Below, piece after piece: positions 1 through 64,000 of a DNA stretch of 64,000 bases. Made by a program: the position numbers and the translations under genes. A model generated the notes under the pieces. That model made no database searches. It had not been told where the DNA came from and was given only the letters and a program-made list of their open reading frames with translations. The DNA lies in NCBI RefSeq assembly GCF_003334405.1, contig NZ_QOWM01000008.1; one strand, given 5' to 3'. This DNA comes from Escherichia coli (GTDB lineage: Bacteria > Pseudomonadota > Gammaproteobacteria > Enterobacterales > Enterobacteriaceae). Each line of letters begins with the position of its first letter. Positions within the stretch are counted from its first letter, which is position 1.

Positions 1-330
1 CGTGCGGGGGTTTTCTCTTTCCAGCAACCAATGCCACCAGGGATAAAGCCCCCGCAACATTGCGCCTCACCGGATAACGCCGGCTTGGTGTGGATACTAC
101 GACTCAATTCATCTTCACTTCATCCCTGAAATGTTTGCAATGAAGAGTGCATTCCGGTTTTTCAACAGCTGTTACAGTCATTTCATGAGTGCTCTGGATG
201 AGGCTTCCAGCTCGGGTTGCCAATATTTACTTGTGGAAGTGATAAAGACAAAAATGGCCGCAGGCTGTTACCCCTGCGGCCGGTTTCGGGCGCATATTGC
301 CATCACGGCAGCCTGACGCCCGTTTTCACC

Positions 331-438
331 TTACTTCCGGTTACGCCACCAGCTGACAATCGCTGCGGTAATAATTCCCGCCAGGATCGGTGCTGCCAGG
401 TCGTGCCAGAAAATCATGGCAAACTGCGCGAGCGTCAT
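331..438 (-). CDS. ldrB: Ldr-family small hydrophobic toxin, 35 aa (MTLAQFAMIFWHDLAAPILAGIITAAIVSWWRNRK)
   Basis: Hand translation of the reverse complement gives ATG...TAA, 35 codons, matching the Ldr toxin family; too short for the ORF track. Symbol assigned by position (second-to-last copy before chaA) and is tentative. Confidence 0.8.
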   Translation of the reverse strand: MTLAQFAMIFWHDLAAPILAGIITAAIVSWWRNRK

Positions 439-485
439 ATAGCCGCCTTGTTGTAATGACAACATTTTGCGGCTATTCTTGAAGT

Positions 486-552
486 GTCTGGTTTCAAGAT
501 TAGCCCCCGTTCTGTTGTCAGGTTTTACCTCTCAACGTGCGGGGGTTTTCTC
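486..552 (+). ncRNA. rdl: Rdl-like cis-antisense RNA (antitoxin) ending in an intrinsic terminator
   Basis: Plus-strand segment antisense to the ldr 5' leader, ending in CCCCCG...CGGGGG hairpin followed by TTTTCTCTTT; position agrees with known rdl placement about 50-120 bp beyond the ldr start. Boundaries approximate. An identical 3' end lies at 1-20. Confidence 0.5.
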
Positions 553-629
553 TTTCCAGCAACCAATGCCACCAGGGATAAAGCCCCCGCAACATTGCGC
601 CTCACCGGATAATTCCGGCTTGGTGTGGA

Positions 630-638
630 TACTACGTC
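630..638. repeat. IS10 target-site duplication, left copy (TACTACGTC)
   Basis: 9-bp direct repeat immediately flanking the IS10 outside end; identical 9-mer at 1968-1976. Confidence 0.9.
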
Positions 639-1967
639 CTGATGAATCCCCTAATGATTTTTATCAAAATCATTAAGTTAAGGTAGATACACATCTTGTC
701 ATATGATCAAATGGTTTCGCCAAAAATCAATAATCAGACAACAAAATGTGCGAACTCGATATTTTACACGACTCTCTTTACCAATTCTGCCCCGAATTAC
801 ACTTAAAACGACTCAACAGCTTAACGTTGGCTTGCCACGCCTTACTTGACTGTAAAACTCTCACTCTTACCGAACTTGGCCGTAACCTGCCAACCAAAGC
901 GAGAACAAAACATAACATCAAACGAATCGACCGATTGTTAGGTAATCGTCACCTCCACAAAGAGCGACTCGCTGTATACCGTTGGCATGCTAGCTTTATC
1001 TGTTCGGGCAATACGATGCCCATTGTACTTGTTGACTGGTCTGATATCCGTGAGCAAAAACGGCTTATGGTATTGCGAGCTTCAGTCGCACTACACGGTC
1101 GTTCTGTTACTCTTTATGAGAAAGCGTTCCCGCTTTCAGAGCAATGTTCAAAGAAAGCTCATGACCAATTTCTAGCCGACCTTGCGAGCATTCTACCGAG
1201 TAACACCACACCGCTCATTGTCAGTGATGCTGGCTTTAAAGTGCCATGGTATAAATCCGTTGAGAAGCTGGGTTGGTACTGGTTAAGTCGAGTAAGAGGA
1301 AAAGTACAATATGCAGACCTAGGAGCGGAAAACTGGAAACCTATCAGCAACTTACATGATATGTCATCTAGTCACTCAAAGACTTTAGGCTATAAGAGGC
1401 TGACTAAAAGCAATCCAATCTCATGCCAAATTCTATTGTATAAATCTCGCTCTAAAGGCCGAAAAAATCAGCGCTCGACACGGACTCATTGTCACCACCC
1501 GTCACCTAAAATCTACTCAGCGTCGGCAAAGGAGCCATGGATTCTAGCAACTAACTTACCTGTTGAAATTCGAACACCCAAACAACTTGTTAATATCTAT
1601 TCGAAGCGAATGCAGATTGAAGAAACCTTCCGAGACTTGAAAAGTCCTGCCTACGGACTAGGCCTACGCCATAGCCGAACGAGCAGCTCAGAGCGTTTTG
1701 ATATCATGCTGCTAATCGCCCTGATGCTTCAACTAACATGTTGGCTTGCGGGCGTTCATGCTCAGAAACAAGGTTGGGACAAGCACTTCCAGGCTAACAC
1801 AGTCAGAAATCGAAACGTACTCTCAACAGTTCGCTTAGGCATGGAAGTTTTGCGGCATTCTGGCTACACAATAACAAGGGAAGACTCACTCGTGGCTGCA
1901 ACCCTGCTTACTCAAAATCTATTCACACATGGTTACGTTTTGGGGAAATTATGAGGGGATCTCTCAG
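639..1967 (+). mobile_element. IS10: IS10 insertion sequence, complete, 1329 bp
   Basis: Outside end CTGATGAATCCCCTAATGATTTT at 639; inside end ...GAAATTATGAGGGGATCTCTCAG at 1945-1967; imperfect terminal inverted repeats; single 402-aa transposase ORF; 9-bp TSD. GATC sites at about 705 and 1957. Confidence 0.95.
746..1954 (+). CDS. IS10 transposase (IS4 family), 402 aa
   Basis: ORF track 746..1954; protein begins MCELDILHDSLYQFCPELHLKRL, matching the Tn10/IS10 transposase; start is 108 bp from the outside end as expected. Confidence 0.95.
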   Translation: MCELDILHDSLYQFCPELHLKRLNSLTLACHALLDCKTLTLTELGRNLPTKARTKHNIKRIDRLLGNRHLHKERLAVYRWHASFICSGNTMPIVLVDWSDIREQKRLMVLRASVALHGRSVTLYEKAFPLSEQCSKKAHDQFLADLASILPSNTTPLIVSDAGFKVPWYKSVEKLGWYWLSRVRGKVQYADLGAENWKPISNLHDMSSSHSKTLGYKRLTKSNPISCQILLYKSRSKGRKNQRSTRTHCHHPSPKIYSASAKEPWILATNLPVEIRTPKQLVNIYSKRMQIEETFRDLKSPAYGLGLRHSRTSSSERFDIMLLIALMLQLTCWLAGVHAQKQGWDKHFQANTVRNRNVLSTVRLGMEVLRHSGYTITREDSLVAATLLTQNLFTHGYVLGKL

Positions 1968-1976
1968 TACTACGTC
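1968..1976. repeat. IS10 target-site duplication, right copy (TACTACGTC)
   Basis: Identical 9-mer to 630-638, directly after the IS10 inside end. Confidence 0.9.
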
Positions 1977-2203
1977 TCAATTCATCTTCACTTCATCCCT
2001 GAAATGTTTGCAATAAAGAGTACATTCCGGCTTTTCAACAGCTGTTGCAGTCGTTTCATGAGTGCTCTGGATGATGCTTCCAGCTCGGGTTGCCAATATT
2101 TACTTGTGGAAGAGATAAAGACAAAAATGGCCGCAGGCTGTTACCCCTGCGGCCGGTTTCGGGCGCATATTGCCATCACGGCAGCCTGACGCCCGTTTTC
2201 ACC

Positions 2204-2311
2204 TTACTTCCGGTTACGCCACCAGCTGACAATCGCTGCGGTAATAATTCCCGCCAGGATCGGTGCTGCCAGGTCGTGCCAGAAAATCATGGCAAACTGC
2301 GCGAGCGTCAT
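2204..2311 (-). CDS. ldrC: Ldr-family small hydrophobic toxin, 35 aa, identical to the copy at 331..438
   Basis: Same 108-nt sequence as 331..438; last LDR copy before chaA. Symbol by position, tentative. Confidence 0.8.
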   Translation of the reverse strand: MTLAQFAMIFWHDLAAPILAGIITAAIVSWWRNRK

Positions 2312-2358
2312 ATAGCCGCCTTGTTGTAATGACAACATTTTGCGGCTATTCTTGAAGT

Positions 2359-2425
2359 GTCTGGTTTCAAGATTAGCCCCCGTTTTGTTGTCAGGTTTTA
2401 CCTCTCAACGTGCGGGGGTTTTCTC
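2359..2425 (+). ncRNA. rdl: Rdl-like cis-antisense RNA (antitoxin)
   Basis: Same sequence as 486-552 with one T/C difference; hairpin plus U-tract terminator. Boundaries approximate. Confidence 0.5.
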
Positions 2426-2714
2426 TTTCCAGCAACCAATGCCACCAGGGATAAAGCCCCGCAACATTGCGCCTCACCGGATAACGCCGGCTTGGTGTGG
2501 ATACTACGTCGCAATTCATCTTCACTTCATCCCTGAAATGTTTGCAATGAAGAGTACATTCCGGCTTTTCAACAGCTGTTGCAGTGGTTTCGTGCAGGGT
2601 GTGGTACAGGCTCGCAATTCTGATTAACGACCTGTCCAGGTAGTATGAAGAAATACAATAAGCAGGAATTTATATTATCTCCCCCGATTACCGTCATCGG
2701 AGGAGATATAACTG

Positions 2715-3815
2715 TCAGGCAAATATCGTCATCAAATAGGCGGCAAACAGTGCCAGATGCGCTGCGCCATTGAGCACGTTAGTACGTCCGGTGGAGAAGG
2801 AGATATGGCACAGCACTAAAGAGGCCACCATCACCACCATTTCTGGCGCACCAAGTGCAAACTGCAATTCGTTACCCGTCATAAAGGCAATTAGCGTGAC
2901 GACAGGTACGGTAAGCGAAATGGTTGCTAACACTGAACCAAAGAACAGATTCATCGCGCGCTGAACCTGGTTGTTCAACACTGCTTTTAATGCACCTAAA
3001 CCTTCCGGCGACAGAATCAACAGTGCCACCAGGAAGCCAGTAAAGGCGACAGGGGCATTCATGCTGTCGAGCAATGTCTCCAGCGAGCTGGCGTTCATTT
3101 TGGTCACCGCAATAACGGCAATCAGATGGATAATCAACCAGATAGCATGCCACAGGCTGCTATGGGCAGACGGTTTACCGTGATGCGGGTCGTCATCATC
3201 ACTGTCATCTTCGTGCTCGTAGACAAACAAACTTTGATGCGTTTTGGTCTGGATCAGCAAAAATACGCCATACATTGCCGCAGAAATTAATGCTACCAGT
3301 AACGCCTGACCGGTTGAAAAATTCGCCGCAGGCAGAGCCATTGGAAATACCAGTACGATTATCGCCAGGGGGAACAGCGCAATTAAATACTGCTTGATAC
3401 CAAACAGATTCATATATTGGGTGGCAAACTTACGACCGCCCAACAATAATGAAAAGCCAACCAGCCCACCGGTAACAATCATAATGATTGAATAGAGCGT
3501 ATCACGCATTAGCGTTGGCGCGGCGTCGCCGGTTGCCATTAAAGCTGAAATCAAACTGACTTCAAGAATAACCACTGAAAGGCTAAGAATAAGCGAACCG
3601 TAAGGTTCTCCCAGGCGATGGGCTAATACGTCCGCATGACGGACAACACTAAAGGCGCTACTTAAAATACCAATAAGCGCAAGAAGATTGATGGCAATGA
3701 CCACTGGTAGTGTCTGGCTGCTTCCCCACAGGAACAGCACTACCAGCGCCAGAACCGGGAAAATAAGCGAAGTCTCCTTGTGGCGGGTTTTTACCGCCTC
3801 TTGAGCATTTGACAT
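2715..3815 (-). CDS. chaA: Ca2+/H+ (Na+/H+) antiporter ChaA, 366 aa
   Basis: ORF track 2715..3902; start trimmed to internal ATG (MSNAQEAVKTRH...) to match known ChaA length; multi-pass membrane protein with acidic loop. Confidence 0.9.
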   Translation of the reverse strand: MSNAQEAVKTRHKETSLIFPVLALVVLFLWGSSQTLPVVIAINLLALIGILSSAFSVVRHADVLAHRLGEPYGSLILSLSVVILEVSLISALMATGDAAPTLMRDTLYSIIMIVTGGLVGFSLLLGGRKFATQYMNLFGIKQYLIALFPLAIIVLVFPMALPAANFSTGQALLVALISAAMYGVFLLIQTKTHQSLFVYEHEDDSDDDDPHHGKPSAHSSLWHAIWLIIHLIAVIAVTKMNASSLETLLDSMNAPVAFTGFLVALLILSPEGLGALKAVLNNQVQRAMNLFFGSVLATISLTVPVVTLIAFMTGNELQFALGAPEMVVMVASLVLCHISFSTGRTNVLNGAAHLALFAAYLMTIFA

Positions 3816-4084
3816 TATGGTTATCCCTTTGCAGATGAATTTATCGAAAATGTAAAAAATAGGTAGGAAAAATAACAGAAAGTGTCTGGATATCGGTAAC
3901 ATTTTACGAATTTTTACCCCGCTGTCGATTTTTTACTCATTGGGGCATAAAAATAAGTATTACGTTTAGACAATGTTTGTTTTAGCGTTTCTTAAGAAGA
4001 GTCTGACCTGAAAATTCTTATGTTTTGGCAAGAGTAGATATTGTTGACCACACTTAATGTTCAACTTTGTAAAAGGAGTCAACG

Positions 4085-4315
4085 ATGCCGTATAAAACGA
4101 AAAGCGATCTGCCGGAAAGCGTAAAGCACGTTCTACCGTCTCATGCCCAGGATATCTATAAAGAAGCGTTCAACAGCGCATGGGATCAATATAAAGATAA
4201 AGAAGATCGGCGTGATGACGCCAGTCGCGAAGAAACCGCGCATAAAGTGGCCTGGGCTGCTGTGAAGCATGAATATGCCAAAGGGGATGATGATAAATGG
4301 CATAAAAAATCGTAA
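4085..4315 (+). CDS. chaB: Cation transport regulator ChaB, 76 aa
   Basis: ORF track; MPYKTKSDLPESVKHV...; divergent from chaA. Confidence 0.9.
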   Translation: MPYKTKSDLPESVKHVLPSHAQDIYKEAFNSAWDQYKDKEDRRDDASREETAHKVAWAAVKHEYAKGDDDKWHKKS

Positions 4316-4472
4316 AACCGGTCGCTTAGTTAAAGCTATTCGTGCGGTGTTGCCTTGCAAGTGGTCCGTGGATTGCATATTGTCCCGTTAGTGGTTTCAA
4401 AATGAGCAGTAAAAATGTCCGGAAGACACCAAAAAGTTGTCGCAGGGAAGTATGCAGTGGCGGAGGTGTAAG

Positions 4473-5168
4473 GTGATAACGCGTGATTTCTTGATGAATG
4501 CCGATTGTAAAACGGCATTTGGTGCCATTGAAGAATCACTCTTATGGTCAGCAGAACAACGGGCGGCTTCGCTGGCGGCGACGCTGGCTTGTCGACCTGA
4601 TGAGGGACCGGTGTGGATCTTCGGCTATGGATCGTTGATGTGGAATCCGGCACTGGAGTTTACCGAATCGTGCACCGGTACACTGGTTGGATGGCATCGC
4701 GCATTTTGCCTGCGCCTGACCGCCGGGCGCGGGACTGCGCACCAGCCGGGACGGATGCTTGCACTGAAAGAGGGCGGACGCACCACAGGCGTCGCCTATC
4801 GACTGCCAGAAGAGACGCTGGAGCAGGAACTAACCCTGTTGTGGAAGCGAGAGATGATTACCGGCTGTTATCTGCCAACCTGGTGTCAGCTTGATCTTGA
4901 TGATGGACGCACAGTAAACGCCATTGTGTTTATTATGGACCCGCGACATCCAGAATATGAATCTGATACTCGCGCTCAGGTCATCGCGCCGTTGATTGCG
5001 GCGGCGAGCGGTCCGCTGGGAACCAACGCACAATACCTGTTTTCACTGGAACAGGAGCTTATCAAACTGGGAATGCAGGACGATGGGCTGAATGATTTGC
5101 TGGTATCGGTAAAAAAACTGCTGGCGGAGAATTTTCCGGATGGTGTGTTACGTCCGGGATTCGCCTGA
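4473..5168 (+). CDS. chaC: ChaC, glutathione-specific gamma-glutamylcyclotransferase, 231 aa
   Basis: ORF track 4437..5168; start placed at GTG 4473 (MITRDFLMNADCK) preceded by GGAGGTG RBS. Confidence 0.85.
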   Translation: MITRDFLMNADCKTAFGAIEESLLWSAEQRAASLAATLACRPDEGPVWIFGYGSLMWNPALEFTESCTGTLVGWHRAFCLRLTAGRGTAHQPGRMLALKEGGRTTGVAYRLPEETLEQELTLLWKREMITGCYLPTWCQLDLDDGRTVNAIVFIMDPRHPEYESDTRAQVIAPLIAAASGPLGTNAQYLFSLEQELIKLGMQDDGLNDLLVSVKKLLAENFPDGVLRPGFA

Positions 5169-5211
5169 GTAAACTTCCCGCATAGTGGGGCGTCAGACGC
5201 CCCCTCAAACA

Positions 5212-5565
5212 TTAAAATGTGAGCACTTTATCGGCTGACAGCGTCCATTGCGCCAGTTCCACAAGAGTACCGATTTCCACCCCATCAATCAGAGGAAGTG
5301 TACTAATCCCGCGCCCGTCGGTACAGGTTTTGCACAATTTCACCGGTACATTCTGAGCGGTAAGGATCTCCAGCATTTGCTGAATGTTGTAGCCTTCCCC
5401 TGGTTTTTGCCCGCGCAACCCGGCTGTGACCGCATCAGACATGAGGAACAGACGCAGATCCAGATTGCTCTCCTGCTCTCGTAACGCAATGGCCAGCCGC
5501 AAGCTGTTAAACAAGGATTCGCTCCCGTAAGGTGCGCCATTGGCAACGATCACGATTTTTTGCAT
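5212..5565 (-). CDS. ychN: DsrE/DsrF-like protein YchN, 117 aa
   Basis: ORF track; MQKIVIVANGAPYGSESLFNSLRLAIAL... Confidence 0.9.
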   Translation of the reverse strand: MQKIVIVANGAPYGSESLFNSLRLAIALREQESNLDLRLFLMSDAVTAGLRGQKPGEGYNIQQMLEILTAQNVPVKLCKTCTDGRGISTLPLIDGVEIGTLVELAQWTLSADKVLTF

Positions 5566-5582
5566 TATTTACTCCTGTATTC

Positions 5583-5686
<104 letters not shown>

Positions 5687-5687
5687 T

Positions 5688-5727
<40 letters not shown>

Positions 5728-5749
5728 ATTACCGGAAGTTACCGACGTT

Positions 5750-7144
5750 TTGAGCCGTTTCGTTCCTCGCATTATCCCGTTTTATTTACTCTTGCTTGTA
5801 GCAGGCGGTACAGCTAACGCACAATCTACCTTCGAGCAAAAAGCGGCAAATCCCTTTGATAATAACAATGATGGTCTGCCGGATTTAGGCATGGCTCCCG
5901 AAAATCATGATGGGGAAAAACACTTTGCTGAAATTGTGAAAGATTTCGGCGAAACCAGTATGAATGATAACGGGCTGGATACTGGCGAGCAGGCAAAAGC
6001 TTTCGCATTGGGAAAAGTCCGCGACGCGCTTAGTCAACAGGTTAATCAGCACGTAGAGTCCTGGCTATCACCGTGGGGAAATGCCAGTGTTGACGTCAAA
6101 GTGGATAACGAAGGACATTTCACCGGCAGTCGTGGAAGCTGGTTTGTGCCGTTACAAGATAATGATCGTTATCTCACCTGGAGCCAGCTTGGTCTTACTC
6201 AGCAGGATAATGGGTTGGTGAGCAATGTGGGCGTTGGGCAACGCTGGGCGCGCGGCAACTGGCTGGTGGGTTATAACACTTTTTATGACAACTTGCTGGA
6301 CGAAAATCTTCAGCGAGCGGGCTTTGGTGCCGAAGCGTGGGGCGAATATTTGCGATTATCGGCAAACTTTTATCAGCCGTTTGCTGCATGGCATGAACAG
6401 ACAGCCACGCAGGAACAACGGATGGCGCGCGGGTACGACCTGACAGCTCGGATGCGCATGCCGTTCTATCAACACCTCAATACCAGTGTCAGCCTAGAAC
6501 AGTATTTTGGTGATCGTGTTGATTTGTTTAACTCTGGTACGGGTTATCACAATCCCGTCGCGTTGAGTCTGGGATTAAATTACACCCCTGTGCCATTAGT
6601 CACTGTGACGGCCCAGCATAAACAGGGTGAAAGTGGCGAAAATCAAAATAACCTCGGGCTGAATCTTAATTACCGCTTTGGTGTACCGCTCAAAAAACAA
6701 CTTTCTGCGGGCGAGGTTGCCGAAAGTCAGTCGTTACGTGGTAGTCGCTATGACAATCCGCAGCGAAATAATCTACCGACTCTTGAGTACCGACAGCGAA
6801 AAACGTTAACGGTGTTTCTGGCGACACCGCCGTGGGATCTAAAACCTGGCGAAACAGTGCCGCTGAAATTACAAATCCGCAGTCGTTACGGTATTCGGCA
6901 ACTGATTTGGCAGGGCGATACGCAGATATTAAGTTTGACGCCGGGCGCACAAGCCAACAGCGCGGAGGGCTGGACGCTGATCATGCCTGACTGGCAGAAC
7001 GGGGAAGGGGCAAGCAATCACTGGCGATTGTCTGTGGTGGTGGAAGATAACCAGGGGCAGCGTGTCTCCTCCAATGAGATCACGCTAACGCTTGTCGAAC
7101 CGTTCGATGCATTGTCAAACGACGAACTGCGCTGGGAACCGTAA
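5750..7144 (+). CDS. ychO: Invasin/intimin-like outer membrane protein YchO, 464 aa
   Basis: ORF track; N-terminal signal-like segment; positional equivalent of K-12 ychO. Confidence 0.8.
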   Translation: MSRFVPRIIPFYLLLLVAGGTANAQSTFEQKAANPFDNNNDGLPDLGMAPENHDGEKHFAEIVKDFGETSMNDNGLDTGEQAKAFALGKVRDALSQQVNQHVESWLSPWGNASVDVKVDNEGHFTGSRGSWFVPLQDNDRYLTWSQLGLTQQDNGLVSNVGVGQRWARGNWLVGYNTFYDNLLDENLQRAGFGAEAWGEYLRLSANFYQPFAAWHEQTATQEQRMARGYDLTARMRMPFYQHLNTSVSLEQYFGDRVDLFNSGTGYHNPVALSLGLNYTPVPLVTVTAQHKQGESGENQNNLGLNLNYRFGVPLKKQLSAGEVAESQSLRGSRYDNPQRNNLPTLEYRQRKTLTVFLATPPWDLKPGETVPLKLQIRSRYGIRQLIWQGDTQILSLTPGAQANSAEGWTLIMPDWQNGEGASNHWRLSVVVEDNQGQRVSSNEITLTLVEPFDALSNDELRWEP

Positions 7145-7795
7145 TCAGAAAATGCGCTCCTGATGCACCCATACCGCTGCTTCCACGCGAGACTTGAGCT
7201 TCATTTTCTTCAGCATGTGCTTGACGTGCACTTTTACTGTGCTTTCGGTGATATCCAGGCGGCGGGCAATCATCTTGTTCGGCAAACCCTGGGCAATCAG
7301 CTTGAGAATATCGCGCTCGCGTGGGGTTAACTGGTTAACATCGCGCTCAGTAGTGGCACGGTTAGCGCGCAAGCTGGCGGCCAGAACAGGCGTTAATGCT
7401 TCGCTTAATACCATTTCGCCAGCAGCTGCCTGATGCAATGCTTTCAGCAGATCTTCCGGTTCCATATCTTTTAACAGATAGCCATCCGCGCCGCGTTTCA
7501 GTGCGGTGACCACATCTTCTTCATGGTTAGAGACGCTGAATACCACAATGCGCCCTGAGAGGGACTTTTCGCGCAGTTTATCCAGCGTTTCCAGACCGTT
7601 CATGCCGGGCATATTGAGATCTAACAGGATCAGATCGGGATCAAGAGACTCCGCCAGTTCAATACCCTGTTCGCCATTACTCGCTTCGCCAACCACGGTG
7701 ATATCTGGTGCCATACTGATAAGCTGTTTTACGCCAGTTCGCAGCATCGGGTGATCGTCAATCAGCAGGATAGTAGCCGGTTCCTGATTACTCAT
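7145..7795 (-). CDS. narL: Nitrate/nitrite response regulator NarL, 216 aa
   Basis: ORF track 7145..7909 trimmed to [21 protein letters not shown]...; receiver plus LuxR-type HTH domains. Confidence 0.95.
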
Positions 7796-9584
7796 GGGTA
7801 TCTCCTTGGACGTCTGTGAAAGTTTTTTCGGGAATAAAGGTGACCACCACTTCGGTGCCACCTGATTCACGACGGCGGACGCGGCAATCGCCTCGTAAAC
7901 TTTGCGCACGATCGCGCATTATTATCATGCCGTAGTGATTGCTGCGGATGGCATTTTCAGGCACGCCGCAGCCGTTATCCTGGACGGTCAGTTTGACCTG
8001 ATTATCGTTTTGCGCCACCGTCACCACGACTTCACTCGCTTGCGAATGTTTGAGGGCGTTACTTAATGCCTCACGGGCAATTTGCAACAAGTGGATTGCC
8101 TGATGCGAAGGCACCAGGCGAGGCGGCAATTGATAATCCAGCTTCACCGGGAAGCCAAATTTGGCGCTGTACTCTTCGCAACTCGCCTCCAGCGCCGGAC
8201 GTAATCCAGGCTCGGTGAGCTGCAAGCGGAATGTGGTGAGCAATTCACGCAACTGCGCCCAGGATGCATTCAGTTCGTTACGGATCTGACTTAACAGTTC
8301 GCGGCTGCTTTCTGGCAGCGCATCGCCCTGCATCTGTAAACAACTCACCTGCATCTTCATGCAAGAGAGAGATTGGGCAATAGAATCATGCAGTTCGCGC
8401 GCAATGGTGGCACGCTCTTCCATCACGATCAACTGTTGCTGACGTTCCTGATGGCGATCCAGCGCCAGCGTGGCGGTGAGTTGTTCAACCAGGGTATCCA
8501 CCAGTTGTTGTTGATCATGGCTAAGATGACGCCCCTGCGGCAGGGTCGCCAGCAAAATACCGTACTGCGTATGAGAGTCAGCCAGCCGCCACTTCAGGGT
8601 CGTGCCGCGATCACCAACGGGTAATACGCCGCGCGGGCAGAGCTGGCAGCCTTTATCATCACAAGTCATATCTGGCTGGCAGGTAAACTCCTGATGATTC
8701 TCTTCATCATCAGTGTCATACACCCGCAATTCGATATCACGTAGCAGGGTTAAATTCTGTAAGCCGTTGAGTACAGGTGACAGGCGTTCACACAGCGGGG
8801 CGCGGGAATGCAAACGGCGGTTAGCCTGCCATAAAAAAGAGAGGATCTGATTTTTATGCTCCAGCCCGGCGGTTTTCTCCTGAACCCGCTGCTCAAGTAC
8901 GGCATAACTTTCGGCCAGTTCTGCAGACATATTGTTCAACGCAGTTCCAAGCATCGCCATTTCGTTGCGCCCGCTGATGTTTGCGCGTTGGGTAAAATCG
9001 CGATGACTGACGGCACTCGCCATTGCCAGCAGTTGCCGCCACGGTTGTAGCAGTCGCGCCCGCAACCAGATAATAGTGAACACCAGTAAAAGTGCCATAA
9101 ATACCGCCATTACCCGATGGACCAGTACCACTGTCTCGATGCGCATTTCCGTGGTGCGGTCAAAACCAGATACCAGTTGATCAAGCCCGGCAACAAACTG
9201 GCTGACATCCGCTGACACCGTTTCTCGGTTTTGTGCACGCATCAGCGCAGGGATCAGTTCATTACGCCAGTAATCTTGTAAACCCTGTAATTGCGCCAGT
9301 TGTCCGTCTCGTTCTGCTGCTCGAGTCAACTCGGCGCTAAATGCCGTTTGTTCCATCTCTTTAATTAAGGGCTTGTCTTTCTCGCTTAATGGCACTGCCG
9401 CCAACAGACGGTAACTTTGCATGCGCAGCGATCCCGCTTTGTTGATCGCATGGGCGCTGCCCTGAACGCCTTGCACCAGCCAGCCAGAAACCGCCATCCC
9501 TGCCAGTCCAATAGCAGTAGAAAGCAACACAATAAGCGCAACCTGATTAACCAGGGTGAGCGGAGAGAGACAACGTTTAAGCAT
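7788..9584 (-). CDS. narX: Nitrate/nitrite sensor histidine kinase NarX, 598 aa
   Basis: ORF track; overlaps narL start by 8 nt. Confidence 0.95.
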
Positions 9585-9849
9585 GTAAACCTCTTCCTTC
9601 AGGCTTTAAATGAGCAATAACCTTAATGAATGTGACGATACATTCTGGAATGGCAGTATTCTCGGCTATTGGCTGAAGTATACCCATACCCGGAAAGAGT
9701 TACTCCTTATTTGCCGTGTGGTTAGTCGCTTTACATCGGTAAGGGTAGGGATTTTACAGCACCGTGAAAAATCTCATAATTTTTATGAAGTCACTGTACT
9801 CACTATGGGTAATGATAAATATCAATGATAGATAAAGTTATCTTATCGT

Positions 9850-9863
9850 TTGATTTACATCAA
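9850..9863. promoter_or_regulatory. FNR box TTGATttacATCAA in the narK promoter
   Basis: Perfect FNR consensus palindrome about 60-70 bp upstream of narK; NarL-heptamer-like TACYYMT motifs nearby. Confidence 0.7.
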
Positions 9864-9922
9864 ATTGCCTTTAGCTACAGACACTAAGGTGGCAGACATC
9901 GAAACGAGTATCAGAGGTGTCT

Positions 9923-11314
9923 ATGAGTCACTCATCCGCCCCCGAAAGGGCTACTGGAGCTGTCATTACAGATTGGCGACCGGAAGATCCTGCGTTCTGG
10001 CAACAACGCGGTCAACGTATTGCCAGCCGCAACCTGTGGATTTCCGTTCCCTGTCTGCTGCTGGCGTTTTGCGTATGGATGTTGTTCAGCGCTGTTGCGG
10101 TGAACCTACCGAAAGTCGGCTTTAATTTTACGACCGATCAGCTATTTATGTTGACTGCGCTGCCTTCGGTTTCTGGCGCGTTATTACGTGTTCCATACTC
10201 CTTTATGGTTCCTATCTTCGGTGGTCGTCGCTGGACGGCGTTCAGCACCGGTATTCTGATTATTCCTTGCGTCTGGCTGGGTTTTGCCGTGCAGGATACC
10301 TCCACGCCTTATAGCGTCTTCATCATCATCTCTCTGCTATGCGGCTTTGCTGGCGCGAACTTCGCATCCAGTATGGCAAACATCAGCTTCTTCTTTCCGA
10401 AACAGAAGCAGGGTGGCGCGCTGGGTCTGAATGGTGGTCTGGGAAACATGGGCGTCAGCGTCATGCAGTTGGTTGCTCCGCTGGTGGTATCACTGTCGAT
10501 TTTCGCAGTATTTGGTAGCCAGGGCGTCAAACAGCCGGATGGGACTGAGCTGTATCTGGCGAATGCGTCCTGGATATGGGTGCCGTTCCTTGCCATCTTC
10601 ACCATTGCGGCGTGGTTTGGCATGAACGATCTTGCTACCTCGAAAGCCTCCATCAAGGAGCAGTTGCCGGTACTCAAACGGGGTCATCTGTGGATTATGA
10701 GCCTGCTGTATCTGGCAACCTTCGGCTCCTTCATCGGCTTCTCCGCGGGCTTTGCAATGCTGTCAAAAACGCAGTTCCCGGATGTTCAGATTCTGCAATA
10801 CGCTTTCTTCGGGCCGTTTATTGGTGCGCTGGCGCGTTCTGCAGGTGGTGCATTATCTGACCGTCTGGGCGGAACTCGTGTCACGCTGGTGAACTTTATT
10901 CTGATGGCGATTTTCAGCGGCCTGCTGTTCCTGACCTTACCGACTGACGGGCAGGGCGGAAGCTTCATGGCGTTCTTCGCGGTCTTCCTGGCGCTGTTCC
11001 TGACAGCTGGGCTGGGTAGTGGTTCCACTTTCCAGATGATTTCAGTGATCTTCCGTAAACTGACAATGGATCGCGTGAAAGCAGAAGGGGGTTCTGACGA
11101 ACGTGCGATGCGTGAAGCGGCAACCGACACGGCGGCGGCGCTGGGTTTCATCTCTGCGATTGGCGCGATTGGTGGCTTCTTTATCCCGAAAGCGTTTGGT
11201 AGCTCGCTGGCATTAACGGGTTCGCCAGTCGGCGCAATGAAGGTATTTTTGATTTTCTATATCGCCTGCGTAGTGATTACCTGGGCGGTATATGGTCGGC
11301 ATTCTAAAAAATAA
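9923..11314 (+). CDS. narK: Nitrate/nitrite transporter NarK (MFS), 463 aa
   Basis: ORF track 9917..11314; start placed at MSHSSAPERATGAV... Confidence 0.95.
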   Translation: MSHSSAPERATGAVITDWRPEDPAFWQQRGQRIASRNLWISVPCLLLAFCVWMLFSAVAVNLPKVGFNFTTDQLFMLTALPSVSGALLRVPYSFMVPIFGGRRWTAFSTGILIIPCVWLGFAVQDTSTPYSVFIIISLLCGFAGANFASSMANISFFFPKQKQGGALGLNGGLGNMGVSVMQLVAPLVVSLSIFAVFGSQGVKQPDGTELYLANASWIWVPFLAIFTIAAWFGMNDLATSKASIKEQLPVLKRGHLWIMSLLYLATFGSFIGFSAGFAMLSKTQFPDVQILQYAFFGPFIGALARSAGGALSDRLGGTRVTLVNFILMAIFSGLLFLTLPTDGQGGSFMAFFAVFLALFLTAGLGSGSTFQMISVIFRKLTMDRVKAEGGSDERAMREAATDTAAALGFISAIGAIGGFFIPKAFGSSLALTGSPVGAMKVFLIFYIACVVITWAVYGRHSKK

Positions 11315-11724
11315 ACCGTTACTCGTCATACTTCGGGTTACATGTGCTGCGGCTGCGTTCATTCACCCCAGTCACTTACTTTAGTAAGCTCCTGGGATTC
11401 ATTCACTTGCCGCCTTCCTGTAAACCGAATTATATAGAGTAAAATATTTGATTATCCTTTGCGCGGCATGATGTCGCGCTTTTTTTATGCGTCATTTAGT
11501 TACAACATACTAATGTTATATGGTTTATTTCGCCGGATTTCATTAAGAGCCATTAATATGTTACCCATGGGGAATACTCCTTAATACCCATCTGCATAAA
11601 AATCTTAATAGTTTAAATAACTACAGGTATAAAACGTCTTAATTTACAGTCTGTTATGTGGTGGCTGTTAATTATCCTAAAGGGGTATCTTAGGAATTTA
11701 CTTTATTTTTCATCCCCATCACTC

Positions 11725-11738
11725 TTGATCGTTATCAA
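11725..11738. promoter_or_regulatory. FNR box TTGATcgttATCAA in the narG promoter
   Basis: Consensus FNR palindrome about 95 bp upstream of the narG ATG; long AT-rich upstream region consistent with known NarL/IHF-bound narG control region. Confidence 0.7.
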
Positions 11739-11829
11739 TTCCCACGCTGTTTCAGAGCGTTACCTTGCCCTTAAACATTAGCAATGTCGATTTATCAGAG
11801 GGCCGACAGGCTCCCACAGGAGAAAACCG

Positions 11830-14800
11830 ATGAGTAAATTCCTGGACCGGTTTCGCTACTTCAAACAGAAGGGTGAAACCTTTGCCGATGGGCATGGCCA
11901 GCTTCTCAATACCAACCGTGACTGGGAGGATGGATATCGCCAGCGTTGGCAGCATGACAAAATCGTCCGCTCTACCCACGGGGTAAACTGCACCGGCTCC
12001 TGCAGCTGGAAAATCTACGTCAAAAACGGTCTGGTCACCTGGGAAACCCAGCAGACTGACTATCCGCGTACCCGTCCGGATCTGCCAAACCATGAACCTC
12101 GCGGCTGCCCGCGCGGTGCCAGCTACTCCTGGTATCTTTACAGTGCCAACCGCCTGAAATACCCGATGATGCGCAAACGCCTGATGAAAATGTGGCGTGA
12201 AGCGAAGGCGCTGCATAGCGATCCGGTTGAGGCATGGGCTTCTATCATTGAAGACGCCGATAAAGCGAAAAGCTTTAAGCAGGCGCGTGGACGCGGTGGA
12301 TTTGTTCGTTCTTCCTGGCAGGAGGTGAACGAACTGATCGCCGCATCTAACGTTTACACCATCAAAAACTACGGCCCGGACCGTGTTGCTGGTTTCTCGC
12401 CAATTCCGGCAATGTCGATGGTTTCTTACGCATCGGGTGCACGCTATCTCTCGCTGATTGGCGGTACTTGCTTAAGCTTCTACGACTGGTACTGCGACTT
12501 GCCTCCTGCGTCTCCGCAAACCTGGGGCGAGCAAACTGACGTACCGGAATCTGCTGACTGGTACAACTCCAGCTACATCATCGCCTGGGGGTCAAACGTG
12601 CCGCAGACGCGTACCCCGGATGCTCACTTCTTTACTGAAGTGCGTTACAAAGGGACCAAAACTGTTGCCGTCACACCAGACTACGCTGAAATCGCCAAAC
12701 TGTGCGATCTGTGGCTGGCACCGAAACAGGGCACCGATGCGGCAATGGCGCTGGCGATGGGCCACGTAATGCTGCGTGAATTCCACCTCGACAACCCAAG
12801 CCAGTATTTCACCGACTATGTGCGTCGCTACACCGACATGCCGATGCTGGTGATGCTGGAAGAACGCGACGGTTACTACGCTGCAGGTCGTATGCTGCGC
12901 GCTGCTGATCTGGTTGATGCGCTGGGCCAGGAAAACAATCCGGAATGGAAAACTGTCGCCTTTAATACCAATGGCGAAATGGTTGCGCCGAACGGTTCTA
13001 TTGGCTTCCGCTGGGGCGAGAAGGGCAAATGGAATCTTGAGCAGCGCGACGGCAAAACTGGCGAAGAAACCGAGCTGCAACTGAGCCTGCTGGGTAGCCA
13101 GGATGAGATCGCTGAGGTAGGCTTCCCGTACTTTGGTGGCGACGGCACGGAACACTTCAACAAAGTGGAACTGGAAAACGTGCTGCTGCACAAACTGCCG
13201 GTGAAACGCCTGCAACTGGCTGATGGCAGCACCGCCCTGGTGACCACCGTTTATGATCTGACGCTGGCAAACTACGGTCTGGAACGTGGCCTGAACGACG
13301 TTAACTGTGCAACCAGCTATGACGATGTGAAAGCTTATACCCCGGCCTGGGCCGAGCAGATTACCGGCGTTTCTCGCAGCCAGATTATTCGCATCGCCCG
13401 TGAATTTGCCGATAACGCTGATAAAACGCACGGTCGTTCGATGATTATCGTCGGTGCGGGGCTGAACCACTGGTATCACCTCGATATGAACTATCGTGGT
13501 CTGATCAACATGCTGATTTTCTGCGGCTGTGTCGGTCAGAGCGGGGGCGGCTGGGCGCACTATGTAGGTCAGGAAAAACTGCGTCCGCAAACCGGCTGGC
13601 AGCCGCTGGCGTTTGCCCTTGACTGGCAGCGTCCGGCGCGTCACATGAACAGCACTTCTTATTTCTATAACCACTCCAGCCAGTGGCGTTATGAAACCGT
13701 CACGGCGGAAGAGTTGCTGTCACCGATGGCGGACAAATCCCGCTATACCGGACACTTGATCGACTTTAACGTCCGTGCGGAACGCATGGGCTGGCTGCCG
13801 TCTGCACCGCAGTTAGGCACTAACCCGCTGACTATCGCTGGCGAAGCGGAAAAAGCCGGGATGAATCCGGTGGACTATACGGTGAAATCCCTGAAAGAGG
13901 GTTCCATCCGTTTTGCGGCAGAACAACCAGAAAACGGTAAAAACCACCCGCGCAACCTGTTCATCTGGCGTTCTAACCTGCTCGGTTCTTCCGGTAAAGG
14001 TCATGAGTTTATGCTCAAGTACCTGCTGGGGACGGAGCACGGTATCCAGGGTAAAGATCTGGGGCAACAGGGCGGCGTGAAGCCGGAAGAAGTGGACTGG
14101 CAGGACAATGGTCTGGAAGGCAAGCTGGATCTGGTGGTTACGCTGGACTTCCGTCTGTCGAGCACCTGTCTCTATTCCGACATCATTTTGCCGACGGCGA
14201 CCTGGTACGAAAAAGACGACATGAATACTTCGGATATGCATCCGTTTATTCACCCGCTGTCTGCGGCGGTCGATCCGGCCTGGGAAGCGAAAAGCGACTG
14301 GGAAATCTACAAAGCCATCGCGAAGAAATTCTCCGAAGTGTGCGTCGGCCATCTGGGTAAAGAAACCGACATCGTCACGCTGCCTATCCAGCATGACTCT
14401 GCCGCTGAACTGGCGCAGCCGCTGGATGTGAAAGACTGGAAAAAAGGCGAGTGCGACCTGATCCCAGGTAAAACCGCGCCACACATTATGGTCGTAGAGC
14501 GCGATTATCCGGCGACTTACGAACGCTTTACCTCTATCGGCCCGCTGATGGAGAAAATCGGTAATGGCGGTAAAGGGATTGCCTGGAACACCCAGAGCGA
14601 GATGGATCTGCTGCGTAAGCTCAACTACACCAAAGCGGAAGGTCCGGCGAAAGGCCAGCCGATGCTGAACACCGCAATTGATGCGGCAGAGATGATCCTG
14701 ACACTGGCACCGGAAACCAACGGTCAGGTAGCCGTGAAAGCCTGGGCTGCCCTGAGCGAATTTACCGGTCGTGACCATACGCATCTGGCGCTGAATAAAG

Positions 14801-15573
14801 AAGACGAGAAGATCCGCTTCCGCGATATTCAGGCACAGCCGCGCAAAATTATCTCCAGCCCGACCTGGTCTGGTCTGGAAGATGAACACGTTTCTTACAA
14901 CGCCGGTTACACCAACGTTCACGAGCTGATCCCATGGCGTACGCTCTCTGGTCGTCAGCAACTGTATCAGGATCACCAGTGGATGCGTGATTTCGGTGAA
15001 AGCCTGCTGGTTTATCGTCCGCCGATCGACACCCGTTCGGTGAAAGAAGTGATAGGCCAGAAATCCAACGGCAACCAGGAAAAAGCGCTCAACTTCCTGA
15101 CGCCGCACCAGAAGTGGGGTATCCACTCCACCTACAGCGACAACCTGCTGATGCTGACTTTAGGTCGCGGTGGTCCGGTGGTCTGGTTGAGTGAAGCCGA
15201 TGCCAAAGATCTGGGTATCGCCGATAACGACTGGATTGAAGTCTTCAACAGCAACGGTGCTCTGACTGCCCGTGCGGTTGTCAGCCAGCGTGTTCCGGCA
15301 GGGATGACCATGATGTACCACGCGCAGGAACGTATCGTTAACCTGCCTGGTTCGGAAATTACCCAACAGCGTGGTGGTATCCATAACTCGGTCACCCGTA
15401 TCACGCCGAAACCGACGCATATGATCGGCGGCTATGCCCATCTGGCATACGGCTTTAACTACTATGGCACCGTAGGTTCTAACCGCGATGAGTTTGTTGT
15501 AGTGCGTAAGATGAAGAACATTGACTGGTTAGATGGCGAAGGCAATGACCAGGTACAGGAGAGCGTAAAATGA
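11830..15573 (+). CDS. narG: Respiratory nitrate reductase A alpha subunit NarG, 1247 aa
   Basis: ORF track; MSKFLDRFRYFKQKGETFADGHGQ... Confidence 0.97.
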   Translation: MSKFLDRFRYFKQKGETFADGHGQLLNTNRDWEDGYRQRWQHDKIVRSTHGVNCTGSCSWKIYVKNGLVTWETQQTDYPRTRPDLPNHEPRGCPRGASYSWYLYSANRLKYPMMRKRLMKMWREAKALHSDPVEAWASIIEDADKAKSFKQARGRGGFVRSSWQEVNELIAASNVYTIKNYGPDRVAGFSPIPAMSMVSYASGARYLSLIGGTCLSFYDWYCDLPPASPQTWGEQTDVPESADWYNSSYIIAWGSNVPQTRTPDAHFFTEVRYKGTKTVAVTPDYAEIAKLCDLWLAPKQGTDAAMALAMGHVMLREFHLDNPSQYFTDYVRRYTDMPMLVMLEERDGYYAAGRMLRAADLVDALGQENNPEWKTVAFNTNGEMVAPNGSIGFRWGEKGKWNLEQRDGKTGEETELQLSLLGSQDEIAEVGFPYFGGDGTEHFNKVELENVLLHKLPVKRLQLADGSTALVTTVYDLTLANYGLERGLNDVNCATSYDDVKAYTPAWAEQITGVSRSQIIRIAREFADNADKTHGRSMIIVGAGLNHWYHLDMNYRGLINMLIFCGCVGQSGGGWAHYVGQEKLRPQTGWQPLAFALDWQRPARHMNSTSYFYNHSSQWRYETVTAEELLSPMADKSRYTGHLIDFNVRAERMGWLPSAPQLGTNPLTIAGEAEKAGMNPVDYTVKSLKEGSIRFAAEQPENGKNHPRNLFIWRSNLLGSSGKGHEFMLKYLLGTEHGIQGKDLGQQGGVKPEEVDWQDNGLEGKLDLVVTLDFRLSSTCLYSDIILPTATWYEKDDMNTSDMHPFIHPLSAAVDPAWEAKSDWEIYKAIAKKFSEVCVGHLGKETDIVTLPIQHDSAAELAQPLDVKDWKKGECDLIPGKTAPHIMVVERDYPATYERFTSIGPLMEKIGNGGKGIAWNTQSEMDLLRKLNYTKAEGPAKGQPMLNTAIDAAEMILTLAPETNGQVAVKAWAALSEFTGRDHTHLALNKEDEKIRFRDIQAQPRKIISSPTWSGLEDEHVSYNAGYTNVHELIPWRTLSGRQQLYQDHQWMRDFGESLLVYRPPIDTRSVKEVIGQKSNGNQEKALNFLTPHQKWGIHSTYSDNLLMLTLGRGGPVVWLSEADAKDLGIADNDWIEVFNSNGALTARAVVSQRVPAGMTMMYHAQERIVNLPGSEITQQRGGIHNSVTRITPKPTHMIGGYAHLAYGFNYYGTVGSNRDEFVVVRKMKNIDWLDGEGNDQVQESVK

Positions 15574-17108
15574 AAATTCGTTCACAAGTCGGCATGGTGC
15601 TGAATCTCGATAAGTGCATCGGCTGCCACACCTGTTCAGTTACCTGTAAAAACGTCTGGACCAGCCGTGAAGGCGTGGAATATGCGTGGTTCAACAACGT
15701 GGAAACCAAGCCGGGCCAGGGCTTCCCGACTGACTGGGAAAACCAGGAAAAATACAAAGGCGGCTGGATCCGTAAAATCAACGGCAAACTGCAGCCGCGC
15801 ATGGGTAACCGTGCCATGCTGCTGGGTAAAATCTTCGCTAACCCGCATCTGCCGGGGATCGACGATTATTACGAGCCGTTCGATTTTGACTATCAGAACC
15901 TGCATACCGCGCCGGAAGGCAGCAAATCGCAGCCGATTGCCCGTCCGCGTTCGCTGATTACCGGGGAACGGATGGCGAAAATCGAAAAAGGGCCGAACTG
16001 GGAAGATGACCTGGGCGGTGAGTTTGACAAACTGGCGAAAGACAAGAACTTCGACAACATCCAGAAGGCGATGTATAGCCAGTTCGAAAACACCTTCATG
16101 ATGTATTTGCCGCGCCTGTGCGAACACTGCCTGAACCCGGCATGTGTGGCGACCTGCCCGAGCGGTGCGATTTACAAGCGTGAAGAAGATGGCATCGTCC
16201 TGATCGACCAGGATAAATGCCGTGGCTGGCGTATGTGCATCACTGGATGCCCGTACAAAAAAATCTACTTCAACTGGAAGAGCGGTAAGTCTGAGAAGTG
16301 CATCTTCTGCTATCCGCGTATTGAAGCGGGTCAGCCGACCGTGTGCTCAGAAACCTGTGTCGGTCGTATCCGTTATCTTGGCGTGCTGTTGTACGATGCC
16401 GACGCTATTGAACGTGCAGCCAGCACCGAGAACGAGAAAGATCTTTACCAGCGTCAGCTGGACGTGTTCCTCGATCCGAACGATCCGAAAGTCATCGAGC
16501 AGGCGATTAAAGACGGTATTCCGCTGAGCGTTATTGAAGCCGCACAGCAGTCGCCGGTTTATAAAATGGCAATGGAATGGAAACTGGCGCTGCCGCTGCA
16601 TCCGGAATATCGCACACTGCCGATGGTCTGGTACGTGCCGCCTCTGTCTCCGATTCAGTCTGCAGCAGACGCGGGTGAGCTGGGTAGCAACGGCATTCTG
16701 CCAGACGTCGAAAGCCTGCGTATTCCGGTACAGTATCTGGCGAATCTGCTGACCGCCGGTGATACCAAACCGGTACTGCGCGCACTGAAACGTATGCTGG
16801 CGATGCGTCATTACAAACGTGCTGAAACCGTTGACGGTAAAGTTGATACCCGTGCGCTGGAAGAGGTCGGTCTGACCGAAGCCCAGGCACAGGAGATGTA
16901 CCGTTATCTGGCGATTGCTAACTACGAAGATCGCTTTGTGGTGCCGAGTAGTCATCGTGAACTGGCACGGGAAGCCTTCCCGGAGAAAAATGGCTGCGGC
17001 TTTACCTTTGGTGATGGCTGCCACGGTTCAGATACCAAATTCAATCTGTTCAACAGCCGTCGTATCGATGCCATCGATGTGACCAGCAAAACGGAGCCGC
17101 ATCCATGA
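15570..17108 (+). CDS. narH: Nitrate reductase A beta subunit NarH (Fe-S), 512 aa
   Basis: ORF track; multiple Cys-x2-Cys-x2-Cys ferredoxin motifs; 4-nt overlap with narG. Confidence 0.97.
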   Translation: MKIRSQVGMVLNLDKCIGCHTCSVTCKNVWTSREGVEYAWFNNVETKPGQGFPTDWENQEKYKGGWIRKINGKLQPRMGNRAMLLGKIFANPHLPGIDDYYEPFDFDYQNLHTAPEGSKSQPIARPRSLITGERMAKIEKGPNWEDDLGGEFDKLAKDKNFDNIQKAMYSQFENTFMMYLPRLCEHCLNPACVATCPSGAIYKREEDGIVLIDQDKCRGWRMCITGCPYKKIYFNWKSGKSEKCIFCYPRIEAGQPTVCSETCVGRIRYLGVLLYDADAIERAASTENEKDLYQRQLDVFLDPNDPKVIEQAIKDGIPLSVIEAAQQSPVYKMAMEWKLALPLHPEYRTLPMVWYVPPLSPIQSAADAGELGSNGILPDVESLRIPVQYLANLLTAGDTKPVLRALKRMLAMRHYKRAETVDGKVDTRALEEVGLTEAQAQEMYRYLAIANYEDRFVVPSSHRELAREAFPEKNGCGFTFGDGCHGSDTKFNLFNSRRIDAIDVTSKTEPHP

Positions 17109-17815
17109 TCGAACTCGTGATTGTATCGCGTCTCCTTGAATATCCGGATGCTGCCTTATGGCAGCATCAACAAGAGATGTTTGAGGCGATTGCCGCGTCG
17201 AAAAATCTGCCAAAAGAGGATGCCCATGCGCTGGGCATTTTCCTGCGCGATTTAACGACGATGGATCCGCTCGATGCCCAGGCGCAGTACAGCGAACTGT
17301 TCGACCGTGGCCGCGCCACGTCACTGTTGCTGTTTGAACATGTGCACGGCGAATCCCGCGACCGCGGCCAGGCGATGGTGGACCTGCTGGCGCAGTACGA
17401 GCAGCACGGCTTGCAGTTAAACAGCCGCGAATTGCCGGACCATCTGCCGCTGTATCTGGAGTACCTGGCGCAGCTGCCGCAAAGCGAAGCCGTGGAAGGT
17501 TTGAAAGATATCGCGCCGATTCTGGCATTGCTGAGCGCGCGTCTGCAACAGCGTGAAAGCCGTTATGCCGTGCTGTTTGATCTGCTGCTGAAACTGGCGA
17601 ATACCGCTATCGACAGCGACAAAGTGGCGGAAAAAATTGCCGACGAAGCGCGCGATGATACGCCGCAGGCGCTGGATGCTGTCTGGGAAGAAGAGCAGGT
17701 TAAATTCTTTGCTGACAAAGGCTGCGGTGATTCAGCAATCACTGCGCATCAGCGTCGCTTTGCCGGTGCCGTCGCGCCGCAATATCTGAATATCACCACC
17801 GGAGGACAGCACTAA
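17105..17815 (+). CDS. narJ: Nitrate reductase assembly chaperone NarJ, 236 aa
   Basis: ORF track; overlaps narH stop. Confidence 0.95.
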
Positions 17816-18492
17816 TGCAATTCCTGAATATGTTCTTCTTTGATATCTACCCGTACATAGCCGGGGCGGTCTTCCTGATTGGTAGCTGGCTGCGTTATGA
17901 CTACGGGCAGTACACCTGGCGCGCGGCGTCCAGCCAGATGCTGGATCGCAAAGGGATGAACCTGGCGTCGAACCTGTTCCATATCGGGATTCTGGGGATT
18001 TTTGTCGGTCACTTCTTCGGTATGCTGACGCCGCACTGGATGTATGAAGCCTGGCTGCCGATTGAAGTGAAACAGAAAATGGCAATGTTTGCTGGTGGTG
18101 CCAGCGGCGTGCTGTGTCTGATTGGCGGCGTGCTGTTGCTGAAACGTCGTCTGTTCAGCCCACGCGTGCGTGCAACCACTACCGGAGCGGATATCCTGAT
18201 CCTGTCGCTGCTCGTTATCCAGTGCGCGCTGGGCCTGTTGACCATTCCGTTCTCCGCTCAGCATATGGACGGTAGCGAGATGATGAAACTGGTTGGCTGG
18301 GCGCAGTCGGTGGTGACCTTCCACGGTGGCGCTTCTCAACACCTCGATGGTGTGGCGTTTATCTTCCGTCTGCACCTGGTGCTGGGGATGACGTTATTCC
18401 TGCTGTTCCCGTTCTCGCGTCTGGTACACATCTGGAGCGTACCGGTGGAGTATCTGACACGTAAGTACCAGCTGGTGCGCGCTCGTCACTAA
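17815..18492 (+). CDS. narI: Nitrate reductase A gamma subunit NarI (cytochrome b), 225 aa
   Basis: ORF track; hydrophobic haem-binding membrane protein. Confidence 0.95.
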
Positions 18493-18512
18493 GCGAATTT
18501 TAGTTCACATAG

Positions 18513-18537
18513 ACCCTGCTTCGGCGGGGTTTTTTTA
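18513..18537 (+). terminator. Intrinsic terminator of the narGHJI operon
   Basis: GC stem (CCCTGC ttcg GCGGGG) followed by TTTTTTT, 20 bp after narI stop. Confidence 0.7.
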
Positions 18538-18540
18538 TGG

Positions 18541-18610
18541 GCACGGTGCGGGGTGAGTTGTCGGATGCGCTTCGCTTATCCGACCTACAGGGGAGGATAT
18601 TGTAGGCCCG
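18541..18610. repeat. REP-like extragenic palindromic element
   Basis: GGATGCGCTTCGCTTATCCGACCTACAGG-type sequence typical of enterobacterial REP units. Confidence 0.4.
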
Positions 18611-18674
18611 GTAAACGTGGTGCCATCGGGCAAAATTAGCTCGGAGTAACAGGTTTTGATTATTTAAGGAAGCG

Positions 18675-19410
<736 letters not shown>

Positions 19411-19439
19411 ACGGGGTAATGCTTTTTACTGGCCTGCTC

Positions 19440-19500
19440 CCTTATCGGGAAGCGGGGCGCATCATATCAAATGACGCGCCGCTGTAAAGTGTTACGTTGA
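19440..19500 (-). promoter_or_regulatory. tyrT promoter (-35 TTTACA, -10 TATGAT, GC-rich discriminator)
   Basis: Reverse complement reads TTTACAGCGGCGCGTCATTTGATATGATGCGCCCCGCTTCCCGATAAGGG directly upstream of the tRNA. Confidence 0.8.
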
Positions 19501-19569
19501 GAAAAATGAACTGGTTGCGTAATTTTCATCCGTAACGGATTAAAGGTAACCAGTTATTTTTGCTGGCGA

Positions 19570-20412
19570 TTAAAGAATAATCGTTCGATTACCGTAAACA
19601 AAGACGCGCTGTGCCAGTACTTTGTATAGTGCACGACTTAAGACGTTTTTCTCGACGTCACGACCTGCGCGCATCATATCTTCAGCTGTGTAGGTATGAT
19701 CGACATGAATAACGTCCTGCATGATGATTGGGCCTTCGTCCAGATTGTCATTCACATAGTGAGCGGTTGCGCCAATAATCTTCACACCACGTTCATAGGC
19801 CTGGTGATAAGGACGTGCGCCAATAAACGCTGGCAGGAATGAATGGTGAATATTGATGATCTTATTCGGGAAGCGTGCCACAAATTCCGGCGTTAATACC
19901 CGCATATACTTCGCCAGCACCACGTAGTCAGGTTGATAAGCATCAATGGCATCCGCCATCTTTTGATCGTGCTCGTTGCGGGTTAACCCTTCATGGCTTA
20001 CCAGCTCAAACGGAATATCAAAACGCTCAACCAGAGAACGTAAAGTATCGTGGTTACCAATAACTGCCGCGATTTCGACATCCAGGCCGCCGTAATTGGC
20101 TTTCATCAACAAATCGCCAAGGCAATGCGCTTCTTTAGTGACCAGAATCACTATCCGGCGACGACCGGCAGGATTCAGCTCACGCACGGAGCCTTCTGGC
20201 AATGCGCTATCGAGATCCGCCAGCAGGGTGGAATCATTAAAAATCCCTTCCAGTTCCGTGCGCATAAAAAAGCGCCCGGTACGGTGATCAACAAATTCAT
20301 TGTTCTGTACGATATTTAACTCGTGCTTGTAGCAAATATTGGTAATACGTGCGATCAGACCTTTTTGGTCCGGACAAATAGTACGCAGAACTTTACGTTG
20401 GAGTGAATGCAT
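19570..20412 (-). CDS. purU: Formyltetrahydrofolate deformylase PurU, 280 aa
   Basis: ORF track; ACT domain plus formyltransferase domain. Confidence 0.95.
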   Translation of the reverse strand: MHSLQRKVLRTICPDQKGLIARITNICYKHELNIVQNNEFVDHRTGRFFMRTELEGIFNDSTLLADLDSALPEGSVRELNPAGRRRIVILVTKEAHCLGDLLMKANYGGLDVEIAAVIGNHDTLRSLVERFDIPFELVSHEGLTRNEHDQKMADAIDAYQPDYVVLAKYMRVLTPEFVARFPNKIINIHHSFLPAFIGARPYHQAYERGVKIIGATAHYVNDNLDEGPIIMQDVIHVDHTYTAEDMMRAGRDVEKNVLSRALYKVLAQRVFVYGNRTIIL

Positions 20413-20461
20413 TGCTGGAAAAACCTTGTTGAGAGTGTTTGCTAAACCGTACCGTCAACCA

Positions 20462-20920
20462 TTATTGGCCGCAGCACTTTTTAAATTTTTTACCTGAACC
20501 ACAAGGGCAGGGATCGTTGCGACCAAACTGCGGACGTGTACCGTCAATATAGTACCATTGACCGTTTTCTTTCAAAAATCGCGAACGTTCAATTATTGCA
20601 CCTGTTTTACCACCTTCGGTAAATCGAGCAACAAAACTGACAAATCCGATATTGTCGGCGTCCTGCCAACAATGTTCAAATACGGTCAATCCCAACCATT
20701 CAGTATGCGCAAATCCGGCCATCAATTCGGCACGTAACGCCGCTGCTCCACAAGAGGGATGCCAGGTCTTTATTAAATAATCTGCGTCTTGCATCACAAA
20801 AGCGCAGTAACGCGAACGCATGAGATGTTCTGGATCAGGTGCAACCTTTTCACCAGACACATAAGGGTGGCAACATAGGCTATACTCGACAGCACTACCA
20901 CAGGGACAAAGCTGAGACAC
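20462..20920 (-). CDS. ychJ: UPF0225 SEC-C-motif protein YchJ, 152 aa
   Basis: ORF track 20462..20941; start placed at the GTG seven codons in (VSQLCPCG...), as in K-12 annotation; Cys-rich termini. Confidence 0.8.
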
Positions 20921-21032
20921 AAATAATCTCCCTGGAAACAATAACGGCGTATTAACCGCCTGAGTAGCACTATGTTAACCGAGCAGTAGCGATGTGGCTA
21001 CGATTGCATTCCAGGGGAATCTTGCGGGAATA

Positions 21033-44608: not shown

Positions 44609-45247
44609 ATGAAAAAGTTAACAGTGGCGGCTTTGGCAGTAACAACTCTTCTCTCTGGCAGTGCCTTTGCGCATGAAGCAGGCGAATTTTTTATGCGTGC
44701 AGGTTCTGCAACCGTACGTCCAACAGAAGGTGCTGGTGGTACGTTAGGAAGTCTGGGTGGATTCAGCGTGACCAATAACACGCAACTGGGCCTTACGTTT
44801 ACTTATATGGCGACCGACAACATTGGTGTGGAATTACTGGCAGCGACGCCGTTCCGCCATAAAATCGGCACCCGGGCGACCGGCGATATTGCAACCGTTC
44901 ATCATCTGCCACCAACACTGATGGCGCAGTGGTATTTTGGTGATGCCAGCAGCAAATTCCGTCCTTACGTTGGGGCAGGTATTAACTACACCACCTTCTT
45001 TGATAATGGATTTAACGATCATGGCAAAGAGGCAGGGCTTTCCGATCTCAGTCTGAAAGATTCCTGGGGAGCTGCCGGGCAGGTGGGGGTTGATTATCTG
45101 ATTAACCGTGACTGGTTGGTTAACATGTCAGTGTGGTACATGGATATCGATACCACCGCCAATTATAAGCTGGGCGGTGCACAGCAACACGATAGCGTAC
45201 GCCTCGATCCGTGGGTGTTTATGTTCTCAGCAGGATATCGTTTTTAA
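44609..45247 (+). CDS. ompW: Outer membrane protein W, 212 aa
   Basis: ORF track; signal peptide MKKLTVAALAVTTLLSGSAFA. Confidence 0.95.
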   Translation: MKKLTVAALAVTTLLSGSAFAHEAGEFFMRAGSATVRPTEGAGGTLGSLGGFSVTNNTQLGLTFTYMATDNIGVELLAATPFRHKIGTRATGDIATVHHLPPTLMAQWYFGDASSKFRPYVGAGINYTTFFDNGFNDHGKEAGLSDLSLKDSWGAAGQVGVDYLINRDWLVNMSVWYMDIDTTANYKLGGAQQHDSVRLDPWVFMFSAGYRF

Positions 45248-45306
45248 TTCCGCACAAAAACGACCCCGTAATATACGGGGTCAATAAGGACATGGTATAA
45301 AGGGTA

Positions 45307-45813
45307 TTATTTCTTCGCTTCTACGCCATCAGTTTCAGAGCGAATTAAAAATTTCTCAGTTGTTTGCGGAATATTCTGAATCAGCCAGTCGGCCATTTGC
45401 TTTTCCTCATTTAAAATCGCTTCGATGGTTGGAATTGAAGCTGTATCACCGGCATTTTTTGCTGCTGCTAATAGTGAGGTGTAACAGGCGATTTCAAATT
45501 GCTCGAAGACATATCCGCTAATAGAGCCTTTGACTATTTCATCAGAAGGGAATATACCACCGATTGACTGCCCAAGCGCAGCCATTTTACTCATGGAATC
45601 TTTAATGACTGAACGTGAAATGTCATTACGATCAAGAATAGTTTCCAGTTGAACAATCTGGTTTTTGGTTTCACTAAGATGTTGTTCAATACGAGCGCGT
45701 AGTTCAGGATAATTATCTATACGGCTGGCCATGGATTCAAGCATAGATTCGGCTTGCTTTTCCATTGCGTGGGCGTCACGTAACCAGTCATGATAATGTT
45801 CAATACGATTCAT
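45307..45813 (-). CDS. yciE: Ferritin-like protein YciE, 168 aa
   Basis: ORF track. Confidence 0.9.
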   Translation of the reverse strand: MNRIEHYHDWLRDAHAMEKQAESMLESMASRIDNYPELRARIEQHLSETKNQIVQLETILDRNDISRSVIKDSMSKMAALGQSIGGIFPSDEIVKGSISGYVFEQFEIACYTSLLAAAKNAGDTASIPTIEAILNEEKQMADWLIQNIPQTTEKFLIRSETDGVEAKK

Positions 45814-45858
45814 GAAAATGTCCTCTTTATAAAATGACTAAAAGTTAAAATTCATATT

Positions 45859-46359
45859 TCAGGCTTTATTTTCGGCTTTCTTATTTACGTTATTAATGGC
45901 CAGATCAGTCAGTTTGATGTCGGTGGCCTTTTCTTCTTCCAGGGTTTCTTTCAGAAGCTTCGCTGCTTTACGGTAACCTAATTGTTCAGCCAGCGTCGCT
46001 AATGTCCCGTAACTGGCAATCTCATAATGCTCGACTTTCTGTGCTGCGGCAATCAGTGCGGCATCACGCACTTCGTTTTTCTCGGTACTTTCGATGACCT
46101 CATTAGCTTCTTCAATAAGACCTTCCATTGCCACACATTTCATGCGCTTAATTTTCAGGTTCGATTCGGACTCCACAACTTGATCAATACGTTCAATCTG
46201 TCCATGAGTTTCCTCGAGGTGCGCATGAAAAGCCTGACTTAATTTTTCATTTGATGTTGCTCTTGCGAGTTTTGCCAGTGCCCGGGTTAATTGTTTTTCT
46301 GCGCTGTAGGTATCTGAAAGCAGGTGAATAAATACATCTTCAATGGTCTTCATATTCAT
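45859..46359 (-). CDS. yciF: Ferritin-like stress protein YciF, 166 aa
   Basis: ORF track 45859..46407 trimmed to MNMKTIEDVFIHLL... Confidence 0.85.
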   Translation of the reverse strand: MNMKTIEDVFIHLLSDTYSAEKQLTRALAKLARATSNEKLSQAFHAHLEETHGQIERIDQVVESESNLKIKRMKCVAMEGLIEEANEVIESTEKNEVRDAALIAAAQKVEHYEIASYGTLATLAEQLGYRKAAKLLKETLEEEKATDIKLTDLAINNVNKKAENKA

Positions 46360-46444
46360 ATTTTTCTCCAGTGAAATCACTGCGAGCCATACGGCCCGCA
46401 GATGCAATTATCTTTATCAGCTGATATTAATAATTAACGGTGAA

Positions 46445-46624
46445 TCAGGATTTGCCTGATTTATTACCACCGCTTTGTTGACCGCCTTTTTTACCCGCTT
46501 CAGATGCGCGTTGCGGATCATTTTTAAAATTACCGCCGCTATGCTGACCGCCTTTACGGCCTGCGTCGGATGCCTTCTCACGGTCTTCGGCGAAATTTCC
46601 TGAACCACCACGATGTTCGGCCAT
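46445..46624 (-). CDS. yciG: KGG-repeat general stress protein YciG, 59 aa
   Basis: ORF track 46445..46681 trimmed to MAEHRGGSGNFAEDRE...; repeated GG...KKGGQ motifs. Confidence 0.8.
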   Translation of the reverse strand: MAEHRGGSGNFAEDREKASDAGRKGGQHSGGNFKNDPQRASEAGKKGGQQSGGNKSGKS

Positions 46625-47004
46625 GTTATTTCTCCCGTTGCGTTGCATTGTTTCATTAATATGAGTGTTGTGTGTCGACACTCATTAAAATTAGTCGCTA
46701 ATGAGAATTAGTCAAATTAAGCGCAACGAGAAGATAGAGGGAAAATATATTTTGAGGAACATTCTGGATATATTAACAATTACCTGAGGAATAAGTGACT
46801 TAGAGAAAATTATTGATTTTACTGGTGTTATGTTGCGGGATTAATTTGTTTGATTATATTACTGTTGGGCGGAAAAATGACGTAAGTTGACGTTCGACCG
46901 GGGTAAGCGAAACGGTAAAAAGATAAATATTAAATGAATTTAGGATTTTTCCGGCTTCATTAAAGAAAGTTAAAATGCCGCCAGCGGAACTGGCGGCTGT
47001 GGGA

Positions 47005-47811
47005 TTAACTGCGCGTCGCCGCTTTCATCGGTTGTACAAAAACTTTCAGTGCCGCCAGCATTTTCTCTGGCTCATTAATATGTTGCTCGATGATTTTAAC
47101 AATGGCCGAACCAGAAATCGCGCCCGCAGCTCCTGCATCAATCGCTGCTTTTACCTGATCCGGGGCGGAAATACCAAATCCCTGCAATGGAGGTGCAGCG
47201 TTGTACTCTTTCAGCTTCGCAACCAGATGATTGAGGGGTAACGCGGCGCGGTTTTCTGCGCCGGTCACGCCTGCTCGTGACAGCAAATAGGTGTAACCAC
47301 GACCGTAAGAGGCTATCTGGCGCAGCAGGTCGTCATCGGCATTTGGCGGGCAGATGAAGATAGGTGCGACATTATGACGCAACGCGGCCTGGCGGAAGGG
47401 CGCGGACTCTTCAACTGGCACATCGGCAACCAGCACCGAATCGACGCCGACTTTTTCGCACTGGGCATAAAACTCATCAATGCCTTTGTTAAACACCAGA
47501 TTGGCATACATCAACAGGCCAATGGGAATGGTCGGGTGTTTCTGGCGAATCAGTGCCAGCATTTCAAAACATTGTGCCGGAGTCACACCTGCCGCAAAGG
47601 CGCGCAGAGTGGCGTTTTGAATCGTCGGGCCATCCGCCAGTGGGTCGGAGAAGGGGATACCTAACTCCAGCGCGTCAGCACCGGCTTCAATTAGCGTATC
47701 GATAATTTTCAATGACTGCTCAATGCCCGGATCACCGAGCGTGACGAAAGGAACGAATGCGCCTTCTTTGCGCTCCTTCAACTGGGCAAACAGAGATTCG
47801 TAGCGTTCCAT
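47005..47811 (-). CDS. trpA: Tryptophan synthase alpha subunit, 268 aa
   Basis: ORF track. Confidence 0.97.
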
Positions 47812-49004
47812 CAGATTTCCCCTCGTGCTTTCAAAATATCGTGAACGGTGAAGATGTCTTTATCGCCGCGACCGGAAAGGTTAACCACCAGTAGCTGCTC
47901 TTTATCCGGGTTTTCGCGCATCATTTTCAACGCATGGGCCAGGGCGTGGGAGGATTCCAGCGCCGGGATGATCCCTTCGTGCAGGCACAGCGTTTTGAAG
48001 GCTTCAAGGGCTTCATCATCGGTAATAGACACGTAATCAGCGCGTCCAGTGCTGTTAAGATACGCGTGTTGTGGGCCGACAGACGGGAAATCCAGTCCGG
48101 CGGAGATGGAGTAAGATTCTTCAATCTGCCCGTCTTCGGTTTGCATCATCGGCGCTTTCATACCGAAATAGATACCCACGCGACCATGTTTTAGCGGTGC
48201 GCCGTGCTCGCCAGTTTCGATACCGTGACCACCTGGCTCCACACCAATCAGGCCGACGTTGGTTTCATTGATGAAATCAGCAAACATGCCGATGGCATTC
48301 GAACCGCCGCCAACACAGGCGATAACGGCATCCGGCAGGCGACCTTCTCTTTCCAGAATCTGCGCTTTGGTTTCTTCGCCAATCATCCGCTGAAACTCAC
48401 GCACAATGGTCGGATAAGGATGCGGGCCAGCTGCGGTGCCCAGCATATAGTGCGCGGTTTCGTAACTACCGGACCAGTCGCGCAGCGCCTCGTTACAGGC
48501 ATCTTTCAGCGTCGCGGAACCGCTATGCACCGGGATCACTTCCGCACCCATTAAGCGCATACGAAAAACGTTAGGCGACTGGCGTTCAACGTCTTTGGCA
48601 CCCATATAAATACGGCATTTCAGGCCGAGCAGGGCGCTGGCAAGGGCCGACGCCACGCCATGCTGACCGGCACCGGTTTCGGCGATGATTTCGGTTTTAC
48701 CCATCCGCTTCGCCAGCAACGCCTGCCCCAGCACCTGGTTAGTTTTATGCGCGCCGCCGTGCAGCAAATCTTCACGCTTGAGATACAGCGTGGTGTTCGT
48801 CCCGGCTGTAATGTTCTGGCATTTGGTCAGCGCGGTTGGACGCCCGGCATAGTTTTTCAGCAGGTCGTTGAACTGAGCCTGAAATTCAGGATCTTTTTGC
48901 GCACTGACAAAAGCTTCTTCCAGCTGGCGCAGAGCAGGCATCAGGATTTGTGGCACGTACATGCCGCCAAACTCACCAAAATAGGGGTTAAGTAATGTTG
49001 TCAT
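47811..49004 (-). CDS. trpB: Tryptophan synthase beta subunit, 397 aa
   Basis: ORF track; 1-nt overlap with trpA. Confidence 0.97.
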
Positions 49005-49015
49005 TGTTCCTTTCC

Positions 49016-50377
49016 TTAATATGCGCGCAGCGTCTGGAAAACCGAGGCCAAAAGACGTGCGTCTTTGATGCCCGGTTGCGACTCTACAGCAGAATTAAAA
49101 TCAAGTCCGGCGCAGCCGGTTTGTGCCGCTTCCACGCAGTTATCTGCGCCTAAGCCCCCCGCCAGCAGAACGTTGCCAAGCGATTGACCATTTAATAGTG
49201 ACCAGTCAAAACGTTGCCCGCTTCCACCCTGGCCGTTGTCTAAAACATATTTATCAACGTGCTGAAACTCGCGGGCGGGCAGGGTTTCACCGACGCTTAA
49301 TGCTTTCCAGATGGCAACATGTGCTGGCAGAGCTTCACGCAGCGTATCGATATACAGCTGTTCTTCATTACCATGCAGTTGCACTGCCGCCAGCGATAAC
49401 ACCTTAGCTTTGTCCACCACATCGGCAATATCGTGATTGCGGAACACGCCAACATACTGCAACGGTGCCGCAGCCATCACTTCCTGCGCCTGTTCAACGT
49501 TGACGCAACGCGGTGATGTCGCAACAAAAATCAACCCACCGTAAATCGCGCCCGCGTCATAAGCTGCTTTAGCATCTTGCCCACGCGTCAGGCCACATAC
49601 TTTATTCTCACCCAGCAACACCCGGCGCACGGCGGCGTGCAAATCGTCATGGGCCATCAACGCCGAACCAATCAGAAAACCGTTAGCGAAGTGGCTTAAC
49701 TCGCGCACCTGAGCGTAAGTATTGATGCCGGATTCGCTGATTACCGTCACGTTGTGCCCCAGTTTCGGCGCAAGCTCGCGGGTACGGTTGAGATCAATCG
49801 ACAAATCACGCAGATCGCGGTTGTTGATGCCAACGACCTTTGCTCCCAATGCAATGGCGCGCTCCTGTTCCTCTTCATTACTGACTTCGGTCAGCACCCC
49901 CATCTCCAGACTGTGAGCGACGGCGGCAAGCTGGCGATATTGGTCGTCATCCAGTACTGAAAGCATTAATAAGCAGGCATCGGCCTGGTAATAGCGCGCC
50001 AGATAGATCTGGTAAGGGTCGATAATGAAGTCTTTACATAAAATCGGCTGCGGGGCGATTTGGCTGACGATGGGGAGGAAATTAAAGCTCCCCTGAAAAT
50101 ATTTCTCATCAGTCAGCACCGAAATTGCCGAAGCGTAATGTTTATAAATGGCGGCAATGCGTGCTGGATCGAAATCATCACGGATCACGCCTTTTGACGG
50201 CGACGCTTTCTTGCACTCCAGAATAAACGCCGTGCGCGCACCCTGTAGCGCATCATAAAAATGTCGCGTGCTCGGCTGAACCTCATTCTGAAAACTGGCC
50301 AGCGGTTGCTGCTGTTTGCGGGCTTCTACCCAAATCGCCTTGTCTGCGACGATTTTCGCTAAAACGGTTTGCATCAT
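49016..50377 (-). CDS. trpC: Bifunctional indole-3-glycerol-phosphate synthase / PRA isomerase, 453 aa
   Basis: ORF track. Confidence 0.97.
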
Positions 50378-51973
50378 TTACCCTCGTGCCGCCAGTGCGG
50401 TGACTCTGTCGTAAGCGGAACCACTGCGCAGTACCTCAAGAACGGTTTGCGCATTGGCTTGCAGATCTTCATGGCCATGCAGGCGCATTAACATGGCGAC
50501 GTTCGCAGCGACGGCTGCTTCATGGGCGGCGTCGCCTTTACCTTGTAACAAACGTGTTAAAATGTCACGGTTTTCTTCCGGTGTTCCGCCTGCCAGTTGC
50601 TCCTGGTGGTAGGGTGTCAGGCCAAAGTCTTCTGCGGTGAGCTGATAGCTTTTAATTTCGCCGTCATGCAGTTCGGCAACGATTGTCGGCGCGTGTAATG
50701 AAACTTCATCCATCCCGCCGCTGTGCACCACCGCCGCGCGTTGATACCCCAGCACGCGCAAGGTTTCGGCAATCGGCAGCACCAGTTCCGGACTATAAAC
50801 ACCAATTAACGCCAGCGGCGGATGCGCCGGGTTAATCAATGGCCCCAGCACATTGAACAGGGTGCGGGTTTTCAGTTGCTGGCGAACCGGCATCGCGTGG
50901 CGGAATCCGGTGTGATACTTCGGCGCAAAGAGGAAACATACACCTAACTCATCCAGCGCCTGGCGCGATTTATCGGCGTTCATATCAAGATTAATACCGA
51001 ACGCCGCCAGCAGATCGGACGAACCAGATTTACTGGAGACGCTACGGTTGCCGTGTTTCGCCACTTTCAGCCCACAGGCCGCGGCGACAAACGCACTGGC
51101 GGTAGAAATATTGATACTGTTGCTGCCGTCACCGCCAGTACCGACGATATCAGCAAACAGATAATCCGGGCGCGGGAACGGCGCTGCGTTTTCCAGTAGC
51201 GCGGTTGCTGCCCCGGCGATCTCGTTCGGGTGCTCACCGCGAATTTTCATGCTCACCAGCGCCGCCGCCAGTTGTTCCGGCTTCAGCTCGCCACGCACCA
51301 CCGCTGAAAACAGCTGGTGGCTTTCTTGTTGGCTAAGCGTCTGCGCCTGATACAGTTTTTCCAGAATCGGTTGCAGCGTGTTGGCTGGCTCTAGTTTCTG
51401 CTGCGCCCAGGCCAGCGTTTGTTCCAGCAGGCGAGCGCCCTGGGTGGTGAGAATGGATTCCGGATGGAACTGGAATCCACAAACGCGATCCGCATCGTGA
51501 CGTACTGCCATCACCATGCCATTAAAATGGGCGTTGATGGTTAAACCGGCCGGAATGTTACTGCCAACCAGCGAGTGATAACGCGCCACCGGCAGCGGGT
51601 TTGTTAATCCGGCAAACATCGCCTGACCGTCATGTTCAATGCTGGAGGCTTTACCGTGGAGAATTTCGCCCGCCTGACCGACATAGCCCCCGTAAGCTTC
51701 GACAATCGCCTGATGTCCGAGGCAAATGCCAATAATGGGCAGCTTGCCACGCAAGCGGGTGAGGAGTTCCGGCATACAACCGGCTTCGCTCGGCACACCG
51801 GGGCCAGGAGAAAGCATCAGCACCGGATTGCTCATGGTCGCCAGGCGTTCAATTAAGGTTTGCGCCGGAATATGGTTGCGGTAAATCACCACGTTATGCC
51901 CATTGCTGCGCAACTGATCTGCCAGGTTGTACGTAAAAGAGTCGATATTATCGAGCAGCAGAATGTCAGCCAT
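50378..51973 (-). CDS. trpD: Bifunctional anthranilate synthase glutamine amidotransferase / anthranilate phosphoribosyltransferase, 531 aa
   Basis: ORF track. Confidence 0.97.
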
Positions 51974-53535
51974 CAGAAAGTCTCCTGTGCATGATGCGCG
52001 GTGGCAATAGCGCGCAGTACAGCGCGGGCTTTGTTACGGGTTTCGTCGGCTTCCGACTGCGGAACAGAATCAAGGACTACACCAGCACCCGCTTGCACGG
52101 TGGCGATACCGTTTTCCACCAGCGCCGAGCGGATCACAATGCAGGTGTCGAGATCGCCATGCGCGGTGAAATAACCTACCGCGCCGCCGTAGCTGCCGCG
52201 GCGACGACCTTCCGCCTCGGCAATTAACTGCATAGCGCGTACTTTCGGCGCACCGCTTAACGTCCCCATATTCATACAGGCGCGATAAGCGTGCAGGGCG
52301 TCAAGATCGTGACGCAGTTCGCCGACTACGCGAGAGACGAGGTGCATCACATAGGAATAACGGTCAACTTTGGTGAGATCGGCGACGTAGCGGCTGCCGG
52401 GGGTGCAAATGCGTGCCAGATCATTACGGGCGAGATCAACCAGCATCAGATGTTCAGACAGCTCTTTATGATCGGTACGCATTTCCAGTTCAATACGGCT
52501 GTCGAGATCTCTGTCCAGTGAACCATCGGCGCGACGACCGCGTGGGCGTGTTCCGGCAATCGGGTAGATCTCAATCTGGCGGCTGGTGGCATCATACTTG
52601 AGCGAGCTTTCCGGCGACGCGCCAAATAGGGTGAAATCATTATCCTGCATAAAAAACATGTACGGGCTGGGATTACTCTTTTTCAGCACGTAATAGGCCG
52701 CCAGCGGTGACGGGCAGGGCAGAGAGAAACGGCGAGATGGCACCACCTGGAAAATTTCTCCAGCGCGAATCGCTTTTTGCAACAAACGCACTACGCCACC
52801 GAACTCTTCATCGCTCTGATTACATTCACAACGCATATGCGGCACGGAAACCACTGGCAGCGGCGGCGCGGCTTCGGTCAGTTGCTGACGTAGTTCGTTC
52901 AGGCGAGCAGTGAGACGTTGTTTTTCTTCTTCATTCGGAGCAAACAGGCTGGCCTGAATACGGGTGCTTTTTTTCTGATGGTCAATCACCATCAGCGTTT
53001 CAGCGAGATAAAAACAGAAATCAGGGCAGTTATTTTCCGCTGACAGTTGCGGTAAATCTTCAAATCCCGCCACAAGGTCATAAGAGAACAGGCCGCCGAA
53101 GAACATGGCTTCTCGTTCTTCCTTCGGTACATTCAACAGATTCTGCAATAAACGGAAAGCGTCAAAAACCGAAAGGGAGCATAAGCGGGCGTCTTCATCC
53201 AGCAGTGGACTGACAGGGGGGAAGCGCAGCACACGGCAGTTTGGTGATTGTTCACTTTCCACACCCGCAGGCAGGGCGTTATCCAGTAGTGCCAGCAGGG
53301 CTTCGCCGTTGCCGGAAAGTGCCTGGATTGTGACAGTGTCACCTAAAGCTGTAATGCGCAGCGCACTGTCTACCAGCAGCAGGCTTTTTAAATCATCTTT
53401 GCTGTCGATATCTGCGGATTCCAGCAGCAGCGTTGCCGGACGATCCCCACACAACTGGTGAAAAAGCGCGGTGGGATTGTCGCGATAAGCGCCTTCGCAG
53501 GTTAGCAGTTCGAGAGTCGGTTTTTGTGTTTGCAT
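51973..53535 (-). CDS. trpE: Anthranilate synthase component I, 520 aa
   Basis: ORF track; 1-nt overlap with trpD. Confidence 0.97.
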
Positions 53536-53556
53536 TGTTATTCTCTAATTTTGTTC

Positions 53557-53584
53557 AAAAAAAAGCCCGCTCATTAGGCGGGCT
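53557..53584 (-). terminator. trp attenuator (3:4 terminator hairpin plus U-tract)
   Basis: Minus strand reads AGCCCGCCTAATGAGCGGGCTTTTTTTT between trpL and trpE. Confidence 0.9.
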
Positions 53585-53626
53585 GGGTATCTGATTGCTT
53601 TACGCATGGTGAATACACTGCCCGTT

Positions 53627-53671
53627 TCAGGAAGTGCGCCACCAACCTTTCAGTACGAAAATTGCTTTCAT
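53627..53671 (-). CDS. trpL: trp operon leader peptide, 14 aa ([14 protein letters not shown])
   Basis: Hand translation: ATG AAA GCA ATT TTC GTA CTG AAA GGT TGG TGG CGC ACT TCC TGA with tandem Trp codons. Confidence 0.9.
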
Positions 53672-53694
53672 TGTCGATACCCTTTTTACGTGAA

Positions 53695-53735
53695 CTTGCG
53701 TACTAGTTAACTAGTTCGATGATTAATTGTCAACA
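53695..53735 (-). promoter_or_regulatory. trp promoter and TrpR operator
   Basis: TTGACA -35 (complement at about 53728-53733) and ACTAGTTAACTAGT operator palindrome overlapping the -10. Confidence 0.85.
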
Positions 53736-53808
53736 GCTCATTTCAGAATATTTGCCAGAACCGTTATGATGTCGGCGCAAAAAACATTATCCAGAACGGG
53801 AGTGCGCC

Positions 53809-54690
53809 TTGAGCGACACGAATTATGCAGTGATTTACGACCTGCACAGCCATACCACAGCTTCCGATGGCTGCCTGACGCCAGAAGCATTGGTGCACCG
53901 TGCAGTCGAGATGCGCGTCGGCACCCTGGCGATCACCGACCATGACACCACAGCTGCAATCGCGCCAGCAAGAGAGGAAATTTCACGTTCGGGACTGGCG
54001 TTGAATCTTATTCCCGGCGTGGAAATTTCCACGGTCTGGGAAAATCATGAAATTCATATTGTCGGGCTGAATATTGATATTACTCATCCGCTAATGTGTG
54101 AGTTCCTCGCGCAGCAGACAGAACGGCGCAATCAGCGGGCGCAGCTGATTGCCGAAAGACTTGAAAAAGCGCAAATACCTGGGGCGCTGGAAGGCGCACA
54201 ACGACTGGCGCAGGGCGGCGCAGTGACGCGCGGTCATTTTGCGCGTTTCCTTGTTGAGTGCGGCAAAGCCAGTTCAATGGCGGATGTCTTTAAAAAGTAT
54301 CTGGCGCGCGGGAAAACCGGATACGTTCCGCCACAGTGGTGTACAATAGAACAAGCTATTGATGTCATTCATCATTCTGGCGGTAAGGCGGTGCTAGCTC
54401 ATCCTGGGCGGTACAATCTTAGTGCTAAATGGCTGAAAAGATTGGTTGCGCATTTTGCCGAACACCACGGTGACGCGATGGAAGTCGCGCAGTGCCAGCA
54501 ATCGCCCAATGAACGTACCCAGCTGGCGGCCCTTGCGCGTCAGCATCATTTATGGGCATCACAAGGATCTGATTTTCATCAGCCATGCCCGTGGATCGAA
54601 CTGGGTCGTAAACTCTGGCTGCCCGCAGGCGTTGAAGGCGTCTGGCAGCTATGGGAACAGCCGCAGAACACCACAGAGAGGGAATTATGA
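53809..54690 (+). CDS. yciV: PHP-domain 5'-3' exoribonuclease YciV (Rnm/TrpH), 293 aa
   Basis: ORF track; HSHT...DG PHP motif near N-terminus. Confidence 0.9.
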   Translation: MSDTNYAVIYDLHSHTTASDGCLTPEALVHRAVEMRVGTLAITDHDTTAAIAPAREEISRSGLALNLIPGVEISTVWENHEIHIVGLNIDITHPLMCEFLAQQTERRNQRAQLIAERLEKAQIPGALEGAQRLAQGGAVTRGHFARFLVECGKASSMADVFKKYLARGKTGYVPPQWCTIEQAIDVIHHSGGKAVLAHPGRYNLSAKWLKRLVAHFAEHHGDAMEVAQCQQSPNERTQLAALARQHHLWASQGSDFHQPCPWIELGRKLWLPAGVEGVWQLWEQPQNTTEREL

Positions 54691-55307
54691 GCCAGTTTTT
54701 TTATATTCATCCTGATAACCCACAGCAACGTCTGATCAACCAGGCGGTGGAGATCGTGCGTAAAGGCGGGGTGATTGTTTATCCAACTGATTCCGGCTAT
54801 GCGCTCGGCTGTAAAATTGAAGATAAAAACGCGATGGAGCGTATTTGTCGTATTCGCCAGCTGCCGGACGGTCACAACTTTACCCTGATGTGTCGCGATC
54901 TTTCTGAACTCTCGACCTATTCATTTGTTGATAACGTTGCGTTTCGTTTAATGAAAAACAACACGCCGGGCAACTATACCTTCATCCTGAAGGGGACGAA
55001 GGAAGTGCCACGCCGTCTGTTGCAGGAAAAACGCAAAACCATCGGTATGCGTGTGCCTTCTAACCCTATCGCTCAGGCGTTACTTGAAGCATTGGGCGAA
55101 CCGATGCTTTCCACTTCGCTAATGCTGCCAGGCAGCGAATTTACCGAATCGGACCCGGAAGAAATTAAAGATCGTCTGGAAAAACAGGTAGATTTGATTA
55201 TTCACGGCGGCTATCTCGGGCAGAAACCGACAACGGTTATTGATCTTACCGATGATACGCCGGTCGTGGTGCGTGAAGGCGTAGGTGATGTGAAGCCTTT
55301 CTTATAA
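54687..55307 (+). CDS. yciO: YrdC/Sua5-family protein YciO, 206 aa
   Basis: ORF track 54651..55307 trimmed to MSQFFYIHPDNPQQRL; ATGA overlap with yciV stop. Confidence 0.85.
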   Translation: MSQFFYIHPDNPQQRLINQAVEIVRKGGVIVYPTDSGYALGCKIEDKNAMERICRIRQLPDGHNFTLMCRDLSELSTYSFVDNVAFRLMKNNTPGNYTFILKGTKEVPRRLLQEKRKTIGMRVPSNPIAQALLEALGEPMLSTSLMLPGSEFTESDPEEIKDRLEKQVDLIIHGGYLGQKPTTVIDLTDDTPVVVREGVGDVKPFL

Positions 55308-55334
55308 CAAATTGCGTTCCACGGATGGAAGACT

Positions 55335-64000: not shown

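Follow-up and report, generated by a model that had tools for sequence, protein, structure and literature searches.

Introduction

Read-out from the pOUT promoter of IS10/Tn10 reportedly activates adjacent genes, as Ciampi, Schmid and Roth are said to have described in 1982 and Simons and co-workers in 1983. Olliver is likewise said to have found, in 2005, activation of acrEF in Salmonella by IS10, and Martinez-Garcia reportedly described the OUTIIp promoter of IS10 in 2003. RNA-OUT, 70 nt long, is the form in which most pOUT transcripts are recovered. Some pOUT transcripts reach neighbouring genes, at about 10% of lacUV5 according to PMC9330008 (value from Simons 1983), and PMC4574204 invokes IS10 outward promoters for the activation of cat and acrEF. 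Ends of insertion sequences such as IS1, IS2 and ISAba125 can also form hybrid promoters, in which the insertion sequence supplies a -35 element to a resident -10.

The Ldr/Rdl loci of Escherichia coli K-12 comprise the repeats LDR-A, LDR-B and LDR-C by chaA, together with LDR-D. Toxicity of the LdrD peptide and its repression by RdlD have been reported in the literature. The ldr genes in general appear hok/sok-like, with a long 5' leader, an antisense target upstream of the ORF and modelled pairing between the start region and the 3' UTR.

Here we describe an IS10 in the promoter of an ldr gene, found in a 64,000-nt stretch of E. coli DNA (contig NZ_QOWM01000008.1 of assembly GCF_003334405.1), hereafter called the window. 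As in the IS10/Tn10 activation cases, an intact IS10 with the same pOUT sequence faces a same-strand gene with its outside end, over a terminator-free path. Unlike in those cases, the downstream gene encodes a toxin and appears to retain its resident -10 and start site as well as its antisense control. As in the hybrid promoters, the joint falls exactly between a resident -10 and the place a -35 would take, but the IS10 outside end differs from theirs in carrying no -35-like hexamer at 16–18 bp (at most 2/6 matches). The locus, the 35-aa peptide, Rdl, the leader and the terminator are those known from K-12, and the flanks are 99.5–100% identical to MG1655. Compared with K-12, the middle repeat of the window has the IS10 in its promoter and encodes an LdrA/LdrC-type peptide, whereas the K-12 peptide is of the LdrB type. 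No earlier description of an IS10 at an ldr promoter emerged from a literature search. The instance is new, while its components, and pOUT read-out into neighbours, are already known for IS10 and Ldr/Rdl.

Results

A complete IS10 interrupts the middle repeat of the ldr/rdl array

The window opens with 2.7 kb of ldr/rdl long direct repeats, an array located ahead of chaA (Table 1). The interrupted and the uninterrupted ldr ORFs encode identical peptides of 35 aa, hydrophobic as in the Ldr/Rdl type I toxin–antitoxin systems. Single-nucleotide differences distinguish the two copies, such as C at 513 against T at the corresponding position 2386 of the intact one. In the interrupted copy, Rdl lies opposite the ldr 5' leader, clear of the ORF and 48 nt upstream of the ATG, in the arrangement of a cis-antisense RNA. 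The rdl promoter candidate, 7 nt ahead of the start of Rdl, was left intact by the insertion. The 3' end of the ldr mRNA was predicted near position 248, and a terminator element identical to that of the interrupted copy serves the second one. The Rfam model of the hok/sok region gave only a weak match of 29 bits, below its threshold.

Table 1. Positions of the IS10 insertion, the ldr/rdl array and their predicted regulatory elements in the window
Feature	Position	Strand	Remarks
Complete IS10 (ISVsa5 / IS10-Left-type sequence)	639-1967	+	1329 bp
IS10 outside end, CTGATGAATCCCC	starts 639
IS10 inside end, ...GGGGATCTCTCAG	stops 1967
IS10 transposase ORF, intact	746-1954	+	402 aa; begins at IS nt 108
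9-bp target-site duplication, TACTACGTC	630-638 (left), 1968-1976 (right)		minus-strand reading GACGTAGTA
RNA-OUT antisense RNA	753..684	-	Rfam RF00240, 97.3 bits; 5' end 753 = pOUT start (IS10 nt 115)
pOUT promoter region	754..795	-	-10 TAAAAT at 766..761; same in the other Tn10 copy
Predicted ldr transcription start, A of CCAAGCC	621	-	homology with paralogue ldrD
Presumptive ldr -10 hexamer, TAGTAT	634..629	-	overlaps target duplication; stays with ldr
ldr 5' untranslated leader with Rdl target	439..621	-	183 nt; ldrD start mapped via alignment
Interrupted (middle-repeat) ldr toxin ORF	331-438	-	35 aa, LdrA/LdrC-type peptide MTLAQFAMIFWHDLAAPILAGIITAAIVSWWRNRK; aligned with MG1655 ldrA/B/C/D
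ldr intrinsic terminator, GGCCGCAGG-loop-CCTGCGGCC, then T-run	256..281	-	terminator scan
Rdl antisense antitoxin RNA, middle copy	486-551	+	Rfam RF01813, 91.4 bits, full-length model match
rdl promoter candidate, TTGTAA (451-456)-17 nt-TATTCT (474-479)	451-479	+	predicted from sequence
Orphaned upstream half of ldr promoter	1977..2030	-	faces IS10 inside end
Second, uninterrupted ldr ORF	2204-2311	-	-10 TAGTAT 2506..2501, predicted start 2493
Terminator element of second ldr copy	2129-2154		identical to that of interrupted copy
Rdl of uninterrupted copy	2359-2424	+	Rfam RF01813, full-length (both copies 91-92 bits)
chaA	2715-3902	-

The inserted element was 100% identical over 1329 bp to positions 36132-37460 of R100 (NC_002134.1), and its transposase ORF was nucleotide-identical to the R100 gene annotated WP_001352368.1. 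The near-perfect terminal inverted repeats (CTGATGAATCCCC ... GGGGATCTCTCAG) are those of an IS4 family member. The matching R100 copy adjoins gltS/jemA of Tn10 and is the gltS-proximal copy, which we take to be IS10-Left from the published Tn10 map; the tetD-proximal copy of R100 differed from the window IS10 at 15 positions. When positions 561-638 and 1977-2040 were joined, the resulting empty site matched both E. coli C and MG1655 exactly, and the event was therefore a clean simple insertion of IS10. The exact arrangement of the window was absent from all 5426 complete RefSeq E. coli genomes. The assignments of IS10, Rdl and RNA-OUT are database-grade matches, and chance resemblance is ruled out.

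Outside the IS10, the window was 99.9–99.98% identical to MG1655 1270002-1320001. It lacked the IS5 that MG1655 carries between ychE and oppA and had one extra 178-bp RtT repeat. The 12 kb following the IS10 were 100% identical to many phylogroup-A strains, E. coli C among them. A K-12 derivative as the source was rejected on the basis of about 30 mismatches in 49 kb relative to MG1655, the missing ychE–oppA IS5 and the extra RtT repeat. By these comparisons, the host is a phylogroup-A, K-12-like E. coli of natural or laboratory origin, with a K-12 derivative excluded.

A sequence-only reading of this stretch had placed the IS10 outside end about 200 bp upstream of the ldr ATG and about 85 bp past the 3' end of Rdl. 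The distances measured were 201 bp and, with the Rfam boundaries of Rdl, 88 bp, in agreement with both estimates.

The insertion joint lies just upstream of the presumptive ldr -10 hexamer

In the dRNA-seq data of Thomason 2015, as tabulated in supplementary table 1 of PMC7967276, the transcription start of ldrD is MG1655 3700272 and that of rdlD is 3700136. The ldrD ORF occupies 3699980-3700087, so that transcription starts 185 nt upstream of the ATG. This start was transferred from the paralogue ldrD, an LDR-D-type copy, to the A/B/C-type copies through an alignment of MG1655 LDR-D, LDR-A, LDR-B and LDR-C with both window copies, in which two 1-nt indels were allowed for. The ldrD start aligned to the invariant A of CC-A-AGCCGG, which is position 621 in the interrupted copy and 2493 in the intact copy. 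The hexamer 8 nt upstream of the aligned start was TAGAAT in LDR-D and TAGTAT in all A/B/C-type copies. Mapping of the start to 621 makes the TAGTAT at 634..629 the presumptive -10 and would place the joint between 638 and 639 at about -17/-18, that is, some 17–18 bp upstream of the predicted ldr start.

The sequence-only reading had suggested that the target duplication overlaps a TAGTAT serving as the native ldr -10 and that the native -35 position is now taken up by IS10. It had also named a finding that would overturn it, a complete promoter on the ldr side of the insertion. Homology with ldrD supported both suggestions: it identifies the TAGTAT as the presumptive -10, and everything upstream of about -17/-18 is IS10 sequence; a promoter wholly below the joint was not what the mapped start indicated. 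The -10, start site, leader, Rdl target, rdl with its promoter candidate, ORF and terminator are all intact after the insertion, and the DNA upstream of about -17 is replaced by the IS10 outside end. Beside the inside end, the orphaned upstream half of the promoter adjoins the duplicated GACGTAGTA followed by C, so that its -10 reads TAGTAC and has lost the critical T at -7.

The contribution of the lost DNA was assessed by comparing the promoters. Homology between LDR-D and LDR-A/B/C starts 3 nt upstream of the -10, with no shared sequence upstream of about -16, and a good -35 was absent from the LDR-D and LDR-A/B/C promoters alike (2–3/6 matches at 16–18 bp spacing). Because the -35 is poor and unconserved between LDR-D and LDR-A/B/C, the lost native upstream DNA may matter little, and its loss may have a smaller effect than the term "displaced promoter" used in the sequence-only reading implies. 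In the IS10 outside end, TCATTA (17 bp) and ATCATT (18 bp) each matched TTGACA at 2/6 positions and CATTAG (16 bp) at 0/6. With at most 2/6 matches, a hybrid -35/-10 promoter created by IS10 at the joint was ruled out.

A consensus promoter scan of positions 1-2720 returned zero sites at its threshold. The scan was uninformative, because the pOUT region and the rdl promoter candidate went undetected as well. An entry for ldrD was not found in the Reg-Seq supplement.

pOUT is directed into the ldr sense strand

The single RNA-OUT match lay on the ldr-sense strand, oriented toward position 639, as would be predicted for the antisense RNA of IS10. RNA-OUT shares the minus strand with ldr, and pOUT is therefore sense toward ldr; it is directed into the ldr sense strand from a point 132 bp before the native start. 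The region of IS10 that contains pOUT (nt 108-409) showed zero differences between the two R100 Tn10 copies, indicating that pOUT is canonical. The terminator scan from 753 to 282 gave no terminator-like site on the minus strand, and the A/U-rich hairpin at the end of IS10 lacks a downstream U-run. These results bear out the proposed geometry, in which pOUT points outward into the ldr leader and ORF, sense to the toxin. An intact outward promoter on the same strand as ldr with a terminator-free path is consistent with IS-driven activation. Any activation of ldr by pOUT may be masked post-transcriptionally; long untranslated read-through RNA could also be terminated by Rho, in which case read-through may be small.

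The predicted native ldr mRNA extends from 621 to 248 (374 nt) and the pOUT read-through RNA from 753 to 248 (506 nt). Both were folded with ViennaRNA. The predicted minimum-energy fold of the native RNA has the Shine-Dalgarno/AUG region base-paired to the 3' UTR in a hok-like manner. The 132-nt 5' extension of the read-through RNA was predicted to form two self-contained hairpins, that of RNA-OUT and one at the outside end. The mean unpaired probability of the Shine-Dalgarno/AUG region was 0.47 in the native and 0.47 in the read-through RNA, and the site targeted by the Rdl 5' tail had a value of 0.51 in both, suggesting the same predicted accessibility of these two sites with and without the extension.

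Related insertions in other genomes

Two of the 5426 complete E. coli genomes, 23CRST001 and IAL7254, carried an IS10 outside end beside an ldr leader, at the window site or within 13 bp of it, and in both the IS10 had the orientation seen in the window. A synthetic query for the opposite orientation, with the inside end facing the ldr leader, matched none of the complete E. coli genomes. Strain 23CRST001 (human faeces, Ecuador) has the same target duplication as the window, with flanks that are about 1% diverged. Two nucleotides of its IS10, nt 410 and 425, differ from the window copy and agree with the other Tn10 copy. This IS10 sits immediately ahead of chaA, upstream of the last copy of ldr, whereas the window IS10 precedes the penultimate copy.

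In IAL7254 (human faeces, Brazil), the IS10 sequence is that of the window copy and the flanks have 3 mismatches in 4.3 kb. The insertion lies 13 bp closer to ldr and, because its target duplication (GGCTTGGTG) differs, represents an independent event. Its -10 is on the far side of the IS10, and the ldr leader now starts CACC-AAGCC. A second insertion sequence in the same genome precedes the ldrA ATG by 13 bp and severs the ORF from its leader and promoter.

The window site matched the IS10 target consensus NGCTNAGCN at 3/6 positions and the IAL7254 site at 4/6, which is in the top ~2% of the region. With only 3/6 matches at the window site, a consensus hot spot was rejected as the sole cause of the recurrence. 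When metagenomes were scanned for the two IS10 ends between +3 and -28 relative to the ldr start, 0 matches were obtained, probably due to assemblies breaking at insertion sequences and repeats. Overall, two to three same-orientation events within 13 bp are suggestive of local target preference, tolerance or selection, and non-significant (orientation P = 0.25).

Discussion

The locus is probably explained by simple cut-and-paste transposition, in which an intact IS10 entered the promoter of the middle ldr/rdl repeat, with mixed transcription from the residual -10 and pOUT and a nearly neutral outcome. The interrupted copy would receive transcripts both from remaining initiation at the -10 it has kept and from read-through of pOUT, and total ldr mRNA could rise or fall. 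The read-through RNA, of about 506 nt versus 374 nt for the native RNA, would begin with the RNA-OUT hairpin. Rdl and the folding of the mRNA would go on blocking toxin translation. The chimeric RNA retains the site where Rdl pairs and, by prediction, the pairing of the start region with the 3' UTR, so toxin translation should stay repressed; with translation repressed, the insertion should be nearly neutral. Isolates with the same or a nearby insertion are viable.

The insertion could, on the other hand, be a pure knock-down. Loss of the DNA upstream of -17 would then cripple the ldr promoter, pOUT RNAs would end as RNA-OUT or by Rho, and the silenced copy would persist since losing one redundant toxin copy costs nothing or helps slightly. 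We regard this as unlikely, yet as deserving serious weight. The IS10 end offers 2/6 matches to TTGACA at 17–18 bp and 0/6 at 16 bp, in keeping with a crippled promoter, but the native -35 region is equally poor (2–3/6) and unconserved between LDR-D and LDR-A/B/C and may contribute little in the first place. The independent IS10 of IAL7254, 13 bp closer, takes away the -10 too, and the insertion sequence upstream of the ldrA ATG in that genome indicates that disconnection of an ldr ORF from its promoter is evidently tolerated. Silencing is harder to reconcile with the path into ldr, which has no intrinsic terminator, and with pOUT read-out into adjacent genes, which is experimentally documented (PMC4574204, PMC9330008).

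Selection could instead have favoured the rewiring, if control of ldr by pOUT is beneficial or the reverse orientation harmful, and would thereby account for recurrent same-orientation IS10 within 13 bp. Such a history seems improbable to us. An outside end facing the ldr leader was seen in 2/5426 complete genomes and an inside end in 0, the IAL7254 duplication marks an independent event, and the window site is a mediocre one at 3/6 of the consensus; however, three events would share a single orientation by chance with a probability of 0.25, and the target preferences of IS10 are marked and captured incompletely by a 6-bp consensus, the IAL7254 site being at 4/6 in the top ~2%. The 23CRST001 insertion shares the duplication of the window; its 2-nt IS10 difference, its ~1% diverged flanks and its place at the last rather than the penultimate ldr copy would fit a further event, but it could be the same event relocated by recombination. 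In addition, intergenic repeats are permissive landing sites, and the metagenome scan of the interval found neither IS10 end. A more specific form has a slimmer chance still: a recurrent, selected IS10 whose constitutive pOUT replaces a possibly regulated ldr promoter and yields a chimeric RNA-OUT–ldr mRNA, which would tie the toxin to antisense control by IS10, for instance through RNA-IN, as titrant or as the titrated species. Least probable of all, and very much so, is an artefact in which the IS10 came from the laboratory or the assembly and is absent from the chromosome of the organism. IS10 hops in laboratory E. coli and into cloned DNA according to the literature, and the exact arrangement occurs in 0/5426 complete RefSeq genomes. 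Against this stand the perfect 9-bp duplication with its exact empty site and the two independent complete genomes from human faeces with equivalent insertions; moreover, the host DNA is E. coli itself, and real transposition is the simplest explanation even if it took place in culture.

Beyond the placement of the promoter and its value as a test, the locus is a routine insertion polymorphism that poses no challenge to current understanding. The comparison provides a sequence-level placement of the -10 and the start site for the A/B/C ldr repeats. If pOUT drives the interrupted ldr copy, the locus would be a natural test of silencing by Rdl and the mRNA fold under a promoter swap and a 5' extension, for which the intact sister ldr copy 1.9 kb away is a built-in control.

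Promoters and transcription around the IS10 insertion

In the alignment of the four MG1655 ldr paralogues with both ldr copies of the window, homology between LDR-D and LDR-A/B/C reaches no more than 3 nt beyond the -10 hexamer on its upstream side. No common -35 region was found between the LDR-D and LDR-A/B/C promoters in this alignment, and a good -35 is absent from both.

The outward promoters pIII and OUTIIp lie near the inside end of IS10, at IS nt 1000-1230 (PMC11481808). These promoters, together with any transposase read-through, aim antisense at the ldr copy beyond the inside end, whose terminator is 160 bp away. Because of this orientation, that seemingly intact copy may not be a fully undisturbed control. 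On the other side, rdl faces the IS10 outside end and the transposase gene in sense orientation, 88 bp away, and any read-through of the Rdl terminator would run into IS10.

Positions of the features discussed
Feature	Sequence	Position	Strand
RF01794 match, leader of middle ldr copy	window	436-588	-
RF01794 match, second ldr leader	window	2309-2460	-
Start of LDR-D homology	window	~636-640; 2508-2512	
IS10	window	639-1967	
gltS/jemA-proximal IS10	R100	9133-10461 of the extracted region	
pIII/OUTIIp and transposase read-through	window	1000-1967	+
Antisense target, 'intact' ldr copy	window	2129-2311	
rdl	window	486-639 (rdl to the IS10 outside end)	+
Middle ldr copy	window	331-438	
Second IS	IAL7254	2405-3500 of the extracted region	
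Site of missing IS5	window	~31283-31286	
RtT repeats (RF00391)	window	18670-19410	

IS10 variant at the ldr sites

Sequence comparison showed no difference between the window IS10 and the gltS/jemA-proximal copy in Tn10 of plasmid R100 (NC_002134.1), which is IS10-Left on the published map. IS10-Left is classically the poorly active copy of Tn10. The ldr-site IS10 of E. coli IAL7254 is the same variant, and that of the complete E. coli genome 23CRST001 is this variant with two changes. Several of the plasmids among the matches listed also carry the variant, as a single copy at 100% identity.

In IAL7254, the ldrA ORF is separated from the rdlA promoter and leader by a second IS, which carries the annotation of an incomplete integrase-core protein and is inserted 13 bp before the ldrA start codon. 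Of the three ldr copies in IAL7254, two are thus severed from their promoters.

Peptide types and mRNA fold

The middle ldr copy encodes an LdrA/C-type peptide (…MIFW…VSWW…); at this position, K-12 and E. coli C encode an LdrB-type peptide (…MTFW…VGWW…). The peptide sequence suggests gene conversion or unequal crossing-over inside the array.

The Rfam hok/sok-region model RF01794 weakly matched the leaders of the middle (29 bits, E = 4.5e-4) and second (27 bits, E = 2e-3) ldr copies, both below the gathering score. In the predicted ldr mRNA fold, the SD/AUG region is paired with the 3' UTR. The match and the predicted fold together hint at a hok-like fold-back architecture.

Wider comparison with MG1655

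The IS5 (IS5U) present between ychE and oppA in MG1655 is missing from the window. The RtT repeats comprise three units with two tRNA genes, one unit of 178 bp more than in MG1655.

What the first reader, a model, noticed from the sequence alone, without database searches (positions are those of the whole stretch)
630..1976. Intact IS10 inserted inside the ldr/rdl type I toxin-antitoxin repeat array
A complete 1329-bp IS10 with an uninterrupted 402-aa transposase sits between two otherwise consecutive LDR units and is flanked by a perfect 9-bp direct repeat (TACTACGTC), the signature of a simple IS10 transposition. The two ldr ORFs are 1873 bp apart, which is exactly the usual 535-bp unit plus 1329 plus 9. 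I do not recall an IS10 at this position in the reference K-12 chromosome, so this looks strain-specific and possibly recent. Insertions into toxin-antitoxin loci can change toxin expression.
Basis: partly seen in the sequence, partly recalled or inferred. Interest (0 to 1): 0.6.

Follow-up and report, generated by a model that had tools for sequence, protein, structure and literature searches.

The report
IS10 insertion in ldrB toxin promoter
A complete, apparently active IS10 (ISVsa5 isoform) has recently jumped into the promoter of one small toxin gene (ldrB) in the ldr/rdl toxin-antitoxin repeat array of a wild-type, K-12-like E. coli; this is an ordinary transposition event, notable only because the same 22-bp stretch has been hit independently in two other sequenced strains.

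Summary
A 1329-bp IS10 lies at 639-1967, flanked by a perfect 9-bp duplication TACTACGTC (630-638 and 1968-1976). It has an intact 402-aa DDE transposase, both terminal repeats and RNA-OUT. Removing the IS and one duplicate restores gapless colinearity with MG1655 and with the closest relatives (FDN-9, EC23), which all have the empty site. It is therefore a simple, recent, strain-specific insertion.

The host is not K-12 but a close wild relative.

The insertion is not in neutral spacer. Comparison of 15 LDR units from at least six species shows an invariant TAGWAT box followed by a conserved 5' hairpin, which I read as the ldr -10 and transcript start. The target duplication overlaps this box, so the -35 is now 1338 bp away. 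rdlB, ldrC and rdlC are untouched, and IS10's outward promoter pOUT faces ldrB.

The predicted result is loss of native ldrB transcription, possibly replaced by weak pOUT read-through still controlled by RdlB. This is inferred, not measured.

Among 5,426 complete genomes, two others carry independent IS10 insertions within the same 22 bp, in the same orientation. That suggests a minor target hot spot or tolerated site. Interest is low.

The parts
630..638 (.). Left copy of the 9-bp target-site duplication TACTACGTC
   Evidence: Exact match to 1968-1976. A single copy is present at the empty site in MG1655, FDN-9 and EC23. It fits the relaxed IS10 target consensus NRCNNNGYN quoted in PMC4574204.
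639..1967 (+). IS10 (IS10R isoform 'ISVsa5'), 1329 bp, complete
   Evidence: Both termini and the length were verified. It is 100% identical to many copies in other E. coli genomes. It differs by 6 nt (IS nt 1249-1300) from a lab Tn10-derived IS10R copy in ET12567. PGAP names the identical protein 'IS4-like element ISVsa5 family transposase'. ISVsa5 = IS10R per PMC10885879 and PMC11064736.
639..661 (+). IS10 outside end (terminal inverted repeat), adjacent to the ldrB side
   Evidence: CTGATGAATCCCCTAATGATTTT read directly.
684..753 (-). RNA-OUT antisense RNA made from pOUT; transcription runs leftward, out of the IS toward ldrB
   Evidence: Rfam RF00240, 97.3 bits against a gathering score of 41, full length 1-70. 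Its 5' end at 753 is IS nt 115.
746..1954 (+). IS10 transposase ORF, 402 aa, uninterrupted
   Evidence: ORF list. NCBIfam NF033591 IS4-family transposase, 402 bits against a cutoff of 152. D97, D161 and E292 are present.
1945..1967 (-). IS10 inside end (terminal inverted repeat, contains a GATC dam site)
   Evidence: The reverse complement reads CTGAGAGATCCCCTCATAATTTC.
1968..1976 (.). Right copy of the target-site duplication TACTACGTC
331..438 (-). ldrB toxin ORF (35 aa), now carrying the ldrA/C allele
   Evidence: ORF. It maps to MG1655 ldrB through the gapless alignment. Allele conversion at 354/394/413.
486..551 (+). rdlB antitoxin sRNA gene, intact
   Evidence: Rfam RF01813, 91.4 bits against a gathering score of 50, full length.
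629..634 (-). Inferred ldrB promoter -10 hexamer TAGTAT; 5 of its 6 bases lie in the left target duplication, so it stays next to ldrB
   Evidence: TAG(A/T)AT is invariant in 15 LDR units from at least six species, with conservation collapsing upstream and near-complete downstream. LDR-D/LDR-ABC homology starts here. It is the best sigma-70-like match in the region. No experimental TSS was found.
1991..1996 (-). Inferred ldrB promoter -35 (ATGAAG), displaced 1338 bp from its -10 by the IS
   Evidence: 18-nt spacing to TAGTAT in the emptied sequence. An RTGAAG/GTGCTG motif with a conserved TG sits at the same distance in other LDR units.
603..619 (-). Conserved 5' hairpin GCCGGAAUUAUCCGGUG of the ldrB mRNA, just downstream of the inferred start (~621-626)
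   Evidence: 98.7% of cells paired in 13 sequences, with an A-U to G-C compensatory change in 3. It forms in predicted folds.
256..281 (-). ldrB intrinsic terminator
   Evidence: Terminator scan: 9-bp stem with 8 G-C pairs plus a T-run.
2204..2311 (-). ldrC toxin ORF, unaffected
2359..2424 (+). rdlC antitoxin sRNA gene, intact
   Evidence: Rfam RF01813, 91.8 bits.
2129..2154 (-). ldrC terminator; lies about 150 bp to the right of the IS, so the ldrC transcript is not interrupted

Best explanation
A single, complete and probably still active IS10 (ISVsa5/IS10R isoform) transposed by the normal cut-and-paste route into the chromosome of a wild, K-12-like E. coli and duplicated the 9-bp target TACTACGTC. 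The target lies in the promoter of ldrB, the middle toxin gene of the ldrA-ldrB-ldrC array. On the ldr strand the duplicated GACGTAGTA covers the end of the spacer and five bases of the -10 box TAGTAT. As a result the -10 stays with ldrB while the weak -35 (ATGAAG) is pushed 1338 bp away, so the native ldrB promoter should be crippled. The antitoxin gene rdlB, and all of ldrC/rdlC, are untouched. The IS is oriented with its outside end toward ldrB, so its outward promoter pOUT reads in the ldrB sense direction. Any ldrB RNA now made is most likely pOUT read-through carrying a ~130-nt IS leader, still pairing with RdlB. The net effect is a silenced or weakly, RdlB-controlled toxin copy, which is tolerated. 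Shown: the identity, intactness, junctions, recency and position relative to conserved elements. Inferred: the promoter assignment, the loss of native transcription, pOUT read-through and the neutral outcome.
For: Identity and intactness: termini, length and duplication; ORF; RNA-OUT at 97 bits; IS4-family transposase model at 402 bits; DDE residues, and only 6 nt different from a lab IS10R.

Simple recent insertion: the emptied window is gaplessly colinear with MG1655, FDN-9 and EC23. The closest genomes (4-5 SNPs per 26.5 kb) lack it. Only 1 of 5,426 complete genomes shares the junction sequence.

Promoter placement: LDR-D homology begins at CGTAG(T/A)AT. TAGWAT is invariant in 15 units from at least six species, with a conserved hairpin immediately downstream. 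A start near 622 and the terminator at 281-256 give a ~375-nt RNA, in line with the ~370-nt ldrD mRNA of Kawano 2002; that length is recalled from the abstract and was not retrievable here. The reviews read here confirm a long 5' UTR with rdl antisense to it.

Antitoxins intact: Rfam rdlD hits at 486-551 and 2359-2424.

pOUT read-through: there is no minus-strand terminator between 753 and ldrB. [quoted passage not shown] Folding predicts that the IS leader folds on its own and leaves the 5' hairpin, Rdl target, SD and AUG accessibility unchanged.
Against: I found no experimental transcription start for any ldr gene in the papers I could read, so the -10/-35 assignment rests on conservation and geometry. 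The consensus promoter scanner found no sigma-70 site at its threshold anywhere in 1-2720. The proposed promoter is weak (3/6 and 4/6 hexamer matches, 18-nt spacer). No expression data exist for this strain, so ldrB could be up, down or unchanged. pOUT read-through into ldrB is an extrapolation from other loci. Read data were not available to rule out misassembly in this repeat-rich region.
Confidence: 0.8

Rival explanations
1. The insertion activates rather than silences ldrB. The strong outward promoter pOUT, or a hybrid promoter using the retained TAGTAT -10, drives more ldrB mRNA than the weak native promoter, raising toxin potential. The strain survives because RdlB, and the near-identical RdlA and RdlC acting in trans, titrate it.
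For: pOUT faces ldrB with no intervening terminator. IS10 pOUT is documented to turn on adjacent genes (PMC9330008; acrEF and cat examples). The native promoter looks weak. All three independent insertions have pOUT toward the ldr gene.
Against: Most pOUT transcripts end as the 69-70-nt RNA-OUT, and read-through is reported as only about 10% of PlacUV5. The hybrid -35 positions in the IS end match TTGACA at only 2 of 6 bases (sequence read output). Three of three same-orientation events is not significant (p=0.25). A toxin-activating insertion would be expected to be counter-selected.
Confidence: 0.2
2. The IS-LDR junction is an assembly artefact: an IS10 located elsewhere was wrongly joined into the LDR repeats, since both are multi-copy sequences.
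For: Both IS10 and LDR are repeats that break short-read assemblies. No read data could be inspected. No other genome has exactly this architecture.
Against: A perfect 9-bp duplication of a sequence that is single-copy at the empty site sits exactly at both IS termini, and gapless restoration on removal is the signature of real transposition, not of a chimeric join. Two complete genomes show independent IS10 insertions with their own proper duplications within 13 bp or at the paralogous site.
Confidence: 0.03
3. The three IS10 copies in LDR arrays (window, 23CRST001, IAL7254) descend from one ancestral insertion that spread by homologous recombination and unequal crossing-over among LDR units, rather than from independent transpositions. 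Under this view there is no hot spot.
For: LDR units recombine: the window's ldrB ORF has been converted to the ldrA/C allele. The window and 23CRST001 share the same 9-bp duplication and orientation. The window and IAL7254 are closely related and have identical IS sequences.
Against: IAL7254 has a different duplication (GGCTTGGTG) 13 bp away, which recombination cannot create. 23CRST001 minus its IS is 100% identical without gaps over 5,973 bp to AR_452, so no foreign flank was imported. Its IS sits upstream of the third ldr, not the second, its flank differs from the window by 0.9%, and its IS has 2 SNPs. The window's nearest relatives have empty sites.
Confidence: 0.07

Closest known systems
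IS10-Right of Tn10 (ISfinder synonym ISVsa5), IS4 family
   Same: 1329 bp, the same outside and inside ends, 9-bp target duplication, 402-aa DDE transposase, RNA-OUT/pOUT and pIN region identical to a lab IS10R copy over IS nt 1-1248.
   Different: Six substitutions at IS nt 1249-1300 give S381, T389 and V398 in place of L, A and A. This is the widespread natural 'ISVsa5' isoform. It is present as a solo IS, not as part of Tn10: there is no second copy in 64 kb.
IS10 insertions between a promoter and its gene, e.g. upstream of cat in pSU8 vectors (PMC4574204) and acrEF activation in Salmonella (Olliver 2005, cited in PMC9330008)
   Same: A solo IS10 lands in a promoter or leader region at a non-canonical target fitting NRCNNNGYN, cutting off the native promoter, with IS-borne outward transcription available to replace it.
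   Different: Those events were recovered under antibiotic selection and the expression change was measured. Here the target is a toxin gene, no selection is known, and no expression data exist.
ldr/rdl type I toxin-antitoxin long direct repeats of E. coli K-12 (Kawano et al. 2002)
   Same: The same three-unit array between kdsA and chaA, 35-aa Ldr peptides, rdl sRNAs 48-114 nt upstream of each ATG, and 535-bp unit spacing.
   Different: The ldrB unit is split in its promoter by IS10, and the ldrB ORF carries the ldrA/C allele.
Chromosomal hok/sok loci of E. coli K-12 inactivated by insertion sequences (Pedersen & Gerdes 1999; recalled from my own knowledge, not checked here)
   Same: Type I toxin loci on the chromosome that are interrupted by IS elements while the cell remains viable. 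This is a precedent for IS-mediated decay or silencing of such loci.
   Different: That case involves a different toxin family, different IS elements (IS150/IS186) and different positions, near the 3' end of the hok mRNA rather than in the promoter.

Membership tests
IS10 / IS4 family insertion sequence | Imperfect terminal inverted repeats with IS10 outside-end and inside-end sequences | tested here: met
   CTGATGAATCCCCTAATGA at 639 and the reverse complement of CTGAGAGATCCCCTCATAA ending at 1967; 17 of 23 terminal bases match as inverted repeats.
IS10 / IS4 family insertion sequence | 9-bp direct target-site duplication | tested here: met
   TACTACGTC on both sides, and single-copy at the empty sites of MG1655, FDN-9 and EC23.
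IS10 / IS4 family insertion sequence | Single long ORF encoding a DDE transposase of about 402 aa | tested here: met
   402-aa ORF; NF033591 at 402 bits against a cutoff of 152; D97, D161 and E292 present (the residue numbers come from my knowledge of Tn10 transposase).
IS10 / IS4 family insertion sequence | Antisense RNA-OUT overlapping the transposase start | tested here: met
   RF00240, 97.3 bits, full length, at 684-753(-).
IS10 / IS4 family insertion sequence | Target matches the IS10 consensus | tested here: inconclusive
   Only 3 of 6 matches to the classical NGCTNAGCN. Full match to the relaxed NRCNNNGYN, which occurs about once per 64 positions and so is weakly informative.
IS10 / IS4 family insertion sequence | Transposition activity | not testable with these tools
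   All cis and coding features are intact, but activity needs a mating-out or papillation assay.
Composite transposon Tn10 | Two inverted IS10 copies bracketing tet genes | tested here: not met
   Only one outside end and one inside end occur in the 64-kb window. Chromosomal LDR sequence abuts both ends.
ldr/rdl type I toxin-antitoxin (LDR) unit | 35-aa hydrophobic Ldr peptide ORF | tested here: met
   MTLAQFAMIFWHDLAAPILAGIITAAIVSWWRNRK at 331-438 and 2204-2311. The same positions as ldrB and ldrC of MG1655.
ldr/rdl type I toxin-antitoxin (LDR) unit | cis-encoded Rdl antisense sRNA opposite the ldr 5' UTR | tested here: met
   RF01813 hits at 91.4 and 91.8 bits, at 486-551 and 2359-2424.
ldr/rdl type I toxin-antitoxin (LDR) unit | Contiguous promoter-5'UTR-ORF-terminator transcription unit (~370 nt) | tested here: not met
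   For ldrB the inferred -35 is separated from the -10, UTR and ORF by 1338 bp of IS plus duplication. ldrC is intact.
ldr/rdl type I toxin-antitoxin (LDR) unit | Toxicity of Ldr and repression by Rdl | not testable with these tools
   Known for LdrD and LdrA from the literature; not tested for this allele or strain.

The most novel reading that the evidence does not exclude
The -10/+1 region of ldr promoters is a genuine recurrent IS10 target, through DNA-structure preference or through selection. IS insertions that detach Ldr toxin genes from their promoters while sparing the Rdl antitoxins would then be a repeated, convergent route by which natural E. coli lineages silence, or re-wire to pOUT, individual copies of this type I toxin array. 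Support so far: three independent IS10 hits within 22 bp, all with pOUT facing ldr, plus an IS3-family element 8-12 nt upstream of ldrA in IAL7254.
Probability: 0.3. Interest if true: 0.4.

Novelty: new member of a known kind. Interest (0 to 1): 0.22.

Why it matters
In practice it is a strain marker and a reminder that IS10/ISVsa5 is mobile in wild E. coli: it was found in 1,174 of 5,426 complete genomes.

Biologically, it offers a natural allele in which one toxin copy of a tandem type I toxin-antitoxin array is uncoupled from its promoter while its antitoxin is retained. That could be used to ask whether the individual ldr copies matter, and whether Rdl antitoxins act in trans across units.

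The comparative analysis done here also gives a sequence-based placement of the ldr promoter and 5' hairpin. The three independent hits suggest a small IS10 hot spot. [quoted passage not shown]

Tried and rejected
(1) Experimental ldr transcription start. I searched reviews and primary papers and the supplements of Cappable-seq, SMRT-Cappable-seq and Conway 2014. No coordinate was found. Kawano 2002/2012, Fozo 2008 and Thomason 2015 are not held.

(2) More junctions in metagenomes. Two gapped-pattern scans covering either IS orientation within 30 bp of both flanks found nothing.

(3) Opposite-orientation IS10 at this site. A chimeric query found none. Its only full-coverage hit was a truncated IS10 rearrangement in XL10-Gold, not a simple insertion.

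K-12 strains score below several wild isolates, and MG1655 differs from the window at two further positions (3989 and 4465) where FDN-9 and EC23 match it.

(5) Same-clone explanation for the window and IAL7254 is rejected. IAL7254 has a different target duplication, an extra IS10 in tdk, a different RtT repeat number and about 11 SNPs in 30 kb.

(6) The consensus promoter scan gave no hits, so promoter placement had to come from comparative conservation.

(7) A weak Rfam 'sok' match on the ldr 5' UTR (29 bits against a gathering score of 59) was dismissed as below threshold.
Full report
OBSERVATION. An element of exactly 1329 bp (639-1967) begins with the IS10 outside end (CTGATGAATCCCCTAATGA...) and finishes with the inside end (...TTATGAGGGGATCTCTCAG). 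It is bracketed by two perfect copies of TACTACGTC at 630-638 and 1968-1976. It holds one uninterrupted 402-aa ORF at 746-1954. That ORF scores 402 bits against the NCBIfam IS4-family transposase model, whose cutoff is 152, and it keeps D97, D161 and E292. Rfam finds a full-length RNA-OUT at 684-753 on the minus strand (97 bits). The two ldr start codons are 1873 bp apart, which equals 535+1329+9. No second IS10 end exists in the 64-kb window, so this is a solo IS and not Tn10.

IS IT A REAL, SIMPLE, RECENT INSERTION? I removed the IS and one copy of the 9-mer. The result aligns without a single gap to MG1655 (5 mismatches in 3628 bp) and to the wild isolates FDN-9 and EC23 (3 mismatches in 4662 bp), all of which have the empty site. 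Window position 1 corresponds to MG1655 1,269,373, inside rdlA. The ldr at 331-438 is therefore ldrB and the one at 2204-2311 is ldrC, followed by chaA.

The background is not K-12. Over 21 kb the best matches are FDN-9 (chicken, USA) and EC23 (human, Spain), with K-12 strains slightly lower. FDN-9 and EC23 differ from the window by only 4-5 SNPs in 26.5 kb, yet they lack the IS. Junction queries against 5,426 complete E. coli genomes found the left junction in only one other genome. The IS itself is 100% identical to many copies elsewhere, and IS10 at 80% coverage or more is present in 1,174 of 5,426 genomes. Compared with a Tn10-derived lab copy in ET12567, it differs at six positions, all between IS nt 1249 and 1300, giving three amino-acid changes. 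This is the natural isoform that PGAP and ISfinder call ISVsa5, treated in the literature as a synonym of IS10R (PMC10885879, PMC11064736).

All of this supports a recent, strain-specific, ordinary cut-and-paste insertion of an intact element.

WHERE EXACTLY DID IT LAND? The LDR unit is not a gene plus neutral spacer. MG1655 annotation places each rdl 48-114 nt upstream of its ldr ATG. In the window, Rfam finds intact rdlB at 486-551 and rdlC at 2359-2424. The ldr terminators are at 281-256 and 2154-2129 on the minus strand.

I could not retrieve an experimentally mapped ldr start (see 'tried and rejected'), so I inferred it in three ways.

(i) The solitary LDR-D aligned to LDR-A, -B and -C shows homology on the ldr strand starting abruptly at CGTAG(T/A)ATC.

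(ii) A 16-mer scan of one genome per species recovered LDR units in E. albertii, E. whittamii, Escherichia sp. E1V33, E. coli E69, Pseudocitrobacter faecalis and P. vendiensis, and Citrobacter sedlakii. In an alignment of 15 units the hexamer TAG(A/T)AT is invariant. Upstream of it almost nothing is conserved except a TG within RTGAAG/GTGCTG about 18 nt away. Downstream nearly everything is conserved, beginning with a GCCGGR....YCCGG hairpin. That hairpin is 98.7% paired and shows an A-U to G-C compensatory change in three sequences.

(iii) A start about 7 nt after TAGTAT (window ~621-626), together with the terminator, predicts a ~375-nt RNA. This agrees with the ~370-nt ldrD mRNA that I recall from the abstract of Kawano et al. 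2002; that figure is my own memory and was not verified here. The reviews I could read confirm a long 5' UTR with rdl antisense to it.

On this reading the ldrB promoter is ATGAAG, then 18 nt, then TAGTAT. It is weak by consensus, and the generic scanner did not call it.

On the ldr strand the target duplication is GACGTAGTA, which covers the last four spacer bases plus TAGTA of the -10. After insertion the full -10 (634..629) remains beside ldrB, but the -35 now lies at 1996..1991, 1338 bp away. What replaces it, the IS10 outside end, matches TTGACA at only 2 of 6 positions at the right spacing. On the other side the -35 faces TAGTAC, a -10 that has lost its final T. The native promoter should therefore be largely inactive in both directions. 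That last point is inference.

WHAT DOES ldrB SEE NOW? The IS is oriented with its outside end toward ldrB, so pOUT (RNA-OUT 5' end at 753) transcribes in the ldrB sense direction. No minus-strand terminator lies between 753 and the ldrB ORF. According to the literature, some pOUT transcripts extend into neighbouring genes at roughly 10% of PlacUV5, and IS10 has activated adjacent genes elsewhere (PMC9330008, PMC4574204). Thermodynamic folding of a hypothetical 506-nt pOUT-ldrB RNA predicts that the IS-derived leader folds on itself. The ldrB 5' hairpin, Rdl target, SD and AUG keep essentially the same accessibility as in the 377-nt native RNA.

My best reading is that ldrB has lost its own promoter and is either silent or weakly transcribed from pOUT, still under RdlB control. 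ldrC/rdlC and rdlB are unaffected, so the event is near-neutral. A rival reading, net activation of the toxin by pOUT buffered by the Rdl RNAs, cannot be excluded without RNA data.

RECURRENCE. Two other complete genomes have IS10 in the same short stretch, in the same orientation.

23CRST001 (human, Ecuador) has the identical 9-bp duplication, but in the terminal LDR unit, upstream of its third ldr. Removing its IS gives 100% gapless identity over 5,973 bp to AR_452. Its flank differs from the window by 0.9%, and its IS carries two synonymous SNPs.

IAL7254 (human, Brazil) is a close relative of the window strain with about 11 SNPs in 30 kb, an extra IS10 in tdk and a different RtT repeat number. 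Its identical IS lies 13 bp further left with its own duplication GGCTTGGTG (window-equivalent 617-625), which is at the inferred transcript start.

These are therefore three independent transpositions. Both targets fit the relaxed IS10 consensus NRCNNNGYN but fit the classical NGCTNAGCN poorly.

A rough estimate follows. The collection has at most 4,490 chromosomal IS10 places. About 88 bp of target (22 bp times four units or fewer) in about 4.9 Mb gives 0.08 or fewer expected hits, against 2 observed beyond the index case. The Poisson probability is about 0.003; this is my own arithmetic, and it is conservative because clonal copies inflate the 4,490. IS10 is known for strong site preferences, so a minor hot spot is unsurprising. 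Selection is an alternative: insertions that spare rdl and detach the toxin would be tolerated. Same orientation in three of three events is not significant. Metagenome scans for more junctions found none, and a query for the opposite orientation found no simple insertion.

COMPARISON WITH KNOWN SYSTEMS. The element passes every sequence-level test for IS10/IS10R (ISVsa5) and fails the test for Tn10. The host locus passes the tests for ldr/rdl, except that the ldrB unit is no longer a contiguous transcription unit. The situation resembles documented IS10 insertions between a promoter and its gene (cat in pSU8 vectors; acrEF). More loosely, it resembles the IS-interrupted chromosomal hok/sok loci of K-12, which I cite from my own knowledge. 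Nothing here departs from known IS10 or type I toxin-antitoxin biology.

VERDICT. The window is not K-12, the element is the ISVsa5 isoform, and the insertion lies in the ldrB promoter rather than in inert inter-unit DNA. It is a new insertion site of a well-known element, of low general interest (0.22). The most novel reading not excluded is a recurrent IS10 hot spot, or convergent IS-mediated uncoupling of Ldr toxins from their promoters (probability about 0.3, interest about 0.4 if true).

Noticed in passing
window 354, 394, 413 (inside ldrB ORF 331-438, minus strand): The only differences between the emptied window and FDN-9, EC23, IAL7254 and MG1655 in the LDR array are these three bases. 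At each one the window carries the ldrA/ldrC allele. This indicates a 60 to ~270-bp gene-conversion tract that turns LdrB into the LdrA/C peptide (T9I, G29S), 217-284 bp from the IS10. Any link to the transposition event is unknown.
   Followed up: partly
L002 (IAL7254, NZ_CM130001.1) ~966-2054: An ~1.09-kb IS3-family-like element (TG...CA ends, 5-bp duplication CCTTG, annotated as a partial 'integrase core domain' pseudogene) is inserted 8-12 nt upstream of the ldrA ATG. It separates the ldrA ORF from its 5' UTR, from rdlA (intact at 2095-2160) and from its promoter. Two of the three ldr ORFs in that strain are therefore detached from their upstream regions by IS elements.
   Followed up: partly
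L009 (XL10-Gold, NZ_CP081008.1) 3501-3637: In this K-12 lab strain a 137-bp IS10-like inside-end fragment (95.6% identical to the window IS) is fused on one side to npr and on the other to the middle of rdlC (window-equivalent 2406), next to chaA. This looks like an IS10/Tn10-promoted rearrangement endpoint inside LDR-C that removes ldrA-C from that position.
   Followed up: partly
L007 (IAL7254) 25886-27215: A second ISVsa5/IS10 copy interrupts tdk (thymidine kinase) in IAL7254. The window has intact tdk-region colinearity there.
   Followed up: no
window 18676-19410: The tyrT-tyrV region has three RtT repeats and two tRNA-Tyr genes. IAL7254 has four RtT units, so the repeat copy number varies between very close relatives.
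   Followed up: no
window 436-588 and 2309-2460, minus strand: There is a weak sub-threshold Rfam match of the ldr 5' UTR to the 'sok (CssrC)' model (29 and 27 bits against a gathering score of 59; E=5e-4 and 2e-3). It is probably not meaningful, though it lies on the toxin-mRNA strand of a system often compared with hok/sok.
   Followed up: no
window 603-634 minus strand and homologous positions in L006, L011, L016, L017, L030, L039, L040, L044, L055-L057: A by-product of this work is a comparative definition of the ldr promoter and 5' end: invariant TAGWAT, weak RTGAAG/GTGCTG about 18 nt upstream, and a conserved 5' hairpin with one covarying pair, across Escherichia, Pseudocitrobacter and Citrobacter.
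   Followed up: yes

Follow-up and report, generated by a model that had tools for sequence, protein, structure and literature searches.

A perfect FNR palindrome at -41.5 of the Escherichia coli narK promoter and the conserved spacing of its upstream elements

The divergent region between narX and narK contains a perfect FNR-type palindrome, which raises the question of whether FNR binds it, which of the two genes it serves and how it is arranged relative to the heptamers bound by NarL. We addressed this question in a stretch of 64,000 nucleotides (64 kb) of E. coli DNA, here called the window. The intergenic region covers positions 9585-9922 (338 bp), exactly the interval delimited by a sequence-only reading of the same DNA; it is bounded by the start codon of narX (minus strand, ending at 9584) and by the narK ATG at 9923. 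The genes on its two sides are:

7788-9584, minus strand: narX, 1210 bits against the NCBIfam NarX equivalog
9923-11314, plus strand: narK coding sequence, the regulated gene, with matches to NarK-family models

Downstream of narX lies narL, and narG starts at 11830. Positions 9300-10300 are 100% identical to E. coli K-12 MG1655, where the RefSeq labels are narX and narK, and this stretch was found in 5416 of 5426 complete E. coli genomes. The chromosome is K-12-like here, and the locus is the E. coli narK promoter of the literature, reportedly treated by Bonnefoy and DeMoss in 1992, by Kolesnikow et al. in 1992 and by Li, Kustu and Stewart in 1994. An Rfam scan of 9300-10200 (E up to 1) matched zero families, and hence no known RNA element is present in that interval. 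A mechanically called open reading frame of 91 aa (9850-10125, plus strand) was dismissed as an artefact; its start coincides with the palindrome's TTG, and it runs across part of narK in a different frame.

The FNR-like sites and the core promoter elements are as follows, with promoter positions counted from the putative narK start:

9850-9863, no strand assigned: primary FNR site TTGATTTACATCAA, a perfect palindrome with its centre at 9856.5 (-41.5)
9812-9825, no strand assigned: second FNR-like site ATGATAAATATCAA, one mismatch, with its centre at 9818.5 (-79.5)
9885-9890, plus strand: -10 element TAAGGT, starting 21 nt after the FNR box
9898, plus strand: putative narK transcription start (A), from the centre 9856.5 plus the published -41.5, giving a 25-nt leader
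9914-9917, plus strand: narK Shine-Dalgarno GAGG, before the ATG at 9923; CAGAGGTG is kept in related loci

The exact FNR consensus that the sequence-only reading had placed at 9850-9863, between narX and narK, is indeed there, with both the coordinates and the genes correct. It is the best FNR match in the window: a symmetrised matrix made from 62 ChIP-supported sites (Table S6 of Myers et al. 2013, PMC3688515), with narK left out, gave it a score of 20.48 (maximum 21.62), and without nirB, whose site is identical, in the training set, the score was 20.36 and still ranked first. A palindrome of this kind may arise by chance or be bound by another protein of the CRP/FNR family, such as CRP. 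In 60 random 64-kb Markov sequences, the mean maximum FNR score was 14.4, and one of the 60 reached a comparable value (20.7). Furthermore, another perfect palindrome of the window, its third (TTGATAAGCATCAA, 19933-19946), lies inside purU and is listed as a predicted site (1287368, PatSer 14.21) without a ChIP-seq peak or nucleoid-protein overlap (Myers et al. 2013, PMC3688515), which shows that even a perfect site may go unused. Against chance, exact TTGAT-N4-ATCAA sites occur three times in the window compared to 0.08 expected from dinucleotide-preserving shuffles (0 of 100 shuffles reached three), and the expectation for 338 bp is only ~4e-4. As for the binding protein, TTGAT half-sites are those of FNR, and TGTGA is that of CRP.

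Published occupancy and expression data speak to the same point. Table S6 of Myers et al. 2013 (PMC3688515) lists TTGATTTACATCAA at 1277107 (narX/narK) with a PatSer score of 17.06 and an ln p of -16.52, at an FNR ChIP-seq peak; among the ChIP-supported sites of that study, yfiD alone scores higher (17.25), and nirB, with the same 14-mer, is joint second. In the main table of the same paper, narK is directly activated by FNR from a site at -41.5, and in its supplements narK is "Activated" in the wild type versus the fnr deletion and differentially expressed between aerobic and anaerobic conditions, with significantly different sigma70 occupancy at narX/narK under the two conditions (PMC3688515). 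The 14-mer, its genome coordinate and the position of -41.5 all match that study, and the curated NarL heptamers correspond one to one; the site does not differ from the narK promoter of the literature.

Conservation was assessed by a NarK scan of 100,044 species genomes, which gave 80 loci, 46 of them with a divergent upstream narX; the remaining loci were mostly narU-type paralogues or remoter homologues. The 46 loci come from more than 12 genera, including Escherichia, Citrobacter, Pseudocitrobacter, Enterobacter, Klebsiella, Raoultella, Kluyvera, Kosakonia, Cedecea, Pluralibacter, Phytobacter, Trabulsiella, Lelliottia, Rahnella and Limnobaculum. In all 46, the top FNR match is a perfect TTGAT-N4-ATCAA. 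Most carry TTGATTTATATCAA, from which E. coli is one spacer base apart. Over the 43 non-Escherichia loci, mean identity to the E. coli bases is 0.93 in the FNR box and 0.83 in the -10 element, compared to 0.52 over the entire region. Among 5418 E. coli records, 4553 carry the 72-bp core (9826-9897) without any change, and two sampled variants leave the palindrome untouched: both are changed at 9877 (in the spacer between box and -10) and at 9790 (just upstream of the core), and one also at 9827.

The spacing toward narK is equally constrained. TAnnGT follows the box at 21 nt in 41 of the 47 sequences (the 46 loci plus the window) and at 22 nt in three more, and positions T1, A2, G5 and T6 of the -10 element are at least 95% conserved. 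The narK ATG lies 65-69 bp from the box centre in most of the loci; the exceptions are five with 72-91 bp (a Citrobacter, three Rahnella and Limnobaculum). Invariance across genera at a fixed distance to the -10, together with the position under an FNR ChIP-seq peak upstream of an FNR-activated gene (Myers et al. 2013, PMC3688515), makes a chance palindrome, or one bound by a different family member, so improbable that we give this explanation hardly any weight.

The locus has what characterizes a class II FNR promoter, a TTGAT-N4-ATCAA site with its centre near -41.5 and a properly spaced -10. No recognizable -35 element was found for narK, as expected of a class II activator-dependent promoter. 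For the same reason, a simple sigma70 scan misses the narK promoter; its only call in the region, TTTACA-16-CATAAT at 9753-9780 (plus strand), was set aside, since its -35 and the middle of its -10 are unconserved in other genera. The published sigma70 ChIP-seq peak (1277023, 1277031) converts to ~9766-9774, roughly 128 bp upstream of the putative narK start, unlike at narG, where the sigma70 peak (1279025) is no more than 5 bp from the inferred start. The peak in the narK region may combine the unresolved signals of the two divergent promoters, narK and narX, or may reflect the nearby, unconserved TTTACA-16-CATAAT. The narK start at 9898 is a prediction from the published -41.5 and the conserved spacing of the -10. 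Taken together, we regard 9850-9863 as the primary FNR operator of narK, in a class II FNR-dependent promoter co-activated by NarL, with a probability of about 97%.

Since the region is shared by two divergent genes, the palindrome could also, or instead, serve narXL, with FNR repressing narX. Repression of narX by FNR in vitro is attributed to Takahashi et al. 1994 by Ravcheev 2007. However, 272 bp separate the centre of the palindrome from the start codon of narX, and the spacing is fixed to the -10 and start codon of narK, whereas the differences in intergenic length (299-376 bp) fall on the narX-proximal side. Moreover, a narXL clone with 226 bp upstream of narX successfully supplied NarXL; it ends at 9810 and is therefore without either FNR-like site. 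A function at narX is thus unlikely and would be secondary at most, and narK remains the gene to which we assign the operator.

The palindrome had also been described as flanked by TACYYMT-like NarL heptamers. Such heptamers are present, enriched and curated, but all of them are upstream of the palindrome (-214 to -67), and the flanking is therefore one-sided. Exact TACYYMT is found at 9681-9687 (plus), 9701-9707 (plus) and 9805-9811 (minus), that is, three times in 338 bp versus ~0.17 expected (Poisson P ~7e-4). A NarL matrix trained on sites of other operons (cut-off of at least 5 bits) matched 13 times in the region, a count equalled or exceeded in 0.19% of 338-bp windows. Hence, both weight-matrix scans proposed in the sequence-only reading came out in its favour, the FNR site scoring clearly above threshold and ranking first in the window and the NarL matches being enriched in the region, and the comparison with curated collections agreed as well, both for the FNR site (Myers et al. 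2013, PMC3688515) and for the b1223 NarL heptamers (PMC2718512). The curated b1223 list stems from the MotifAdjuster supplement (PMC2718512), via RegulonDB and CoryneRegNet, and goes back to the footprinting work of Li, Kustu and Stewart 1994. All ten entries map uniquely within 9681-9834 (-214 to -67), with starts at 9681, 9701, 9718, 9735, 9741, 9792, 9797, 9805, 9815 and 9828. The entry at 9792, CACTGTA, is flagged as spurious and for removal in the list itself (PMC2718512), and nine are retained:

9681-9687, plus strand: NarL heptamer TACCCAT (-214), exact, curated, score 9.03, identity 0.96
9701-9707, plus strand: NarL heptamer TACTCCT (-194), exact, curated, score 9.31 (maximum), identity 0.82
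9718-9724, 9735-9741 and 9741-9747, minus strand: three weak curated heptamers (-177, -160 and -154), scores 4.35-7.27
9797-9803, plus strand, and 9805-9811, minus strand: NarL pair TACTCAC (-98) and ATGGGTA (-90), curated, scores 6.36 and 9.03
9815-9821 and 9828-9834, minus strand: two weak curated heptamers (-80 and -67), scores ~5.5, identity 0.35-0.40

The variants of the -194 heptamer seen elsewhere, TACCCCT and TACCTCT, still satisfy TACYYMT. The weak heptamers of 9718-9747 are unconserved outside Escherichia (identity 0.23-0.35), and in the pair, identity is 0.91 at the 9797 heptamer and 0.57 at the 9805 heptamer. Measured from their ends, the consensus heptamer nearest to the FNR palindrome is 39 bp upstream of it and the nearest weak curated one (9828-9834) 16 bp upstream; from 9835 to 9922, no heptamer reached 5 bits. 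A 7-2-7 pair is typical of targets shared by NarL and NarP and is not needed for NarL-only targets. No canonical 7-2-7 pair exists at narK: the sole inverted pair, 9797-9803/9805-9811, is not canonical because its spacer is 1 bp, and narK is not among the 7-2-7 promoters of the curated list (PMC2718512). This absence fits the NarL-specific, NarP-independent control reported in Salmonella (PMC7038943).

Closer inspection of the aligned loci revealed that the upstream elements, too, keep their distance to the FNR box. TACTCAY is 53 bp from the box in 47 of 47 sequences, TACCCAYACC is 169 bp away in 40 and 170 bp away in two of the 47, and a conserved GTGAAA is 86 bp away in 40 of the 47. A further conserved element lies in the middle of the region:

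9764-9786, no strand assigned: conserved block GTGAAAAAT...TTTTTA (~-134 to -112), with columns at least 90% conserved

In most genera, the block reads GTGAAAAACCACAC..TTTTTT. It is a natural candidate for binding of IHF or Fis or for a bend element. A published IHF ChIP-chip region converts to 9683-10236 of the window, and a role of Fis at narK is ascribed to Kolesnikow 1992 by Ravcheev 2007. The IHF consensus WATCAANNNNTTR, with one mismatch allowed, has no match in 9764-9786, and the block could therefore bind a factor new to narK or bend intrinsically; at narK, we infer IHF only tentatively. The only match of the IHF scan in the region (9843-9855, minus strand) merely reuses the TTGAT half-site and was discarded.

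Judged from the alignments, only the -41.5 box, the -10 element, the heptamers at -214, -194 and -98 and the one central block are under clear constraint at fixed spacing, and several of the curated weak NarL heptamers, as well as the -79.5 site, appear to be lineage specific. The spacing across genera and the conservation of three to four of the nine retained heptamers were computed here and are absent from the literature examined. Invariant spacing would support a stereospecific upstream complex. It is imaginable that the ~200 bp from -214 to the -10 element, with blocks at fixed distances in more than 12 genera and only 23-35% identity between the blocks, form a nucleoprotein complex of NarL, a bend and FNR, in which GTGAAAAAYCACA...TTTTTT (9764-9786) would be contacted by a factor new to narK or be intrinsically bent; we consider this model speculative and rather improbable as a whole.

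The FNR-like site at 9812-9825 had escaped the sequence-only reading. Its matrix score is 13.66, the eighth in the window, and it is centred 38 bp upstream of the primary site. A literature search for an FNR site at -79.5 of narK found nothing relevant, and such a site is presumably listed in curated databases. Two FNR dimers might bind in tandem, at -41.5 and -79.5, and the upstream site would then be a functional FNR operator and not just part of the NarL heptamers. The single mismatch, the score and the distance of 38 bp between the centres are consistent with this, as is the published FNR ChIP-seq peak (1277080/82; Myers et al. 2013, PMC3688515), which converts to ~9823-9825 of the window, between the two sites; however, ChIP-seq resolution is too coarse for sites 38 bp apart. 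The -79.5 site is also missing from the published high-quality list (threshold ln p -10.75), and it shares sequence with the weak curated NarL heptamer 9815-9821, which it overlaps. Furthermore, it is kept in E. coli and E. albertii only (identity 0.49 over the 43 non-Escherichia loci) and is degraded in a close relative, Escherichia sp. MOD1, in which the -41.5 site is intact, as it is throughout. A tandem arrangement is therefore possible but doubtful, and the site at -41.5 remains the primary operator. If the -79.5 site is used, it may have arisen within Escherichia and modulate anaerobic induction there.

The neighbouring narGHJI promoter is built alike. It has a perfect FNR palindrome (TTGATCGTTATCAA, 11725-11738) at -41.5 and consensus heptamers at 11562, 11575 and 11585 (~-211 to -188) and at 11681-11687 (~-89), and the narK layout of -214/-194, -98/-90 and a central block mirrors this arrangement. 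At narG, the NarL regions at -195 and -89 plus IHF are essential according to the literature; an IHF site is documented for narG, whereas for narK it is presumed. What narK adds is the Escherichia-specific -79.5 site and the placement of the -98/-90 heptamers 1 bp apart. The nirB promoter has the identical 14-mer at -41.5 and is likewise co-activated by NarL. In contrast to narK, it carries a single NarL/NarP 7-2-7 (pair 6a/6b) near the FNR site and responds to NarP; the narK heptamers are dispersed, not of the 7-2-7 type and extend out to -214, and narK does not respond to NarP in Salmonella (PMC7038943).

Besides narG, the other strong FNR matches of the window (30133-30146, 44447-44460 and 44492-44505) are also ChIP-supported sites, belonging to adhE/ychE and, in two cases, ompW. 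An FNR-like sequence with one mismatch, ATGATTTTTATCAA at 654-667 (score 14.62), is not among the published high-quality sites in the part of that list examined. The offset between U00096.2 coordinates and the window is 1267257 for FNR sites up to narG and 1267435 from purU on, which means that the window is short by exactly one 178-bp unit relative to U00096.2. A 178-bp tandem repeat is present beside tyrT/tyrV at 18670-19050 in 2.1 copies, with tRNA-Tyr genes at 19032-19116 and 19326-19410 (minus strand). The missing unit reflects either a difference between strains or the collapse of the repeat.

In the established model, which accounts for all features of the promoter, dimeric [4Fe-4S]-FNR binds TTGATTTACATCAA at -41.5 in anoxia, in place of a -35 element, and would recruit RNA polymerase to TAAGGT by class II contacts, with transcription starting near 9898. 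In the presence of nitrate, NarX phosphorylates NarL, and NarL-P binds the upstream heptamers, of which those at -214, -194 and -98/-90 are conserved. NarL-P and an architectural bend in the block from -134 to -112 may then co-activate narK in the manner of the adjacent narG promoter. Class II FNR/CRP promoters and narG are the basis on which the protein contacts and the geometry of the loop are predicted. Consistent with this scheme, the levels of narK mRNA and of NarS, a small RNA from the narK 3' UTR, drop drastically in Salmonella when fnr or narL is mutated, but not when narP is (PMC7038943), and according to a review, FNR and NarL both control narK directly (PMC8139620).

Just past the narK stop codon, the Rfam family V_AS5 (Vibrio antisense RNA AS5) was matched below threshold at 11322-11444 on the opposite (minus) strand, with 30.9 bits compared to a gathering cut-off of 96 and an E value of 1.7e-4; this is the position of NarS in the literature (PMC7038943).

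In sum, the palindrome is a real, strongly conserved and ordinary FNR site that was already known. That narK is controlled by oxygen and nitrate has been known from the early 1990s onward. The value of the case is mainly one of calibration: reading the letters by themselves gave the right coordinates, genes and regulators, and the ChIP data, the activation by fnr and the curated NarL sites justify taking this textbook anaerobic and nitrate control as a positive control. The cross-genus analysis adds a modest refinement to a known promoter, whose FNR site ties nitrate uptake and nitrite export by NarK, together with the production of NarS, to oxygen limitation and nitrate.

Follow-up and report, generated by a model that had tools for sequence, protein, structure and literature searches.

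The 515-bp gap between narK and narG of Escherichia coli is very probably a composite of known elements and not a single narG control region

In the 64,000-nucleotide stretch of Escherichia coli DNA analyzed here (the window; positions are counted from its first nucleotide), narL and narX on the minus strand are followed by narK, an intergenic gap, and narG and narH on the plus strand. The narK open reading frame spans positions 9917-11314 (annotated start 9923) and narG starts at 11830, which leaves a gap of exactly 515 bp (11315-11829), as stated in a preliminary description of this DNA. What does a gap of this size contain, considering that RefSeq has no annotated feature between narK and narG? 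The preliminary description assigned all of it to narG, as one long AT-rich leader and control region. The gap is 100% identical to the narK-narG intergenic region of E. coli K-12 MG1655 and was found in 5,417 of the 5,426 complete E. coli genomes. Its G+C content is 39%, compared to ~55% in the flanking genes, so that AT-rich is an apt term. The analysis described below, in which sequences, positions, statistical enrichment, conservation and the presence or absence of an ERIC repeat among strains were observed directly, indicates that the gap very probably combines four known elements instead of forming a single control region (Table 1).

Table 1. Features of the narK-narG gap (window coordinates; offsets refer to the predicted narG transcription start)
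Feature	Position	Strand	Details
ERIC (IRU) repeat, 123-bp imperfect palindrome	11320-11442		in narK 3'UTR just after the stop codon
NarS, conserved part	11443-11486	+	seed TTGATTATCCTTT 11448-11460; terminator stem 11461-11479; T7 11480-11486
TerD, 23-bp Tus-binding Ter site	11493-11515	-	5'-CATTAGTATGTTGTAACTAAATG-3' on the minus strand
Distal NarL cluster	11562-11591	+	TACCCAT 11562-11568 (-208); TACTCCT 11575-11581 (-195); TACCCAT 11585-11591 (-185)
Predicted IHF core TTACAGTCTGTTA	11644-11656	+	center -123; A/T-rich tract before it
Proximal high-affinity NarL heptamer TACCCCT	11681-11687	-	center -89
FNR box TTGATcgttATCAA (also given as TTGATCGTTATCAA)	11725-11738		class II activating site, published center -41.5
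-10 hexamer TACCTT	11761-11766	+	conserved as GTTACCTT
Predicted narG 5'UTR, 57 nt	11773-11829	+	box, hairpin, Shine-Dalgarno
Box AGCAATGTCGATTT	11780-11793	+	+8 to +21
Candidate hairpin GGGCC/GGCUC	11800-11804 and 11809-11813	+	before the Shine-Dalgarno
Shine-Dalgarno AGGAG	11818-11822	+	

To obtain evidence independent of the K-12 literature, we collected 120 loci, one genome per species, that were fetched solely with a degenerate pattern covering NarG codons 1-13. The phylogenetic footprint was derived from the 70 alignable sequences, namely the window and 69 relatives, and shows that the narG promoter sites are conserved across Enterobacteriaceae. The FNR consensus TTGAT-N4-ATCAA has a perfect match in the gap, and the 64-kb window contains 3 occurrences of the pattern TTGATNNNNATCAA, compared to 0.08 expected. 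The center of the box lies 98.5 bp upstream of the narG ATG, and the distance of about 95 bp given in the preliminary description is a fair approximation; the spacing that matters for FNR is, however, that to the transcription start (-41.5) and not that to the ATG. In 85 of the 121 coding-anchored loci, an exact FNR consensus precedes the narG ATG by 98-155 bp, and 94 loci have a box with at most one mismatch; in the footprint, every position of the box, the spacer included, is at least 80-90% conserved. The narGHJI operon is among those found to be directly activated by FNR, with a site at -41.5, in a genome-wide ChIP and transcriptome study (PMC3688515). This published class II position, along with the conservation in relatives, bears out the assignment of the box as an activating site.

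The possibility that the FNR-like palindrome is a functionless chance match in AT-rich DNA has one observation in its favor: a perfect match need not mark a promoter, given that one of the window's three, TTGATAAGCATCAA at 19933-19946, lies within the coding region of purU (ORF 19570-20412, minus strand). The expectation of 0.08 matches per 64 kb, the retention of the box and its spacer at a constant distance from the -10 hexamer in 85 to 94 of the 121 species, and the place of narGHJI on the list of directly FNR-activated operons (PMC3688515) render this explanation negligible, and we treat the box as the FNR site of the narG promoter. The remaining perfect match, TTGATTTACATCAA at 9850-9863, is located 66.5 bp upstream of the narK start at 9923 and is preceded by three exact NarL heptamers (9681, 9701 and 9805; span 9681-9811); together, these presumably constitute the promoter of narK within the divergent region between narX and narK.

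The -10 hexamer TACCTT begins 29.5 bp from the center of the FNR box, the optimal class II spacing according to the 29-bp rule for class II activators (PMC9314961). From the published FNR position of -41.5, we infer that narG transcription starts at 11773, which would leave a 5'UTR of 57 nt. A sigma-70 promoter scan called no narG promoter, an outcome to be anticipated where transcription depends on activators and the -35 element is poor.

The preliminary description further suggested that the AT-rich DNA upstream of the FNR box holds NarL heptamers and an IHF site, to be sought between 11550 and 11700. For NarL, a scan of these 151 bp supports the suggestion: there are four exact TACYYMT heptamers within 11562-11687, compared to ~0.1 expected from the window-wide density, and nowhere else in the 64-kb window are four heptamers equally close together. 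The positions of these heptamers, -208, -195, -185 and -89, agree with the published footprints of phosphorylated NarL, which cover the "-195 region" and the "-89 region" of the narG promoter (PMC4549865). The proximal heptamer TACCCCT forms a 7-2-7-like arrangement with TTATCCT at 11672-11678. Across species, an exact heptamer is found at -195 or -196 from the FNR-anchored transcription start in 60 of 90 cases; the block TACyCCTTAATACC (-198 to -185) is at least 90% conserved in the 70-sequence footprint, and GGGGTA (-90 to -85) is conserved as well (consensus of the relatives, TACCACTTTGGTGGTA). Elsewhere in the window, three exact NarL-type heptamers occur within 100 bp at 3859-3959, in the terminal part of the chaA ORF and in the divergent spacer between chaA and chaB; these may be chance matches.

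For IHF, the outcome depends on the method. The scan of 11550-11700 detected no match to the IHF consensus with one mismatch or fewer, and the K-12 sequence alone would not support an IHF call. The cross-species alignment, on which the predicted core is based, points to 11644-11656, at about -123, where the 70 sequences have the consensus AATCAATAAGTTA, which matches WATCAANNNNTTR perfectly and follows an A-rich tract. The consensus scans missed this core because it differs from WATCAANNNNTTR by three mismatches in K-12; the best-conserved CA and TTA, positions that are at least 90% conserved among the relatives, are retained. An alternative match with two mismatches at 11632-11644 (-135) was rejected given that the alignment points to 11644-11656. 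The IHF site of the narG promoter was mapped near -125. Taken together, the FNR and NarL sites and the predicted IHF core all fall at the published positions, and in this respect the reading of the gap as narG promoter DNA was correct; its extension to one 515-bp leader or control region was not. IHF is required at the narG promoter, and its site has been drawn between the two NarL regions in studies that do not state the exact position (PMC3688515, PMC4549865, PMC9314961).

The left part of the gap belongs to narK. A terminator scan identified the intrinsic terminator of narK with a fold energy of -13 kcal/mol. A conserved single-stranded seed is located directly upstream of this Rho-independent terminator, the arrangement by which NarS is recognized; both the seed and the terminator are conserved in Salmonella, Citrobacter, Enterobacter, Leclercia, Cedecea and Kosakonia. 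NarS is an Hfq-dependent small RNA that is cut from the 3'UTR of the narK mRNA through processing by RNase E and represses nirC (Wang et al. 2020, PMC7038943). The nirC gene is absent from the 64-kb window, and no Rfam family matches NarS.

Between the narK stop codon and the NarS seed lies a dispensable insert. In approximately 55% of the 5,417 E. coli genomes, the match to the query is confined to positions 129-515, and affine-gap pairwise alignment of the window with O157:H7 and Nissle reveals a clean 123-bp gap that coincides with 11320-11442. The segment contains terminal and central inverted repeats, folds as RNA into a long hairpin, and includes the ERIC2 primer site (19 of 19 positions) and the ERIC1R primer site (18 of 19), the primer sequences having been confirmed from the literature. 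The imperfect palindrome and the presence of both primer sites identify it as an ERIC/IRU repeat, which is thus present in approximately 45% of the genomes. Under permissive thresholds, Rfam yielded only a sub-threshold match to V_AS5, which corresponds to the ERIC repeat, and a spurious lncRNA match. No target-site duplication is evident at the ends of the element. The length of the insertion, 123 bp by comparison with ERIC-less strains, differs from the 170 nt reported for K-12 in the NarS paper (PMC7038943). The ERIC element would lengthen the NarS precursor. A related ERIC copy with 87% identity is found on a plasmid, next to prfH, yafP and dinB.

Immediately downstream of the narK terminator, the 70-sequence footprint contains an invariant 15-mer, TAGTTACAACATACT, at 11497-11511. 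Binding sites of ModE, OmpR, GntR, OxyR or other LysR-type regulators, NsrR and Fis were considered for this block, and none of them fitted; a literature match led to publications on Tus-Ter. The 15-mer is part of a 23-bp Ter site that we take to be TerD on the basis of the core match, the orientation and the chromosomal position at ~1.279 Mb; the exact 23-mer found no verbatim match in the papers searched. The minus-strand G6, which pairs with the plus-strand C at 11510, and positions 8-18 are all present, in accordance with the core rule for Ter sites (position 6 plus 8-18; PMC8347550), and positions 5-21 are identical to those of TerB (PMC4499146). A helicase that meets the non-permissive face of a Ter site travels 5' to 3' on the G6 strand (PMC4499146), so that, with G6 on the minus strand, forks moving toward lower coordinates would be arrested; TerD is known from the literature to arrest counter-clockwise forks. 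In the window, the plus strand is leading for the normal fork, as indicated by GC skew (+0.028), KOPS (7:1) and Chi (10:4), and the orientation of the site fits these data, in that the normal fork would pass and forks that leave the terminus would be blocked. Binding of TerA-E and TerG in vivo has been detected by Tus ChIP-seq (PMC8707476).

In 54 of the 120 species, the Ter core recurs unchanged at this location and with this orientation. Across genera, it is located 8-12 bp after the narK terminator (in the window, 6 bp after the T-run), and its distance to the -195 NarL heptamer is mostly 62-88 bp, commonly 74-77, but also 19, a variability indicating that the Ter site is not phased with the narG promoter. 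This bears on a different interpretation of the 15-mer, under which it would be a far-upstream transcription-factor site of the narG promoter and not a Ter site: the block lies at -276 to -262, in most species mostly 62-88 bp upstream of the -195 NarL heptamer, and shows the same invariance as the FNR and NarL sites. A transcription-factor site would nevertheless account neither for the match to the Ter core at every position (G6 and 8-18) nor for an orientation that always fits the fork trap, and it is at odds with the variable distance to the NarL site and with the detection of TerD in vivo by Tus ChIP-seq (PMC8707476). We therefore regard this interpretation as highly improbable and assign the block to TerD.

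Tus can be displaced by transcription that reaches its Ter site on the permissive side. If this applies here, a site that follows a strong terminator and precedes the narG promoter would be sheltered, with the narK terminator protecting Tus-TerD from transcription of narK. The location of TerD between narK and narG, or its retention in many genera, is not mentioned in two of the publications cited above (PMC8707476, PMC8347550), and according to one fork-trap paper, the relation of the Ter sites of Salmonella and Klebsiella to those of E. coli is unclear. The position of a Ter site just after the narK terminator in many genera is possibly undescribed.

These findings allow us to delimit what belongs to narG. 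The left ~200 bp consist of the narK 3'UTR, with the ERIC element, NarS and the terminator, and of TerD; the DNA that controls narG extends roughly from 11560 to 11773, and the transcribed leader is the predicted ~57 nt at 11773-11829, so that neither a 515-bp leader nor the attribution of the whole gap to narG can be maintained. The narG share of the gap is the right-hand ~290 bp only. The notion that the entire 515 bp form one long AT-rich leader and control region of narG draws on the low G+C content of 39%, the location directly upstream of narG, and the presence of FNR, NarL and IHF sites within the interval. It conflicts with the narK terminator at 11461-11486, the assignment of 11443-11486 to NarS and of 11493-11515 to a Ter site, the dispensable 123-bp repeat that is missing from ~55% of strains, and the short leader proper of ~57 nt. 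Moreover, the published "full-length" narG promoter fragments begin at -223 or -236, near 11540 (PMC4549865, PMC9314961). Accordingly, a single narG region appears very unlikely, and a composite gap is the reading that we adopt.

Within the narG share, the 5'UTR is notable for its very strong conservation: in the 70-sequence footprint, most positions from +8 to +57 reach at least 90%, a level similar to that of coding DNA. Two features stand out. The first is the box, the CAATG of which lies 48.5-50.5 bp from the center of the FNR site in 63 of 77 loci, with distances to the ATG that range from 33 to 95 bp; thus, across Enterobacterales and Vibrio, the distance from the box to the promoter is fixed and that to the ATG is variable. 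The second is a short GC-rich hairpin, located a few nucleotides ahead of the Shine-Dalgarno, that is found in most species, with different, compensating stems between genera: CAGGU/ACCUG in Vibrio, ACGGCG/CGCCGU and GACGCC/GGCGUC in Providencia, GGGCC/GGCCC in Yersinia, and CAAAG/CUUUG in Rahnella. No such hairpin is present in Serratia, Pantoea or Erwinia. Per-sequence folding of 82 distinct sequences gave a mean shuffle z-score of -2.0. RNAalifold predicted no pairs on the MAFFT alignment of the 5'UTRs, given that the hairpins are not aligned in register. The region chosen as a folding control, -160 to -132, is a poor one (mean MFE -5.3), and the evidence for the hairpin accordingly consists of the shuffle z-scores and the variety of compensating stems.

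To our knowledge, no function is known for the box and the hairpin, and a 2021 review of post-transcriptional control in nitrate respiration gives none for narG itself (PMC8139620). The conservation of the two features is possibly undescribed; on sequence grounds it may be considered a lead. That the narG 5'UTR carries an undescribed regulatory element, composed of the promoter-locked box and the GC-rich hairpin, is a tentative proposal that we consider possible but rather doubtful. If it holds, the processes that the box and the hairpin could jointly control include promoter escape or pausing, the stability of the mRNA, and translation of the nitrate reductase. A 17-codon upstream ORF, MSIYQRADRLPQEKTDE, extends from an ATG at 11784, within the conserved box, to a TAA at 11837 and overlaps the narG start codon. 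As a conserved gene, this ORF was rejected: in Enterobacter, it is interrupted by a stop after 3 codons, and elsewhere indels shift the frame.

Combining these assignments with protein binding and regulatory effects that are taken from the literature, we propose a map of the gap. From left to right, it consists of the narK 3'UTR (11315-11486), TerD (11493-11515), the narG promoter (~11560-11773) and the 57-nt 5'UTR. The narK 3'UTR would yield NarS, cut from the narK mRNA and repressing nirC, and TerD would let the normal fork, which moves toward higher coordinates, pass and trap forks returning from the terminus. When oxygen is absent, FNR bound at -41.5 would act as a class II activator through contact with RNA polymerase; when nitrate is present, phosphorylated NarL would bind around -89 and at -208, -195 and -185; and IHF would bend the DNA at about -123, bringing the distal NarL complex close to the promoter.

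Co-activation of the narG promoter by FNR, NarL and IHF is textbook knowledge, and confirming it adds nothing new. The useful result is the corrected map, considering that RefSeq annotates none of the elements and that labeling the whole gap as the narG control region would overlook that a Ter site, a small regulatory RNA and a mobile repeat share these 515 bp. In methodological terms, coding-anchored phylogenetic footprinting recovers every known site, including the predicted IHF site that the consensus scan of K-12 missed.

The narG promoter, TerD, NarS and ERIC have all been previously described in the literature, and each can be compared to its known counterpart. The promoter is identical in sequence to the known K-12 narG promoter, with FNR at the published -41.5, NarL heptamers at -208, -195, -185 and -89, the predicted IHF core near -123 and the -10 hexamer TACCTT; there is no difference between the two, and the known promoter covers only about 11560-11829 of the interval. 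The Ter site corresponds to TerD of the Tus-bound E. coli fork trap, sharing G6, the TerB-like core at 8-18, the counter-clockwise block and the location at ~1.279 Mb, with no difference from K-12. The ERIC/IRU element is an ordinary copy of this family of ~125-bp imperfect palindromes, which are transcribed and intergenic and carry both ERIC-PCR primer sites. In NarS, the seed UUGAUUAUCCUUU and the terminator are as in Salmonella and other genera; the version in the window is that of K-12, with ERIC between the narK stop codon and the seed, whereas the ~55% of E. coli without ERIC have a Salmonella-like arrangement.

Follow-up and report, generated by a model that had tools for sequence, protein, structure and literature searches.

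The DNA between trpE and the divergent gene rnm raises the question of whether this strain carries the intact tryptophan control region of the Escherichia coli chromosome and, if so, by which layers that region would govern the trp operon. The stretch analyzed here, referred to as the window, is 64,000 nt long. Read from its sequence, the whole trp regulatory region lies within positions 53536–53760 on the minus strand, a strand assignment that the initial annotation did not give (Table 1). This region is almost certainly native to the E. coli chromosome, where it controls the trpLEDCBA operon by combining repression with ribosome-mediated attenuation; no result obtained here contradicts this reading. 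Because the sequence is identical to the one used to establish the mechanism, the established two-layer control is the best explanation of its organization.

Table 1. Elements of the trp control region, with window coordinates. Positions with a sign are relative to the transcription start.
Feature	Position	Strand	Basis
trp promoter −35 hexamer TTGACA	53728–53733	−	Read from sequence; same in MG1655
TrpR operator CGAACTAGTTAACTAGTACG, −21 to −2, 20-bp palindrome	53699–53718	−	Inverted-repeat search; identical to MG1655
trp promoter −10 hexamer TTAACT, within the operator	53705–53710	−	Read from sequence
Transcription start +1, A of AAGUUCACG	53697	−	Placed by established knowledge
trpL Shine-Dalgarno region AAGGGU, +14 to +19	53679–53684	−	Read from sequence
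trpL leader peptide gene, 14 codons and stop	53627–53671	−	Sequence and mini-ORF scan
Rfam RF00513 (Trp_leader) match	53557–53650	−	Covariance model
Tandem Trp codons UGG UGG, +54 to +59, sensing site	53639–53644	−	Sequence
1:2 hairpin, +54–70 with +74–91, pause/anti-antiterminator	53607–53644	−	Minimum-energy fold of free leader
2:3 antiterminator, +74–86 with +107–119, core CGGGC/GCCCG	53579–53624	−	Constrained fold
3:4 intrinsic terminator (attenuator), stem +114–121/+126–134	53557–53584	−	Terminator scan, fold, Rfam structure
trpE, first structural gene	51973–53535	−	ORF list

The promoter is formed by a TTGACA hexamer, which we take to be the −35 element from established knowledge of the trp promoter, and by TTAACT, the two being separated by a 17-bp spacer. 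A sigma-70 consensus scan did not report this promoter, because TTAACT agrees with TATAAT at three of six positions and lacks the A that the scan requires at position 2. We therefore dismissed the scan result as an argument against the promoter, given that the known −10 hexamer fails the rule of the tool. The initial annotation had placed a TrpR operator palindrome in the region, and an inverted-repeat search located it at 53718–53699, where two 10-nt arms (53699–53708 and 53709–53718) adjoin without a spacer and are complementary at 9 of 10 pairs (90%). Eighteen of its 20 positions are symmetric. The sequence features of a TrpR-type operator are found here, namely a near-perfect palindrome, two CTAG cores and an overlap with the −10 region (53710–53705). 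The window contains a single copy of the 18-nt operator core, GAACTAGTTAACTAGTAC, compared with 0.01 expected from shuffled sequence. Transcription presumably begins at A53697, a position assigned from the known 162-nt leader ahead of the trpE AUG and the known placement of the trpL AUG at +27; both distances fit the sequence exactly.

Downstream of the start site, the leader contains a translatable ORF with a ribosome-binding site, a start and a stop, located 91 nt ahead of the trpE ATG. Its AUG (53671, +27) follows the GGG of the Shine-Dalgarno region by 8 nt, and its UGA occupies 53629–53627 (+69 to +71). The encoded peptide equals the product of MG1655 trpL (b1265), and trpL is annotated in every RefSeq match. 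The tandem Trp codons noted earlier are present at 53644–53639, within region 1, on the 5′ strand of the 1:2 helix (+54–59 paired with +86–91). The trpE ATG begins at 53535 (+163), 162 nt after +1. Hence every landmark occupies its textbook position (AUG +27, UGGUGG +54–59, UGA +69–71, U-tract +134–141 and trpE AUG +163).

RNA folding yielded the alternative 1:2, 2:3 and 3:4 structures that had been anticipated for this leader. The free RNA from +1 to +141 folds at −46.9 kcal/mol (z = −3.7 against 200 dinucleotide shuffles), with 1:2 and 3:4 both present. As an isolated segment, 1:2 folds at −17.8 kcal/mol, and the upper part of this hairpin also appears in the Rfam consensus structure. The 3:4 segment folds in isolation at −14.0 kcal/mol (z = −3.8). 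Its stem, AGCCCGC(C)/(G)GCGGGCT (53584–53564), comprises 7–8 bp with six G-C pairs and runs into exactly eight T residues (53564–53557, +134 to +141), the first of which also closes the stem. This G+C-rich stem followed by a U-tract lies ahead of the structural genes, as expected of an attenuator, and bears out the earlier claim of a terminator hairpin with an eight-residue U-tract. In the free-leader minimum-energy fold we also observed, on the minus strand, that GGGUAUC at +16–22 (53682–53676), in the trpL ribosome-binding region, pairs with GAUACCC at +107–113 (53591–53585). Once transcription has terminated, such pairing would conceal the region around the trpL start; a similar pairing is said to have been described in early studies by the Yanofsky laboratory.

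The three predicted pairings are mutually exclusive, since 2:3 and 3:4 share +114–119, and 1:2 and 2:3 share +74–86. When +1–70 was masked, to imitate stalling of the ribosome on the Trp codons, and the transcript was ended at +125, the minimum-energy structure became 2:3 (−15.6 kcal/mol), which recurred in the isolated-segment fold with z = −3.2. When +1–84 was masked, as by a ribosome at the stop codon, 3:4 alone remained. Equilibrium folding of the full +1–141 RNA with region 1 masked did not favor the antiterminator: 3:4 prevailed at −20.3 kcal/mol. As 3:4 is the equilibrium minimum despite the masking of region 1, the switch must be kinetic, that is, set by the order of synthesis. Co-transcriptional order is beyond the reach of equilibrium folding, and the truncated-transcript model alone yields 2:3. 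We accordingly rejected equilibrium folding by itself as proof of antitermination, given that the full-length RNA with region 1 masked keeps 3:4.

Several of these elements are unremarkable when counted singly. Palindromes of 20 bp that reach 9 or more of 10 pairs number six in the window, compared with about two in block shuffles, and ten distinct ATG mini-ORFs of 10–30 codons have in-frame tandem TGG, two of these ORFs being parts of Ldr toxin genes. The terminator scan returned one site, with 0.8 expected in shuffles. The operator palindrome and the Trp-Trp mini-ORF, each taken alone, are within chance, and these counts are what a reading of the region as a fortuitous juxtaposition of a palindrome, a Trp-Trp ORF and a hairpin with a T-run would draw on. 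What makes the case is therefore that the elements occur together and immediately precede trpE, along with the Rfam score and the exact agreement with the reference. The RF00513 covariance model matched at 93.1 bits against a gathering threshold of 41 (E = 2.3e-20), spanning model positions 1–100 of 100, and a gathering-threshold scan of the whole window returned 53650–53557 as its sole Trp_leader match. A 311-base query across the region found a match in 5,422 of 5,426 complete E. coli genomes, directly upstream of trpE, and the RefSeq annotation at the matched place reads 'Trp leader region', trpL, trpE and rnm. Together with 100% identity to the reference over 501 bases, the Rfam E-value and the conserved position refute the chance reading, whose probability is vanishingly small. 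A weak isrK match over the terminator (16.4 bits where the threshold is 50; E = 0.95) was discounted as fortuitous and attributed to the hairpin and U-tract.

The identity with K-12 extends well beyond the elements themselves. Window positions 53400–53900 (501 bases) are an exact substring of MG1655 (NC_000913.3), and the 13-kb interval bounded by yciE and btuR contains only three SNPs (53296, 55642 and 55886), none of them in the regulatory region. The nearest, 53296, lies 240 nt into trpE and is a synonymous CTC>CTG change in codon 80; the other two both fall within yciQ. Had the Trp codons or the 3:4 stem differed from the reference, the initial annotation would have been contradicted; the comparison disclosed no such change, so that its description of the elements as undisturbed and of the region as textbook stands on K-12 identity, RefSeq annotation and an Rfam score well over threshold. 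All six products of the trp operon are likewise unchanged from MG1655: TrpL, TrpE and TrpD at the protein level, and TrpC, TrpB and TrpA through identity of their genes at the DNA level. The further claim that the regulatory region is wild-type holds for the cis-acting sequence; its limit is that the genes for TrpR, tRNA-Trp and TrpS lie beyond the window.

trp promoter sequence is also found away from the trp locus. Positions 40052–40094 of NZ_CP045864.1, a 96-kb plasmid of the O157:H7 strain ATCC 43890, are a 43-nt exact copy of window positions 53759–53717, which make up the upstream half of the trp promoter and include the −35 hexamer and the start of the operator, with no annotated feature beneath the copy. 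A few other plasmids carry similar matches. The plasmid copy in NZ_CP045864.1 may be the remnant of an engineered promoter of the tac/trc type. Such exact 43-nt matches could be taken to suggest that the window itself contains an engineered trp-promoter cassette, from an expression vector or a tac/trc-type fragment, rather than the native locus. Such an origin is exceedingly improbable, because the 64 kb are colinear with MG1655, and the full leader is flanked by trpEDCBA downstream and rnm-yciO-yciQ upstream in native order; chromosomal colinearity rules out an engineered fragment.

Opposite the native trp promoter, the plus strand carries a sigma-70-like sequence, TTCAGA-17-TATGAT (53742–53770), 39 bp before the TTG start of rnm (yciV/trpH) at 53809. 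It is a weak consensus match, the one site reported by the scan, compared with 0.5 expected in shuffles, and it shares bases with the upstream portion of the trp promoter. One could imagine that the 111-bp divergent intergenic region (53698–53808) carries a promoter for rnm-yciO-yciQ and that TrpR on the operator, or RNA polymerase on the trp promoter, might couple rnm to tryptophan, an arrangement that we regard as very doubtful. If true, expression of the RNase gene rnm would be tied to tryptophan supply.

To place the window sequence within natural variation, we examined genomes matching the region. The ranking of matches was sampled at even intervals; of the 60 genomes listed, 32 are 100% identical to the window over 225 bases, so the window haplotype is the commonest among the 5,422 genomes. 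Alignment of six non-identical strains (042, HN68, FDAARGOS_144, E118, 97-3250 and 5264) defined the natural variants considered here. Strains 042 and HN68 have a tract of seven T in place of the eight at 53564–53557. FDAARGOS_144 and HN68 carry T>C at −16 (window 53713), in the left CTAG core of the operator, while C>T at −21 (53718) is found in FDAARGOS_144 and E118. Single further changes are G>A at −37 (53734) in 97-3250, A>G at +13 (53685) in 5264 and A>G at +123 (53575), in the terminator loop, in E118. The window has none of these changes, and all six strains share its architecture and trpL peptide. In the lineages concerned, the shortened tract and the T>C change in the CTAG core could affect repression or the basal level of readthrough. 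It is because other E. coli strains vary in this region that 'undisturbed' is a meaningful statement about the present one.

Yanofsky's work established tryptophan-dependent termination and readthrough on the K-12 sequence. In the window the cis elements are all present, correctly spaced and identical to that experimentally studied sequence; from established knowledge we infer TrpR binding, pausing after 1:2, ribosome stalling and the outcome in vivo. At the first layer, tryptophan-bound TrpR dimers would occupy the palindromic operator over the −10 hexamer and thereby block initiation. At the second, RNA polymerase would pause past the 1:2 hairpin until a ribosome begins to translate trpL. 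With charged tRNA-Trp plentiful, the ribosome would pass the UGG codons, reach the UGA and cover region 2, which would leave the G+C-rich 3:4 hairpin and its eight U to terminate transcription at about +140. When charged tRNA-Trp is in short supply, the ribosome would stall on the UGG codons and cover region 1, so that 2:3 would pair before region 4 is made, block the terminator and permit readthrough into trpE. If translation were absent, 1:2 and 3:4 would both be expected to form and transcription to terminate. This two-layer mechanism is summarized in PMC3831192 and PMC12612679, and the tryptophan-dependent choice between termination and readthrough is established for the identical K-12 sequence (PMC3831192).

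The window is colinear with MG1655 at about 1.269–1.333 Mb and more than 99.9% identical to it, with about 34 SNPs in 64 kb. IS5 is absent between ychE and oppA (window about 31283–31286), where MG1655 has IS5U. In the tyrT/tyrV region (18676–19410, minus strand), three RtT units (RF00391, 133–138 bits) are interleaved with two tRNA-Tyr genes; MG1655 has one more 178-bp unit. Within the ldr/rdl LDR repeat cluster lies a complete 1329-bp element of the IS10 type (ISVsa5 family; 639–1967), an insertion that MG1655 does not have. It is flanked by a 9-bp target duplication, TACTACGTC (630–638 and 1968–1976), begins with CTGATGAATCCCC and ends with GGGGATCTCTCAG; its transposase frame is open for 406 codons, and Rfam reported an RNA-OUT match at 684–753 on the minus strand. 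No uninterrupted match across the IS10/ldr stretch was found among 5,426 complete genomes. A query spanning IS10 was at least 80% covered in two of these genomes, in each case as two joined pieces. We rejected the possibility that the window is K-12 itself on the grounds of the missing IS5 upstream of oppA, the extra IS10, the RtT unit fewer and the approximately 34 SNPs; judged by its DNA, the strain is a close relative of K-12, not K-12.

A further difference is located in yciQ (55335–57230, plus strand), which encodes a DUF2207 membrane protein. There, G>A at 55642 converts TGG to TAG (W103*, stop at 55641–55643), which probably inactivates the gene. Base 55642 is the only position within 53200–56000 at which E. 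coli C and strain 720632 depart from the window. Among the records examined, the stop is shared only with strain N61 (NZ_AP028880.1, from bovine mastitis milk, Japan), which is identical to the window over 53200–56000, stop included, and whose annotation lists the gene as a pseudogene with 'internal stop'. Neither of the two genomes covering the IS10 junction query is N61, and for that reason the window strain is probably a relative and not the N61 record itself.

This background bears on the possibility that the cis elements are intact but trp regulation is abnormal through an altered trans factor (TrpR, tRNA-Trp, TrpS, Rho/NusA or the rRNA modification by RsmB/RsmD). None of these genes is among those mapped to the window, and the candidates thus all lie outside it. 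Attenuation can be misregulated through trans factors when trpL is wild-type (PMC3831192). The strain also has at least one nonsense mutation (in yciQ), and a mobile element has inserted at another place in the window. We nevertheless consider abnormal regulation of this kind improbable: the strain differs from MG1655 by about 0.05% within the window. trpR and trpT are core genes that are seldom lost, and in K-12 we take trpR to lie far outside the region of the window.

A second proposal adds to the two-layer reading rather than competing with it. The terminated leader RNA of about 140 nt (rnTrpL), and possibly the 14-aa peptide as well, might also act in trans, which would make the locus a dual-function sRNA gene; we give this about an even chance. 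PMC12612679 reports trans action in E. coli K-12, citing Li et al. 2021 (RNA Biol.), and describes Hfq-dependent destabilization of dnaA mRNA by E. coli rnTrpL. By sequence comparison, the RNA from +1 to the attenuator (about 140 nt, to +141) is identical to that of K-12, and K-12 behavior would be expected to carry over. On the other side, the reported targets (dnaA, sanA and mhpC) are outside the window, and the activity is already published and adds no novelty.

The trp control region of this strain is therefore already known, ordinary and unaltered. It touches no open question; its value is that of an annotation check, and through it the window can be assigned to the trp-tonB part of an E. 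coli chromosome. The trp operon of the strain has the reference cis-regulatory sequence and the reference enzymes, and attenuator deletions, operator-constitutive changes and a shortened U-tract are ruled out as the source of any tryptophan phenotype.

Among known systems, the closest is the trp promoter/operator-trpL-attenuator of E. coli K-12 MG1655 (NC_000913.3, about 1322947–1323171), with which positions 53536–53760 agree at every base and which has the same neighbors, trpE downstream and rnm divergent upstream. The window also shares the conserved upper 1:2 stem and the 3:4 terminator with the wider RF00513 family of enterobacterial trp leaders (for example, those of Salmonella and Serratia). 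Relative to the family consensus it has 5-nt and 1-nt deletions, both in unpaired segments, which is the normal E. coli form. The his, phe, thr, leu and ilvGMEDA leaders of E. coli likewise couple a short ORF rich in cognate codons to alternative antiterminator and terminator hairpins; they use other regulatory codons, often more of them (for example, seven His), and most have no repressor/operator layer like TrpR. The trp leaders of Bacillus subtilis and Sinorhizobium meliloti resemble that of the window in making a tryptophan-responsive choice between antiterminator and terminator. In B. subtilis, tryptophan is sensed by the TRAP protein on (G/U)AG repeats and not by a translating ribosome. 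The S. meliloti leader combines a trpL uORF with a released trans-acting RNA; that species is without TrpR, and its rnTrpL is 110 nt long and has different targets (PMC12612679).
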